Source: Octopus vulgaris | Lineage: Eukaryota | Assembly: GCA_951406725.2 (NCBI GenBank) | Contig: OX597819.1 | Coordinates: 79,484,001-79,548,000 of the forward strand | Length of the DNA: 64,000 nt | Reading direction: 5' to 3' | In this document: positions 1-64,000 of the stretch, piece after piece | How the letters are laid out: the number at the start of each line of letters is the position of its first letter | Numbering within the stretch: position 1 is the first letter of the stretch | Program-made: the position numbers and the translations under genes | The notes under the pieces: model-generated | Database searches by the model: none | What the model was told of the DNA's origin: nothing | The model's input: only the letters and a program-made list of their open reading frames with translations

Positions 1-205
1 GAATCGACCCTAGAAATTTTCTCATTAAAGTCTGGTATTTATTCTATATTGTTATTAAGCCGAACCGTTAAGTTACGGGGAGGAAAACACAACACCGGTT
101 GTCAAATGTTAGGGTGAGTAACTGACACAAAGACAAACACACATTCACACACACACACACACACGCATACACACACACACGCACGCACACACACACACAC
201 ACACA

Positions 206-286
<81 letters not shown>

Positions 287-435
287 ACACACACACACAC
301 ACACACATAAACGAAGGGCTTCTTTCAGTTTTCCGTCTACGAAATCAACTCACAATGCTTTGGCGGGCCGAGGCTACAGTAGACACCTGCGTAAGGTGCC
401 ACGCAGTAGGACTAAACCTGGTACCATGTCCTTCT
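1..435 (-). mobile_element. tRNA-derived SINE family A (partial), internal (CA)n
   Basis: Reverse complement matches the full copy at 46126-46532 (…ctgcgtggcacctt…, gacggaaactgaaagaagccc, central microsatellite). Confidence 0.75.
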
Positions 436-619
436 TACCACAAACCCATGCCTGGTATGAGAGAGAGAGAGATGGAAAGTGAGAGAGAGGAAAAGAGAGA
501 GAGACAGAGAGAGAGAGACAGAGAGAGAGTCAGAGACAGAGAGTGAGAGAAAGGGAGATAGATACATAGATAGATCGATAGAGAAAGCAAGATAGATAAA
601 CAGATAGATAGATAGATAA

Positions 620-662
<43 letters not shown>

Positions 663-902
663 AGGCGTGCGTATTTGTGTGTATTTGTGTGTGTGTGTAT
701 CAGTGCTTCCTTTCCCCATGATGTTTCGCAGTAGTATCGAGCCGGTGACCTCTTATAAAGCGAACATGCTAACAACTGAACCATGTTTGAGTGTGTTTGT
801 GTGTAAACGTGCAATTGTGTATGAGAGTCCATGTTTAGGTGTAAGCGTGACTGTGAAAGTAATTTCCGATGCACACTTGAGTGTATGCAAGTGTGAGTGC
901 GT

Positions 903-938
<36 letters not shown>

Positions 939-1132
939 ACAAAAAGGGAGGAATTTCGATTATCCCCACGTTGTGGGTTGTAATATATGTAATATATGTA
1001 AGAAATTAAAGAAGGAAAATGCACCAATTACCTCATTTTAGGTTTTGTACTTGACTCATCATTCATAAACTCCACACACAACATGGACGAAAAATTTTTT
1101 CGTAAGAAAATACAGATTTAGATAAATTTTAA

Positions 1133-1165
1133 TGTCATGAATAGCGAAAGCGAAACCTGTCGACA
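1133..1165 (+). ncRNA. Degenerate type I hammerhead ribozyme motif
   Basis: tgtc-ATGAATA-gc gaaa gc-GAAA-cctg-TC-gaca. Stems I and II pair; the core has 2 mismatches to CUGANGA. Confidence 0.5.
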
Positions 1166-1257
1166 AACACAATACAAGATATATTAAAAATTATATTAAA
1201 ACTATGTAAAGTGTGTGCATTTTCCCTCTTTAATCCTTTTAAACACTAGTAAGAATA

Positions 1258-1635
1258 TTGGTTTCATATTTTGAAATTTCGAGGGAGAGGTGTAAGTCGA
1301 TTACATCGACCCCCTGTACTCAACCGGTACTTATTTCATCCACTTCGAAAGGATGAAAGGCAACGTCGACCTCGGCGGAATTTGAATTCAGAACGTTTCT
1401 GCCAGCGCGCAATATAAGTATTCCTTTCTACTAAAGCCACAAGGCTTGAAATTTGTGGTGAGGGGAGTAGTTCATTACATTGACCCCAATGCTGAACTCG
1501 TAATTAATTTATCAACCCTGTAAGGATGAAAAGCAAAGTCGACCTCGGCGGAATTTGAACTTAGATCGTAAAGACTGACGAAATGCCGCTAAATGTTTTA
1601 GCCGGCGTGATAACGATTCTGTCTGTTTATCGCCT
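1258..1635 (-). mobile_element. Two adjacent copies of SINE family B
   Basis: Both contain the reverse complement of ttcaaattccgccgaggtcgac(t/g)ttgc(c/t)tttcatcc, also seen at 37395-37797. Confidence 0.8.
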
Positions 1636-1966
1636 TCTCTAGTAGAAATATTAGCGAGATCGTAAGGATGAAAATAAAGTGGACATGTGCTGGAATTGAA
1701 CTCGGAAACAAAAATAGAAGAGTCCTAAAAACCACACTTGATTCTTCCTTTTTGTCGAACGTTCAAATCATACTGATATCGGTCTGTGATTAGCAGCAAC
1801 TTCTCGTAGAATTTTCAGTCGAACGGGTGGACCACACTACTTATGTCTTAAAAAGCCTCATATTTATTCTATATATCTCTTTTACTGACCCAGTACGTTA
1901 CGAGAACATAAACGCACTAACATCGGTTGCAAAGTGCTGTCGGACAACACTTCGCGCGCGCAAACA

Positions 1967-2337
<371 letters not shown>

Positions 2338-2535
2338 AGGACAGGTTTCTTTCAGCTTCTATCTACCGAATCCACTTTAAAGACTTTAATCGACCCCTCC
2401 CGAAGTTGCCACGCAGTGGGACTGAACGCGGAGCTATGTGTTTAGGAAGCAAACATCTTACCACACAGCCAAAGGTTCCCCCATAGACGCACGTGCACCC
2501 ATATACATGCTTATATACGCATATATAAATATATA

Positions 2536-2575
<40 letters not shown>

Positions 2576-3261
2576 TATATATTTATACATACGTACACAT
2601 ATACTTACATACATAGATACATACATACATATATGCGTAAGTATGTAGATGAATATTTGTGTGTTGTGTCCGACATTGCGGAATAATTAGTGTAATTTAG
2701 ATACAAAGTAGGTAGTGTATGTATGTATGTATGTACGTATTTTTGTATGTATGTATGTGTGAATGCATGTATATGTGAATGCATGTATATTTATATGTGC
2801 GTGTCTGTGAATATGCATGTATGTATATTATTGTATACTTGTATATGTTGGTCTTATATGTGTACGTATGCATGTATGTATGCATGTATGTAATATATAT
2901 ATGAATGTATGTACGTATATATATGTATGTAATGTATGTATGTATGTATATATGTGTGTGCGTATTAAGCTTCTGGAATGTGTTACATATTTTTGCCATT
3001 TTCCATATATGCCTTGTGATTATAATTTCTTAATTAACCATGTCGTTAATCCACAGTCAGGAAAACGAAACCGGGTCGCAGTTTGAATCATAGCTCCCCT
3101 TTGCTTTATTTACCGATGCACATACGTGGAAGACTGTTGTTCTTCTTTTTCTTTTTTTGCTCTGTATACGATTAAATTCGTGCATGTACATGCGTGTATT
3201 TGTAGCGGGGATGTGAACGAGTGCTTGCTTCTGTCCAAATATAAATGAATCTAGAGGATTA

Positions 3262-3305
<44 letters not shown>

Positions 3306-3441
3306 GCCTGTGTGTTTGTATGTACATACATACACACTCAAACAAACAAATATATGCTTCTGTGTGTGCGCGTGTCCCGGTGTGTGTGTGAGTGTGTGTG
3401 CGTTTGCTTGTGAGTGTGTATGTATTAGCGCGCATGTATGC

Positions 3442-3480
<39 letters not shown>

Positions 3481-3869
3481 CATACATATGTGTGTGAGTG
3501 TATTTGAAATCGTTAAAGGGTTTTAGTCGAACGAATGGACCGCACTACCTATTCCCTTTTCAAACCCTATCTTTTTTCTTTTTAACAAAGCGCTAACTTA
3601 CGGGGACGTTAACAAACCAATACCGAATGTCAAACACTGGTCCAAAGAAACACAAATACTATGACATACGCACATAAATAGATGTACACACACACGATCG
3701 CACACACTCACACACACATACACACATATATATGTATGCATATATATATATATGTATCTATGTGTGTATATATATATATATATTTATATATATTTACGTG
3801 TATGTAAATTAAACAAACGGAGTGGACCTAAATACGAGGTATATTGTGTGTGTGTTTGCGCGTGTCTGT

Positions 3870-6060
3870 GTATTTAGGAAAATTTAAGAATTATTTCTTT
3901 TATTTGCTGTGTCTGGTGATTGAACCTACAAATTTGATGAGAGAGGGGAGAGACGTGAATGATTGAGCCTAGTCTGATATCTGGTGCTGAGGCTATTACA
4001 GTAGCGATAGAAAAGATGTAGACAAGAGACAGTACACCTGTAGGCCAGAGGGACGAATGGCCCTTTTCTGGTTGTAGTTTAGTGGGTCTGTGTGCCCAGT
4101 AACAGTAGCAGCAACCTCGGAAATATTTGAGCAATACTTATCTGAGCTTTAAGTATCAATTGCCAGGGGTTGAATCTTCTGAACCTGAAGAAGAACCAAT
4201 CACTGGGATGCGGTCCTAGCGATGTTTAGGATACTTATCACAGAAGGATGTTTTGAGGTTTAGTACGATCCCCCAAACGGATTGCTTTTAAGCAGTCTAA
4301 TATCTCATGACTAGATGTGCGTTACAATGACGTGTTTACATTGGAATGTGTTTTTGAGGCCTTTGTTCCGAAAGTCTGTGCTGATTTGACGTGTATAATG
4401 CTTTGGTGATGAATATTAGTGGGGAATGTATAGTAGTATCACCTCGTAAGAGTGGGTATTGTAGAATGTGGCAGTAAGTCATTGATAATATAGAAAGAAT
4501 AGGGTGTTGGACAAACCGAAACCCAAGGTACGTCCAAGTTGATGGAACGAGAAACAGCTATAGTACTATCGAAGAGACGAGTGGTTAGGGGAGCCCAAAG
4601 TCAGCAAATTTCTATAGGAAATTTATTTGCCAAAAACGATCGAAAGTTTTGTTAATGTCGAGGACGGCAACTTTACTTTCATCAAAACCTTCCAAAGTAA
4701 AAAGTTCACTGAAAGGGATGGAGACCATCAGTGGATCTAGCTTTGCAGAAACTACACTTGTGGTTTTTGAGGACAGACTAATACAAGATTTTGGAGGACA
4801 TTGTTGTTAATGGTTTCTTCATTACCTTAAATATATTAGAGGTGAGTGCATCAGGGTGATAGTTGTTCAAATTAGAGAAGTTACCTTTCTTGAGAGTAGG
4901 ACTCGCTGTAGCGGATTTCCAAATATCAGGGTATATCTCTGAAATGAGGGATAAATTGAAGAGTTCGGTGCGTATATGAGCTAGGTAGAGCTCTCGGAGT
5001 ACGTTTCAGGGTTCGGTGGCCTTGCTGCTTTGAAGTGATCGACGGCATTTTCGTACTTTGTATGTGTGCATGTATGTTGATGGTACTCGCATGATCGATG
5101 AGGATACAAATAAAAGATATTTGTGAAGTGTGTGCTATGTAGAAAACGGGCAACGAAAATAACTCAAGTGTAAATGAATCACTTGAAGGTTTTGTGTTGT
5201 GTGTTGTGTATATAGAGGAACATGAATTGTTTTTGATGGATCGGGATTAACTGGCGGAGATCCAGCCAGTTAGTTGTCCAGAAATTTCATCGGGTGTGGA
5301 GGACGAGTGTCTGGTGTGTGAACTGTGGTTGGATGACGTTGTAGTTGTGCGTTTGGAATGTGTGTAGGAGATGAAACAAGTTGATGAAATGAGCTGGGAA
5401 CTGCAAAACACTTGGCTTCTGTACTAGTGGGCATCAGTGTAGAATAAATGAGAGATATATAAGTCGTTGTGAGTGCTGTAGTCACTGAGGACGATGAATT
5501 CGGAGAGAGGGGGAAGAAAGATATTTGTTATCAATGCAGGTAGAAGTGATACTGGACAGAAGGCGCATAGGTGTTTGGAGAATGGAAAAATTGGTCCAGA
5601 GTTGCTAATGGTAATTATTGCTGATATCAGAGAAAGAAAGAAAGTGAGAGAGAGAGAGAGGAGAGAAGAGAGAGAGAGAGGGGGGAGAGAAGAGAGAGAG
5701 AAAGAGTGAGAGATGAGAGTGCTAGTACAGTTAGAACAGATTATGAAATTTGGACAGCTGAGATGGTTTGGAGATAGAAATTGAGAGATGGTGTCTCAGA
5801 TACGAATAGTATGTGTGGTTTGTTTGTGAATAAGGAATGACGACTGGGATTTAAATTGGAACGAATTTCATAGATATTAGCGAAGAAGAAGGAAAATTGT
5901 CCAGAGGGTTTAGTTCTGGTCTTTGGCATTTTGAGGAGTAGAGGATGGTGTTGCAGGAGATGTAATGGCAACACACCTGCCGGAAACCTGCATCGAATGC
6001 TTTCAAGAGAGTGAAATCCACTAAAGGCGCCCAAGTGTCCTAGCTGAAAGTTCACTGCAT
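3870..6060 (-). mobile_element. Decayed CR1/Jockey-type LINE ORF2 (APE endonuclease + RT remnants)
   Basis: Minus-strand translation gives FFFANIxxIRSNLN…KPHILFVSET (APE N-terminus, ~5800-5900) and a GVPxG…TLFxLYINDLL-like RT motif (~4430-4540). Many stops and frameshifts; (GA)n insertion at ~5630-5715. Confidence 0.65.
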
Positions 6061-6933
6061 GTTTCCTCGTTGGACAATTTAAATGTTTTGTTAACTATTC
6101 ACCTCGTCATTCATACATACCTGTTGTTGCCCTTGCCTTTTTAGTTGCTGGTATTGTATATATAGAGGCTCAGAAAAGCTTATAACTGAAACCAGAAGAT
6201 TATTATATGTGATTTTATATTTCAACGGGAATATTCCAGAAAGACAGTTTGTTTATTTTGTTACTAAATTCACTGTCTTTTCTTTTACGAAAATTCAGGG
6301 GTTGTATGTTAGGATCAATAACAAGAGAAAAATATATCTATAATACCTTTGTTGGCGAATTAAAGGTTTATATTGGCAGAGGAAGATTGCCAGCTGATTC
6401 AGAGATCGAATATGTTCAGACTGTTGAACATGGTAAAAATACAAAACTTTCAGATCAATGGTGTGTTTAACTGCTCTGCTTCGCATAATGATTGATGCAC
6501 ATGTCAAGATATGTACATAATATATCATACATATATTTGTACAGATGTATGTGCAAAAAGATGAAGAGTGGCAAATTTGATACAAGACTTTTAAAAAATT
6601 TCATTCTCGGAACTTTTCTCTTACACTAAGATATCCCACAATACATTTGTAGTACTAATGCTGATACGATATTTGACAGAATTATAGAAGAAATCCATTC
6701 AATAGACATCCAAACCTGCAATATCCAGACAAGAATCAAGAAGTTCCCCAGAAGCTATGATATTGAACGGTTCTATCTTAGAAACACCCTTAAGACAGAC
6801 ATCCTTTTGGCCAAGACAGAAGTGCAGTTTTCGAAATTTTAGAATATTCCCAATATTTAGAAAAGTGGAATTTCTTCATAATTTCTGTAAGTCCGAAAAC
6901 CTGTAACCCGATGTAGCCATTCCATGAGGGATA

Positions 6934-6974
<41 letters not shown>

Positions 6975-7162
6975 CCATGTCTCTTTCCTAAGCCGCTGCC
7001 TACATCACCGACTCATCCCTTAAGGTTTCCGCCTCCACTTCCACCCTGCTCTCCACTCAGATTCTTCCATCTTACCCATACTCCGCACCACATCTTACCG
7101 CCTTATGCGGGCCACCATTCGCTCCAATCTCTCCAAACCGCACGCTACGCTTCATTATCCAT

Positions 7163-9643
7163 TTGAATCAACTCTTCCATCAATTTCTTTCTGATACCAA
7201 ACTTCGTAAACTCCAATCACTCTTCCATTCCACCCTACCCGACGCCACTACCCCAACTCCTCCACCACCCTTCTCCCCTCCCGATAGGCTCCATCCACCC
7301 ACACCTAACCCCACTGCCCCTCCCTACAACCCCTTCTCCCCTCCCGATAGGCTCCATCCACCTACACCTAACCCTACTGCCCCCCCAACCACCCCCACAC
7401 ACCTCCCCAATCCCTCCCCCTCAGACCTCCACGAGACCTACCACCCCTCCTACTTCTATTCCACCCACCCCTTCTCCACTTCCGTCTGTTGTTACCATTC
7501 CCCCCGATCTTCCCCTCTCTACGGCTGAACGCTCCGTCCTTGGTAGGGGTCTGCGTTTCATCCCCCTCACTCCATCCTGTAAGGAATTCCAGACGCGAGT
7601 TGATGTCGACAGCTTTGTGCGCCGTGTCCGGTTGGGTGCGCATTACCACGACTCGCCACCCACACCCAAAGAAGAGGACTGCTTCACTGGCCTGGGCCGC
7701 CGACCATCCCCGTGGACGCCTGCCCCAGGCCAGATCCTAGCAGTGGATCTTTTCGCGGGCGCTTGTCAGCGTGCATTGGAGCGGTTCAACTTCTCCAGGC
7801 GCCAACGCCGCCTCAGCATCTCCCCGGCTGAGCTCTTGGCTCTTCGTTCCCTCCAACGGCGCGCTGACATTATCATCAAACCGGCTGACAAGGGTGGAGC
7901 TGTAGTGGTGTGGCGCGCGGACCTCTATAGGGCCGAGGCTTTCCGCCAACTCAATGACACCTCCTTCTATTCCCCTCTGCCCTCTAACCCCACACGTAGC
8001 TACCAACAGACGGTATCCTCTACTGTCCGCGACCTCATCTCGTCCTCCCGTCTCCCCCGCACCGCATCCAACCTAATTGTGCGAACCCCACGTACCCCCA
8101 CCATTTACTTCCTCCCCAAAACCCACAAACCCAACAACCCTGGCCGCCCCATCGTCTCCGCCTGTAACTGCCCCACGGAGCTCATCTCTAAATACCTCGA
8201 CCGTGTCCTTGCCCCCCTAGTGGCATCTCTTCCCTCCCACATCCACGATACCAACCATGCTCTCCGGCTTTTCAACTCTTTCTCCTTTCCTCCCGGCTCC
8301 TCCAAAATCCTTTTTACTATGGACATCCAAAGCCTCTATACTGTTATCCCTCACCACGAAGGACTGCAGGCCCTTCGACACTTTCTTGACCTCCGCTCTA
8401 ACCCTGTACCTGACACCTCCACACTCATTCGTCTGGCCGAACTTGTCCTTACTCTGAACTGCTTCTCGTTCGCGGGCGAGTTCTACCATCAGGTCTCGGG
8501 AGTGGCCATGGGAACGCGAATGGGCCCCAACTATGCGAACCTGTTCGTTGGCTATGTTGAGGCCCAAATATTCTCTAATTTCACTGGTCCCACTCCTGAA
8601 CTATATGGTCGTTACATTGACGACATTATCGGTGCCACCTCACTCTCCCGTGAACATCTAGATTCCTTCCTCTCTTTCGTCCAATCTTTCCATCCAGCCC
8701 TCCACTTCACTTCCACTATCTCCAACACCTCTGTCTCCTTCCTCGACATTTCGGTTAGCATTCTTCACTCCACTCTTACCACCTCCATTCACTACAAACA
8801 CACAGACTCACACTCATACCTCAACTTCTCTTCCTCCCACCCAGAACACACCAAGCTTTCCATCCCCTATTCCCAATTCCTCCGTCTACTTAGGCTCTGT
8901 AGTGACGACCATGACTTTGAGACTCAGTCTCAACGTATGGCTCACCACTTCACCCTACGTGGATACCCCCTCACCACTATCCACACCAGAGCACGGTCCG
9001 TGGACCGTGTATCTGCTCTCTCTCCCCGAACCCGCCCTGTAGTCTCCCGCCTCCCTTTTCCCCTCACTTACCACCCCACGACCCTACGTCTCCAACGCAC
9101 CATTCTTCAAGCTTTCCGTCATCTCCAGTCCGACCCGTCCACTTCACACCTCTTCCCTAACCGACCCCTCCCCTCTTTCAAACGAGCCCACAACCTTCGA
9201 GACCTTTTGGTCCATAGCTCCTTCCCTGACCCTACCTCCCAACCCGGCTCGTTCCCCTGCTCCCGCCCACGTTGCCGCACTTGCCCTTACCTCTCCAACA
9301 CCACCCGCCTCACTAGCACCCACCATCGACCCTATCCCATCATCCACTCCTTCACCTGCACCTCCAGCAATATTATCTATTGCGTCTCTTGCTCTCTCTG
9401 CAATTCCTTGTAGATCGGACAAACGGGACGCCGCTTGGCTGACCGGTTCGCGGAACACCTTCGTGACATCCACCTTGCGAACGACACACCGGTCTCACGC
9501 CATTTCCGCTCCACCGGTCACTCCTTGCAACACCTATCTGTGTTCGGTTTGTCCTTACACAGAGGCCATCCGGATTCCCGTTTGCGCCGTGAACAGGATT
9601 TAATCTTCTCTCTTCGCTCTTATACGCCATTTGGTCTCAACTC
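7163..9643 (+). pseudogene. PLE reverse transcriptase / GIY-YIG endonuclease, lightly disrupted
   Basis: Motifs LSTAERSVLGRGLRFIP (in frame upstream of 7617), KPADKGG, YFLPKTHK…PGRPIVS, MDIQSLYT, GVAMGTRMGPNYANLF, RYIDD, linker CSRPRCRTC, NIIYCVSCSLC…[TAG]IGQTGRRLADRFAEH…GLN. One probable frameshift near 7380-7480 and an in-frame TAG at 9411-9413. Confidence 0.93.
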
Positions 9644-10509
9644 CCCCCCCCCCATCTCATCTAACCCCCCTCTCCCCCCTCCTCACCTATCCCCCCGACC
9701 CCTACTTCTTCAGTCCTTCATCCTTTCACCCCTACTCCCCTTCCCTTCTTCCCTCTTTCTCCCTCCCTCCTTCCCTCTTCCCCTTCCCTCTGCTCCATCC
9801 TCCCCTTCTCTCTCCCCCTCTCCCTTCCTCCTTCCTCCCCTCCTCCTCTCCTCCGCCCCTCCTCTCCCCCCTCCCCCCTCTTCCCCCTCCCCCCTCTAAT
9901 TCCTCTCCCCTTCTTCCCTCTCTTCTCCCCCTCCCCCTCTTCTCCTCACTACACCACACGACTTTACACATCACATCATATATGATGTGCCATACTAATA
10001 CATACACCAACTAATACATACTAATACGTACTAATACATACTAATACATACTAATACATACACCAACCCTATACATACACACGTCCAGACCCTTCATACG
10101 CACTTATACTCTCTCATACACACACACACACACACTTATACATACTAATACGTACTAATACATACTAATACATACTAATACACACACCAACCCCATACAT
10201 ACGCACGTCCAGACCTATCCTACGCACTAATACTCTCTCATACACACACACACACACACACACACCCTTATACATACTAATACATACTAATACATACATC
10301 AACCCTATACATACACACGTCCAGACCCCTCCTACGCACTAATAGCTGGTCATTCAACCCTATTATCAACCCTATTATCTCCCCTTATTTCGCTCTCGCG
10401 TCTCATGTTTGATCTTTGACCTCTGGCCGAAATCAGATCGCCATGTTGATTCGTTAGTTACTGCACGCATTTTTTTCTCTCCTTCTTTCTGTTTTTTTCT
10501 CTCTGTGTA

Positions 10510-10547
10510 TCTTTCTGTTGAAGAGCGTAGGCTCGAAACGTTAAAGA
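10510..10547 (+). ncRNA. Minimal type I hammerhead variant in PLE terminus
   Basis: tcttt-CTGTTGA-a-gagc gtag gctc-GAAA-cg-TT-aaaga. 5-bp stem I, 4-bp stem II, palindromic ACGT stem III. Confidence 0.75.
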
Positions 10548-10640
10548 CTTGTTTTATTCATATTTCCTGAGCGCCATACTAATACAATTGCTTGTTTGTT
10601 TTCCACCTGCCTTCGTCTTTTGTCTATTTTCATAAAGCTT

Positions 10641-10728
<88 letters not shown>

Positions 10729-10893
10729 ATATATGTATATACATACATACACACACAATATATGCGCCTAGATTCTAATAAATCGTGCAACGAATCAATA
10801 TCTATCTATCTGTATATATATATATTGTCTTGGTTTTATGTTTTCGTTTCTCATCGTATCTACGTTTTTTTTATGTCTTGTACCCATATATGC

Positions 10894-10924
<31 letters not shown>

Positions 10925-11249
10925 GGTATGTACATATATGTATATATGCATATATTTATATATAATTTATATTATATTATATTATATTATATCATATTAT
11001 ATCATATTATATGATGTTATATCATATTATATGATGTTATATTATATTATATCACATTATATGATGTTATAATATATTATATCATATCATATTATATTAT
11101 TTTATATCATATTATATGATGTTATATTATATTATATCATATTATATGATGTTATATTATATTATATCATATTATATCATATCATATCATATATCATATC
11201 ATATCATATCATATTATATCATATCATATCATATCATATCATATGTATG

Positions 11250-11304
<55 letters not shown>

Positions 11305-11675
11305 ACGTCACTAAAGTATCAAAAATAAGAGTCAAAACATCTCAGAGCCACAGGAAGTACCTTATCGTAACGACTGACCAAGGCAAACAAGCACCCTAAG
11401 AATTGCCAGTAATTTCGCATTTAGATTAATGCTCTTCACTGACTCTCACTTACTGCCTTGGGTTAAACTCAACTCTCCTTGTCACTTTATAAGCTTATCG
11501 TATGTGTGTGTATGCGTGCGCGCACATACACACACACAGAGGCGTGGCTGTGTGGCAAGAAGTACCACAATGTTCCGGTTTCAGTCTCACGGCACCTTGG
11601 ACAAATGTACTCTATTATAGTCCATGGCCTACCAAATCCTTGAGAGTGGATTTGGTAGACGGAAAATGAAAGCCC

Positions 11676-11719
<44 letters not shown>

Positions 11720-11724
<5 letters not shown>

Positions 11725-11788
11725 AGAGTTTACGAAAAAAACAAAAGACGAAGACAGGTGCTGTACAAAACAAACATATGTATAAGTA

Positions 11789-11790
<2 letters not shown>
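11720..11790 (-). mobile_element. Short 3'-terminal fragment of the same PLE family, in (TA)n
   Basis: Reverse complement matches ~10580-10643 (cacctgtcttcgtcttttg…ccc). Confidence 0.7.
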
Positions 11791-11840
<50 letters not shown>

Positions 11841-11841
<1 letters not shown>

Positions 11842-14741
11842 TTTTTTTATCCAAGGGGAGGCAATAGGAGCAACAACCACAGGGACACCACAAAATAATA
11901 TAAAAATATAGCATATCAAGACACGAGTAAAATTCCGGCGAATAGTACATAAAACATAATACACATACAAAATATAAGATATACAGAAGTCCACCATCTA
12001 CCGGCCGTTTCGGGGATGTGCCAATCAATACTAGACATATCAGTACTTAAAATAGTACTTAAAATTGGCACTCCCCTCGTCAGGATGTCATATACAACAC
12101 ATATAAAACATAAACAAACACACAAATACATAGTCACATACCAGCCATTCTCAGAACCCGATATTTACGTACCCCCAGAAAAAAATTTACGTCGATCTTG
12201 AATAGAACTTTATACGCAAGCCATTCGATACAGTCGCCATAGGAAATTGTATACACGCAGCGCCATCTGGCCCGTTTCACTTCAGCACTTAATTTATTTT
12301 ATTTTATTTTATTCCAATTTTATAAATTCTCCCATACATGCAAAGCCACATACTCATGTTCGATTCCTCGACTAACAGCTATTTTTCATATAATCACATT
12401 ACTTTAGTTTTATCTCGTTTTCCACTCACTATACTTACTAAACTTAATTCACTTGTTATTGGTTAGCTGTAACTTTTATTGCTATTCTACTTGTAAATTC
12501 CCTACCTATTTTTTAATAATTACATTACTTTAGTTAAATCTCATTTACCACTCACTATATTTACTAAACTTAATTCAATTGTTATTGCTTAGCTCAAACT
12601 TTTATTGCTTTTTCTATTTCTAAATTTCTATAGAACGTCGAGTGGATCTTATGCGTACACGCCGGTATTGCATCAGTGAACTTATTTAATACTGCGTTGT
12701 TATAATTTTTCAATATAGTGTATGCCTCCCTTATGCATAAACCGCATCTAGTGGACCCAATTCTATAAGGAGAGGCATGCGCAAGGATAGCCCATGATAT
12801 TTTAAATTCAACATTCCTTTCCTTGAGGTCGTTAATATGTAATGCCAGTGTTATAGAGGTCCTATATTTAGAATTGTTGAAGGAGCTCAGGTAGGATCGA
12901 TACCTCTGCTTAAAGTCTACAGTGCTTCCGATATATATTTTTATCTGGCCTCCTTGAGCCTCAACACTACATTTATAAACCACATTTTCCTGGCGACAAT
13001 TCCCCTAATCGGACATTCAGTTGGGTCCCTACAATTACATTTCTTCAACCTGCTACGGGGTCTCGTATTATTGATAACTCCGAAACCGTGTGCATTCCTT
13101 GTACTAGGATCCACCATATCATCCACACCATCGTTCGTACTATTTTCCGGTATAATTATTCTATTATTATTCCTACTATTTCCATTCTTCTTATTTTCAA
13201 TTGTATTTTTATTTTTACTAATATTTTTATTACCATTTCCACTACTATTAACACCATCAATACCACCCTGATAATCATTATAATCACTAATATCATCACC
13301 GACATCATTATTATGATTATCTCTACTATTTATATTATTTGTCACCCCAACACGCCTTTCACAATCGATTTCAGAAGACGTACTATTAATATTAATACCC
13401 TCTTCTATGTCTCTAATGAATTTTCCATTAAAGCTTCTGTCATCATTTCTATTATTATAGCGTCTTATTTTACTTCTGTTCAACGAAGCAATAATATATC
13501 CGACATTGGGAGTGACTGAGTAGGCCAGCTTGATTGTTGACTTGTTACATATTGAATAATACTTATGGTGTTTTGGGAAAATTTTCTTCAATAACTTAAA
13601 AAATAGCTTTGGTAAACCTTTCACCCTTAATGAAAAGGGAGGGGCAAACCAAGTAACTTGACGAATCCTATGCTTAGTATTAATAGTGGGATTACAATAT
13701 GTTGCTTGGCTTGATGTACTAAATGTAAGGGCACTTCTGTATCTATTACTAATATTAAATCTCTATTACTACTAGTGTTATTCTTATTTCTATTACCACC
13801 TTCATTAGACCTAAACCTAACGTTACACCTTAATTCACATTTATGATTCATATTATTTGTAACCCCTTCCCTCCCGTTACCGTTATCGTCCATGATATTT
13901 TCATCCTTACAAATCTCATTATTAGCCTTATTAACGTGGTTACCATTTACAAGACCAACCACATCGCATTCCTTTCTCCTATTTCCAAAGCTTCTTTTAT
14001 CAGCACAAATATTGGTCATTATTAGCTTGTTGCCATCCGAAATCCGTTTCATATCGTCGCTGACCATGCTGGCCAATTTAATTTTTAATTTGGTATTGGG
14101 TATGTATTCAATGTCATTTGTGAACCCACTCAATTTCAAGGCATTGTTGTATATTGGGGCGTGTTGATTAAAGATGTTTTCATTCGCCGATAGGTTTGAG
14201 AGTCTGATAGAAATTGCACTTACGATGCTATTGATGGTTGATTTGGGATGATTTAAGGAGACATTGATATATTGCAAAGTTTGGTTTGGTTTTCGGAAGG
14301 GGTAGTGCAAGCTGGTATTTAGGTCGAGAGTGACATCCAGGAAATTTGCCACTTTAGGATTATTCTCAAAAACGATGCTCAAATTATAAAAGTCCTTAAG
14401 AAATTCTCTAAGGTCCGTTTTCATTCTTTCAATTTGTGGATTTGAATGATTAGAGACGATGAACAATGCATCATCCCTATAAATCCCTCCGGATAGAGAT
14501 GGGAAAACTCGCTTAATCTTGTCTAACAGAAATAGACCAACGATATCCGTTACTTGAGCCGAGTCCGAAGATCCCATAGTGATGTCGAATAAATTAAAAG
14601 AGTCCGATTTAAACCAGTGGTGCGTTCCATAATTTATCAGAGTCATTCTTGCTGCTTGAATAATGTCAATATCTAGATTCGATATTTCAACAAAGTTCCG
14701 GGCGAAAATGATTGCTTTGTTCAGTAAGATGGGAGATATCG
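11841..14741 (-). mobile_element. Penelope-like retroelement of a second clade (YRDD-type RT), 5'-truncated, frameshifted
   Basis: ITMGSSDSAQVTDIVG, GIYRDDAL, NFLDVTLDL, PFRKPN…YIN…NHP; CNCR…CP linker; VYKCSV…IYIGST…FKQRY…CGLCIRE…LNK…CTH (GIY-YIG). 3' UTR has a ~125-bp-period duplication and an HHR, and ends at (TA)n. Confidence 0.9.
11995..12087 (-). ncRNA. Type I hammerhead ribozyme, canonical core, long stem II
   Basis: catc-CTGACGA-gggga gtgccaat…attggcac a tcccc-GAAA-cggccgg-TA-gatg. All core nucleotides present, 13-bp stem II, GUA cleavage triplet. Confidence 0.88.
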
Positions 14742-14809
14742 AGATATACATACATATAAATATATACACATATGTGTGTGTGTGTATGCATGTGCGCGCG
14801 AGTGCGTGT

Positions 14810-15158
14810 CTTTGTGTTTGCACCCCACTCACACTTGAGAATAGGTTTTGGTTTGTTCACGTTCCTGTATTTTCTTGTTTTGTCAAGAATAAGTGGCCTA
14901 TAGAATAAGTACGAGGATATAAAAAAAATAGAAGTAGTGGTGTCGATTTGTTCGACTAAATTGTTCAAAGTGGTGCTGCAGCGTGGCCGTTGTCCAATGA
15001 CTGAAATAAATAAAAGTGAACGAAATCATACAACTGATGTAATGACATATTTATGCGTGGCACCTTGGGCAAGTGTCTTCTACTATAGCCTCGGGCCGAC
15101 TAAAGCCTTGTGAGTGGATTTAGTAGACGGAAACTGAAAGAAGCCCGTCGTATATATG

Positions 15159-15189
<31 letters not shown>

Positions 15190-15408
15190 GTGTGTTTGTG
15201 TTGATGTGTTTGTCCCCCTCTGCATTGCTTGACAACCGATGCTGGTGTGTCTATGTTCCCGACACTTAGCGGTTCGGCAAAAAGAGACCGATAGAATAAG
15301 TACTGGGCTTACAAAGAATAAGTCCCGGGCCTGAGTTGCTCGATTAAAGGCGGTGCTCCAGCATGGCCGCAGTCAAATGACTGAAACAAGTAAAAGAGTA
15401 AAGAGTAA
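14810..15408 (+). mobile_element. SINE A 3' half followed by a 5'-truncated SINE A
   Basis: 15055-15408 is nearly identical to 46193-46530. 14810-15015 has the gtggtgctgcagcgtggcc…gactgaaa tail. Confidence 0.85.
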
Positions 15409-15876
15409 ATGCACACGCACACAAACACATAGAAACACACAAACACATACATACATACATACATACATACACACATACATACATACATACATACATACAT
15501 ACATACATACATACATACATACATACATACGTACATACGTGTGTAACACAAACCTAAACACCACACATATACGCACAGATACCCTTTTACATATGAAAGA
15601 TAACACAGACTGACACAAAAGCTGTGTGTGGGCGCAAGACACAAGCTAACATATATGTATCCATACGTATGATCAAAATGAAGACTAAATACACCATCAC
15701 ATACAAACACAAACACACACATACACGCACAAACAGAAACATACAAACCCACAGCCATCAACACATGCGAAAACACAATCGCAAACGCTTTAATTGAAGT
15801 GAATGTGTTTTACACAAAGCTTGATGGAGGTTTGTACATGATGGTGATGGCTTCGTAACGCAACCTTACTGGTAGC

Positions 15877-15985
<109 letters not shown>

Positions 15986-16025
15986 ATATATATTCATATC
16001 TATATCTATATCTATCTATTTATTA

Positions 16026-16188
<163 letters not shown>

Positions 16189-16445
16189 ATATATATATAT
16201 TATAGAGATGTACTTGTATAGCAATGACCTGATCTGAGATCGTGTGCTGAAACGAAAACAATTACAACGTGGAAGGTGTTTTTAAGCCATTTAAAAACAT
16301 GCAAAATCCGCTAGAATCACTTCAAAATTAAAATTTAGTTTGTCAAAATATTTTCGTCGATTTGAAACCGCGACCTGTTCACTGACAAAATTCCGTGCTG
16401 CAGAATTTTAGTGTATTTCTGCCTATGTATGTATTTGAATATAAG

Positions 16446-16486
<41 letters not shown>

Positions 16487-16502
16487 ATGTGTTTGTGTAT
16501 GC

Positions 16503-16539
<37 letters not shown>

Positions 16540-16752
16540 TATATATATATATATTTATGGGTATGTATATTAATGCGTGTGTATGTACATGTGTTTGTAT
16601 ACGTTTGTACTTTTTCTAGGAATGTAATGTTAATATTTGCACGTCACATATTTGAGTGTGTGTACGCATGTATGCAAAGGAATATAAATACGTTACTTTT
16701 ATTGGACTTTCTATTTCTGTTAACATGTCCTATGATTTTGTTATTCCTATCC

Positions 16753-16834
16753 TTTCTGATGAGATTGATGCTTTGCTGACCATTATTTACCCTGTCAGAC
16801 ATTTTGAGGTGGTCCCTTCGAAACATAGGTAGAA
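16753..16834 (+). ncRNA. Type I hammerhead motif with long stem II region
   Basis: ttt-CTGATGA-ga…(~55 nt)…tc-GAAA-catagg-TA-gaa. Core intact, stems weak. It lies ~25 nt upstream of (TA)n. Confidence 0.6.
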
Positions 16835-16877
16835 TTCAAGATATAAAAAAAAATTATATATATATATATATATATAA

Positions 16878-16927
<50 letters not shown>

Positions 16928-16951
16928 TTTATATCTTGAATTCTACTTATG
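16824..16951. repeat. Inverted repeat (~33-bp arms) centred on (TA)n
   Basis: cataggtagaattcaagatataaaaaaaaatta … taatttttttatatcttgaattctacttatg. Confidence 0.9.
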
Positions 16952-17165
16952 AGACACACGCAAATGCACTAAATGAGGAGTAGATAGACAGCCGACAACT
17001 GATGAAGGGTCGTTTTTCTTTGTAAACTTGTCCTGTTTTCCATCTTTTCCTCGATGTTTACTTATTGCATTCGTTTTTGTCCTATATTTACTTTCCACGT
17101 CTTGTATCTAGCTCTCGTGTGTATGTTATTTGCACCGTTGGTGACGTCCTGTACCCATATATGCA

Positions 17166-17225
<60 letters not shown>

Positions 17226-17473
17226 TGCATATATGGGTACAGGACGTCACCAACGACACACATGCATATATGGGTACAGGACGTCACCAACGGTGCAAAT
17301 AACATACACACGAGAGCTAGATACAAGACGTGGAAAGTAAATATAGGACAAAAACGAATGCAATAAGTAAACATCGAGGAAAAGATGGAAAACAGGACAA
17401 GTTTACAAAGAAAAACGACCCTTCATCAGTTGTCGGCTATCTACTCCTCATTTAGTGCATTTGCGTGTGTCTC
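16951..17473. repeat. Near-perfect palindrome (~225-bp arms) centred on (TA)n
   Basis: The arms are reverse complements apart from a 4-nt indel and a 37-bp tandem duplication in the right arm. The ORF track shows mirror ORFs (17054+ and 17374-). Confidence 0.95.
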
Positions 17474-17557
17474 AGTAATGTATATGCTTATGAAGATATT
17501 GATATACTTATATGCATATATCCATATACACATAATCCTAGATATATACATACAATA

Positions 17558-17885
17558 TATGGCTCAGTGGTTAGAGTGTCGAGCTTACGATCGTGAGGTT
17601 GTGAGCTCGAATCCCGGACCGGGCTGCGTGTTGTGTTCTTGAGCAAGGCACTTTATTTCACGTTGCTCCAGTTCACTCAGCTGTAGAAATGAGTTGCGGC
17701 GTCACTGGTGCCAAGCCGTATCGACCTTTGTCTTTCCCTTGGATAACACTGGTGGCGTGGAGAGGGGAGGCTGGTATGCATGGGCGACTGCTGGTCTTCC
17801 ATAAACAACCTTGCCCAGACTTGTGTCTAGGAGGGTAACTTTCTAGGTGCAATCCCATGGTCATTCATGACCGAAGGGGGTCTTA
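17558..17885 (+). mobile_element. tRNA-derived SINE family C
   Basis: A box tggctcagtggttaga and B box-like gctcgaatccc, followed by a gtgttcttgagcaaggcactt core. Confidence 0.8.
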
Positions 17886-17913
17886 AACCTACAAATGTAT
17901 ATATATGTATATA

Positions 17914-17960
<47 letters not shown>

Positions 17961-18587
17961 GTTATGTATGTATGTATGTATGTATGTATGTATGTATGTA
18001 TGTATGTATGTATGTATGTATGTGTATGTGTGCTTGAGTGTTCTGTTAAAGTAGATGGCTGTAGCGAAGTGGGGTGTAGGGATGGCAATGTTATGACTCC
18101 ACCACCACATCATTTCAACAAACTCTTAGTTGGAATACGTTGTCTGAACTTCACCTAACTTCTCTCTAAATTATCTCCTCATCCACCAAAGTCCAACGCA
18201 TCAAAATTAGATTACACCAATTTCTCGGAAATTAAATACATTTACTTCGGATTGTATCTTACATATGTCTATTACTCTGTCTCTGTTTACTTGTATTTTG
18301 TCTGGGCTTTATAGCCGTAGATATGTCAAATTATGCAATTTAAATATGTTTGTACTTGTATTCACGTCTATAAGTGTGTTTCTGCATATTTCTTTATGTG
18401 TATGATTAGTTATATGTGTGTTTACTTGCACGTTTGTCAATAAATCTGTTTATATAAATATTCATATTTCTGGGTGTGGTTTCTCACCCTTAAAATGTAT
18501 TACATTGTTTTTTTACATGTTTGTGGGTTCAAATGTAATCTTTGCTAAGTAAATACTTTCCGAAATAAAAATACATTTCACTCAAAT

Positions 18588-18683
18588 GGCTTCGAGGATG
18601 CTACAGCATGTTACTCAAGCAATCAGCTTGAGTAACATACTGAAGCAGTGTACTGTTTCTGCTGGCGGAAACAGCTGTAAGCT
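18588..18683 (+). ncRNA. Hammerhead-like motif with a large hairpin inserted in stem II
   Basis: ggct-TCGAGGA-tgcta…tggcg-GAAA-cagctg-TA-agct. Internal hairpin atgttactcaagc/gcttgagtaacat; the core deviates at C3 and U4. Confidence 0.55.
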
Positions 18684-18916
18684 AATGAGGTAAATAACGT
18701 CATTTATATTTCCTTGTCATTACATTACATACATATACATATATTACATACATATGCATACATAAACACACACACACACATATATACATACACACATATA
18801 TATATATAAGTATATCTATAAGTATATATGTATACAGATATATATATACATACATATATGTATTATAAACTTTTCTCTAAAGATATGTATTTATACACGT
18901 ACGTATCATTGACATA

Positions 18917-19003
<87 letters not shown>

Positions 19004-19030
19004 CACTGTCTAACTGTCTATCTATTTCTT

Positions 19031-19069
<39 letters not shown>

Positions 19070-19073
<4 letters not shown>

Positions 19074-19376
19074 CGTGACCGTGACCGACCAGGCTATCAG
19101 ATTTTGCTGCATATCGCTGGTCACAATGCGCTTCGCATTGTTTTAGCCTTCAAATGACGCCACCTCGCGTGCTAAGCGAGCAGGCCAACAGAAGAAAGAG
19201 TGAGAGAAAGTTGTCGTGAAAGAGTACAGCAAGTATCACCCCTACCCCATGCCGGAGCCTTATGGAGCTTTAGGTGTTTTCGCTCAATAAACACTCACAA
19301 CGTCCGGACTGGGAATCGAAACCGTGATCCTACAATCGCGAGACTGCTGCCCTAACCACTGGGCCATTGCGCCTCC
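19070..19376 (-). mobile_element. tRNA-derived SINE family D
   Basis: Minus strand reads ggcgcaatggcccagtggttagg (A box) and ggtttcgattccc (B box), with a (tcacgg)n tail. Confidence 0.8.
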
Positions 19377-19409
19377 TCACACACACACACACACACAACC
19401 CATATATAT

Positions 19410-19461
<52 letters not shown>

Positions 19462-20285
19462 CATACATACATACATACATACATACATGTGTGCGCGCGC
19501 ATGTGTGCGTATGTATATATGTACATATATTTGTATATATTTACATATGTATCAGAAGAGGGGGTGTATTCAATGCGCACCGACTTACAAAATGTAGACA
19601 CATATCGAGACACAAACATGAAACCCACGCACGTCCATATGCATTTGTAACAGAAAACTTCTGAGCAAAAATTTTGTACATAACATATATAACGTTTAAT
19701 GAATAAATACGATTTCGGTGAGCGATTGCAATAAAAATTAGATTTGTTTTCCAATTTTTTTTCCGAGTATTATCCCTAGAACTTTTAGAGGATTAATTTC
19801 TTCTGTCTATAGCTTAAGTAATTTTAAGTTATGTATCAAATTTGTTTAGAGAGGAATGAATACTTCTCTGTTCCTCTCTCTCTCTGTTTCCAGATAGACA
19901 TATGTGTGGGTATGTATAAATGTGTATATATGTACATATATATGCATATACATATGCTTATATATACACATACATAGATGCATATATATGTATCATGAAT
20001 ATATGTATGCATGTGTGTATGTATCTAAGTAGAAGTAGAGAAGAATATGTTTAGAAGGATAATACGTTTCCCCATCATTTCTTCTTCCCCATTTCTCCCT
20101 CCCGTTTATCATTAAAAAGTACATTTAACTGAATATAAATTTAACACTGGCAAACAATCTATAGCCCTATAGACCTATATATGACAAAAGTTTGCACCAT
20201 TTCCACGTTCATACCGCAACCACTTGTCTTCCACCCACAAAATGAACTAAAATATAGATAACAACCAGAATGATCAACATCGCTG

Positions 20286-20542
20286 CAGAAAATTATAAGT
20301 TCAAAAAGGTCATATTTTGGTAGTATATATATATATACACAGAAGGAGATATATTTAGGAGTTTACAAAGAATTTGGGATGAACTGACCTGTTTCATCAT
20401 TTTATCGTTTCACCATTTTTTTAACGATAAAATGGTAAAACAGGTCAGTTCAACCCACATTCTTTATAAGCACCTAAATATATCTCCTTCTGTGTATATA
20501 CATACTACCAAAATATGACCTTTTTGAACTTATAATTTTCTG
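20286..20542. repeat. Inverted-repeat element with hammerhead 3'-half-like inner ends
   Basis: ~120-bp arms (cagaaaattataagttcaaaaaggtcatattttggtag…). Each arm has (G/A)AAAcaggTCagtt pointing outward. Confidence 0.8.
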
Positions 20543-20846
20543 TGTATATATATATACATACTTCCAAACAAACGATTTCTAATGAAATCCTAATATTTTT
20601 TTTGAACTTTTAAATAATTTCTCAAGATTTTTTCTGTAAATTGTTTTTAACATTTTCTTATTATTATGAAAGAATGTATATATGTATTGTAATTTTTTGT
20701 TCCTAATATTTTAATGAAGTTTTTAATATTTTTCCAAGATTTTTCCCTGTAAACTGTTTTTGACATGTTATTATTATCAAAGAATGTCTATATGTATTAT
20801 AATATTTTGTGACAACCAGTACTTAACACAACAAAGCTTTTACATG

Positions 20847-20892
20847 TTACTTTTGACAATCTTTTTCTAAAAAAGCGAAACCAGTCAAGTGA
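20847..20892 (+). ncRNA. Degenerate type I hammerhead motif
   Basis: ttactt-TTGACAA-tctttt…aaaagc-GAAA-ccag-TC-aagtga. It follows a ~115-bp tandem duplication (20589-20810) and precedes (TA)n at ~20975. Confidence 0.5.
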
Positions 20893-20972
20893 ATAAACAT
20901 CTTTTAAAATTGCATTTTAAAACCTTCTTTCATATATAATTCCATCGTGCGGTACCTTACAACTTCACTTTG

Positions 20973-21009
<37 letters not shown>

Positions 21010-21011
<2 letters not shown>

Positions 21012-21196
21012 TTGACCGCTAGCCACTAAAACTTTGTTTTTATTATGTCTGTTTATTTTTTCGTGTTCCTTTCTGTTGAAGAGCGTTGACACGAAACGTA
21101 AAAGACTTTCTCACCTTCTCGAGCGTTAAACTAATACATCCGTTTGTTGTTTACACACCTGTCTTCGTCTTTTGATTTTTTTTTTGTAAATGCCAA

Positions 21197-21198
<2 letters not shown>
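21010..21198 (+). mobile_element. Non-autonomous PLE terminus with HHR (21069-21104)
   Basis: Homologous to 10480-10643. cttt-CTGTTGA-a-gagc…acac-GAAA-cg-TA-aaag, with stem II damaged. Confidence 0.75.
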
Positions 21199-21249
<51 letters not shown>

Positions 21250-21387
21250 CATCTATATGTATATATAGATATATGTTTATATATACGCATATATATACCT
21301 ATATATATACATATGTGTGTATATATATACGCATATATATTTGTATGTATATATATATATGTATATATATACATATGCATATACATA

Positions 21388-21848
21388 CGCGTTGGCGAGA
21401 AAGATATGCCATAATATACATCTGGAAGATCCTAGAAGGACTTGTCCCAAACTTTGGCATCGAGAGTTACACAAATGCCAGAACTGGGCGCCACTGCATG
21501 GTGCCAAGGACTCCAAATTTGCCATCAAGATGTAGGACAAGATACTGTGATAGCTTGGGCTTCAGAGGCCCACAGCTCTTCAATATCCTCCCGTAGAACC
21601 TGAGAGACCTGCATGGGGTGGATGCAGATGTCTTTAAAATAAAACTGGATCTCTTCCTGTCAGGTGTCCCAGATAAACCAACTTCACGGCAGCAGGTGCA
21701 GATGAGGGCAGCTGCATCGAACTCTCTCGTGCACCAAATGGCAGTTGCTAAAAAGCATTCGTGAAGTAAAATCATGTAGCAACACCAAATGGCGGTGCCC
21801 CAGCATGGCCACAGCTCGTGAGCTGAAACTAGATAAGATAAAGTAAAA
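21388..21848 (+). mobile_element. 3' end of a CR1/L2-like LINE (ORF2 C-terminus + 3' UTR)
   Basis: [19 protein letters not shown]…GPQLFNILP*NLRDL…VFKIKLDLFLSGVPDKP…AASNSL, then the tail ggcggtgccccagcatggccacag. Confidence 0.8.
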
Positions 21849-21874
21849 AATATTACATATATATGTATATATAT

Positions 21875-21930
<56 letters not shown>

Positions 21931-22150
21931 ATTATTATTATATGTAGAAAAATACAAACTAGGACAAGAACGCAAAACACTTAGAAGACGATACAAAAAA
22001 CACAGACGGGACATTCGAAGCCCTCAATCTTCAGTCAAGAACCGGATCATCGTAGCAATTTCGGCTGATTAATCTTGAGATCGCTCCGATCCGGCCAGCC
22101 CCCAGGAAAAACTAAGCTACGAGCATTAGATATGTATATATATATATATG

Positions 22151-22190
<40 letters not shown>

Positions 22191-22450
22191 ATTTATTAAT
22201 AAGGCTGTAAAGATATTACAAAAACTGTTACCCAGAGCTTCACGTTCCCGTTCTTAATTTGGAGAAAAAAATAAAGAACTTTATTTTTGTTCCATACTCA
22301 ACTAAAACTGTCCGACGAACGCGAACGTGAAGCTCTGAGTAACAATTTTTGTGATGTCTTTGCAGCTTTAATAAAGGACCTTACTCTACCTCCGGTATTC
22401 GAGTACTATTTTGTTCCCAATTTGTTTCACATTTATATGCTTACTCTGGA
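22191..22450. mobile_element. Palindromic twin-hammerhead element in (TA)n (copy 1)
   Basis: Left arm 22191-22253 (minus, partial HHR). Right arm has tgt-CCGACGA-acg cgaa cgt-GAAG-ctc t gag-TA-aca (22309-22344), then AATAAA and a ~75-nt one-sided tail. Confidence 0.8.
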
Positions 22451-22535
22451 TATATATATATATATATACACACACACATTTGCTGGTGTATAAGAGTCTC
22501 TGTGTATGTTACTCTATAAACACACCCAATCTCAC

Positions 22536-22575
<40 letters not shown>

Positions 22576-23086
22576 GCATACAAACATTGTGTCCTGCTAA
22601 ATTAGCCAGTTATGTTTATTATTTACATAATGTTTTTATCACGCAGTTCAAAGTGGACCACATGTTCAATTTCTTTTAAGGACGAAAATTGCAGGGATTT
22701 TGTCGACGTTATCATTCACATAAGAAGTAAATCCACAAACTTCATTTGCATTCCACGTCTTTAATATGAATATGAATATCTTTAAATATGTGAGTCAGTC
22801 GGTGTGACTTTAGACAGAGCAAACTCTATAATGCTTTAATAAAATAATCGTAGAAGATACCTTCAAATAATTTATGCAAAACCATTTAATTAGGTACGGT
22901 GTCTATCCTGCAAATGAATTTCAATAAAAATTTAATTATTCGTACTCTGAAAATCTTTATCAAATGGATGAGATATATATTAAGGTAATGCATTTATTAC
23001 ATACAATTTTGAAATTATTTCTTGTACACCACGCTAATACTAGTATATATATATACAAATATACTCATACAAACACAAACACGCTT

Positions 23087-23309
23087 AACGAGCAGTGCTG
23101 AAAAGTTACTGGCTTTGAAGGTATCACGAAAGGCTTGATTGGAGACTCAACCTTCCGAGTTCTTTTAGAGTGTTTAGAAAAACTGAAGGACCGCTGCATT
23201 AAGTGTGTGAATCTGAGAGGATAATATACTAAAGAAAATCATAATTAACTGATCCTCCTGTATTTTCTTTTACCCAAAGCCAGGAACATTTTAGCACCCC
23301 CAACTCGTA
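23087..23309. mobile_element. Mariner-like MITE
   Basis: Imperfect TIRs acgag…gtgctgaaaagttactggcttt / aaagccaggaacattttagcac…ctcgta. Confidence 0.65.
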
Positions 23310-23329
23310 TGTTTAAATGTACATACACG

Positions 23330-23388
<59 letters not shown>

Positions 23389-23405
23389 ATATATATATAT
23401 ATATA

Positions 23406-23595
23406 TAGTTAATCCAAACATGAAAGCACAAAAAGACACAGCAACGCGAGGACGTGGAACAAATATAGTATTACTGGACGCTCAGGAAAGAAGGAAAGAA
23501 GGAGGGTTTAACGTTTCGAGCGGAGCTCTTCGTCGGAAACATAGGAGAAGGAAAGACAGAGGAAAAATAAACCGCCAACGGTACACACGCGGTCA
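23406..23595 (-). mobile_element. Non-autonomous PLE terminus with HHR (23506-23540)
   Basis: gttt-CCGACGA-a-gagc tcc gctc-GAAA-cg-TT-aaac. Homologous to 38490-38698; ends in (TA)n. Confidence 0.8.
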
Positions 23596-23602
23596 TATAC
23601 AT

Positions 23603-23670
<68 letters not shown>

Positions 23671-24609
23671 TTGTGTGTATGAATGTGTGTGCGCGAGTGT
23701 GTATGTGGAAGTATATATATATGAATGTCTATATGCAACCGTAGTATTGATGCGCGATGTCCAGTTCTCCACAATCGGTATATGGTACATAAAAACAAGC
23801 AATCACCACATAATATATTGCGATTACAACACAGCCACGTAAATAGCAGTATTTCTAATTCTTCCTTGTCAGTAAGTGCCTTGGAAGACTGGCCGAGACT
23901 TAACGTGAAGAATGGGATATATATATATATATATATATATAAAAAGAGAGATAGAGAGAGAGAGAGAGGTCGTGGAATGAGAGGGATAAAGAGCAGACGA
24001 AAAATGAAATATGTTGATCCCCATTTTAACTTGTAACATTACTGCTTCGTATTTGATCGTCTGTTTTTGTATATTTTTGTTTCCGAACGATGACTCACAT
24101 AACTAACGTTCAAAAATATCTAACTACATTATCAGAACAGCTTTGACTTTGGGCCCCAATACAATATATTACAAGAGTATTTGTGATGGATGATTGGTTC
24201 CAACCAACTATTTAGAATATGTAGAAGTTGTTTACTAGACATTTCGTTTTATATTTAAAAGAAAAAATTCTGCTGAGAAATGGTCAATGTTTGCCGTTGC
24301 CCACGACACATGAATAAAAACATGGCCAATGGTTGATGTTTGCAACATATGAGTAAAAACATTAAGATGGCTAACTCCGCCAGTATCTTTTCTTTGCTTC
24401 GTTGTTATTTTCATTTCAGATTGGTATGGAGTGATTTTTGTATGTACACTTGCAAATATTTCAATCGGTTACATCACACTCTCTCGCAATTTCTTATTAC
24501 AACACTTTCCTCAGAGAAATACTGAAGCAATCTAACAAGTCACAATAGATGATAAATAGTTATATAATCAAAAGTTTCACGCGTCTAGCGAGTCTTATAG
24601 ATTTGGTAT

Positions 24610-24781
24610 GATAGTGTGGTAAGAAGTTTGCTACCCAACCACATGGTTCCGGTTTCAGTTCCACTGGCTAATACCTTGAGCAAGTGTCTTCAACTATAAG
24701 CCTTGGGCCAAACAAAGCCTCGCGAGTAGATTTGGTAGACGGAAACTGAAAGAAGCTTATCATATGTGTGCACACACACAC

Positions 24782-24812
<31 letters not shown>

Positions 24813-24945
24813 TGTATGTATGTATGTATGTATGTATGTATGTATGTATGTATATATGTACGTATGTATGTATGTATCTATGTGTGTGTGTGTGTATGTC
24901 TTCGTCTTTGTGGTCGTCCTTCCACTAAACCTTAACAAGCGGTGT
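24610..24945 (+). mobile_element. SINE A, partial, with internal (TATG)n
   Basis: gtgtggtaagaag…ccaaccacatggttccgg…gatttggtagacggaaactgaaagaagc. Confidence 0.75.
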
Positions 24946-26044
24946 TAGATTGCGCGCTCTGTTGACAAAATATAATGATGCAAAATGAGACGTTTTGTGT
25001 TTTTTGGAGTCTGGTGCAAACATATTAAAATAATAAATTTCTTGAAGGAGAAGTAATGGAAGCCGTATAGTTTGATTTCTTCTAAGAATGTAAACCAACA
25101 TTTTGATACAGTTTGTCAAGATCTTAACACTTACTTCACTTTTGTATATCTTATAATAATAATGGGCATACAAAAAAAAAGTTTGTTGGTAGGAATTGTC
25201 AATTACATCGACATCAGTATTCAACTGGTACTTTATTTTATCGACGTCAGTATTCAACCGGTAGTTTATTTTATCGACCCTGGAAGGATAAAAAGTTATC
25301 ATGAATTCAGATTTGATTTCAGGATGTAAAGAGCTGAAAGAAATACGTGAAACATTCTCTCTGACTGTCTGAAGATTCTGTCACTCTTCCAGCCTTAGTA
25401 TGCCTTATAATAATAAAAGATTAGATATAGGAAATAGAATTGATAGTGGAATATATAATAACTTTATTAAGAAAGACCAATTACTGATTACATTCATCCG
25501 GACGTTACCATTACATAAGTGCTTGCGGCATTTCATATTTATATAGATGTGAATAGATATATAAACAAGGAAAATTTAACTATTTCTCTCTCGGTATATT
25601 GGAAAAAAAAATTTTTTAAATAGCTATGAACGACCTTAATTGATTTTCGAACCCGATAAGTTGCTATCATCAAAGAAGACAAAAAAGCACTAAAACAGGC
25701 TTAATTGGCAGACGTTTGTGGTTAGAAAGGAGAAACAACAGAAAATGTGAAAAAACTATAAAGTTAGCTAAAAGTGGAGGTACAGAATTCCATGTTAACT
25801 CGATGTTAAGAGAATCTGTTACAAAGTCGATAATAGGAAATGCTGTTCAGGCTCGTTACCAACGAAGAATACCGCCACAATAATTTTAAAAGACATTTAC
25901 CCTTAAAGAATGGATTCCTAAGATAAACAGCCGTAACCTAATGGTGTGAGGCAATAAGTCCACCTTTTTGCCAGTTCTGAAAGCCACTATGCTTCCAGTA
26001 TAAATAAAGCAAAAGAAGTAACAACGATAGCTTTCACATACAAT

Positions 26045-26765
26045 GATAAGACTTTTCACTATATGTACAAGGCCTGGAATTTTGGGGGAGGATGCTAGGC
26101 GATTGCAACGACTACAGTGTTCGAATGACACTTATCTTATTGAACCAGAAAGGATGAAAAGCAAAGTTGAAAGGCGTTTGAACTCAGAAAATAATATGGA
26201 TGAAATGCCGTTTAGCATTTTGTCCAGCGTGCTAGCGATTCAGCCAGAGAGACACCTTTGAGAATTCTTTCTAATATAGACATAATGATTGAAATTTTGA
26301 GTGAGGAGGTACGAGGCGATTGCACCGACCCCTGTGCTCAACTGGTACTCATTTTATCGACCCAGAAAAAATGAAAGGCAAAGCTGATCTCGACAGCATT
26401 TGAATTCGGAACATCAAGATGAACGAAATGCCGCCAAGAGGTTTGACTGAAGTGCTAACAATTTTGCCAGCCCGCCGCCACCTTTCAGCATAGAGTAATA
26501 ATGCAAAACATCCACCGAAATTTAAGTTGAAAACTATCAAAAGTGAGAAAAAAAAAAAAAAGAGATTTTGAAATGGAAATAATATTTGGAGCACCTTAAG
26601 GCGTCGGGTTGGCAGAATCGTTACCGCACCGGACAAAATGCTTAGCAGCATTTCCTCCAAGGTCGACTTTGCCTTTCATCCTTTCGGGGGTCGATAAAAT
26701 AAGTACTAGTTGAGTACTGGGTTGATGTAATCGTCTTAGCTCCTCCACAAAATCTGAAACCAATA
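26045..26765. mobile_element. Cluster of decayed SINE B copies (two minus, one plus)
   Basis: The shared core gcctttcatcctttcgggg(g)tcgataaaataagtac or its reverse complement. Confidence 0.7.
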
Positions 26766-28246
26766 TTTGGAGCACTATACCACAGTAAGTATTCTAAACA
26801 ATAGTAACGATATTAAATAATAATATAACCCACAGACAATGTATTTTGAATCATCACCACCAAATATTATGTAATAGAACGTCAATCCAGTGAGAGAGTA
26901 TTTATGTGGTCACGTTAACTGCTAGAAATAGCAGCTAGATTCTCTCAAGTAATGCCCTACACTCAGAGAAAAACGGGAACGTTTTGTATAATGTGGTCAT
27001 GGATACGGAGTTGAAGAAGGCGGCAAGGGACGGTCATGACTGGAACGTCTTTAATCCTATATTTGTTTATTAGTGATTGATCTGGCGCCAAAGGAAAGGA
27101 ACAGCAACGGTGATAACTAAGTAGCAACGTTCACGCCGGGTAAGTGGCTGACAATGTAGATACCCAGACACCTAGCCATCCAATTAACCAATCAGCATCC
27201 ATTACCAACCAACCAACCAGCCAACCCACAAACAAACCAATAAACGTACCAACTAATTAACCACTAAGAAAGTAACTTACGGCGGACCGGCGTCCTGTCC
27301 AGATGGAGAACTTATACGCTAATGAAACCGGGAAACCGGCCCTTAAACAACAACAACAACAAGAAACTAAGTGACCAACTAACTATCCATTCAACGATCA
27401 ATTAATGAGACAAGCAACTAACCAGTCAAGCTACCAATCTGCCAAGCAAGCAATCAAGTGAACCAACCAATCGACCAATTCTTCAGAAAAATGCTTGCGA
27501 TATTGTATTTCACATAAATAATCACGGGCGTCGTTTCGTATCTATGACATTCGGTCACGTGATAGTAATTTACATGTGTTTAATGCCTGTAAATATTGCC
27601 TCTCATACGTGACATTTCTTATTCTTATTGCCAATCTTTGAAACATTCTTCAATTTCCTCGCTGACTTTAATAACTGCAGACGTGCAGTTTATTACAGAC
27701 ATTAGTTTATTAGCAATAAATATCCAAGCTACATCTAATATACATATATACACATTGAGACGAGCACACACACAAACACAAATGCACACACACACATACA
27801 TAACGACACACACACACACACACACACAAAGGCACACACATGTATATACACACTGAGACGAGCACACACAGACACACACGCAGACACACACACAGGCACA
27901 CGAATGGATATACATGGACTGCGAACATATCTTGGCACCGCTTTGAAGGGTTTTAGTTGAACAAATCGACCTCAGTACTTATTTTTTAATGCCAGGTACT
28001 TACTCCAGTGGTCTTTTTTATAGATCGAGGACGTAAACAAACCAACACAAGTTTCCAAGCAGGGGCATGTGACAAACACATACACAAAGACACAAACACA
28101 TATACAAACATATAAATACATATGTATGTGTATATAAATATATATGCGTATATATAATTATCATTAAAATTATAATTTAGGGTATCTAAGAGATACTATC
28201 ACGTTGGAAATAGCAGCCAAAACTTGACTCTAAAACCACGATCTTA

Positions 28247-28296
<50 letters not shown>

Positions 28297-28297
<1 letters not shown>

Positions 28298-28455
28298 AAA
28301 GGGAAAGTTTATGAAAATAAACAAAACACGAAGACAGGTGGTGTACAAAACAAACAGATGTATTAGTATAGCGCTCAGGAATAGAAAAGGTCTTTTACGT
28401 TTCGAGCCTACGCTCTTCTACAGAAAAGTACACAGAAAAAACAAGGAGAGAAAAA

Positions 28456-28458
<3 letters not shown>
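28297..28458 (-). mobile_element. Non-autonomous PLE terminus with HHR (28392-28427) in (TA)n
   Basis: tttt-CTGTAGA-a-gagc gtag gctc-GAAA-cg-TA-aaag. Homologous to 10470-10643; (TA)n on both sides. Confidence 0.8.
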
Positions 28459-28542
<84 letters not shown>

Positions 28543-28543
<1 letters not shown>

Positions 28544-29095
28544 ACTAGCAGAAACACCCGTCATTGACTGGGTTGAAATAAGCTGCCAAAATTGTACTAT
28601 GGATATTGAAAGTTATTCACTTAGAACATATGTAAGAAATGGCTGTTGACTTATTCATTGAACTTAAGTATTAGAGCAAGTGAAAATACAAATAGCTTTT
28701 CTTAGACAAACAGCCTGGTGGCTTGAAGATATAGATATAAAACGAATAAAAAAATATGATAATGATATTAAAGTACACGCACAAATTTAATAGGAAATAT
28801 ATAGTAACAATCTATCTCCGTGAGTAGCATAATTCTTCAAACACAGTGAATAATGAAGAACACAATTGAAAATCAAACATCGTAAAATTTGAAAAATAGA
28901 CCATGAGTAATTTTCCGTTTCTAGATTTTTCCAGAACTTACTTGCAGTTTCGTTGTGTCTGGGGAGAGTCATTCTGCTTTGATGCCTTATTAATACTCAC
29001 CTGTTCGATTTCCACTCATTTATTTATTTATTTATTTTTTTTTTCTTCTAAAATTTTCTTTGCTTCATGCAACGTCATCCATCTTTGTTGACCCT
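28543..29095 (+). mobile_element. Possible non-autonomous Helitron/Helentron-like element
   Basis: Starts with tactagcagaaacacccgtcattgactgggt (CTAG plus hairpin), which resembles such termini. The right boundary is uncertain. Confidence 0.35.
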
Positions 29096-29409
29096 GTCCG
29101 TTATCGGAGCTGCGTTTCTTTTTGTTTGTTTTTGCACATGCGTGTACGTCAGCGTGCATGTGTTTACACATAGGAATGTATGTCATTGTTCAGTTTATTT
29201 CAAGGACTCTTGCCAACAGAGAGAGATATGGTTTCTGACCTAGATCCAAGGTTCCTTCATTGGAATTTCAACATCAACAATTGGGTATTTTGTATGTATG
29301 TAGGTATGTATGTATATATGTATGTATATATGCATGTGTGTATGTATGTATGTATGTATGTATGTATGTATGTATGTATGTATGTATGTATGTATGTATG
29401 TATGTATTA

Positions 29410-29680
29410 TGCATGTATGTGGAAGAGAGTGTAATTCGGCAGGAGGACTTAAACGACATGCAAAGGTACATGAAGCCCAGTTACAACTACAGCCGGCTAT
29501 TACCGGTGAAGATATTAGTTGCCAATTCTGTACAACACATTGTAGATCTTTAGCTGGGCTAAAAAGTCACATTCGATCACAGCACCAGTAACAGTTAAGC
29601 TTCGTACAATGGCCATACTCGATAACGAGGGGGCAGCCATAATGTATGTATGTATGTATGTATGTATGTATGTATGTATG

Positions 29681-29711
<31 letters not shown>

Positions 29712-30036
29712 GTATGTATGTAAGTATGTATGTAAGTATGTATGTATGTATGTAAGTATGTATGTATGTATTTATGTATGTATGTATGTATGTATGTAAG
29801 TATGTATGTATGTATGTATTTATGTATGTATGAATGTACGTATGTATGTATGTATGTATGTATGTATGTATGTATGTATGTATGTATGTGGCTATTACCG
29901 GTGAAGATATTAGTTACCAATTCTGTACAACACATTGTAGATCTTTAGCTGGGCTAAAAAGTCACATTCGATCACAGCACCAGTAACAGTTAAGCTTCGT
30001 ACAATGGCCATACTCGATAACGAGGGGGCAGCCATA
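29410..30036 (+). mobile_element. RTE-like LINE 3' end with two C2H2-like fingers, partially duplicated in tandem, with (ATGT)n tails
   Basis: CGRECNSAGGLKRHAKVH…CQFCTTHCRSLAGLKSHIRSQH*, a short hairpin-forming 3' UTR, then (ATGT)n. 29496-29642 is repeated at 29890-30036. Confidence 0.65.
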
Positions 30037-30165
30037 ATGTATGTATGTATGTATGTATGTATGTATGTATGTATGTATGTATGTATGTATGTATGTATGT
30101 ATGTGTATGTATGTAAGTATGTATGTATGTATGTAAGTATGTATGTATGTATTTATGTATGTATG

Positions 30166-30196
<31 letters not shown>

Positions 30197-30265
30197 GTAT
30201 GTATGTATGTATGTATTTATGTATGTATGAATGTACGTATGTATGTATGTATGTATGTATGTATG

Positions 30266-30296
<31 letters not shown>

Positions 30297-32079
30297 GTAT
30301 GTATGTATGTAAGTATGTATGTATGTATGTATTTATGTATGTATGTATGTATGTATGTAAGTATGTATGTATGTATTTATGTATGTATGTATGTACGTAT
30401 GTATGTATGTATGTATGTATGTATGTATGTATGTATGTATGTATGTATGTATGTATGTATATGTTTGTACAGAGTTGTATGTTTTATGTATGTATTCTCA
30501 TGTATATAATTGCATATCTAGACATGATCCTATATATTTAAATAATAAACTTCTGGAAAGTTTTACAGATTTTTACAGTTCCAGTGATGGACTGGATTTG
30601 TAAGTCTTCGAATTAGCTTTCTTCTTTCTGGTTTTGAGAAGGTTAATTTCTCAAGATTGGTATTTAGTCAGTGTGTTGTATGTATGTGTATATATGTATG
30701 TATGCGCGTGTGTACGTATGTATGTATTCTGCATAATCATCTGTTTGTGCGTCCACGTTTGTACGTTTGTAACTATGTTATCTTCCTTAGACTGGGCATC
30801 TTTTTTGGAAGAGGGTCCGTAGCTTCGTTAGTGAGGAATCTAGACACTCGGGACCACTTCCATTGTTTTCCTCGGAATATTTTACACAAGAATTAACTTT
30901 TAGTTTCTCTGTAGCTGCTGTAGCCCTTCTTCCTATAAATCGACAGACACACATACAGACGTTCGTTTATATATAAACTGCAACTGTGGCCACCTATTGA
31001 CTGTATAATGGAATAAGGAGATGTGCTTGAAAAGGAACAAGTGGAATTTAACCTAAACACCTATATAATATCATCTATCATAAATATACTTATATGTATG
31101 TGAGCATGCGAGCATGATGTGTAGGTGTATGGTGTGTGCGCGGTGTGAATCAGTGTCTGTATTATACTTTTGTTCTGTAGTTGAGTGGTTCGACAAAAAG
31201 GTGTCGATAGAATAGTATTTGACTGACGTATAAGTACTGGAGTTGTTATGATCAATTAAACCTTTGATGTATTCGCTTTGATGTATAGCCAGAGTCAGTA
31301 TAATAATAAAGGAACAAATGAATGACATATCTAGAACCGCTTTATCCAATCTGTCCTTATTGCCCTTAAAACAATGGAATGTAATTTAAGGAACATTTGG
31401 CTGCTATTTTAGCACGTCGAGTGAATTCACAAAGAATTTCCTTTGGTTTGGCAGGATTAGCAGTCATTTGTGGGAAACGGTTATGTGCTTGTTATAGAAG
31501 GAATAAGGGATACAGAGTTTGTTATTCGGTCCTAATTAGGTACTGCGGCCATGTTGTAGCTTAGCTGTTTCAATTTATATAATTCAATTATTCGTCAACA
31601 ACGCTTGTTTTTTAATAACTAATTTGATTGCTATCTGCCAATTTGTGTAATGTAAATTCATTACTTGATGCATTTATTATTGTAAATGCCTAAATCCATG
31701 GCAGCATAATTAATAATTTCTTTTCGTAATCACGTGGTTTCGGTTTCAGTCCCACTGTGATGAATCTGAGAAAGCGTCTTTAACGAGAGACTCGTTGCAA
31801 GCCAAACTGGGTTGATGGTAGCTGTGCAAAAGCCCACCGCATTGACTGTAGTCGTTTTTTAAATGACCTGCCTTGTCGTGCACGGAGTCACGCTAATTCC
31901 TCTAGAGAATTTCCTTAAGAGTACAACTGCCTGTGGAATACTAAGCCACTTAAGCGCTTATTCAATGATTAATTCAGGTTATCCAACAACTGAATATTCA
32001 TTGTCGAAATCAAACGTTCATTTAGTTTAAATACGTAAATATATTTATTACGTAAACCAAATTACTTTATTACGTATAT

Positions 32080-32449
32080 TTATTACCTCCGCCTTAGTGA
32101 AGGCGGAAGTATTGTTTTCAATAGCGTTTGTTTGTTTGTCCGTGGACAAGATATATCAAGAACCATAGGATGGATTCTGATGAAACTTTCAGGGATGTTT
32201 GGCCACGTGATTGGCATAAACCGATTAGATTTTGCGATCGGTCGGGTTCCAGACAAGGATTCTGGATTATTTTCCCGTTTTTTTTACTTAATTTTTGAGA
32301 TCGGTTGGGTTCAGTTTTAGTATTCTTGTTTGCAAGAGCAGTCGAGTTTATTTCAAATATTCTCATTATAAAAATCATCTCTGGCTAATCGTTGAGAGGA
32401 CGGTGGTGTTTCCTTGGTGGAGATTTGCGCTCTCTGAGTGCTCTTGTTT
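32080..32449 (+). mobile_element. Non-autonomous Helentron/DINE-1-like element
   Basis: ttattacctccgcc…aggcgga 5' hairpin/subTIR, (gttt)n, ggattctgatgaaacttt, and 3' ccttggtggagatttgcgctctctgagtgct hairpin. Confidence 0.65.
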
Positions 32450-33449
32450 AATATTTCTTTTTTACGTAAGTTTATTTCATTATTACATAAACCCAAAATT
32501 CACATACTTTATTACGTTGCTTACGAAAAAAGAGTGTTTTATTATGTAAATAATGAATGCTATGTTATTTAAAGTAATTTTCACCTTTGCTTCTTTGTGA
32601 ACGAAATTATTTTGATATAAATATTTTCTGTTTCAATAGTAAGTCGTTGACTTCGTTCTGTTTTGTGTAATATCTGTTTTTTCTTGCTTGGTATGTTTAT
32701 TTATTAAAGGTTAGAAAGGTTTTGTTTGATATATTTCATTCCTTTGTCTGTTGTTTATTTATTCTTTACAATATCTCTGTTGTGTTATTTAAAAATAAAA
32801 TGTCTGAAATATCAAACGTAAGAAGATCGTCAACAAATTCACATTTAGACATTCTGACGGAGTCGTTGATTTCTGACCCTTATAACCATTATTAGCTTTA
32901 GCTTTAGGCCCTGCGTTGTTCACCTAGTTATGGCGGTTGTTCCTCTAGCACAGCCATTTCAAGAAATGTCGACTGTTTTCAGGTCATCTTGTACATAAAT
33001 TTCCATAAATTTATATGTAAACTTATAAACTCAATCGGGTTTCCAGTAGATAGAATAGTCGAGAAACTCATGCATATCACAATGCCCATAATTTTTAACA
33101 TCTCTGTAACATTTGATGACGTAAATGTGTTAATTGATGACACCTAATGGATTCACCAAATATGCAAATGTAAGATTTTATGCTTTAAGAATATTTCCTT
33201 AATTCTTCGTCTTTTATTTATTTGATTCTGTGTGAGGCAGATGTTTATCAGGATGACGAATTACAACACGTAAAGAATGAAACTTAGTCATGTTAACAGT
33301 AGAAATTCCACTATTTAGTCGAAACTAACTGATTCTTCTATCTGAAAACGATAGAAGATAAATTCCTACATACAAAAAGAAGAATATGTCTTTTGTGTGC
33401 CTTAATCTTCCATAACTTGATTGTTGCACAAAGGGAAAAACCTATAATA

Positions 33450-33798
33450 TTTTACTTGTTTCAGTCACTGGACTGCTGCCATACTGGGGCACCGCCTTCA
33501 AGGCTTTAAGCGAACACCACGACTATAGTACTTAATTATGAGAACGTAAACAAACCAACACCGGTTGTTAAGTATTGGGGTGAGCAAAGAACAACCACAC
33601 ACACACACAAATACATACACACACGCACATATAAAATGGGCTTTAACACAACATCCGTCTACAAAATTCACTCTCAAGGTATTGGTCACTTCAGAGCTAT
33701 AGTAGAAGACAATTATCCAAGATGCCACACAGATGGACTGAACACAAAACCACGCGGTTGGGAAGCGAGATTCTTAACCACAAAGCCATGTCTGTGCC
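33450..33798 (-). mobile_element. SINE A-related copy flanked by a 56-bp direct repeat
   Basis: Tail ttacttgtttcagtc…gccatactggggcaccgcc at the left. Identical 56-mers at 33387-33442 and 33904-33959. Confidence 0.75.
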
Positions 33799-33994
33799 AA
33801 TACACACAGCCACACCATCCACAACTCCGTCCATATACATGTTTGTATATGTGTGATTTTGTGACGATGCGTTTTCTTGGCATTTACGCCACTATAAAAC
33901 CGGTGTCTTTTGTGTGCCTTAATCTTCCATAACTTGATTGTTGCACAAAGGGAAAAACCATTAAATGAATACTCAAATTCTTTAATTACTCTGT

Positions 33995-34400
33995 TCAAGC
34001 CAGACTCTGCTCCCTCTCACAGCTTGCATGACTCAAGAGTGGATGGCCGAAAATGTTCATGATCCTGTAACTGCTAACGTTTTGGCTTACTCTCTCTCAG
34101 CTAATTTAAACCCCTTGAACTACTATGCCTGGGGCGTGGTTGAGAGAGCGAGATCAACAAATATGCCCTTAATATCAAGGACTTCTTGATGTCAGCTACT
34201 GAGGATGTTATGGCAAACATGAATAAAGATTACCTGATGAACACACTCGTTCAGAAGCCGTAGTGAGGCTTTATCGATTAGCCTTTTATTACGCGCATGT
34301 AAGACTATCTGTACCAAAGTCTATAAAACATACTGTGTTTCTTAGAAATATTTTTGTTTACCTTAAATTAAAATTTTGTATACAAATAGCTGACGCACCT
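33995..34400 (+). mobile_element. Tc1/mariner (maT-like) transposase 3' remnant
   Basis: Fragmentary DSAPSH…TQEWMAENVHD…LNPLNYYAWGVVER, similar to 55777-56610. Confidence 0.6.
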
Positions 34401-35376
34401 TCTCTATATGTCAACGAATGTTTAAGTGTTTCTACAAGTAGTTTCCAAAGTCCTGTCCATATTTGAAAGGGGTATTGATGCTGGTGCTGCTGTTGGCGTT
34501 GTTGGTGCTGGTTTTGCAGATGGTGATGGTGAAAATAGCGGCATCGGTGGTACGAAGTACTTTAAGGTACTTTTTTTATTTTCAAATTTAGACAATAAAT
34601 TCAGTTTTCACTTATGATTCAACAAATGGAAAGAAAGTAATGTCACCACAAATATATATACAAAACTGATGGAACAGACATTTCTAATGTAGATGTTATT
34701 GCACAATTGGCAACGTCCCAACCAGGCGAGTAAATACTGTTTTTCACATATTTGCCTCTGTCACAACATACACAAACATTTAGTTTATCTTTTCTTTCGT
34801 TCTTTCTTTGTGATATTTTGTTTTGGTATATTTGATTTTATTTTTTTTCAGTATACTGTTACAAGATGCTGGCAAATAGCAGAATTGGTTAATGTGTGCC
34901 AGCCGACTTGTCCTCAAAACATTTTCAGTTTCACGTCTTATCACTGGCATTGTCGACGAGGTTGGTCAGCGTCAGATAATCCTTGATCGAGCAAATCTAT
35001 AATCAAAGACGATCCAGACCTGTTTATTTTATCTACGACTACCTGAATAAATTCAAAAGAATTTAAGTTAGTCTTTTATCTTGATTTGCCAGTCTTTTAT
35101 CTTGATTTGCCTAACATGATTTATTTAAAATTGATTTATTTAAAATGAAGTCGCAGGCATCACTGTGTAGTTAAGCAACTCACTTTGCAACCACGTGGTT
35201 TCAGCTTCAATCTCACTGCGCAGTACCTTAGACAGATATTTTCTACTATTGCTCCGGTCCGACTAATGCCTTATGAGCGAATTTGGTAGACGTTGCCCAT
35301 CCAATATACATACATACATATATACATACACACACACACACACACACACACATACATACATACATACATACATACA

Positions 35377-35409
<33 letters not shown>

Positions 35410-35528
35410 TAGAAGGTTTGGAGGTGATGTACAGGTATTATATATTAGAAGAAATAAGGTACTCAGAAATCTGGATGGTTTTATATTTACAGATTTTTAT
35501 TAATATGTCACATGTTTTTGTAAATCAT

Positions 35529-35569
35529 ATATTAGCGCTTGCATCCACTCTAGTGGATTCTTCAGATTT
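35529..35569 (-). ncRNA. Type I hammerhead motif, one core substitution
   Basis: aaat-CTGAAGA-atccac taga gtggat-GCAA-gcgc-TA-atat. 6-bp stem II, palindromic AGCGCT stem III. Confidence 0.7.
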
Positions 35570-35844
35570 GGATTTTCTGAGGAGATTCGTCTCTTTTTAT
35601 AGTATTATTGAGTGTGTAGGGGTGTAGAGAGATATAGGATAGTAAAAGAGGGTGAGGAATGGGGAGAAAGTGAGAGAGAGTGCGTGTGTGTGTGTGCCTT
35701 TGTATCTGAAAGAGTGTCAATAGAAAAGAGAAGGAAGGAAAGAAGGAAGAGAGAAAGAAGAAAAAATGCGTTTACATCTATACAGCTGGTCAGTTCTTTC
35801 AATACAAAGTGATTCATGGCTTTTATATATATATATATAAATAA

Positions 35845-35913
<69 letters not shown>

Positions 35914-35915
<2 letters not shown>

Positions 35916-36292
35916 TGGTGGTATCTCTTAGATACCCTTAATTATAATTTTAATAATAATTATTACCTATGAGGTTTTTATTCCCATGCTAGCCACCTGA
36001 TATAATCGGTATTTTAAATAACGATCTCATTTATATATATATATATATATATTTATATAAATGAGATCGCTATTTAAGGGAATAAAGACCTCATAGGTAA
36101 TAATTATTATTAAAATTATAATTAAGGGTATCTAAGAGATACCACCATGCAGCCAAAACTTGACTCTAAAACAGCATTAAATGTTCACGCAGCACTTTCC
36201 TGGTACTGTATGAACATTTAATGTGGTTTAAGAGTCAAGTTTTGGCAGCTATATCTAGCATGGTTGTATCTCTTAGATACCCTTAATTATGC
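35914..36292. repeat. Nested, alternating inverted repeats around (TA)n
   Basis: The unit catggtggtatctcttagatacccttaattata occurs in +, - and + orientation. Another copy lies at ~28157-28240. Confidence 0.85.
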
Positions 36293-36827
36293 TTTATATA
36301 TATTGTCTTTTTTTATATATATATATGCATATATGGGTTCAGGACGTCACCAACTATAAACGACATGAAGTACGAAAACAAACAAGTTAAATACGCAAAC
36401 AATGAGAGAAAAAATGGAAAACAGTACAAGTAACACAAAGAACGACCGTTAGAGTGAAGGAACACCTGCACCATTGCAACATGCCATAAATACGCTTCTA
36501 AGCAGATTCTTATGATTTGATGAAGTGAATTGTATGACGTAATTACACATAATAACGCAACGAATGATTGGTCTTTCAAAATATGTTGTTTGTTTTGTTG
36601 ATATTGTTGTTTAGCCTCGGGTCCACCTCGATTCAACATGACTGCATATGAACTGAGGCATTGCAGCTGTGGCCACCCAGTCTTCTTTTGCATGTATAAT
36701 GTTTCTAGGACTACAATATCCGGTGTGCCTTCATAGCTTGAAATATGAACGAAATTTCATTGCTATTTCTAGTACACCAATCGACCATGTAAAAACTCAA
36801 CACAATTCTTGATACTTGTTAGTCTTT

Positions 36828-37037
36828 TATTCTTGTACTTGTTTCAGTCATTGAACTGCTGCCATGCTGGAGCACCACCTTGCTGGTTTAGTCGGACAAT
36901 TTGACCGCAGTATTTATTTTGAGTTCAGTACTTGTTCTATCGGTTTCTTTCTTGCCGAACTGTTAAGTCACGGGGATGTAAAAACCCACACTGGTTGTCA
37001 AACGGTGAGTAGACAACGAAGACAAATAAAAAGACAC

Positions 37038-37113
<76 letters not shown>

Positions 37114-37210
37114 TTTGTATTGTTGATCGTTACTTACCCGATGTACCTTGCAGGTGTACTGAACTTGAAACCACTTGGTTGTTAAGCGAACTTCTTAACA
37201 ACACAGCCAT
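36828..37210 (-). mobile_element. SINE A-related copy with internal (CA)n
   Basis: acttgtttcagtcatt…gccatgctggagcaccacc tail; head aacttcttaacaacacagccat. Confidence 0.7.
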
Positions 37211-37394
37211 ACCGGAGAACTTGGTTAAAGTATTTCGTCTCAGATCTAGGCTTTTTGATTACGGGTTCTTTCATTGCTGTTCCTGACATGTGTTAGAGAG
37301 AGCTTGTCTTTTAGAAGAAAACTTCATTCTATATTCCTATGTATATTAGGATAATAAGCAGTTCTGAAATCCTACAACAATATTATTTGTTTCT

Positions 37395-37797
37395 AAGGCG
37401 TCGAGCTGGCAGAAACGTTAGCACTCCGGGCGAAATGCTTAGCGGTATTTCGTCTGCCGTTACGCTCTGAGTTCAAATTCCTCCGAGGTCGACTTTGCCT
37501 TTCATCCTTTCGGGGTCGATAAATTAAGTACCAGTTACGCACTGGGTTCGATGTAATCGACTTAATCCGTTTGTCTGTCCTTGTTTGTCCTCTCTGTGTG
37601 TAGCCCCTTGTGGGTAGTAAAGAAATAGGTATTTCGTCTGTCATTACGTTCTGAGTTCAAATTCCGCCGAGGTCGATTTTGCCTTTCATCCTTTCGGGAT
37701 CTATAAATTAAGTACCATTTGCGTACTGGGGTTGATCTAATCAACTGGCCTCCACCCGCGCAAAAATTTCGGGCCTTGTGCCTAGAGTAGAAAAGAA
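37395..37797 (+). mobile_element. SINE family B, two tandem or nested copies
   Basis: A box gagctggcagaaacgttag, B box gagttcaaattcc, and core gcctttcatcctttcggggtcgataaattaagtacc (recalls the MetaSINE-type core; not verified). Confidence 0.85.
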
Positions 37798-38489
37798 TGT
37801 TATTTGTTTCTGTTGCTGTTATTTAGTCGATACATCAATGCTGGTAGAACAGTCCTTCCTGTGTATTTAGTGGTTACATAGAATTATTTTATCCAGGTGT
37901 CTTCATGTGTTTAAAGGTTGTGGGATTGTATTTAAAGATCAGTATTAGTTGTATTAAGCTGGTGTCTATCTAGGTTAAAACTCATTATTCCAAATACTTC
38001 AGACTCTACAGTTACGTGGTTGCTTATGTATTTGCCTCAGCCGTTCTTTTAACTGAGCGATTTTAAGAAAGATTTCTCTCGATTACTTTTTGCTTGTCTC
38101 TCAATGGAAAGGGAAATATAGGATCGATCCGACAAGAGAAAGTAGAGAAAGTAAGAAGAATACACATAATTTGGTCTTTTACTGGTTTCAGTCTTTTTGA
38201 CTGCAGCTATGCCGGAACATATTCTTAAAGGATTTTTTTTTTGTCGAAGAAACCGACCCCAGGACTTATTCCTTGTAAGCCTAGTACTTATTCTATCGAT
38301 CTCTTTTGCCGAAGCCTCAAGTTACGCAAAAACACCAACATCGGTTGTCAGACGATGGTGGGAGGGACAAAGACACGCACACACATATAAACGCACACAC
38401 TCACATACACACACCACATACACAAACACACACACAACCACACACACAAATATATATATATATATTTATAAATATATATATTCAAAATG

Positions 38490-38692
38490 TGATCGCCTGT
38501 GTATCGTTGGCGATTTTTTTTCCTCCGTCTTCCCTTCCTTGGATCTTTCATTTTCCTATGTTTCTGACGAAGAGCTCAGCTCGAAACGTTAAATCCTCCT
38601 TCTTTATTTCTTTTCCTGAGCGTCCAATAACACTATACTTCTTCCACGTCCTCGCGTTGTTGTGTTTTCTCTTTGAGTTTTCATGTTTGGAT

Positions 38693-38698
<6 letters not shown>
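38490..38698 (+). mobile_element. Non-autonomous PLE terminus with canonical-core HHR (38560-38594)
   Basis: gttt-CTGACGA-a-gagc tca gctc-GAAA-cg-TT-aaat; ends ggattaac + (TA)n. Same family as 23406-23595. Confidence 0.82.
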
Positions 38699-38743
<45 letters not shown>

Positions 38744-38884
38744 ATATGTGACAATTATTAGACATCCGAAACTCGGAATTTAATCATGGCTACCGAATAA
38801 TTGTCACATATATTTACAGATAGATTCCTCTATTCACATAATATCGAGGTCTCTTTCATTCTTTTGTTGTCTTACCATTTCTAT

Positions 38885-38940
<56 letters not shown>

Positions 38941-41900
38941 TTGTTAAGCATCATTACACTTCATGGGAATTTATAATTCATAGCTATTTAATGCTATTGC
39001 GCCTGTGATCCTCCTATGTCACTGCTGGTGATATCATCAATTTTAAAATTTATCCACAGATGATATGAGCAATAGTCACATCTGATTTTAAATCTCAGTG
39101 TTTGAATGTTTTACTTATATAGGATGCAATAAAAGAAGGGGTGCGGAGGAGAAAGTATAACAAGTGGTGCTGCATTTGTCGATAACACCAGCCCCGCCTA
39201 TCAATCGAGAAGAAATGCTTAGAATTGGAGCATTTGAATAATTTTAAAGACATTGTTAGAAGAGACTTTCTAACCGATGTATTAACACAGAAAATACTCA
39301 ACCAATGTATTAGCACCAAAAATGGCGCTCGACTATTGCTACAATCATGAAATGTAAAAGTTGCTTAGTAAAATTTAAGTCAGGATTTCTTACCCCCCGG
39401 AGAAAAAGCTGTGCGAATGGGCCTTATACGCGCGATGTTGCACCAAAAGCTACAATTAGGTATTTGATAGTTCATGATGACTATGTGGTTATCATTCAGT
39501 TCTTAATACGTATGCATGGTTCTCTAGCAGCTTTTGCCTAACTGTCTGGGGACAGAGTTTGACTAGAGGCAGGTGGAGTTTGAGATTTTTCTTGACTGTC
39601 AATAGATGAGATAGAAGTTGCGTGTTGCGCGTAAAACCGATAAGCACATCTGAGATACTTCTACAGTGAGTAAATATATGAGAAGCCAAATTTTTGTCTG
39701 TCTCTTTCTTAGTATATATCTATGGTAAGATTAAGAACCGAGGGAACATTCTCACCCATTTTCGCTTATTAATCTTCTCCGTTCATATTTCCTGTTGAAA
39801 TAGTATCTTTCAATGTCTGTTGCTGGTAAAAAAAAAATTACTGTACATTGTCAGTAATTTCCCTGTTTTCTACCTACCTTTTCAAGACCTTGTTTTGTCC
39901 ATTTGCTTATTCCAGCGTTTCGTCTGATGATGGATGCTGCTCTTGAGCTTGTGTAGTGACGATATTTATTGATATTTATGGTACTGTGTTTGGACATTAA
40001 TATCTTTCTTACTCATCGGAAATATTCTTTCCCGAATACGCCTTTCGTTGTTGTATCTTTTATACCATCAGTTTCCAAAACACCAAGATATTTATATCAA
40101 ATATTTATATCAACCATCAGTATCAAACTCAAATATCTTTTCGTTCGATAGATTTATTCCGTCATTTTATGTTATCTCACTTTGTCCATTACAAGGATTC
40201 CGCACTTCGACTGTGACGCTACTGCTAAACATATTTACCCTATTTACAAAAACTATCCAATTCTCTTTTAGTCTTCCTGTATCAATTTTAGTCATCCTTG
40301 AATAATATTCTTATTGTTGTTGTTCTTTTTGTTGCTTCGCCTTATCTCCTCTGCCTCTTCACCATCATCCTCATTAGCATAATTTATATTAATAATACTT
40401 TAAAATGATATCACAAAAGAAAACCGGAAAGAAATTTTTAAAAAAGAGCTGTTTTTAATGGCGACTATGAATCTGCAAATATCAAAAATCCAATTGCTTA
40501 CATAGAAACATTCATACATAAAAACACACACACATACACACACATGTATATATGTATGTGTGTGTGTGTATAAGTGTGAATAAGTGTCTATGTCTATGTT
40601 TGTGTGTAAGTAGGTATGCATACATATATACATATATACATACATACACACAATGTATATGCATATACATATGTATTTATGCATAAATGTACATGGAGAA
40701 AAAGGTAGAGAGAGAGAAGCATAGAAACATATATAAAGACAGATTTTCTGTATATTAGATGTTTTCCCCTTCCTTACTCAATTAGAGCGGCGAATACAAT
40801 GGCAATTTATAAGAGTACAAGACGTGTGTGCCTTTAAAGCTTCGTTTCCGGTTCAAATTTTGATCCAACAAGTTTGGTTATTCGTTACCAACTAACATAA
40901 CAAAAACACTTTTTCAAATCATACTATGTGTAGCAAGTTATGAATATAATCATACATACTGGATTTTATATTCAATAAATTTGAAATAATTCGTAGGTTA
41001 AGAAAGAAATATACAAGATACATAGGAATGGAAATGTAACAGAGTCCTTGTTTCATGTAAACCTTAGATATATATAACTCACATGCTCAGACACACATAC
41101 GTTGAGATAGATATGTTTATTTAATGTATGTACTGCACCAATTTATATATGTATTCACAAATCTTTGTCAGTGTGCCTGTGTGTCTGTCAGTGTGTCTGT
41201 CTGTTTATCTATCTGTCTGTTTGTCTTTCTGTCTGTCTCTCTGCCCGTCTCTCTCATCTCTCTCTCACTCTCTGTCTGTCTGTTTGTCTGTGGTTGTCTG
41301 TCTATCAGTCTATATTTCTCTCTCACCCCTTTCTGTCTCTCTCCTTTCTCCCTCTCTCCCTCTCTCTCTATGTATGTGTATATATATATTAGGCACATGC
41401 ACACACACACGCACACCCACCAACACACACATGCACACGCATATATATAGATATATGTTGTCATATGTATACATACACACATATATGCATATACGTTTGT
41501 AAGGATATGTGCACGTCTGTAACATATTCATTATGCCCGTGTGTCTCTAGTTCTATATGTGTGTGCATATGTCTGTGTCTTTGTGTGTGTGCGTGTGTGT
41601 GTGTGTGTGTGTGTGCGTGTGGGTGTGTATGTGTGAAAGGGTTGGGGATATATCTACGTGTGCTAATGTCTGTTTTCGTATTGACAATTCAACTAAGCAC
41701 ACATAGAAACAAAGGAATAAACCAAAACAAACTAACAAAGAAAAAAATATGACTAAAAAGCAGAACACAATAAAAAGTCAAAAACCTAACGATAAAACAC
41801 AATTTGAAAACAGACATCTTTCTATATTTTCAAAACTGAAAAACTATGTAGTTTATTTCGCAAGAAACAATCATTCTTTCAACTAGTATTGTGATTTAAA

Positions 41901-42114
41901 TGTTCAAATATCATTTTCCAGTGGAATAGTTGGTTCTTTGTTTTTTGAAGAAACTGATAGATAATCTGCAGACGACAGAGAGAAAGTGTCAGAGAAAAAG
42001 AAGTGAGAAAAGAACGGAAAAGGTTTTAAAACTCATAAATAACATGAAAATAAGTAAATATATGAGTGAATGTGTATGTATATATGTACGTATGTATTTA
42101 TGCATGTATATATA

Positions 42115-42180
<66 letters not shown>

Positions 42181-42238
42181 TATTTTTTATATATACATAC
42201 ATATACCTGTGCAATTATATTGCATATATATGATATAC

Positions 42239-42360
<122 letters not shown>

Positions 42361-42414
42361 TGGTATGTGTTTTAAAAAATAACGAATACATTTAGAATGC
42401 AATAAATATATAAA

Positions 42415-42544
42415 ACTACTACTACCACTACTATTACCGCTACTGCTATCAATGCTGCAGCTGCTGCAGCAGCTACTGCTCATGATAATGATAATGATAA
42501 TGATGTTGTTATTGTTGTTGTTGGTGATGATGATGATGATGATC

Positions 42545-42576
<32 letters not shown>

Positions 42577-42609
42577 AACAACAACAAAAGCAATAATAAT
42601 AAAAATAAC

Positions 42610-42660
<51 letters not shown>
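42415..42660. repeat. Compound trinucleotide microsatellite
   Basis: (cta)(ctg)(gat)(gtt)(caa)(taa) runs. Confidence 0.9.
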
Positions 42661-44345
42661 GTAAATAAATGTTTTAAAGAAAGGAAAAACACATAAAACA
42701 AACTTTTTTTAAACGAAAATGAAATCGGTCATTGAAAGTGATTCCATTTGGTTTGTCGTGTTTACTACAAATCACTGGCCAACTTTCAAAGAATGAAGAT
42801 TGAATGAGACAAAGAATGAGTGAAGGAGAGAGAGAGAGGAAAGAGAAAGAGAAAGAGAGAGAGAGAAAGAGAGAGGAAAGAGAAAGAGAAAGAGAGAGAG
42901 AGAGAGCAAAGAGAAAGAGAGAGATATAACGAGTTATATATATATATATATTTATACACTACTGTATGTATGTATATGTTTGTATGTATGTGTGTATGAG
43001 TATGTGTATATGTATGTATTTATGGACATGAATCGATAGAGAGATAGACTTACATATAGATAACTAGATGGGAAGAGACAAGTTCATAGGTAAATAGATG
43101 GGTAGATTTGTTTGAAAGATATATGTGCGTGCATGCATTAGTGCGTGCATGCGTGTTCGCAAAAGTACATGTATAACAAAGTGGATAGATAAATGGAAAA
43201 ATAGAGATCGAATGTTAGGTTGATAGACGACATGTCGATTAAGAACACTCAACTTCATGGATAACAAGCTTAACACACACACTTACAGACATATACACAA
43301 AAACGCATAAACGTACACAAACACACACTTATATATATGTATGCACATACCAATATAAATATGTACACACAGGCGTATATAAATACGTATACATACATAC
43401 GTACACACATACGTACATACATGTATACATACATACAAATATTTATACACACGCATAATATGGTTGACTGGATTGACAGACGTAATCTATTGATAGATAG
43501 TTACATCGATGAGTATACTGTATGTAAAGAGAAAATGAGGAATAAAGGAATGACTATATATGAAAAATGAAACGAATCTATCGCTAACGATACGCCAAGA
43601 AAGAACTATTTCCTTCATTTCTTTGTTATTTCTTCCTATCACCCTTTCGCTGTATTTTAAACTGCAAATAAAATAAAATAAAATTATATACATATATATC
43701 ACTCTTTTAAAATCGCTCTTCGTTTCATTTGTTATTTGCTATCAATCTTCCTTTATTTCAGTCCTTCTCTCTTCATTTTAATATTACTTCACATTTTTAT
43801 TGAGAGAGATGACCATAGAAAATACTAGCTCTTGTAGTCTATCGAAATCACAGTGTGTCGTCTGCTCACTGATTTTTCGCGCCTGTCGCCATTATTCTAG
43901 CTAAATGACAGCCCGAATTTTACATTATCTTCACTCTCTTCTTCCCTCCCTCGTCCTGGCTCTCTTACTTTCGGTCTTTCGTCCTTCCTTTCCTTTCTAC
44001 ATATATTATCTTCTGCTCTTCTTTCATTTTCCTTCATTTACATTCTTTCTTGAGATTGTTATTGTTTCTTCTAATTTATCTTTTGCCAGCCATTTTCGGT
44101 TTAATTATATTTGTTTCAAATTTTTTTAAAAAATATTTTTCTAGAAAAGTAATATTTATCTAAATATGGAGTTAAGACTTAAGTGGGAAATTCACTGGAA
44201 AATAAGCTTTTTCAGCGATGAAACGCATGTGATAAAGTGTGTGTGCGTGTGTACATGCGTGTGTGTGTCTGTGTATGCACACAGCTAAATTGGTGTATAT
44301 ATATATCCATCAATGTATTATGTATACATATATGTATATGCATGT

Positions 44346-44394
<49 letters not shown>

Positions 44395-44420
44395 TTTATG
44401 TAGTTGTGCTCATTTGTGCA

Positions 44421-44460
<40 letters not shown>

Positions 44461-44538
44461 AATATATACTTACGTGCATACGTATGTTTTTATAGGTACA
44501 TACATATATATCTATATGTGTCTATACATATATCTATA

Positions 44539-44580
<42 letters not shown>

Positions 44581-44688
44581 AACACAAATATACATTTATA
44601 TGTGTATATATGCTCCAACTCACAGTTCGTCCATCTATCTACTTATCAGTCTACATTTATTTATATATACATATAACGACACATATAG

Positions 44689-44754
<66 letters not shown>

Positions 44755-45188
44755 AAAAATATATATACATATATGTGCGTACGTGCGTATGCGTGCGTGA
44801 GCGCTTGCGTATGAATAAATAACTTTTGTCAAAAGCTTATACGTCATATTTAAAACCAGGATGATGATATTTTTGCAAAATTAAGAAAAATGATCTATTT
44901 GAATATTAGAGTGTTGAATGTAGGCAACACGAAGCACCATGCCGTTCCTCTATATGGGTGTGTGGTTGTCAAAGATGCTTAACACAAATAGATTTTTCTC
45001 AATTATCCGTCTTTGTGCTAAGAGGACTCCCACCCAGCCTTCTCCCAACCATAAATGATATATGCATTTTATTCATGTTTTGTGTGCGCATATAATAAAA
45101 TGTAATGCACACACGCTAAAACACACATACAGAGTGAATTCACACACATATATATATGTATATGTATATGTATATGTATATATATATG

Positions 45189-45241
<53 letters not shown>

Positions 45242-45462
45242 TCATACATATATATATACACATACATATATTTAGGTTTATGCGTATATATATATAAATA
45301 CGTCCATATATCTATGTCTATTTCTTTGTATACTATGTGTGTTTATATATATAATATATATATATACGTATACATATATATATGTATGTATATATATATG
45401 TATGTATGTGTATATAAGAATATGAGAATATATATATATATATATGTATATGTATATATGTG

Positions 45463-45496
<34 letters not shown>

Positions 45497-46125
45497 TGTA
45501 TGTATGTATGTATGTATGTATGTATGTATGTATGCATATATAAGAATATGAAAGAAGTTTAGCTTGTGTGCATATGTATGTATAAATGTATAATTCATTT
45601 GCTCGTTTGATAATCGTTGATTGCCGCCGTCGTTACACTACATTTTAGGTCGTCATTGCCATCATCGTCATCGCCGTTGTCATCATCATCATCATCATCT
45701 TCATCATCATCATCATCATCATCATCATTGTCGTTGTCGTTATCATCTCCAGCATCACATCATCGCCCCAGTGGATACATATATGTATGTATGTGTATAT
45801 GATAGTTAAAGGCATATATATATACCTAGCTACACGAAGAGAAACCATACAGGGTCATAAACGCATGTGGATACGCACACACACACACACACACACACAC
45901 CCTCCGTACTTCTGGTGTGGCCCAGAATTATGTGGCAGTGTTAGTGTTGACACAAACGAAATGGGGTGCGAGGTAAATACCCTGGACCACCCTGGAAATT
46001 AAATTCGAAGACAGGAGTCGCAGAGCAGAAAACTAAGACGAGTCTGAGAAACAAATGGATGTATTACTAGAATATCAAAGTTATTCAACATATTGCAAGC
46101 AAAAAATCTATTATTTTGAATAATA

Positions 46126-46532
46126 GGCGCAGGAGTGGCTGTGTGGTAAGTAGCTTGTTTACCAACCACATGGTTCCGGGTTCAGTTCCACTGCGTGGCA
46201 CCTTGGGCAAGTGTCTTCTACTATAGCCTCGGGCCGACCAAAGCCTTGTGAGTGGATTTGGTTGACGGAAACTGAAAGTAGCCCGTCGTATATATGTATA
46301 TATATATGCGTGTGTGTGTTTGTGTGTCTCTGTTTGTCCCCCTAGCATTGCTTGACAACCGATGCTGGTGTGTTTATGTCCCCGTTACTTAGCGGTTCGG
46401 CAAAAGAGACCGATAGAATAAGTACTGGGCTTACAAAAGAATAAGTCCCAGGGTCGAGTTGCTCGACTAAAGGCGGTGCTCCAGCATGGCCGCAGTCAAA
46501 TGACTGAAACAAGTAAAAGAGTAAAAGAGTAA
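46126..46532 (+). mobile_element. Full-length tRNA-derived SINE family A
   Basis: A box tggctgtgtggtaag, B box-like ggttcagttcc, core gcaccttgggcaagtgtctt, internal (TA/TG)n, LINE-like tail ggcggtgctccagcatggccgcag…(gtaaaaga)n. Confidence 0.9.
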
Positions 46533-46699
46533 GAGCAATGTGAGAATAAAGCAGTATAGTTGAGAAAAATGTGCAGCGTGAAAGACAACCGAATAAAATA
46601 ACCTATGGTGAAGTATGATGTGGAAAATTGTGCCAGTGAGATTTAGATATCTTATGTGTGCAATATTCAATGTGTTTCTATTACTGCCCAGCGTTAGCT

Positions 46700-47880
46700 G
46701 ATGGGCCTGGAGTGATTCCGTTAATTATGCATAGTTGAAGAGACTATGCGTTGTTGGATTATGTTTTGACTACATGCAAGTCTTTCCTAGTAGGAAAATC
46801 AAATTTTGAAAACCATTGCTACTGCACTAAAGAAATAATGTGGCATTTTCAGTGCAATGAGATCCAGCACCGTGTAATGCTGTTGTTTTCTTAAAGAAGA
46901 GGAAGGAGAAGGCTAAAAAGTATAAAGAAATGAAAGATGAATTTCAGATTTTTTTAAAGGCGATTGGTTAATGACTGAAGTGCATAGCTAGATGTAAAGC
47001 AAGCGCTCGTCTTCTCAAAATATTATTGCATTAATTAAATAATGACAGAGCCTTTTTGTACGATATATATTTGACAAAAAAAAATATGTCGTTGAATTGA
47101 TTTTGTCATGGAGAGGTGAAAAAGAGTGTGTGCATTAAAAAATGAACTTCAGAAATAGTATTTTACAGTAATTTGGATCGTATTCAGTAAGATCAAATAG
47201 AAAAAAAAACTCTAGATAAAATGGTTGTTAGAGAGATTCCTTTAAATTTTTCACAATCTCTTAGATCAATTTTCATTGAGTTTCATAAACGTTCTTTGGT
47301 TCCATCCACTTGGTATGGTCTCTCTCTCAGTTTCCTTTACAATGATAATAATTATTTCAATATCCAGTTCTTCTTGTGATTCAGATATAAAGAAAGCATA
47401 AATCTAGTTACAAACTTTATTCATGCACTCTTCAATTGCTCTCCTCATCATTCCTTTGCAAGATCTGATATTACGAATTTGTTTCTTGTCAACACTGGTG
47501 ATTTTTTAATACAATACGCGCCTAACAAAGTCATGGCCTACATCTGAATGAAATATGCTTTGTCTGCTTCAACGTCTTTGATTCTACATACTCTCTTCAC
47601 CTAACTATTGCGGCTCTACTATTTAGCTATTTTGTATTTTTGTGTGTTTTTTGTCTCTTTCATTTCTCTTACCATTTATTTCATTTTGTCTTTGTCATTT
47701 CGTAAAAGTACCCATAGTCCCTCAATGAGCCACTTCTTCTGATTTTCTATCTTTTCTTTTCTCCGGGCAACAATGAACTTTACTTGATACGGTTGTTTTA
47801 TTTCCACATATTTTCCTTACCGTCTTCCAGCATCACATCTGGAACTTCTTGAGCTGTGTCTAATACTGCAAATATATTGC
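46700..47880 (-). mobile_element. Highly decayed LINE ORF2 remnant (RTE-like?)
   Basis: Purine-rich minus strand with Lys/Arg-rich fragments typical of the EN-RT linker. No intact motif. Confidence 0.3.
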
Positions 47881-48607
47881 AATAATGGAGCGTGAATTTT
47901 TTATAATCTGAGCATTAAGCCATTTTATTTATTTATTTCTTGCATGGAGAATAAAATAATTGCTTTTCAGTTTTGCTTTCAACTTCCGGTGGAAACTGGT
48001 CATAATTATTTGATAAACGCCTCCGCCGTTTGCTCTCCAATAAGTCCAAACGTTTTGAATGTATTTTATATTTGTTTACAGGTCAAAACATGACCTATTT
48101 GATTCCTACATTTGCTATCAAGTGATATTCAGGTTTAAGTGAGTATATTTTTGTATTGGAATACAGTTCCTGGAGCAACAAAGTTATTCACCCACCAGAA
48201 GTATATCAGACGCATTCCGTTCTTATTTTCATTCAGACAATGTTTCATTGTCATGTCTTTCATGCCATGATTATTCGTTCTTACGTGCGCATTGATGCCA
48301 CCCACCCATCCACCAACATCCTTACACCTCTATCAGGAATATCAAAAACAATATACTTTAACTGTGTTTCATCAAAAGTATTATTTGTTGACTCATATAG
48401 TAAAATCGATATCACATCGAAGAAAATGGGTAGCGGCATTTCTTCCCACTTTACGTTCTAAGTTCAAATACTACTGAGGTTATCTTTGCCTATCCTCCTT
48501 TCGGGGGTCGATGAAATAATACCCGTCAAGAACTGGAAATGATGTAATAGACTTGCACTCTCACTACAAAATTTCAAGCCTTGCGCCTATAATAGAAAGG
48601 ACTATTA

Positions 48608-49905
48608 TTGGGAAGCTATCCTTCAAAGGTCGGGCAGAGGTGGCTAACGCGTATATCGCGTCCGTCATCTACTATCGCCTGACCGTCATCCCTTGTCTGA
48701 TTATGCTGGAACGTTTCATGTGAAAGGGACGCGTCTCGAAGGTCAGGCGGCCTATCTGCTGTCAGCACCCGCTGCATGGTGACCTGAGCATGCCGTGGTT
48801 GGTGAGGCGCAGATATGCACTGAAGCTACATCTCCAGTGCTTCCTTGATGGTGAACAAGCGTGGTCGCCGTTCGCCAGAGGTATTTCCGCAGCTAATTTC
48901 TTTAACAGGGCTGCAGTCTTCGGTAAAACAGAGACCGAGAGGGAGCATTTGGAAAGTGGAATGTCTTCAAGCGCTCACAGCCCTCCGCCAATCGGACAGT
49001 GCGAAGGGTGGAACGTCGACTTTAGCTTTTTTATAGAGGATTGGTGGAGTAAAATTGCTACGACGTTCTAGGGTCGTCGAAGAAGATCAGTTAGTCGCTC
49101 TTTCCCGGAGAACTTTCGGGCTCGACCGATGGGTAATTTCCAAAAATTTCTGTCCTAGCAATGCTACCGGGGAACTTTACCTGTTCGAGATAAACTTTAC
49201 AGGCACGAGAGTGCCGTCAGCCAAGCATGTCCGAGATGCGCGCAGGACGACGAGATGGTTCTGCATGCACTCTTCCAGTGCCCGAGCATTGCTGTCATGT
49301 GGGCTTTTGTCGAACACCTACTGTGGCGTGTGGGATAGATCCAGCTGTCAACTGAATCCATAGTGAAGAGCGCCCAGCCGCCTTCTTTTAACCAAGAGGA
49401 GAAGGTTGTTTTTATATGCTTGGTGTCCATGGTGAAAGAGGTTGTATGGTGGACGAGATTGAAGGGGCTGTAGACAAACACTCTTCTCTTTGGCCAATCC
49501 TTGAGGAACTGTTTCCAGTTTCACTTGAAAAGGAAAATAAGAGTAGAGATGGAAGTGTCTTCTAGCCAGTTTTCTGAAAATTGGCTGAAAGTGGCGAGAA
49601 TGATGCGAACGAGCGAACGGGCCTACGCTGAGCATACGCCTGCAGTTCGAAAAAGGAAAAACGGCACCTGCCCCCCCAAATCAGGGTACCCATTGTTTTT
49701 TATGGGGGTTTTCCGTGAGTAGCTCCCGAACGTCTCTTTATTGAGGATTACACAAGCTAATTTCTTTTTTTTTTAATGTTTTAATTTTGTTAGTCTTGTT
49801 TACACGCAAAATCCTCACAACAACACACACTCATACACATATTTGTTTTTGTTCTGTGCTGTCTATAATGTTTTTCTTAATGTAAACCCTTGGGTTTAAT
49901 AAGGA
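48608..49905 (+). mobile_element. L1/Tx1-clade LINE, ORF2 3' part + 3' UTR (decayed)
   Basis: KLSFKGRAEVANAYIASVIYYRLTVIPC, G(D)LSMPWL, and the zinc motif CPRCAQDDEMVLHALFQCP…WAFVE. GC-rich with frameshifts. Confidence 0.8.
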
Positions 49906-49934
49906 AATCATTATTATTATTATCACTATTATTA

Positions 49935-51822
49935 TCTTTTTTTTTCTTCTTCTTTCAAATTTGCTTTCATTTCTTGTCGAGTGTCTTCCCGACTCCTAGG
50001 GCAAAGAAACTCATAGTATACATTGGTAGGCCATTAAACTAAACTCACTAGTTCGATTATTAAAAAATTTTTTTTTTAAAGTTGAATTAATATACATGGG
50101 TAGTAATAGTTCTCACATCGACAATGCTCTTCTCAATATTTTGTACTTCTTGCGGAGATAGTAAGCCAGGGATCATTCTCATATAATTTTTGGTTCCCTT
50201 CTTGATCATTCCTAGTGCTCCTACGATCACTGGTATTGTAACCGCCTTGAGATGCCACATTTTCTCAATTTCAATGAGCAGGTCTTTATATTTTCTGAGC
50301 TTGTCAAACTCTTTCGCCGAGATATTATGATCACAGGGGATGCTCATGTCGATCATAAGCAAACTTTATTTTTTTGGTCTTTCACAACAATATCTGGTTT
50401 ATTGGCGTTGATGGTTCGGTCTGTATGTACTGGAAAGTCCCACAGAATCGTTACATTTTCTCCTTCAGTTACAGCTTCAGTCGGCAGTTTTGATATTGTA
50501 ATGCCGACTTATTAGCCAGTGTAGATATTGTCCAACTCTGTCATGTCTTAATTTATACTCCACTGGTGCTAAGACTTTACATCCTGAGATTAGGTGGTCC
50601 ACTGTTTCAATCATGTCGTTGCAGAATCGGCATTTTGGGTCTTCTCCATTTTTCATCACATTGGCCAGGTAGTTCCGGGTTAATAGGCTTTGATCTTGAG
50701 CAGCCAGGATGAAACCTTCGCTCTCTGCTTTTAGCCCTGAGCTCCGTAGCCACTGGTGGGTTTGCTTCTGGTGAACATCAGCTTGTTTGCTACGGGCCAC
50801 ATGTTTGCCGTGCAGAGGTTTCTCCTCCCATCTATCAGCCACTTGCTCGAGCGCTTTTTTCGTTGCCATTATTTTCACCTTCTTTGCAACAATAGTTGCC
50901 GTACTTCCCTCGGGTTGTTCAGTTTGGGTATCCTGCACGAGATCAATAGCAATTTTTTTGCTTTCCTTTATGATAGAATGAAGCTTCTTTCGTCTCTCGT
51001 GATTTCCCACGAGCTTAAGCATCCAGTCATTCGTTATTTCAAGATATTTGGCCAGTCCAATTGTGGTTGTTTTGTAAGCTAGTTCAAATTGGATCAGGCC
51101 TCGACTCCTTGTGCTCTGGAGAGGTAAAGGCGATCTAGGTGCATCCTATTACAACTCAGCAGCTTGCGTATTTTCCTATCTATATTCTTTACTTCACTCA
51201 TATTCCAGTTCAACACATTGTAGCTATAAGTAACAACTGGAACTGCTAAGGAATTTATAGCTAACACCTTGTTACGTGCATTTAGTTCAGATTTCAGGAC
51301 TGCACGAACTCTCCTATAACATTCCTTCCTGATCTTCTCTTTCATGCTTGCATGCTGAATGCCAGAGCCTTCATTTATCCCTAAATATTTGTATGTTTGT
51401 TCTTGCTCAAGCTCTCTTATGACTGTGTCAACATCTAACACGACTGAATTTGTGGTCTTCACTTTCCCTTTCTGGAAAGTGGCCTTGGCACTCTTCTCAA
51501 GCCCAAACTCCATCCCGAGGCCATCGCTGAATGCTTTCACAGTGCGCAATATGCCTTCAAGTTCATTATCGTCTTTACCATAGAGTTTTAGGTCATCCAT
51601 ATAAAATAGATGGCTTATTTTTTTATTGGCAATTTTATACCCATACCCTGTTCTGTTTAATTCACTTGTAAGGGGTATTAGGGCTATGCAGAATATTAGA
51701 GGTGAAAGTGAGTCATCTTGAAAAATTCCACAAGGCAAGTACTCCATTAGAGTGGTATAGTTGGAGATTCGTATTCCACAACGACATATTGTGCTTCAGG
51801 AAGCTTGAAATCACAGGGGAAA

Positions 51823-51823
<1 letters not shown>
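49935..51823 (-). mobile_element. R4/Dong-clade RLE non-LTR retrotransposon, 5'-truncated, in (TAA)n
   Basis: GIFQ(D)DSLSPLIF, SHLFYMDDLKLY, YKYLGI, AAQDQSL, CRFC…ETVDHLISGC…RHD, PDIV…IDMSIP…KLRKYKDL, PVIVGALG. (TAA)n at both ends. Confidence 0.9.
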
Positions 51824-51824
<1 letters not shown>

Positions 51825-51867
<43 letters not shown>

Positions 51868-51938
51868 TATTATTATTACTATTACTATTATTATTATTAT
51901 TATTATTATTATCATTATTATTATTATTATTATTAATA

Positions 51939-52011
<73 letters not shown>
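51825..52011. repeat. (TAA)n microsatellite
   Basis: Direct tandem repeat. Confidence 0.95.
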
Positions 52012-52014
<3 letters not shown>

Positions 52015-52327
52015 TATGCACTCAAGAGATTAGACTGCTGGAAAAGAAAAGGATCCTAAAAACGGGCTACAAGTTGCCTCAAGATGCCAAGAACCCTCCT
52101 ATCGGGTTACAGCAGGTAACCTTAGATGCCAAGAAGCTACCTAAGTATCCTAGCTTTCCCTAATAACACTGTTTTCTGAAGCTGTACTAAACTAGTTTTT
52201 ATGCTTATTTTCTCTATCCATCTGTTCAAATCTTTAGGGGATAGTTTCCAATGCACCTATAACTACTGGGATATATCTTATCTGCACTTTCCATAGTGTC
52301 TGTAATCCAATAGCTAAGTCCTGGTAT
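52012..52327 (-). mobile_element. Second R4/Dong-type 3' fragment (different family)
   Basis: YQDLAIGLQTLWKVQIRYIPVVIGALETIP…LQKTVLLGKARILR; the 3' end abuts (TAA)n. Confidence 0.75.
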
Positions 52328-52885
52328 TAAGATAGTGAACCGACAGAATAGTTGGCGCGTCGGACAAAATGCTAAGCAGGATTACCTCCGGCTCCTTATA
52401 TTCTGAGTTCAAATCCCGACGAGATAAACTTTTATCCGTTCGGGTTCGATAAAATCAAATATCAATCAGGTATTGAGATCAATATAATCACCTTACCCAA
52501 TCCCATCAGAATTGCTGGTCTTGTGTCAAAATGAGAGCAGATTATTTGTTGACGCATAGTACATCATTACACTTACATTTGATTCCAATTGAATTAATCT
52601 TTATCACCAATATTCTTCCACTTCTCTTTGGTTGCTATCATAGTAATACTTTTCTTGCAACTTTTCCTAAAAAAAAATTAATACCCACTCTTTTAAAATC
52701 ATTGTTTCTCCCAGAATTCACCTATATTTCCATTAGATGGAAATACTGTTAATTTCCAACCCACTTTCTCTGAAACCTTTTATATTCCCAAAATTATATT
52801 TTCAGTAAGTTCAAGTTTATTATAACCCGTTATTGACTTCGTGTTCCATGCCACTATTCTGGAAGTTATATATATATATATATAT

Positions 52886-53037
52886 AAATTAGAATAAAAC
52901 CACCTTTTATCAATTCAACATTACTTAATCATTGGTATATGTTTTATCTTATATTTAATTTTCCTATAAGATGTAATTTTTTCTAAGTGATATAATTTAA
53001 TTTTTTCATTGTTGAATTGATAAAAGGTGTTTTTTCG

Positions 53038-53040
<3 letters not shown>
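52886..53040. repeat. Small inverted-repeat element between (TA)n tracts
   Basis: caccttttatcaattcaaca … tgttgaattgataaaaggtg. Confidence 0.75.
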
Positions 53041-53094
<54 letters not shown>

Positions 53095-53545
53095 TTTGTG
53101 AAATTTGATTTAGTATTTCTAAATTGAATTTTTCCCTGTAAGTTTGGAATAATAATCCCTCATATTATTACAATATCCTCATATTGTTTACAAGGGGATC
53201 CGTAAACACACATATAGAGAAATCGTACAAATGTAAACACTGGCAGAAACATACATTTTACTCATATAAATGATTTCGGTAGTCATTATAGTTTGAACAA
53301 TTAGTTAAATGTGCATTTCACTTCAATAGAGAAATCCTTTCCTAAGCCTTTGAACATTATTTTAATCAACGTAACCCTCCCTCTCTATTTGTTCCCTATT
53401 TATTATTCCTTTAACCCTTCTCTTCCTACTATCTAACTTTGACATCAATTGTATTAACGGTTTTTTTTTAACACTTATTAACGACGTTTTGTTTACCATG
53501 TAGGCAATCATCGTAATTATTATATTGTCTTGTTGAGAGAGGCTC

Positions 53546-53638
53546 CCTTTCTTTCCTGATGAGAAGATTGCATCTTACACCGTTCATTCCTTTGGAGTAA
53601 AACCCTGCTGTATTCGAAACATATGTCGAAAGTAAAGG
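53546..53638 (+). ncRNA. Type I hammerhead ribozyme, canonical core
   Basis: ctttc-CTGATGA-gaa…(~47 nt)…ttc-GAAA-catatg-TC-gaaag. GUC triplet, perfect palindromic stem III ACATATGT, stem I extendable (ccttt/aaagg). Confidence 0.85.
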
Positions 53639-54639
53639 AATTTTTTAACATCTTCTTTCAACTCCATTTATCTATTTATTCATATATAACACACAACTTT
53701 CTGCACATGAACCCGGAGTTTCTACCTTTGGATAGGTCGCTTCAACCGTGTTTCTGACATGAATTTGCTACCCTGGTATCAGTTCATCGAACTTTCCATG
53801 TTGACGGTAATCATAGGATAATTCATTCACCCATTAAAGGATAATATTTATCTCCACTCAACCGTGAATGTCCCGTTAGAACAAACTATACTGCGGTAGA
53901 TACCACGAGAGAAACTCCTATATTGTTTTTTGTGTAAAATACGCTCCCGTTTATATCGCGAACGGGGTGATAAATCCTCGCCATCTCCAGCACCGACAAC
54001 ATCAGATAACGTGGTTTCGAGCTTCCTTGGTCTCATCAATGATGAACGCCTCACCGCTAGAAATATGTTTTGTATAAAGATAAAAAAAATAGAGAAGTTT
54101 CTTGAAGTGCTTGTACTCTGGAACTTGGATCCATTGCTGAAGTGTTGGTCGTTTGTCGAATCTATAGAAATTCGTCTAGTATTTCAGAGCGGCTCCCGTC
54201 ATGTGATATGAAGTACCAAACTTCAGTCAGAAGCGGCTACTATCTTAAGAAATGATTATTACCTAAAACTACCACCAGAAGTAAAAACTTTTGTTAATCC
54301 TAATCGTTCGGTTCACCATCTGTCTACCAGAGGTTTCTGTTGATTCACAAATATCAACTGTTACGCATATCTCGATCAGCCGAACTTGTCGATGGCGTAT
54401 AGATATGGAGGTACAGTTATGAATTGACATACAGTACTACTGCCATTGGAGATCTTCCATCATTTCCCGTTGTTCTATTTACAACAACTATAACCCCATT
54501 TGTACTCATTATGCAGTTTCACCGATCCTGTCTTTTTTCTTATGTTTAGATGCGGCATAGTTAGGGATGCATTATCCAGTAGACACTTCCTTTATAAAAC
54601 ACAGGACATGGTTTGAGACAGATGACAACGTTACTTCTA

Positions 54640-55185
54640 GCAGGGAGCAGATTGTCGTGGGAGTGATGGCAGTAGTGGTGGTGGTGGCAGTGGTGGTGGT
54701 GATGATGGCGGCGGCAGTGGTGATAGCGATGGTGATGATGGTGATTGTTGTTGCAGTTGTGGTGGTGGTAATGGTGGGTGTTCGTGATGGTGAAAGCGGT
54801 GATAGTGTTAATAAGAGCAGTGATGGTCATGGTAGTTATCGTGGTGTTAGTTGAAGGGCGATTGTATTGTTCATGTTGAAGGCGGTGGTAGTATTGGTGG
54901 TGTTATTAGAGGTGCTGATGATTGTGGCATTGGTAGTATTAGCAGTTGTAGTAGTGCTGTTAGTAATTAATGTGGTAGTATTTATTATGGTGTTGGTGGG
55001 AGTCGTGGCGCTGATAGTGATACTAATGGCGGTGGTTGTGGCGGAAACATACTGGCAGTAGTCATTGTTATGGTGGTGGTGGTGGTGATAGTTCTATGCG
55101 GTGATGATGGTAGTAGCTTTTGTAATAGTATTGGAAGTGCTGTTGGTGGTTGTGGTGTTAGAGTTAGTGGTAGTGGTGACATTAC
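54640..55185. repeat. Degenerate (GGT/GAT/GTT)n low-complexity tract
   Basis: Period-3 G/T-rich repeat. Confidence 0.85.
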
Positions 55186-55493
55186 TACCACCGTACAATG
55201 GAGAATTTTCATAATTCATTTAGCTGATTTGTGAGAAATTCAGTATAAGAGCTACAGGAAGTCTCAGAGTGATTGTGAATAAAGAGAAGATATCGACATC
55301 AATCACATACAAAGATAGTAGGGAAAAGTAGTGGAGAGAGAGAATGGGAGAGAGAGAGAGGGAGAGAGGGAGAGACTGAGAGAGAGAGAAAGAGAAAAAG
55401 TCAAGGGTCGAACGGAAAGATGAATGAGCAGAAAACAATGCAAACATTAAAGAGAGGGCTACATCTCTGTCTCTGTCTCTGTCTCTCTCTGTC

Positions 55494-55549
<56 letters not shown>

Positions 55550-55639
55550 CGCACATACATACATGCACACACATATGTATATATATACACACACATACTA
55601 CATATCTATATCTCTATCTATCTGTATCTATATATACAT

Positions 55640-55691
<52 letters not shown>

Positions 55692-55776
55692 GTATATATG
55701 TGTGTGTGTGTGAGTGTGTGTGCGTGTAAGTGTTTGTATATATATGTATATATATGTATGTGTGTATGTGTATATA

Positions 55777-56610
55777 TACAGGTTGCAGTGAATAAACTCG
55801 TCTAAATTGTGCAAAAATGAAAATAATACTGACATCTCATTTTAGTAGATGTTTTCACCAAAGTTAAATAAAAATATTTTGAAAGACTACAGAATAAATT
55901 TATTCAATAAAATCGCAATTGACTTCAACGACGGCCTCCTGACAACTTCGCAATCTCTTGCAACTCTTCTGGGCGGTCTCTTTGTTTAAGTTGGCGAGTG
56001 CTGCCATAATCCTTGCCTTCAGTTCGTCTTTGGTGTTACAAGGAGTTTTTTGGTGGTTTCTCACTCAACTGCGCCCTACATAATAATCAAGTGACGTGCA
56101 GTCTGGGGTGTTAGGTGGCCAGATACTAGGTGTGATGTGGTCGCAAAAGTTGTCTGACACCCACGACTAGGTTCTCCTGCTTGTGTGGCATGGTGCAGAG
56201 TCCTGTTGCCAGACATAGGGTCTTCCTGCAGCCACCCTCTTGACCCAGGGCAGCACTACCTCCTCCAGGCACTTGATCTATGCCTCCCGTGCTGAGCCTG
56301 AGGTCGTGTGAGAAGATGAATGGAGGTATAACGTCGCCCTCACTAGTGATTACACCAAACATCATGATATTGACTGGATGTTTGACTTTTATAACTCTCT
56401 GCACATGTCCTCAGATTGACACCCAAACACTCTGAAATGTTCGTGTTGGAGCGTCCAGCGCGAATGCCAAGCAGTACAGCATGTTTCCAAATTTCTGGTA
56501 GAGTGAATTGCTGTACTGGCTGGAGAATTGCTGTACTCGCTGTACTGGCTGGGGAGTCAATACTTGCAGGAGAGAAGAGAGAGGATAATTTTAATGGAAG
56601 GAACAAATGA
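55777..56610 (-). mobile_element. Tc1/mariner DD37D (maT-like) transposon remnant with internal deletion
   Basis: HPVNIMMFGVITSEG…VWQQDSAPCHTS…WPPNTPDCTSLDYYV, with 37 residues between the second and third D. TA-caggttg terminus at ~55777. Confidence 0.8.
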
Positions 56611-57633
56611 TCTGAAAGGTAAACAAACAACAAGCGTTCGATAGATGGCCTTTCATTCTGTCCGCCGTGCAGATGTCATTGTTCATTGGAGCGATCTAAC
56701 TCTGAGGACGAGATCGACACCAGCCGCTAAGTAACGATGACTAACCTATCGAAAGCTTTCGATTGAACCAAGTTGAGCTTGGCAAATGGTTTGAAATATC
56801 TTGGCGGGCGTGAGTTAAATAAATTAAGAGCTTTTGTCTGGAGTTCTAAAGATTCCGTCAATCAACTGCTCTACTCTAAAGAAAATGTTTATAAGAATAA
56901 AAAAGCTGAGAATGTTTAAGGGAAATAAGCAGGGTTAAAGAGTGGCTTCAAGAGATTGTTGGGGAGAAGGAGAAAGGAGGTCATGAAGGGAAAAGGATGC
57001 GGAATAATATCTAACAAAAGCAAGATAGAAGAAATAGCTATGGAAAAAGAGTAATTGTGGGAAAGAAAAGTGAATGGAGACATGGAGTACAAAAGAGACA
57101 AGGATAGGTAGAGATGAAAATAGAGAGAAAGATAAAGAAGATGGCTAATGTTTATGTGTGTGTGTGTGTGTGTGTGCGTGTGCGTGCCTGTTTGTGTGTT
57201 TATACGTATATATGGCCAGACTAGAACAAAATACAATGAAAGAGGAGTGGGGGAAATAGGGAAGAGAGAGAGAGTATGTGACAGGAATATAGTAACAGCT
57301 TCAGATGACGGTATATGATGATATATATACATATGAATACACACGCACACGTACACGTACGCATGCACAGACGCAAGGGCACTCACTCATACACACACTC
57401 ATGGTATTTCTTGCAAAAAAAACTGGAGAGATAATGTTTCTACAACCGTTATGTAATTATGACAGTGGTTTGCCAAAAAGCCTGTATATTTTATGACGTC
57501 TTTAATACTATATCTGTTTTTTTTCTTCTATGTCATTAATCCTATACTTTGGCTTCTATTGCCCCCTAACATAGCTTGAGTTTACGTGTCATGCTTCGCA
57601 GCACGCGGCTACTTCATAACCGAGTGAGTTCTG

Positions 57634-57753
57634 ATGGCAATAAACGTTTACTGCATCGGAACGGAGAAGCAACACGTCGAGTTCTCGCTCAAGAACTTAC
57701 CTATGCATAACAGGCGACAATACCTTGAAGTTATGCTGCAGAAATGTGAGCGC

Positions 57754-57756
<3 letters not shown>
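57634..57756 (+). pseudogene. N-terminal start of a PLE ORF truncated by (TA)n
   Basis: MAINVY…EFSLKNLPMHNRRQYLEVMLQKCERF resembles the (Y/F)SxKNIP…Y…KxExF N-terminal motif I recall for YRDD-type PLEs. Confidence 0.5.
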
Positions 57757-57836
<80 letters not shown>

Positions 57837-57840
57837 ATAT

Positions 57841-58077
57841 ACTTTATTTAAAACCAGCAGTAATATAACAAAAGCTGCTACTCAGAGTTTCATGTTCCCC
57901 TTCGTCGGACAGTTTTGTTAAAATATTTTAGCTAAACTGTCCGACGAACGGGAAAGTAAAACTCTGAATAACAGCTTTTGTTATATTTCTGCTGCTTTCA
58001 AATAAAACATTCTACTTTACCTCTGGTATTTGAGTACTCTTTTTTCCACCTTGTTTCACATTTATGGGCCTACTGCA

Positions 58078-58078
<1 letters not shown>
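57841..58078. mobile_element. Palindromic twin-hammerhead element in (TA)n (copy 2)
   Basis: HHRs at 57875-57912 (-) and 57937-57974 (+), consensus ctgt-CCGACGA-acg ggaa cgt-GAAA-ctc t gag-TA-acag. The left arm ends just past AATAAA; the right arm has a ~70-nt tail homologous to 22376-22450. Confidence 0.85.
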
Positions 58079-58123
<45 letters not shown>

Positions 58124-58179
58124 GTATATAAAATTGCCAACCAAGTGTGATGGTCTATACAGGACAGTACTACTGATGT

Positions 58180-58790
58180 TTATAGTCCCAGGAAGACATC
58201 TCCCCCAGGATTCAGTCCCACTGCATGGTGTATAGGGCAAGTGTCTTCTACAATATCCTCGAGCTGACAAAAGCCTTGTGGGTCGATTTGGTAAACGGAA
58301 ACTTAAAGAAGCCCGTCGTATATATACATATATATATTTCTATGCCTGTGTCTTTGTGTCTTTTTGTCGCTCCATCACCGCTTAGCAACCGGTATTGGTG
58401 TGTTTGCACCCCCATATCTTAGCGGTTTGGCAGAATAGACCGATAGAATAAACACCAGGCTTTAAAAAATTCATTCGACTAAAAGTTGAAGACGGTGCCC
58501 CAGCATGGCCGCAGCCTAATGACTGAAAAAAATAAAAAAATTATAATATAGATTATATTTTTTTATTTCTTTAAGCCATTAGACTGCGGCCATGCTGGGA
58601 TACTGCCTTGAACTTTTAGTCGAATGAATAAACCTCACTACTTATTTTTAAAGCCCGTTGCTTATTCTATCGGTCAATTCTGCCAAACAGCTAAGATACG
58701 AGAGTGCGAACACAACACCACCGGTTTTCAAGCGGTGATGGCGCGACAAGCAGACAGACAATCAGACAGAAACATACGCACACACACACA
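58180..58790. mobile_element. Two SINE A copies, tail-to-tail
   Basis: Plus copy to ~58530 and minus copy from ~58570, each with the ggtgccccagcatggccgcag-type tail. Confidence 0.75.
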
Positions 58791-58794
58791 TACA

Positions 58795-59226
58795 TATTCT
58801 GGCGTGCTGGATGATCACTGAGAGTAAAACACTCCTTAACTTTTGTTAAAGTATGTCTCTAGAAGGTTGCTCTGAAATAAAACCAGATTCACAGGGAATG
58901 TGACTGAACATTTTGGAGGTCTTTCGCTTGCGCTTGAAATCATGGTGCTTCTACATTCCTTAACCTACGAGCAATATTTGGCACTGGATTTCTTGCACTG
59001 GCTTGTCTCTGGATCACATCAGTAAGATGGGAAAGTCTGTAAGGTTGAACCCAACTTTATACGTTGTGCAATCATCCACGAAGTGACTACGCGATGCCCG
59101 GTAGAGTAGGAAGGGGCTGTGGACATGAACCCAAGTGAAACTGACTTCTGATGCAATAACCTCATGCTGGCATTTTGCATGGTCATGATAGTCTTCTTTG
59201 GTTACAAGTGGACAGCCATCATCATC
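58795..59226 (+). mobile_element. Decayed RTE-like 3' fragment
   Basis: Ends …tggacagccatcatcatc, similar to the 3' UTR at 29610-29642. Confidence 0.35.
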
Positions 59227-59261
59227 AAACATATATATATATACATATACATAAACATATA

Positions 59262-59295
<34 letters not shown>

Positions 59296-59320
59296 CATAT
59301 ATATAAACATATATATATAT

Positions 59321-59736
59321 GAATTTTTTGCGTAGTGAGATAAAAGAACCCAAGGCTGTATAGATAGAGCATTTATAGATAGGTCTTACAGCTGTTTCTA
59401 GAATATTAATTAATAATAATATCCCTTCATCGGAGAAGGTGTGAGACTTTTGGATTTTACTCAAAGGATATTGGAATATCCATTATGCCTATAAAACGGA
59501 CTTATGAACTCAATAACCATACATATCTTACATCTATTTTCTTTCCTCCACCTCACTCTCTATTTGTATCACATCGAAAATAACTATGACTTAATTTTTC
59601 CTCTCACACCGTCTCCGATGAAGGGATATTATTATTAATTAATATTCTGGAAACAGGTGTAAGACCTTCTATCTATAAATGCTGTAATATCTATACAGCC
59701 TTGGTTCTTATTTTTATCTCAGTACACAAAAAATTC
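59321..59736. mobile_element. Palindromic twin-hammerhead element, second family
   Basis: ~125-bp inverted arms with HHRs at 59383-59437 (-) and 59611-59665 (+): gtct-CCGATGA-agggatatt…aatattct-GAAA-cag(c/g)tg-TA-agac. Confidence 0.85.
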
Positions 59737-60299
59737 ATATATACACACGCTGACATAGAACCAATGTTGGACCCTTTATTCGCAATATTACCGAATTTGG
59801 ATCTTAACTATGGTCTGTCTATAGCACTTATTCAGCATTATCTGACACCTTTGGGTCTCAATGACACCATTATCTCTTATATATATATATATATCGTTGC
59901 TATAATGTGAAATTGTCGTATGTGCAAATTTTGCCATATGCCTTTTTCTTTGATATTTATTTTTACTTACAATAGCCAGTTCTTTTGGTGTCAAACTATC
60001 GTACCTCCGGCTGCTTCAGATGCCAAGGTATCAAAGTGTTGTACAGCGGTTTTCTATGGAATGGTGAAGCTATTTTTCCGCGTTCTAAAAAAAGCAACGC
60101 TTTGGACTTACGACACTTTTTCATAACAGCAACGATATATGACGAGAAATGTCGACTGCTGAGGTTAGTATTACGTAACAGTTATCTATGTAACTATTCG
60201 AAACGTTCGTATTGAATGCATTCAAGCTATCAACATCTTGCTTTGTGAGTACTCCTTTATGTGTATGTACATACATACACACATGCATACATACATGCA

Positions 60300-60340
<41 letters not shown>

Positions 60341-60515
60341 AGTATATGCGTGTATTTGCATCTACGCATAGAAGAAAGAGAGGGGGAGAGAGAGAGTAAA
60401 AAGAAAGAGTGTGAGGAATATAGAAAAACGGAAAGAAAAGGAAGGCGGAGTCAAAATAAGACAAATAGAGAAATGGGGACGAAAGGAGGGAGAGAAAATA
60501 GGAGAGAAAGAAACA

Positions 60516-60552
<37 letters not shown>

Positions 60553-60593
60553 ACATCGGGAGGTGGGTATAGTAACGAGACAAAGAAAGAATA

Positions 60594-60629
<36 letters not shown>

Positions 60630-60821
60630 AACCGGGTACTGTAATCGTGGACATCAAATTTACAGGTGTAGTTGTAATTTCTCATTATCAAAAATTCATG
60701 TTAGTTGTGTAAGTTGTCGCTCTCTCTCTCTCTCTCTCTCTGCCCTTCTCCCCTTCTCTCCCCTCCCCTCCCTTTGCAACTGAAGAATTTCTTCTTTTTG
60801 TTTTTCCGTTTTGAATCTACC

Positions 60822-60860
<39 letters not shown>

Positions 60861-60861
60861 G

Positions 60862-60935
<74 letters not shown>

Positions 60936-61599
60936 CATCATCATCATCATCGTCATCATTACTATTCTTTTTTTTTATTATGTTTGTTGTTTTTGTTGTT
61001 ATTGTTTCATTTATTCAATGTTCGGTTTTTTTGCATAACACACTGCAATCAGTTAATCTTGTCGCCTTCACATCAACCAGTTTGGTATTTTCGTATCAAT
61101 TTCACTGGTTGTCTAAGAAAAAAAAAACTAACAAAATTATTAATTGTAATTAATTACCATCTGAATTATTTATTCATTGTAAAAGGCAAATACCGTTAAA
61201 CAGCCACAAAATTTCAACACCACCACCACAACCACCGCCGCCACCACCACAACCACAAACAACAACAACAACAATAACGATGACGACGACAACAACAACA
61301 ACAACAACAAAAGAATGAAAATAAAAGCAAAGCCGTAACAAACGCAATCAAAATACGTGAAACATACAATCGCAGAGATAAAACACTAATATATACATAA
61401 CAAACGTAGACATACGCATATATAGACTTGCATACACGCACACACACACACACACACATACACACACACACACACACTCGCACACACAAACATACTCGTA
61501 CACACACACACACACTCACACACACACTCACAAACACCTAAACAGAACCTCTTCCATTTTAGATAAATTTCTAACAATCACAGCAAAAATTCTGAAGAA

Positions 61600-61895
61600 A
61601 TGGGTTTCATCTCCCGCTCTCATTCAACTGTCGTCTGCCTCAAATTTTGTATCTGCTACTTTCAATATAACAGACGATATCTGGAGTAAAACTGCATATC
61701 ACCGATGATGTTCCCGGGCAAACGAATAGCCTTAATATCAACTAGGACGACATCCTAAGACTAACTCTTTTCTTACGGAACAAAGGTTATTTCAGCCCTC
61801 GTCACTTACTATATTCTACAAAGCTCAAGTGAGATTTGCAATGGAATACTTTTCCTACATCTGGGATAGGGCTGCTTCTATCCTTACTTGAATCT
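61600..61895 (+). mobile_element. CR1/Jockey-type LINE RT C-terminal fragment
   Basis: FYKAQVRFAMEYFSYIWDRA matches the LYKAQVRPxMEYxSHxWxGA motif. Confidence 0.6.
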
Positions 61896-62676
61896 AAATC
61901 TGAAATCTTTTCTGCTTTTGAAAATATATCTTCAAGTAACTAACTTTCTAGGATCCAAAGTCAGTTTTTGACCAAGTGGTATTTCATTTCTCCAAATGCA
62001 ATTTTGTATCTCTTAAGCAGGAGGAAGGCCAATACTTATGACTTTTACAATCGAGAGGCCTAGTTGTGGTAAATTTATACTTACGTGTCCTATAGCTGTA
62101 AAAATTCATACAATATAGAGAGAGATTTCCATATTAATTCATAGAATTTCTGTTTATTTCCTAAATTTCCAAAGTAAACCTGACCATTTATTTATAATGT
62201 CACCGTTTTTATCACATACTATTTTCCTTTATTGCGGGAGGGTTTTTTTTTCACTCTTGTATATTTTCTCATTTTTATGTTTGAAACTTAAAGTACCTAA
62301 TTTCCTTTTAACCTAGGGTACAATTACTTGTTTTGATTCATATAACTTTTTATTTGTTTTCTGATTATATTCAGCTTGTATTGATTTAACTTGTTTTTCC
62401 TTAGTGTATTCACAAATAGAGGGCAATGAATGATTAACGCAATCAAATTCAGTGCATTATATATATATTAGACGAAGAGCAATAGACAATAATTCATAAG
62501 TTAATGTAATGTTTACACATGAATACTTCAAAATTGCAGTTACTATTGAATCGATGTTAATAAATATTTTGATGGCTAAGAATTGAACTATTCCCAAGTT
62601 CAATCCAGTGGTAGATATATTTTCATATACATGCATATATGCATATACATCTCTCTCTCTCTCTCTCTCTCTCCCC

Positions 62677-62733
<57 letters not shown>

Positions 62734-62805
62734 CGCGTGTGTGCGTGTATGTGTGTATACGTATGTACATGTGTGCGCAGGAGTGGCTGTATGGTAAGTA
62801 GCTTT

Positions 62806-64000
62806 GATAACCTTCGTCTGAGTTAGACGTGTTATTTTGCTGCTCCGGATGCCACGTTGTTTCAACGTGAATTGTTGAACTCTCGACTCGACTGCAGGTA
62901 GGCGTTTTGTATTTTTGCGAGCGAAGTGAAGTTTTATTACTTGCATTAATGTTTTTTAGCATTAAATATTTTTTTAGCAGATACTAAGGCTCCACTTTGC
63001 TCCGGATATAATTTTTCTGCTTGTTGTCGAGTGTAAAGAAAATTGTGTTTTTGAGGCGGCGTAGTCCGTCTGCAAAAATTATTTTTGAAATTGTCGTTGT
63101 GTTATCCACGGGATTTACCAAGGATTATTTTACCAAGGTGTTTTACCAACAGTGTATTTGGCCTGGAATACAATTTTTGGCCGAAAAAGTGAACAAAAAA
63201 AAAGAAAAATTAATTCCTTTGTCTGAATTTGAACTCTCTTTCTCCGTCTATCATTCATTTGTAAAAAAAAAAGAACTTTTTTTGAACTGCCATTTTAATT
63301 TTATTTCTTCCCTTCTGTTGCTTTTTTCATTCTCCTTTCTGTGTCTAATTTATTTTGTAACATTTTGAACTGTTTTTCTTACGTTATGGCAAGGAATTTC
63401 ACTGTGTGGGAATTGACACCTCCCAAAAAGTACTTAAAGGAGCTCGAGGACAAAACCGTGGTGTTGAGGACATATTCGAGGTCGCTCGACACCATAATGG
63501 TTTTCCCGAAAGCCACCATTATGAACGAGTTGGCAGACTATATGCCAGCCGTTAAACACATTCAACGGGGAGCCAAATACGCAACGATTTGGTTGCTGTT
63601 TGACTCCCCTAAAGCAGCTTGCGATTTCGCGAGTAAGCCCATTGAGGGCGAAAAGATTCTGTTTCTCCCAAGCTATAAGGGGGAAAAATTGATACGATTA
63701 TGGGTCTGCAGCCTGCCGCCCGGCTTTGAGCCCGAGTGGGTGGAAGATTCCATCCGCCGGGGTCTGAGTGGTGGTAGCGCCAAGATCCTGAACGTGAGAA
63801 TGCAGCCTGCGGCTGACTGGGAAGGGGCTAAGGCTACTTTGACTCTGTGGACCCAGTCGGCCAAGAGTCTGGCTTTGCCGGACTTCTTGAAGATGGCCGG
63901 GTCCAAGTATCCGGTGATGCTTGAGGGACGCCCCCCAAGTGTCACCTGTGTTCGGAGACCGGCCACATTAAGAAAAACTGCCACAGGAACCAGAGTAGGA
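62806..64000 (+). mobile_element. 5' end of a probable L1/Tx1-type LINE (5' UTR + ORF1), running off the window
   Basis: Begins immediately after a SINE A head fragment (62775-62805); T-rich UTR, then a GC-rich ORF. Confidence 0.65.
63386..64000 (+). CDS. Gag-like ORF1 with CCHC zinc knuckle (partial)
   Basis: MARNFTVWELTPPKKYLKELEDKTVVLRTY… is open to the window end. A 1-nt shift in the C6 run at ~63931 gives GRPPKCHLCSETGHIKKNC (CX2CX4HX4C). Not in the ORF track because it has no stop inside the window. Confidence 0.75.
   Translation, partial: MARNFTVWELTPPKKYLKELEDKTVVLRTYSRSLDTIMVFPKATIMNELADYMPAVKHIQRGAKYATIWLLFDSPKAACDFASKPIEGEKILFLPSYKGEKLIRLWVCSLPPGFEPEWVEDSIRRGLSGGSAKILNVRMQPAADWEGAKATLTLWTQSAKSLALPDFLKMAGSKYPVMLEGRPPSVTCVRRPATLRKTATGTRVG

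Follow-up and report, generated by a model that had tools for sequence, protein, structure and literature searches.

Opposed hammerhead-bearing ends of a Hydra-clade Penelope-like element in (TA)n of Octopus vulgaris, probably primed twice on one RNA

Introduction

Among the insertions left by Penelope-like elements (PLEs) are some in which an inverted, 5'-truncated copy is present together with a tail on one side only, and the formation of such tandem and inverted insertions has been named an open question (PMC8557442). Members of the Hydra clade (Craig et al. 2021, PMC8557442) are marked by the motifs RWK and DKT, a CxCX5C linker, CxxC and CxH around a conserved E and N, and no CCHH; they combine an RT with a C-terminal GIY-YIG domain, the linker motifs, a hammerhead ribozyme (HHR) near the 3' end and a (TA)n target, and the element described below is like them in all these respects. 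In the same work Penelope-13_HM is listed as having HHRs on both strands together with an inverted copy truncated at its 5' end. In Schistosoma mansoni, minimal HHRs on opposite strands about 100-700 bp apart, a situation similar to ours, were read as truncated PLEs (Cervera and de la Pena 2014, PMC4209133), in a single sentence and with no analysis of ends or junctions found in the accessible part of that paper. For PAc, a Poseidon element of Anolis carolinensis studied in vitro, a dimer is predicted (Frangieh et al. 2024, PMC11167929), and de novo PLE insertions have a median length of 128 bp (PMC9977147). Further literature related to PLEs is found in PMC6765202 and PMC6962438.

Here we analyse palindromic elements of this kind in a 64,000-nt stretch of the Octopus vulgaris genome (GCA_951406725.2, contig OX597819.1, positions 79,484,001-79,548,000; hereafter the window). 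They are almost certainly extremely 5'-truncated insertions of a Hydra-clade PLE, likely made by one RT/GIY-YIG complex that primes two cDNAs on one RNA. The original prediction knew of no description from cephalopods; there is one for the clade, as Hydra-1_Obim of Octopus bimaculoides is listed with an HHR and a preference for (TA)n (PMC8557442 File S1/S2). The HHR found here is unlike that of Hydra-1_Obim, and we are therefore dealing with another family.

Results

Two insertions in the window

Positions in the element are counted from window position 57934, the first A of AAACTG before the hammerhead (+1), with negative numbers upstream and 0 included. The proposed architecture of opposed short and long arms in (TA)n is real at 57841 and recurs at 22191 (Table 1), without the spacer that had been described at 57841, where each arm reaches element position -9 and the two overlap by the central TA. 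Nor does each locus carry a different spacer as such: the interval at 22191 consists of 22 nt of upstream element sequence and 27 nt of filler, and, judged from the alignment, what had been called a spacer is mostly upstream element sequence. By eye, the end of the filler and the start of the adjoining long arm form a small local inverted repeat. The long arms of the two loci are 78% identical and belong to one family.

Table 1. Positions of the parts of the two insertions in the window.
Feature	Position	Strand	Basis
Second insertion (older B subfamily): short arm, element ~+13 to +73, without 5' hammerhead box	22192..22253	-	
Junction filler, 27 nt, no alignment to reference copy	22254..22280	.	
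Second insertion: long arm, element -22 to ~+145; hammerhead remnant at 22308-22345 (U4C, A15.1G)	22281..22450	+	
Left (TA)n target	57757..57841	.	TRF + sequence
Short arm, element -9 to +74; AATAAAG is the short outer end	57842..57925	-	
Minimal type I hammerhead remnant in short arm (U4C core, GAAA intact, stem II broken)	57875..57912	-	
Long arm, element -9 to +146; central TA (57924-57925) common with short arm	57924..58079	+	
Minimal type I hammerhead remnant in long arm (U4C, G12A, stem III mismatch)	57937..57974	+	
PLE tail, 72 nt, between the two outer end points; directly precedes the ORF in tandem copies	58008..58079	+	
Right (TA)n target	58079..58130	.	TRF

The window also holds sequences of other origin. 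An inverted repeat of 188 nt at 16985-17443, 99% perfect, with a (TA)n core and a 37-nt tandem duplication, belongs to another family and is either a very young insertion or an assembly fold-back. A decayed ORF at 12651-14757 (minus strand) shares 34-37% identity with the L076 protein and represents another Hydra-like PLE family, and a motif scan found a hammerhead-like CTGACGA...GAAAC of a different repeat at ~38560-38600 (plus strand). Elsewhere, short inverted pairs of other repeats lie around (TA)n (L007 at ~1300-1500, and the flanks of L002, L019 and L029), possibly representing further PLE-family ends.

The hammerhead motif

The layout of boxes and stems of a minimal type I hammerhead is present in the family, as had been proposed: stem I CTGT/ACAG, the box C[T/C]GA[T/C]GA, a short stem II, GAAA and a palindromic ACTC-N-GAGT, with the cut after A. 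We identified it from its core boxes and with the help of the table of Hydra HHRs in PMC8557442; no hammerhead family is found among the 150 listed of 287 Rfam matches. The idea of two hammerheads per palindrome stands in part, as motif remnants lie on opposite strands in both arms at 57841; both of these have additional core or stem damage and neither is intact, and at 22191 only one is whole, the short arm being without its CUGANGA box. Both copies are decayed and predicted to lack ribozyme activity, and neither arm at 57841 is predicted to cleave, because the long arm has lost G12, the catalytic base of the hammerhead, and the short arm has lost stem II. Since the two motifs are on opposite strands, one transcript would hold one of them in sense, paired with the other. 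Minimum free energy folds of five monomers did not form the full hammerhead and were no more stable than shuffles, as is expected for dimer-type motifs.

A C at core position 4 (U4C) is found in 94/117, 33/38 and 25/29 arms of the A, B and young sets, respectively; the core is canonical in just 14/117, 4/38 and 3/29 arms, and U4C but otherwise intact in 61, 9 and 18. CTGATGA, the canonical form, is found in L084, L086 and L087, which are tandem and full-ORF copies. With U4C in the majority of amplified copies and the canonical core in tandem full-ORF copies, a working ribozyme may not be needed for amplification. A splice acceptor in front of the hammerhead was considered and rejected: TTCTAG/C is present in young copies, and its AG is missing in most A-set copies.

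The parent element

The arms are almost certainly the HHR-bearing 3' end (pseudo-LTR, or pLTR, plus the 72-nt tail) of an autonomous PLE, which its motifs place in the Hydra clade. The PLE origin put forward originally is borne out by termini identical to those of ORF-bearing copies in the same genome, and the autonomous element with such a terminus, the search for which had been suggested, was found (L076 with its 727-aa frame, L084, L088 and L090). In L011 and L012 the arm is joined upstream to a 3'UTR of ~1.26 kb and to nuclease and RT fragments. Open frames of 726-727 aa directly follow the pLTR and tail in L076, L078 and L081, that of L076 being a single frame of 727 aa, and L084 is a 3.43-kb tandem copy with the ORF after pLTR and tail. 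Partial tandems occur among L211-L240, and in tandem copies the sequence continues past both end points into the next ORF. In L087 the tail is in frame with the ORF, with the first in-frame ATG further on; L010, L012 and L021 have AATGAAG instead of AATAAAG, which gives an ATG in frame with tail and ORF.

Two copies, L088 and L090, contain the ORF between an inverted long arm ending CTCC/TGG and a short arm ending AATAAAG, both on (TA)n, and the palindrome is the shortest form of this structure. Arm lengths are continuous up to these ORF-bearing copies with the same termini, so that a separate class of mini-retroelements, as first envisaged, falls away. The (TA)n target is upheld: TATATA follows 47/105 short ends and 89/153 long ends, most of the others being variants of it (24 unparsed per set).

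The 727-aa product is predicted to be a TERT-like RT with a GIY-YIG nuclease. Neither the full frames (2/2) nor ORF fragments gave a Pfam match, and a homologue search with the ORF returned 915 matches among 8000 scored candidates, nearly all unnamed. In a structure model built from 108 sequences (pLDDT 92.5), the best Foldseek match is TERT 3du5_A (E 3e-9), and residues 578-688 match the GIY-YIG domain of I-TevI, 1ln0_A (Z 9.3, rmsd 2.4, 89/92 aligned); a weak match to PF01541 (E 0.006) was obtained for the homologue P0063. YRDD is present in 108/108 aligned sequences, and RWK, DKT, CxCX5C, CxxC-E and N-CxH, at 36, 112, 561-569, 666-672 and 685-696 of the 710-aa query, are conserved across alignment A1, with CCHH absent from the ORF product as read from its cysteine and histidine positions. 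The family thus has the TERT-like RT, the C-terminal GIY-YIG domain, the pseudo-LTRs formed by tandem and partial tandem copies, the inverted 5'-truncated copy and the one-sided tail of PLEs.

Outer ends and their pairing

The two outer end points lie at +74 (short, exactly at AATAAAG) and at +146 (long). We compiled 92 head-to-head pairs from six search sets, leaving out 14 duplicate or query loci; the loci are the best-scoring matches of each search and not a random sample. Eighty pairs join a short to a long end, 2 are long+long, 1 is short+short and 9 have one end unclassified, giving one end of each kind in 80/83 classifiable pairs, and in the set whose query had no tail this holds for 18/18. 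The use of two fixed outer ends on opposite strands, as had been proposed, is supported. The lone 3' ends of UTR-bearing copies (n=30, hand count) are 13 long, 12 short and 5 other, and with such an almost even division, mixed pairs would make up about half if the ends were chosen independently. The partner of 58 tail-queried long arms is short in 38, vestigial short in 4, long in 2 and lacking in 14; for 58 young-subfamily loci, half of them also in other sets, the figures are 38 short, 1 long, 5 other and 14 none. Four seemingly single long arms (L163, L165, L170 and L202) are preceded by an inverted short-end remnant of 4-20 nt.

The short end has no downstream bases and no A-tail, which makes an origin at a polyA site unlikely, and from the sequence it is probably an internal RT start. 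Hence the proposal of two RNA 3' ends, one of them at the polyA signal, does not fit: AATAAAG carries no A-tail, and tandem copies run through both points, as is described for the internal starts of PAc (PMC11167929).

These data also bear on the reading of the palindromes as an ordinary DNA MITE with TA target duplications, or as an assembly artefact, which inverted arms flanked by TA would at first suggest. However, the outer ends are unequal in 80/83 pairs, the centres are variable and the termini are identical to those of an RT element, and since an RT-EN ORF is linked to the arms the MITE reading is refuted; the symmetric terminal inverted repeats and constant interior of a Tc1/mariner-type MITE were not found. 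At 57841 the arms match over 73 nt at just 88% identity (E 2e-21 within the window), which argues against a fold-back library artefact, and the centre (57894-57963) is bridged with 0 differences by one 84-nt short-read contig of run X1, which may be the assembly's own sample. We regard both explanations as exceedingly improbable.

Coupling of the two arms

The junctions vary from locus to locus, in keeping with the suggestion that the palindromes are built at insertion. Bases are left unassigned at 19/27 and 13/21 junctions, partly through divergence, and most show no clean microhomology; the mean central overlap is ~2 nt vs 0.6-0.9 in the null, with just 8 filler-free junctions per set. Nevertheless, the arms of a pair tend to end at similar positions. 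Among 38 young pairs the inner ends are correlated with a Spearman rho of 0.75 and lie within 10 nt of each other in 28, vs 14.6 by permutation; rho is 0.84 for the 15 young pairs with an end outside -10 to +14, and 0.56 and 0.52 in two further sets. Matching ends outside the common zone include -36/-38, -18/-18, -63/-53 and 28/33. The breakpoint calls are conservative and, in diverged arms, shifted by several bases.

Minority alleles are shared within loci about 2 to 4 times as often as in permuted data in all three sets (32 vs 13.4, 34 vs 15.1 and 26 vs 5.9), as expected if, according to the original prediction, both arms come from one source. The GAAA>GAAG change reported as private to 22191 is indeed present in both of its arms and, among the 16 B-set pairs, in no other. 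The proposed comparison of mean arm identity within and between loci gave values that are only slightly higher within (0.920 vs 0.912, 0.860 vs 0.827 and 0.957 vs 0.928).

The inner (5') ends accumulate in one zone, with 17/29 in -9 to +10 and 1 beyond in one set, and 18/29 in -9 to +14 in the youngest set, where 11/29 extend past -9, up to -435; the pile-up is also seen in single arms (8/14 in -9 to +14). In 30 ORF-start loci the 5' ends are scattered. A hard transcription-start wall at -9 was thus discarded in favour of a merely preferred zone, as 11/29 of the youngest copies run past it and it is absent in ORF-start copies. HHR-cleaved RNA as the usual template was also rejected, there being no clear 5'-end peak at the cut site, +38 (3/29 in one set, including one locus, L010, that comes from another set too, and 0/29 in the other).

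Correlated inner ends and shared variants would be explained directly by fold-back, in which a cDNA primed at +146 copies itself, the nuclease resolves the product at the TA-like site after +74, and later central deletions trim the unstable arms of the palindrome. It has been suggested that palindromic PLE junctions arise by self-priming (PMC3846280) and the tail by EN-mediated resolution (PMC8557442), and at 57924 the sequence AAAA-TA-TTTT makes the junction a perfect palindrome. We nevertheless consider fold-back rather unlikely. A long cDNA folding back on itself cannot give a short arm that reaches at least 4 nt further upstream, and this is seen in 15/38 pairs (hand count; the long arm reaches further in 11, and the two are within 3 nt in 12). 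Besides, short ends terminate long UTR- or ORF-bearing copies (12/30 in the UTR-query set, 11 of which have no inverted arm in the fetched flank), and the arms of L088 and L090 cover different parts of the element.

The last two copies fit with twin priming on two templates, either separate RNA molecules or two pLTR-tail copies within a tandem RNA, bound by a protein dimer with one start site per subunit: their arms would be non-overlapping parts of a tandem RNA. Such a mechanism accounts for the short+long pairing without any stretch being copied twice, but alone it leaves the matching inner ends outside the common zone (rho 0.84, 15 pairs) unexplained, and to us it seems quite improbable.

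Abundance

In four unselected 200-kb blocks (800 kb) we found 5 insertions, all short and none with the ORF of the family. The density of ~1 per 160 kb corresponds arithmetically to roughly 17,000 copies in the 2.8-Gb assembly (Poisson range ~6,000-41,000). Summed contig depth over the tail exceeds 10^6 in 3/4 runs vs 19.5 for the junction contig, which is not a copy number, and a 66-nt genome query gave no match.

The dominance of short copies (5/5 in the unselected sequence) would agree with a self-propagating non-autonomous mini-element or retrozyme-like RNA, whose palindrome is itself transcribed and copied whole, and so would the few junctions that recur, such as -9/-9 in L001, L122 and L125, from a set selected for its resemblance to this junction. 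This possibility is very improbable, however, as junctions mostly differ in the tail-queried sets, the polarity of long and short arms relative to the junction varies, and the HHRs are on opposite strands, one in sense per transcript. No tandem HHR arrays were seen in the copies examined, which are head-to-head pairs or single arms and not the head-to-tail units, each with a complete HHR, of a non-LTR retrozyme.

Discussion

The short+long pairing, the correlation of inner ends and the shared minor variants favour two priming events by a single RNP on the same RNA, a step that we hold to be reasonably likely from the pattern of the copies. All the evidence on the mechanism comes from genomic copies. 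The nuclease would nick both strands of (TA)n, and each freed ...TATA-3' end could pair over ~4 nt with the bases that follow an end point in the RNA (CAUAU for +74, UGUA for +146), so that one RT/GIY-YIG complex could use each target strand to prime one cDNA, at different internal sites of the same RNA. Both cDNAs would be extended in the direction of the RNA 5' end, and the upstream-running one would displace the other; end-joining would then link their 3' ends head-to-head, either with little overlap or through a short filler. The frequent stops near -9 to +14 may reflect a common 5' end of the RNA or stalling of the RT at the ribozyme. Unclean junctions, the leaky 5' pile-up and the 14/58 long arms without a partner speak against this reading; moreover, shared alleles require one source element and not one RNA molecule, and gene conversion between the arms could contribute to them.

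A stricter rule, specific to PLEs, recorded by thousands of such copies and not met with in the literature covered, can be put forward tentatively, with the odds slightly against it: in each insertion a single RNA molecule would be primed at both start sites, each from a different target strand, and both cDNAs would run off its 5' end. A unit-length transcript has its only tail at the 5' end and would then yield only mini-palindromes, so that full copies would arise only from tandem or circular RNA. If true, this rule would explain by a single mechanism why the terminus is inverted, why the tail is one-sided and why partial tandems are needed.

The structure itself is expected of PLEs, and in our view the value of the family lies in a large natural data set on tandem and inverted insertions with a one-sided tail, whose pairing and matched inner ends constrain models left open by one in vitro study. 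Copies with long open frames are also present in this genome and could be assayed. For annotation, palindromes of ~250 bp belong under PLE ends and not under MITEs, miRNA hairpins or working ribozymes.

Of the systems described, Hydra-2_aMil (also written Hydra-2_Amil) has the closest HHR layout: its stems I (ctgt/acag) and III (actc-N-gagt-a) are the same as here (PMC8557442 File S2). The unit here is ~3.4 kb with a 3'UTR of >1 kb, whereas Hydra-clade elements are given as <3 kb, and the tail has 72 nt vs the 30-40 nt given for PLEs; the U4C core, in the majority in three sampled sets, is a further difference from the Hydra-clade families (PMC8557442). PAc is similar in having two internal RT starts that bound the tail at the pLTR-ORF junction and an AT-rich target of which both strands are cut and extended, with HHR cleavage unneeded for insertion. 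It belongs to another clade, however, and in the accessible part of that study the use of its start sites does not differ between strands and an obligatory pairing of one short and one long end within an insertion is unreported (PMC11167929). Head-to-head inverted pLTRs, an optional one-sided tail and junction palindromes are also known from Adineta vaga and from Penelope of Drosophila virilis, although mainly in ORF-bearing copies with target duplications, which the TA repeat would hide here (PMC3846280, PMC2377424). Non-LTR retrozymes are non-coding, derived from PLEs and carry type I HHRs as well, but they are head-to-tail tandem repeats, whereas our pairs are head-to-head and built anew at each site (bioRxiv 10.64898/2026.07.22.740005).

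The family may already be catalogued in Repbase/Dfam, which, like subscription papers, was outside the scope of our search; in the accessible open literature no count of end pairing or inner-end correlation was found. Already in print are the inverted 5'-truncated copy with a one-sided tail, the insertion in (TA)n, closely spaced minimal HHRs on opposite strands and a Hydra family in Octopus. New here are the near-strict short+long pairing, the inner-end correlation and the shared minor variants, in a new family of a known clade with a known insertion geometry.
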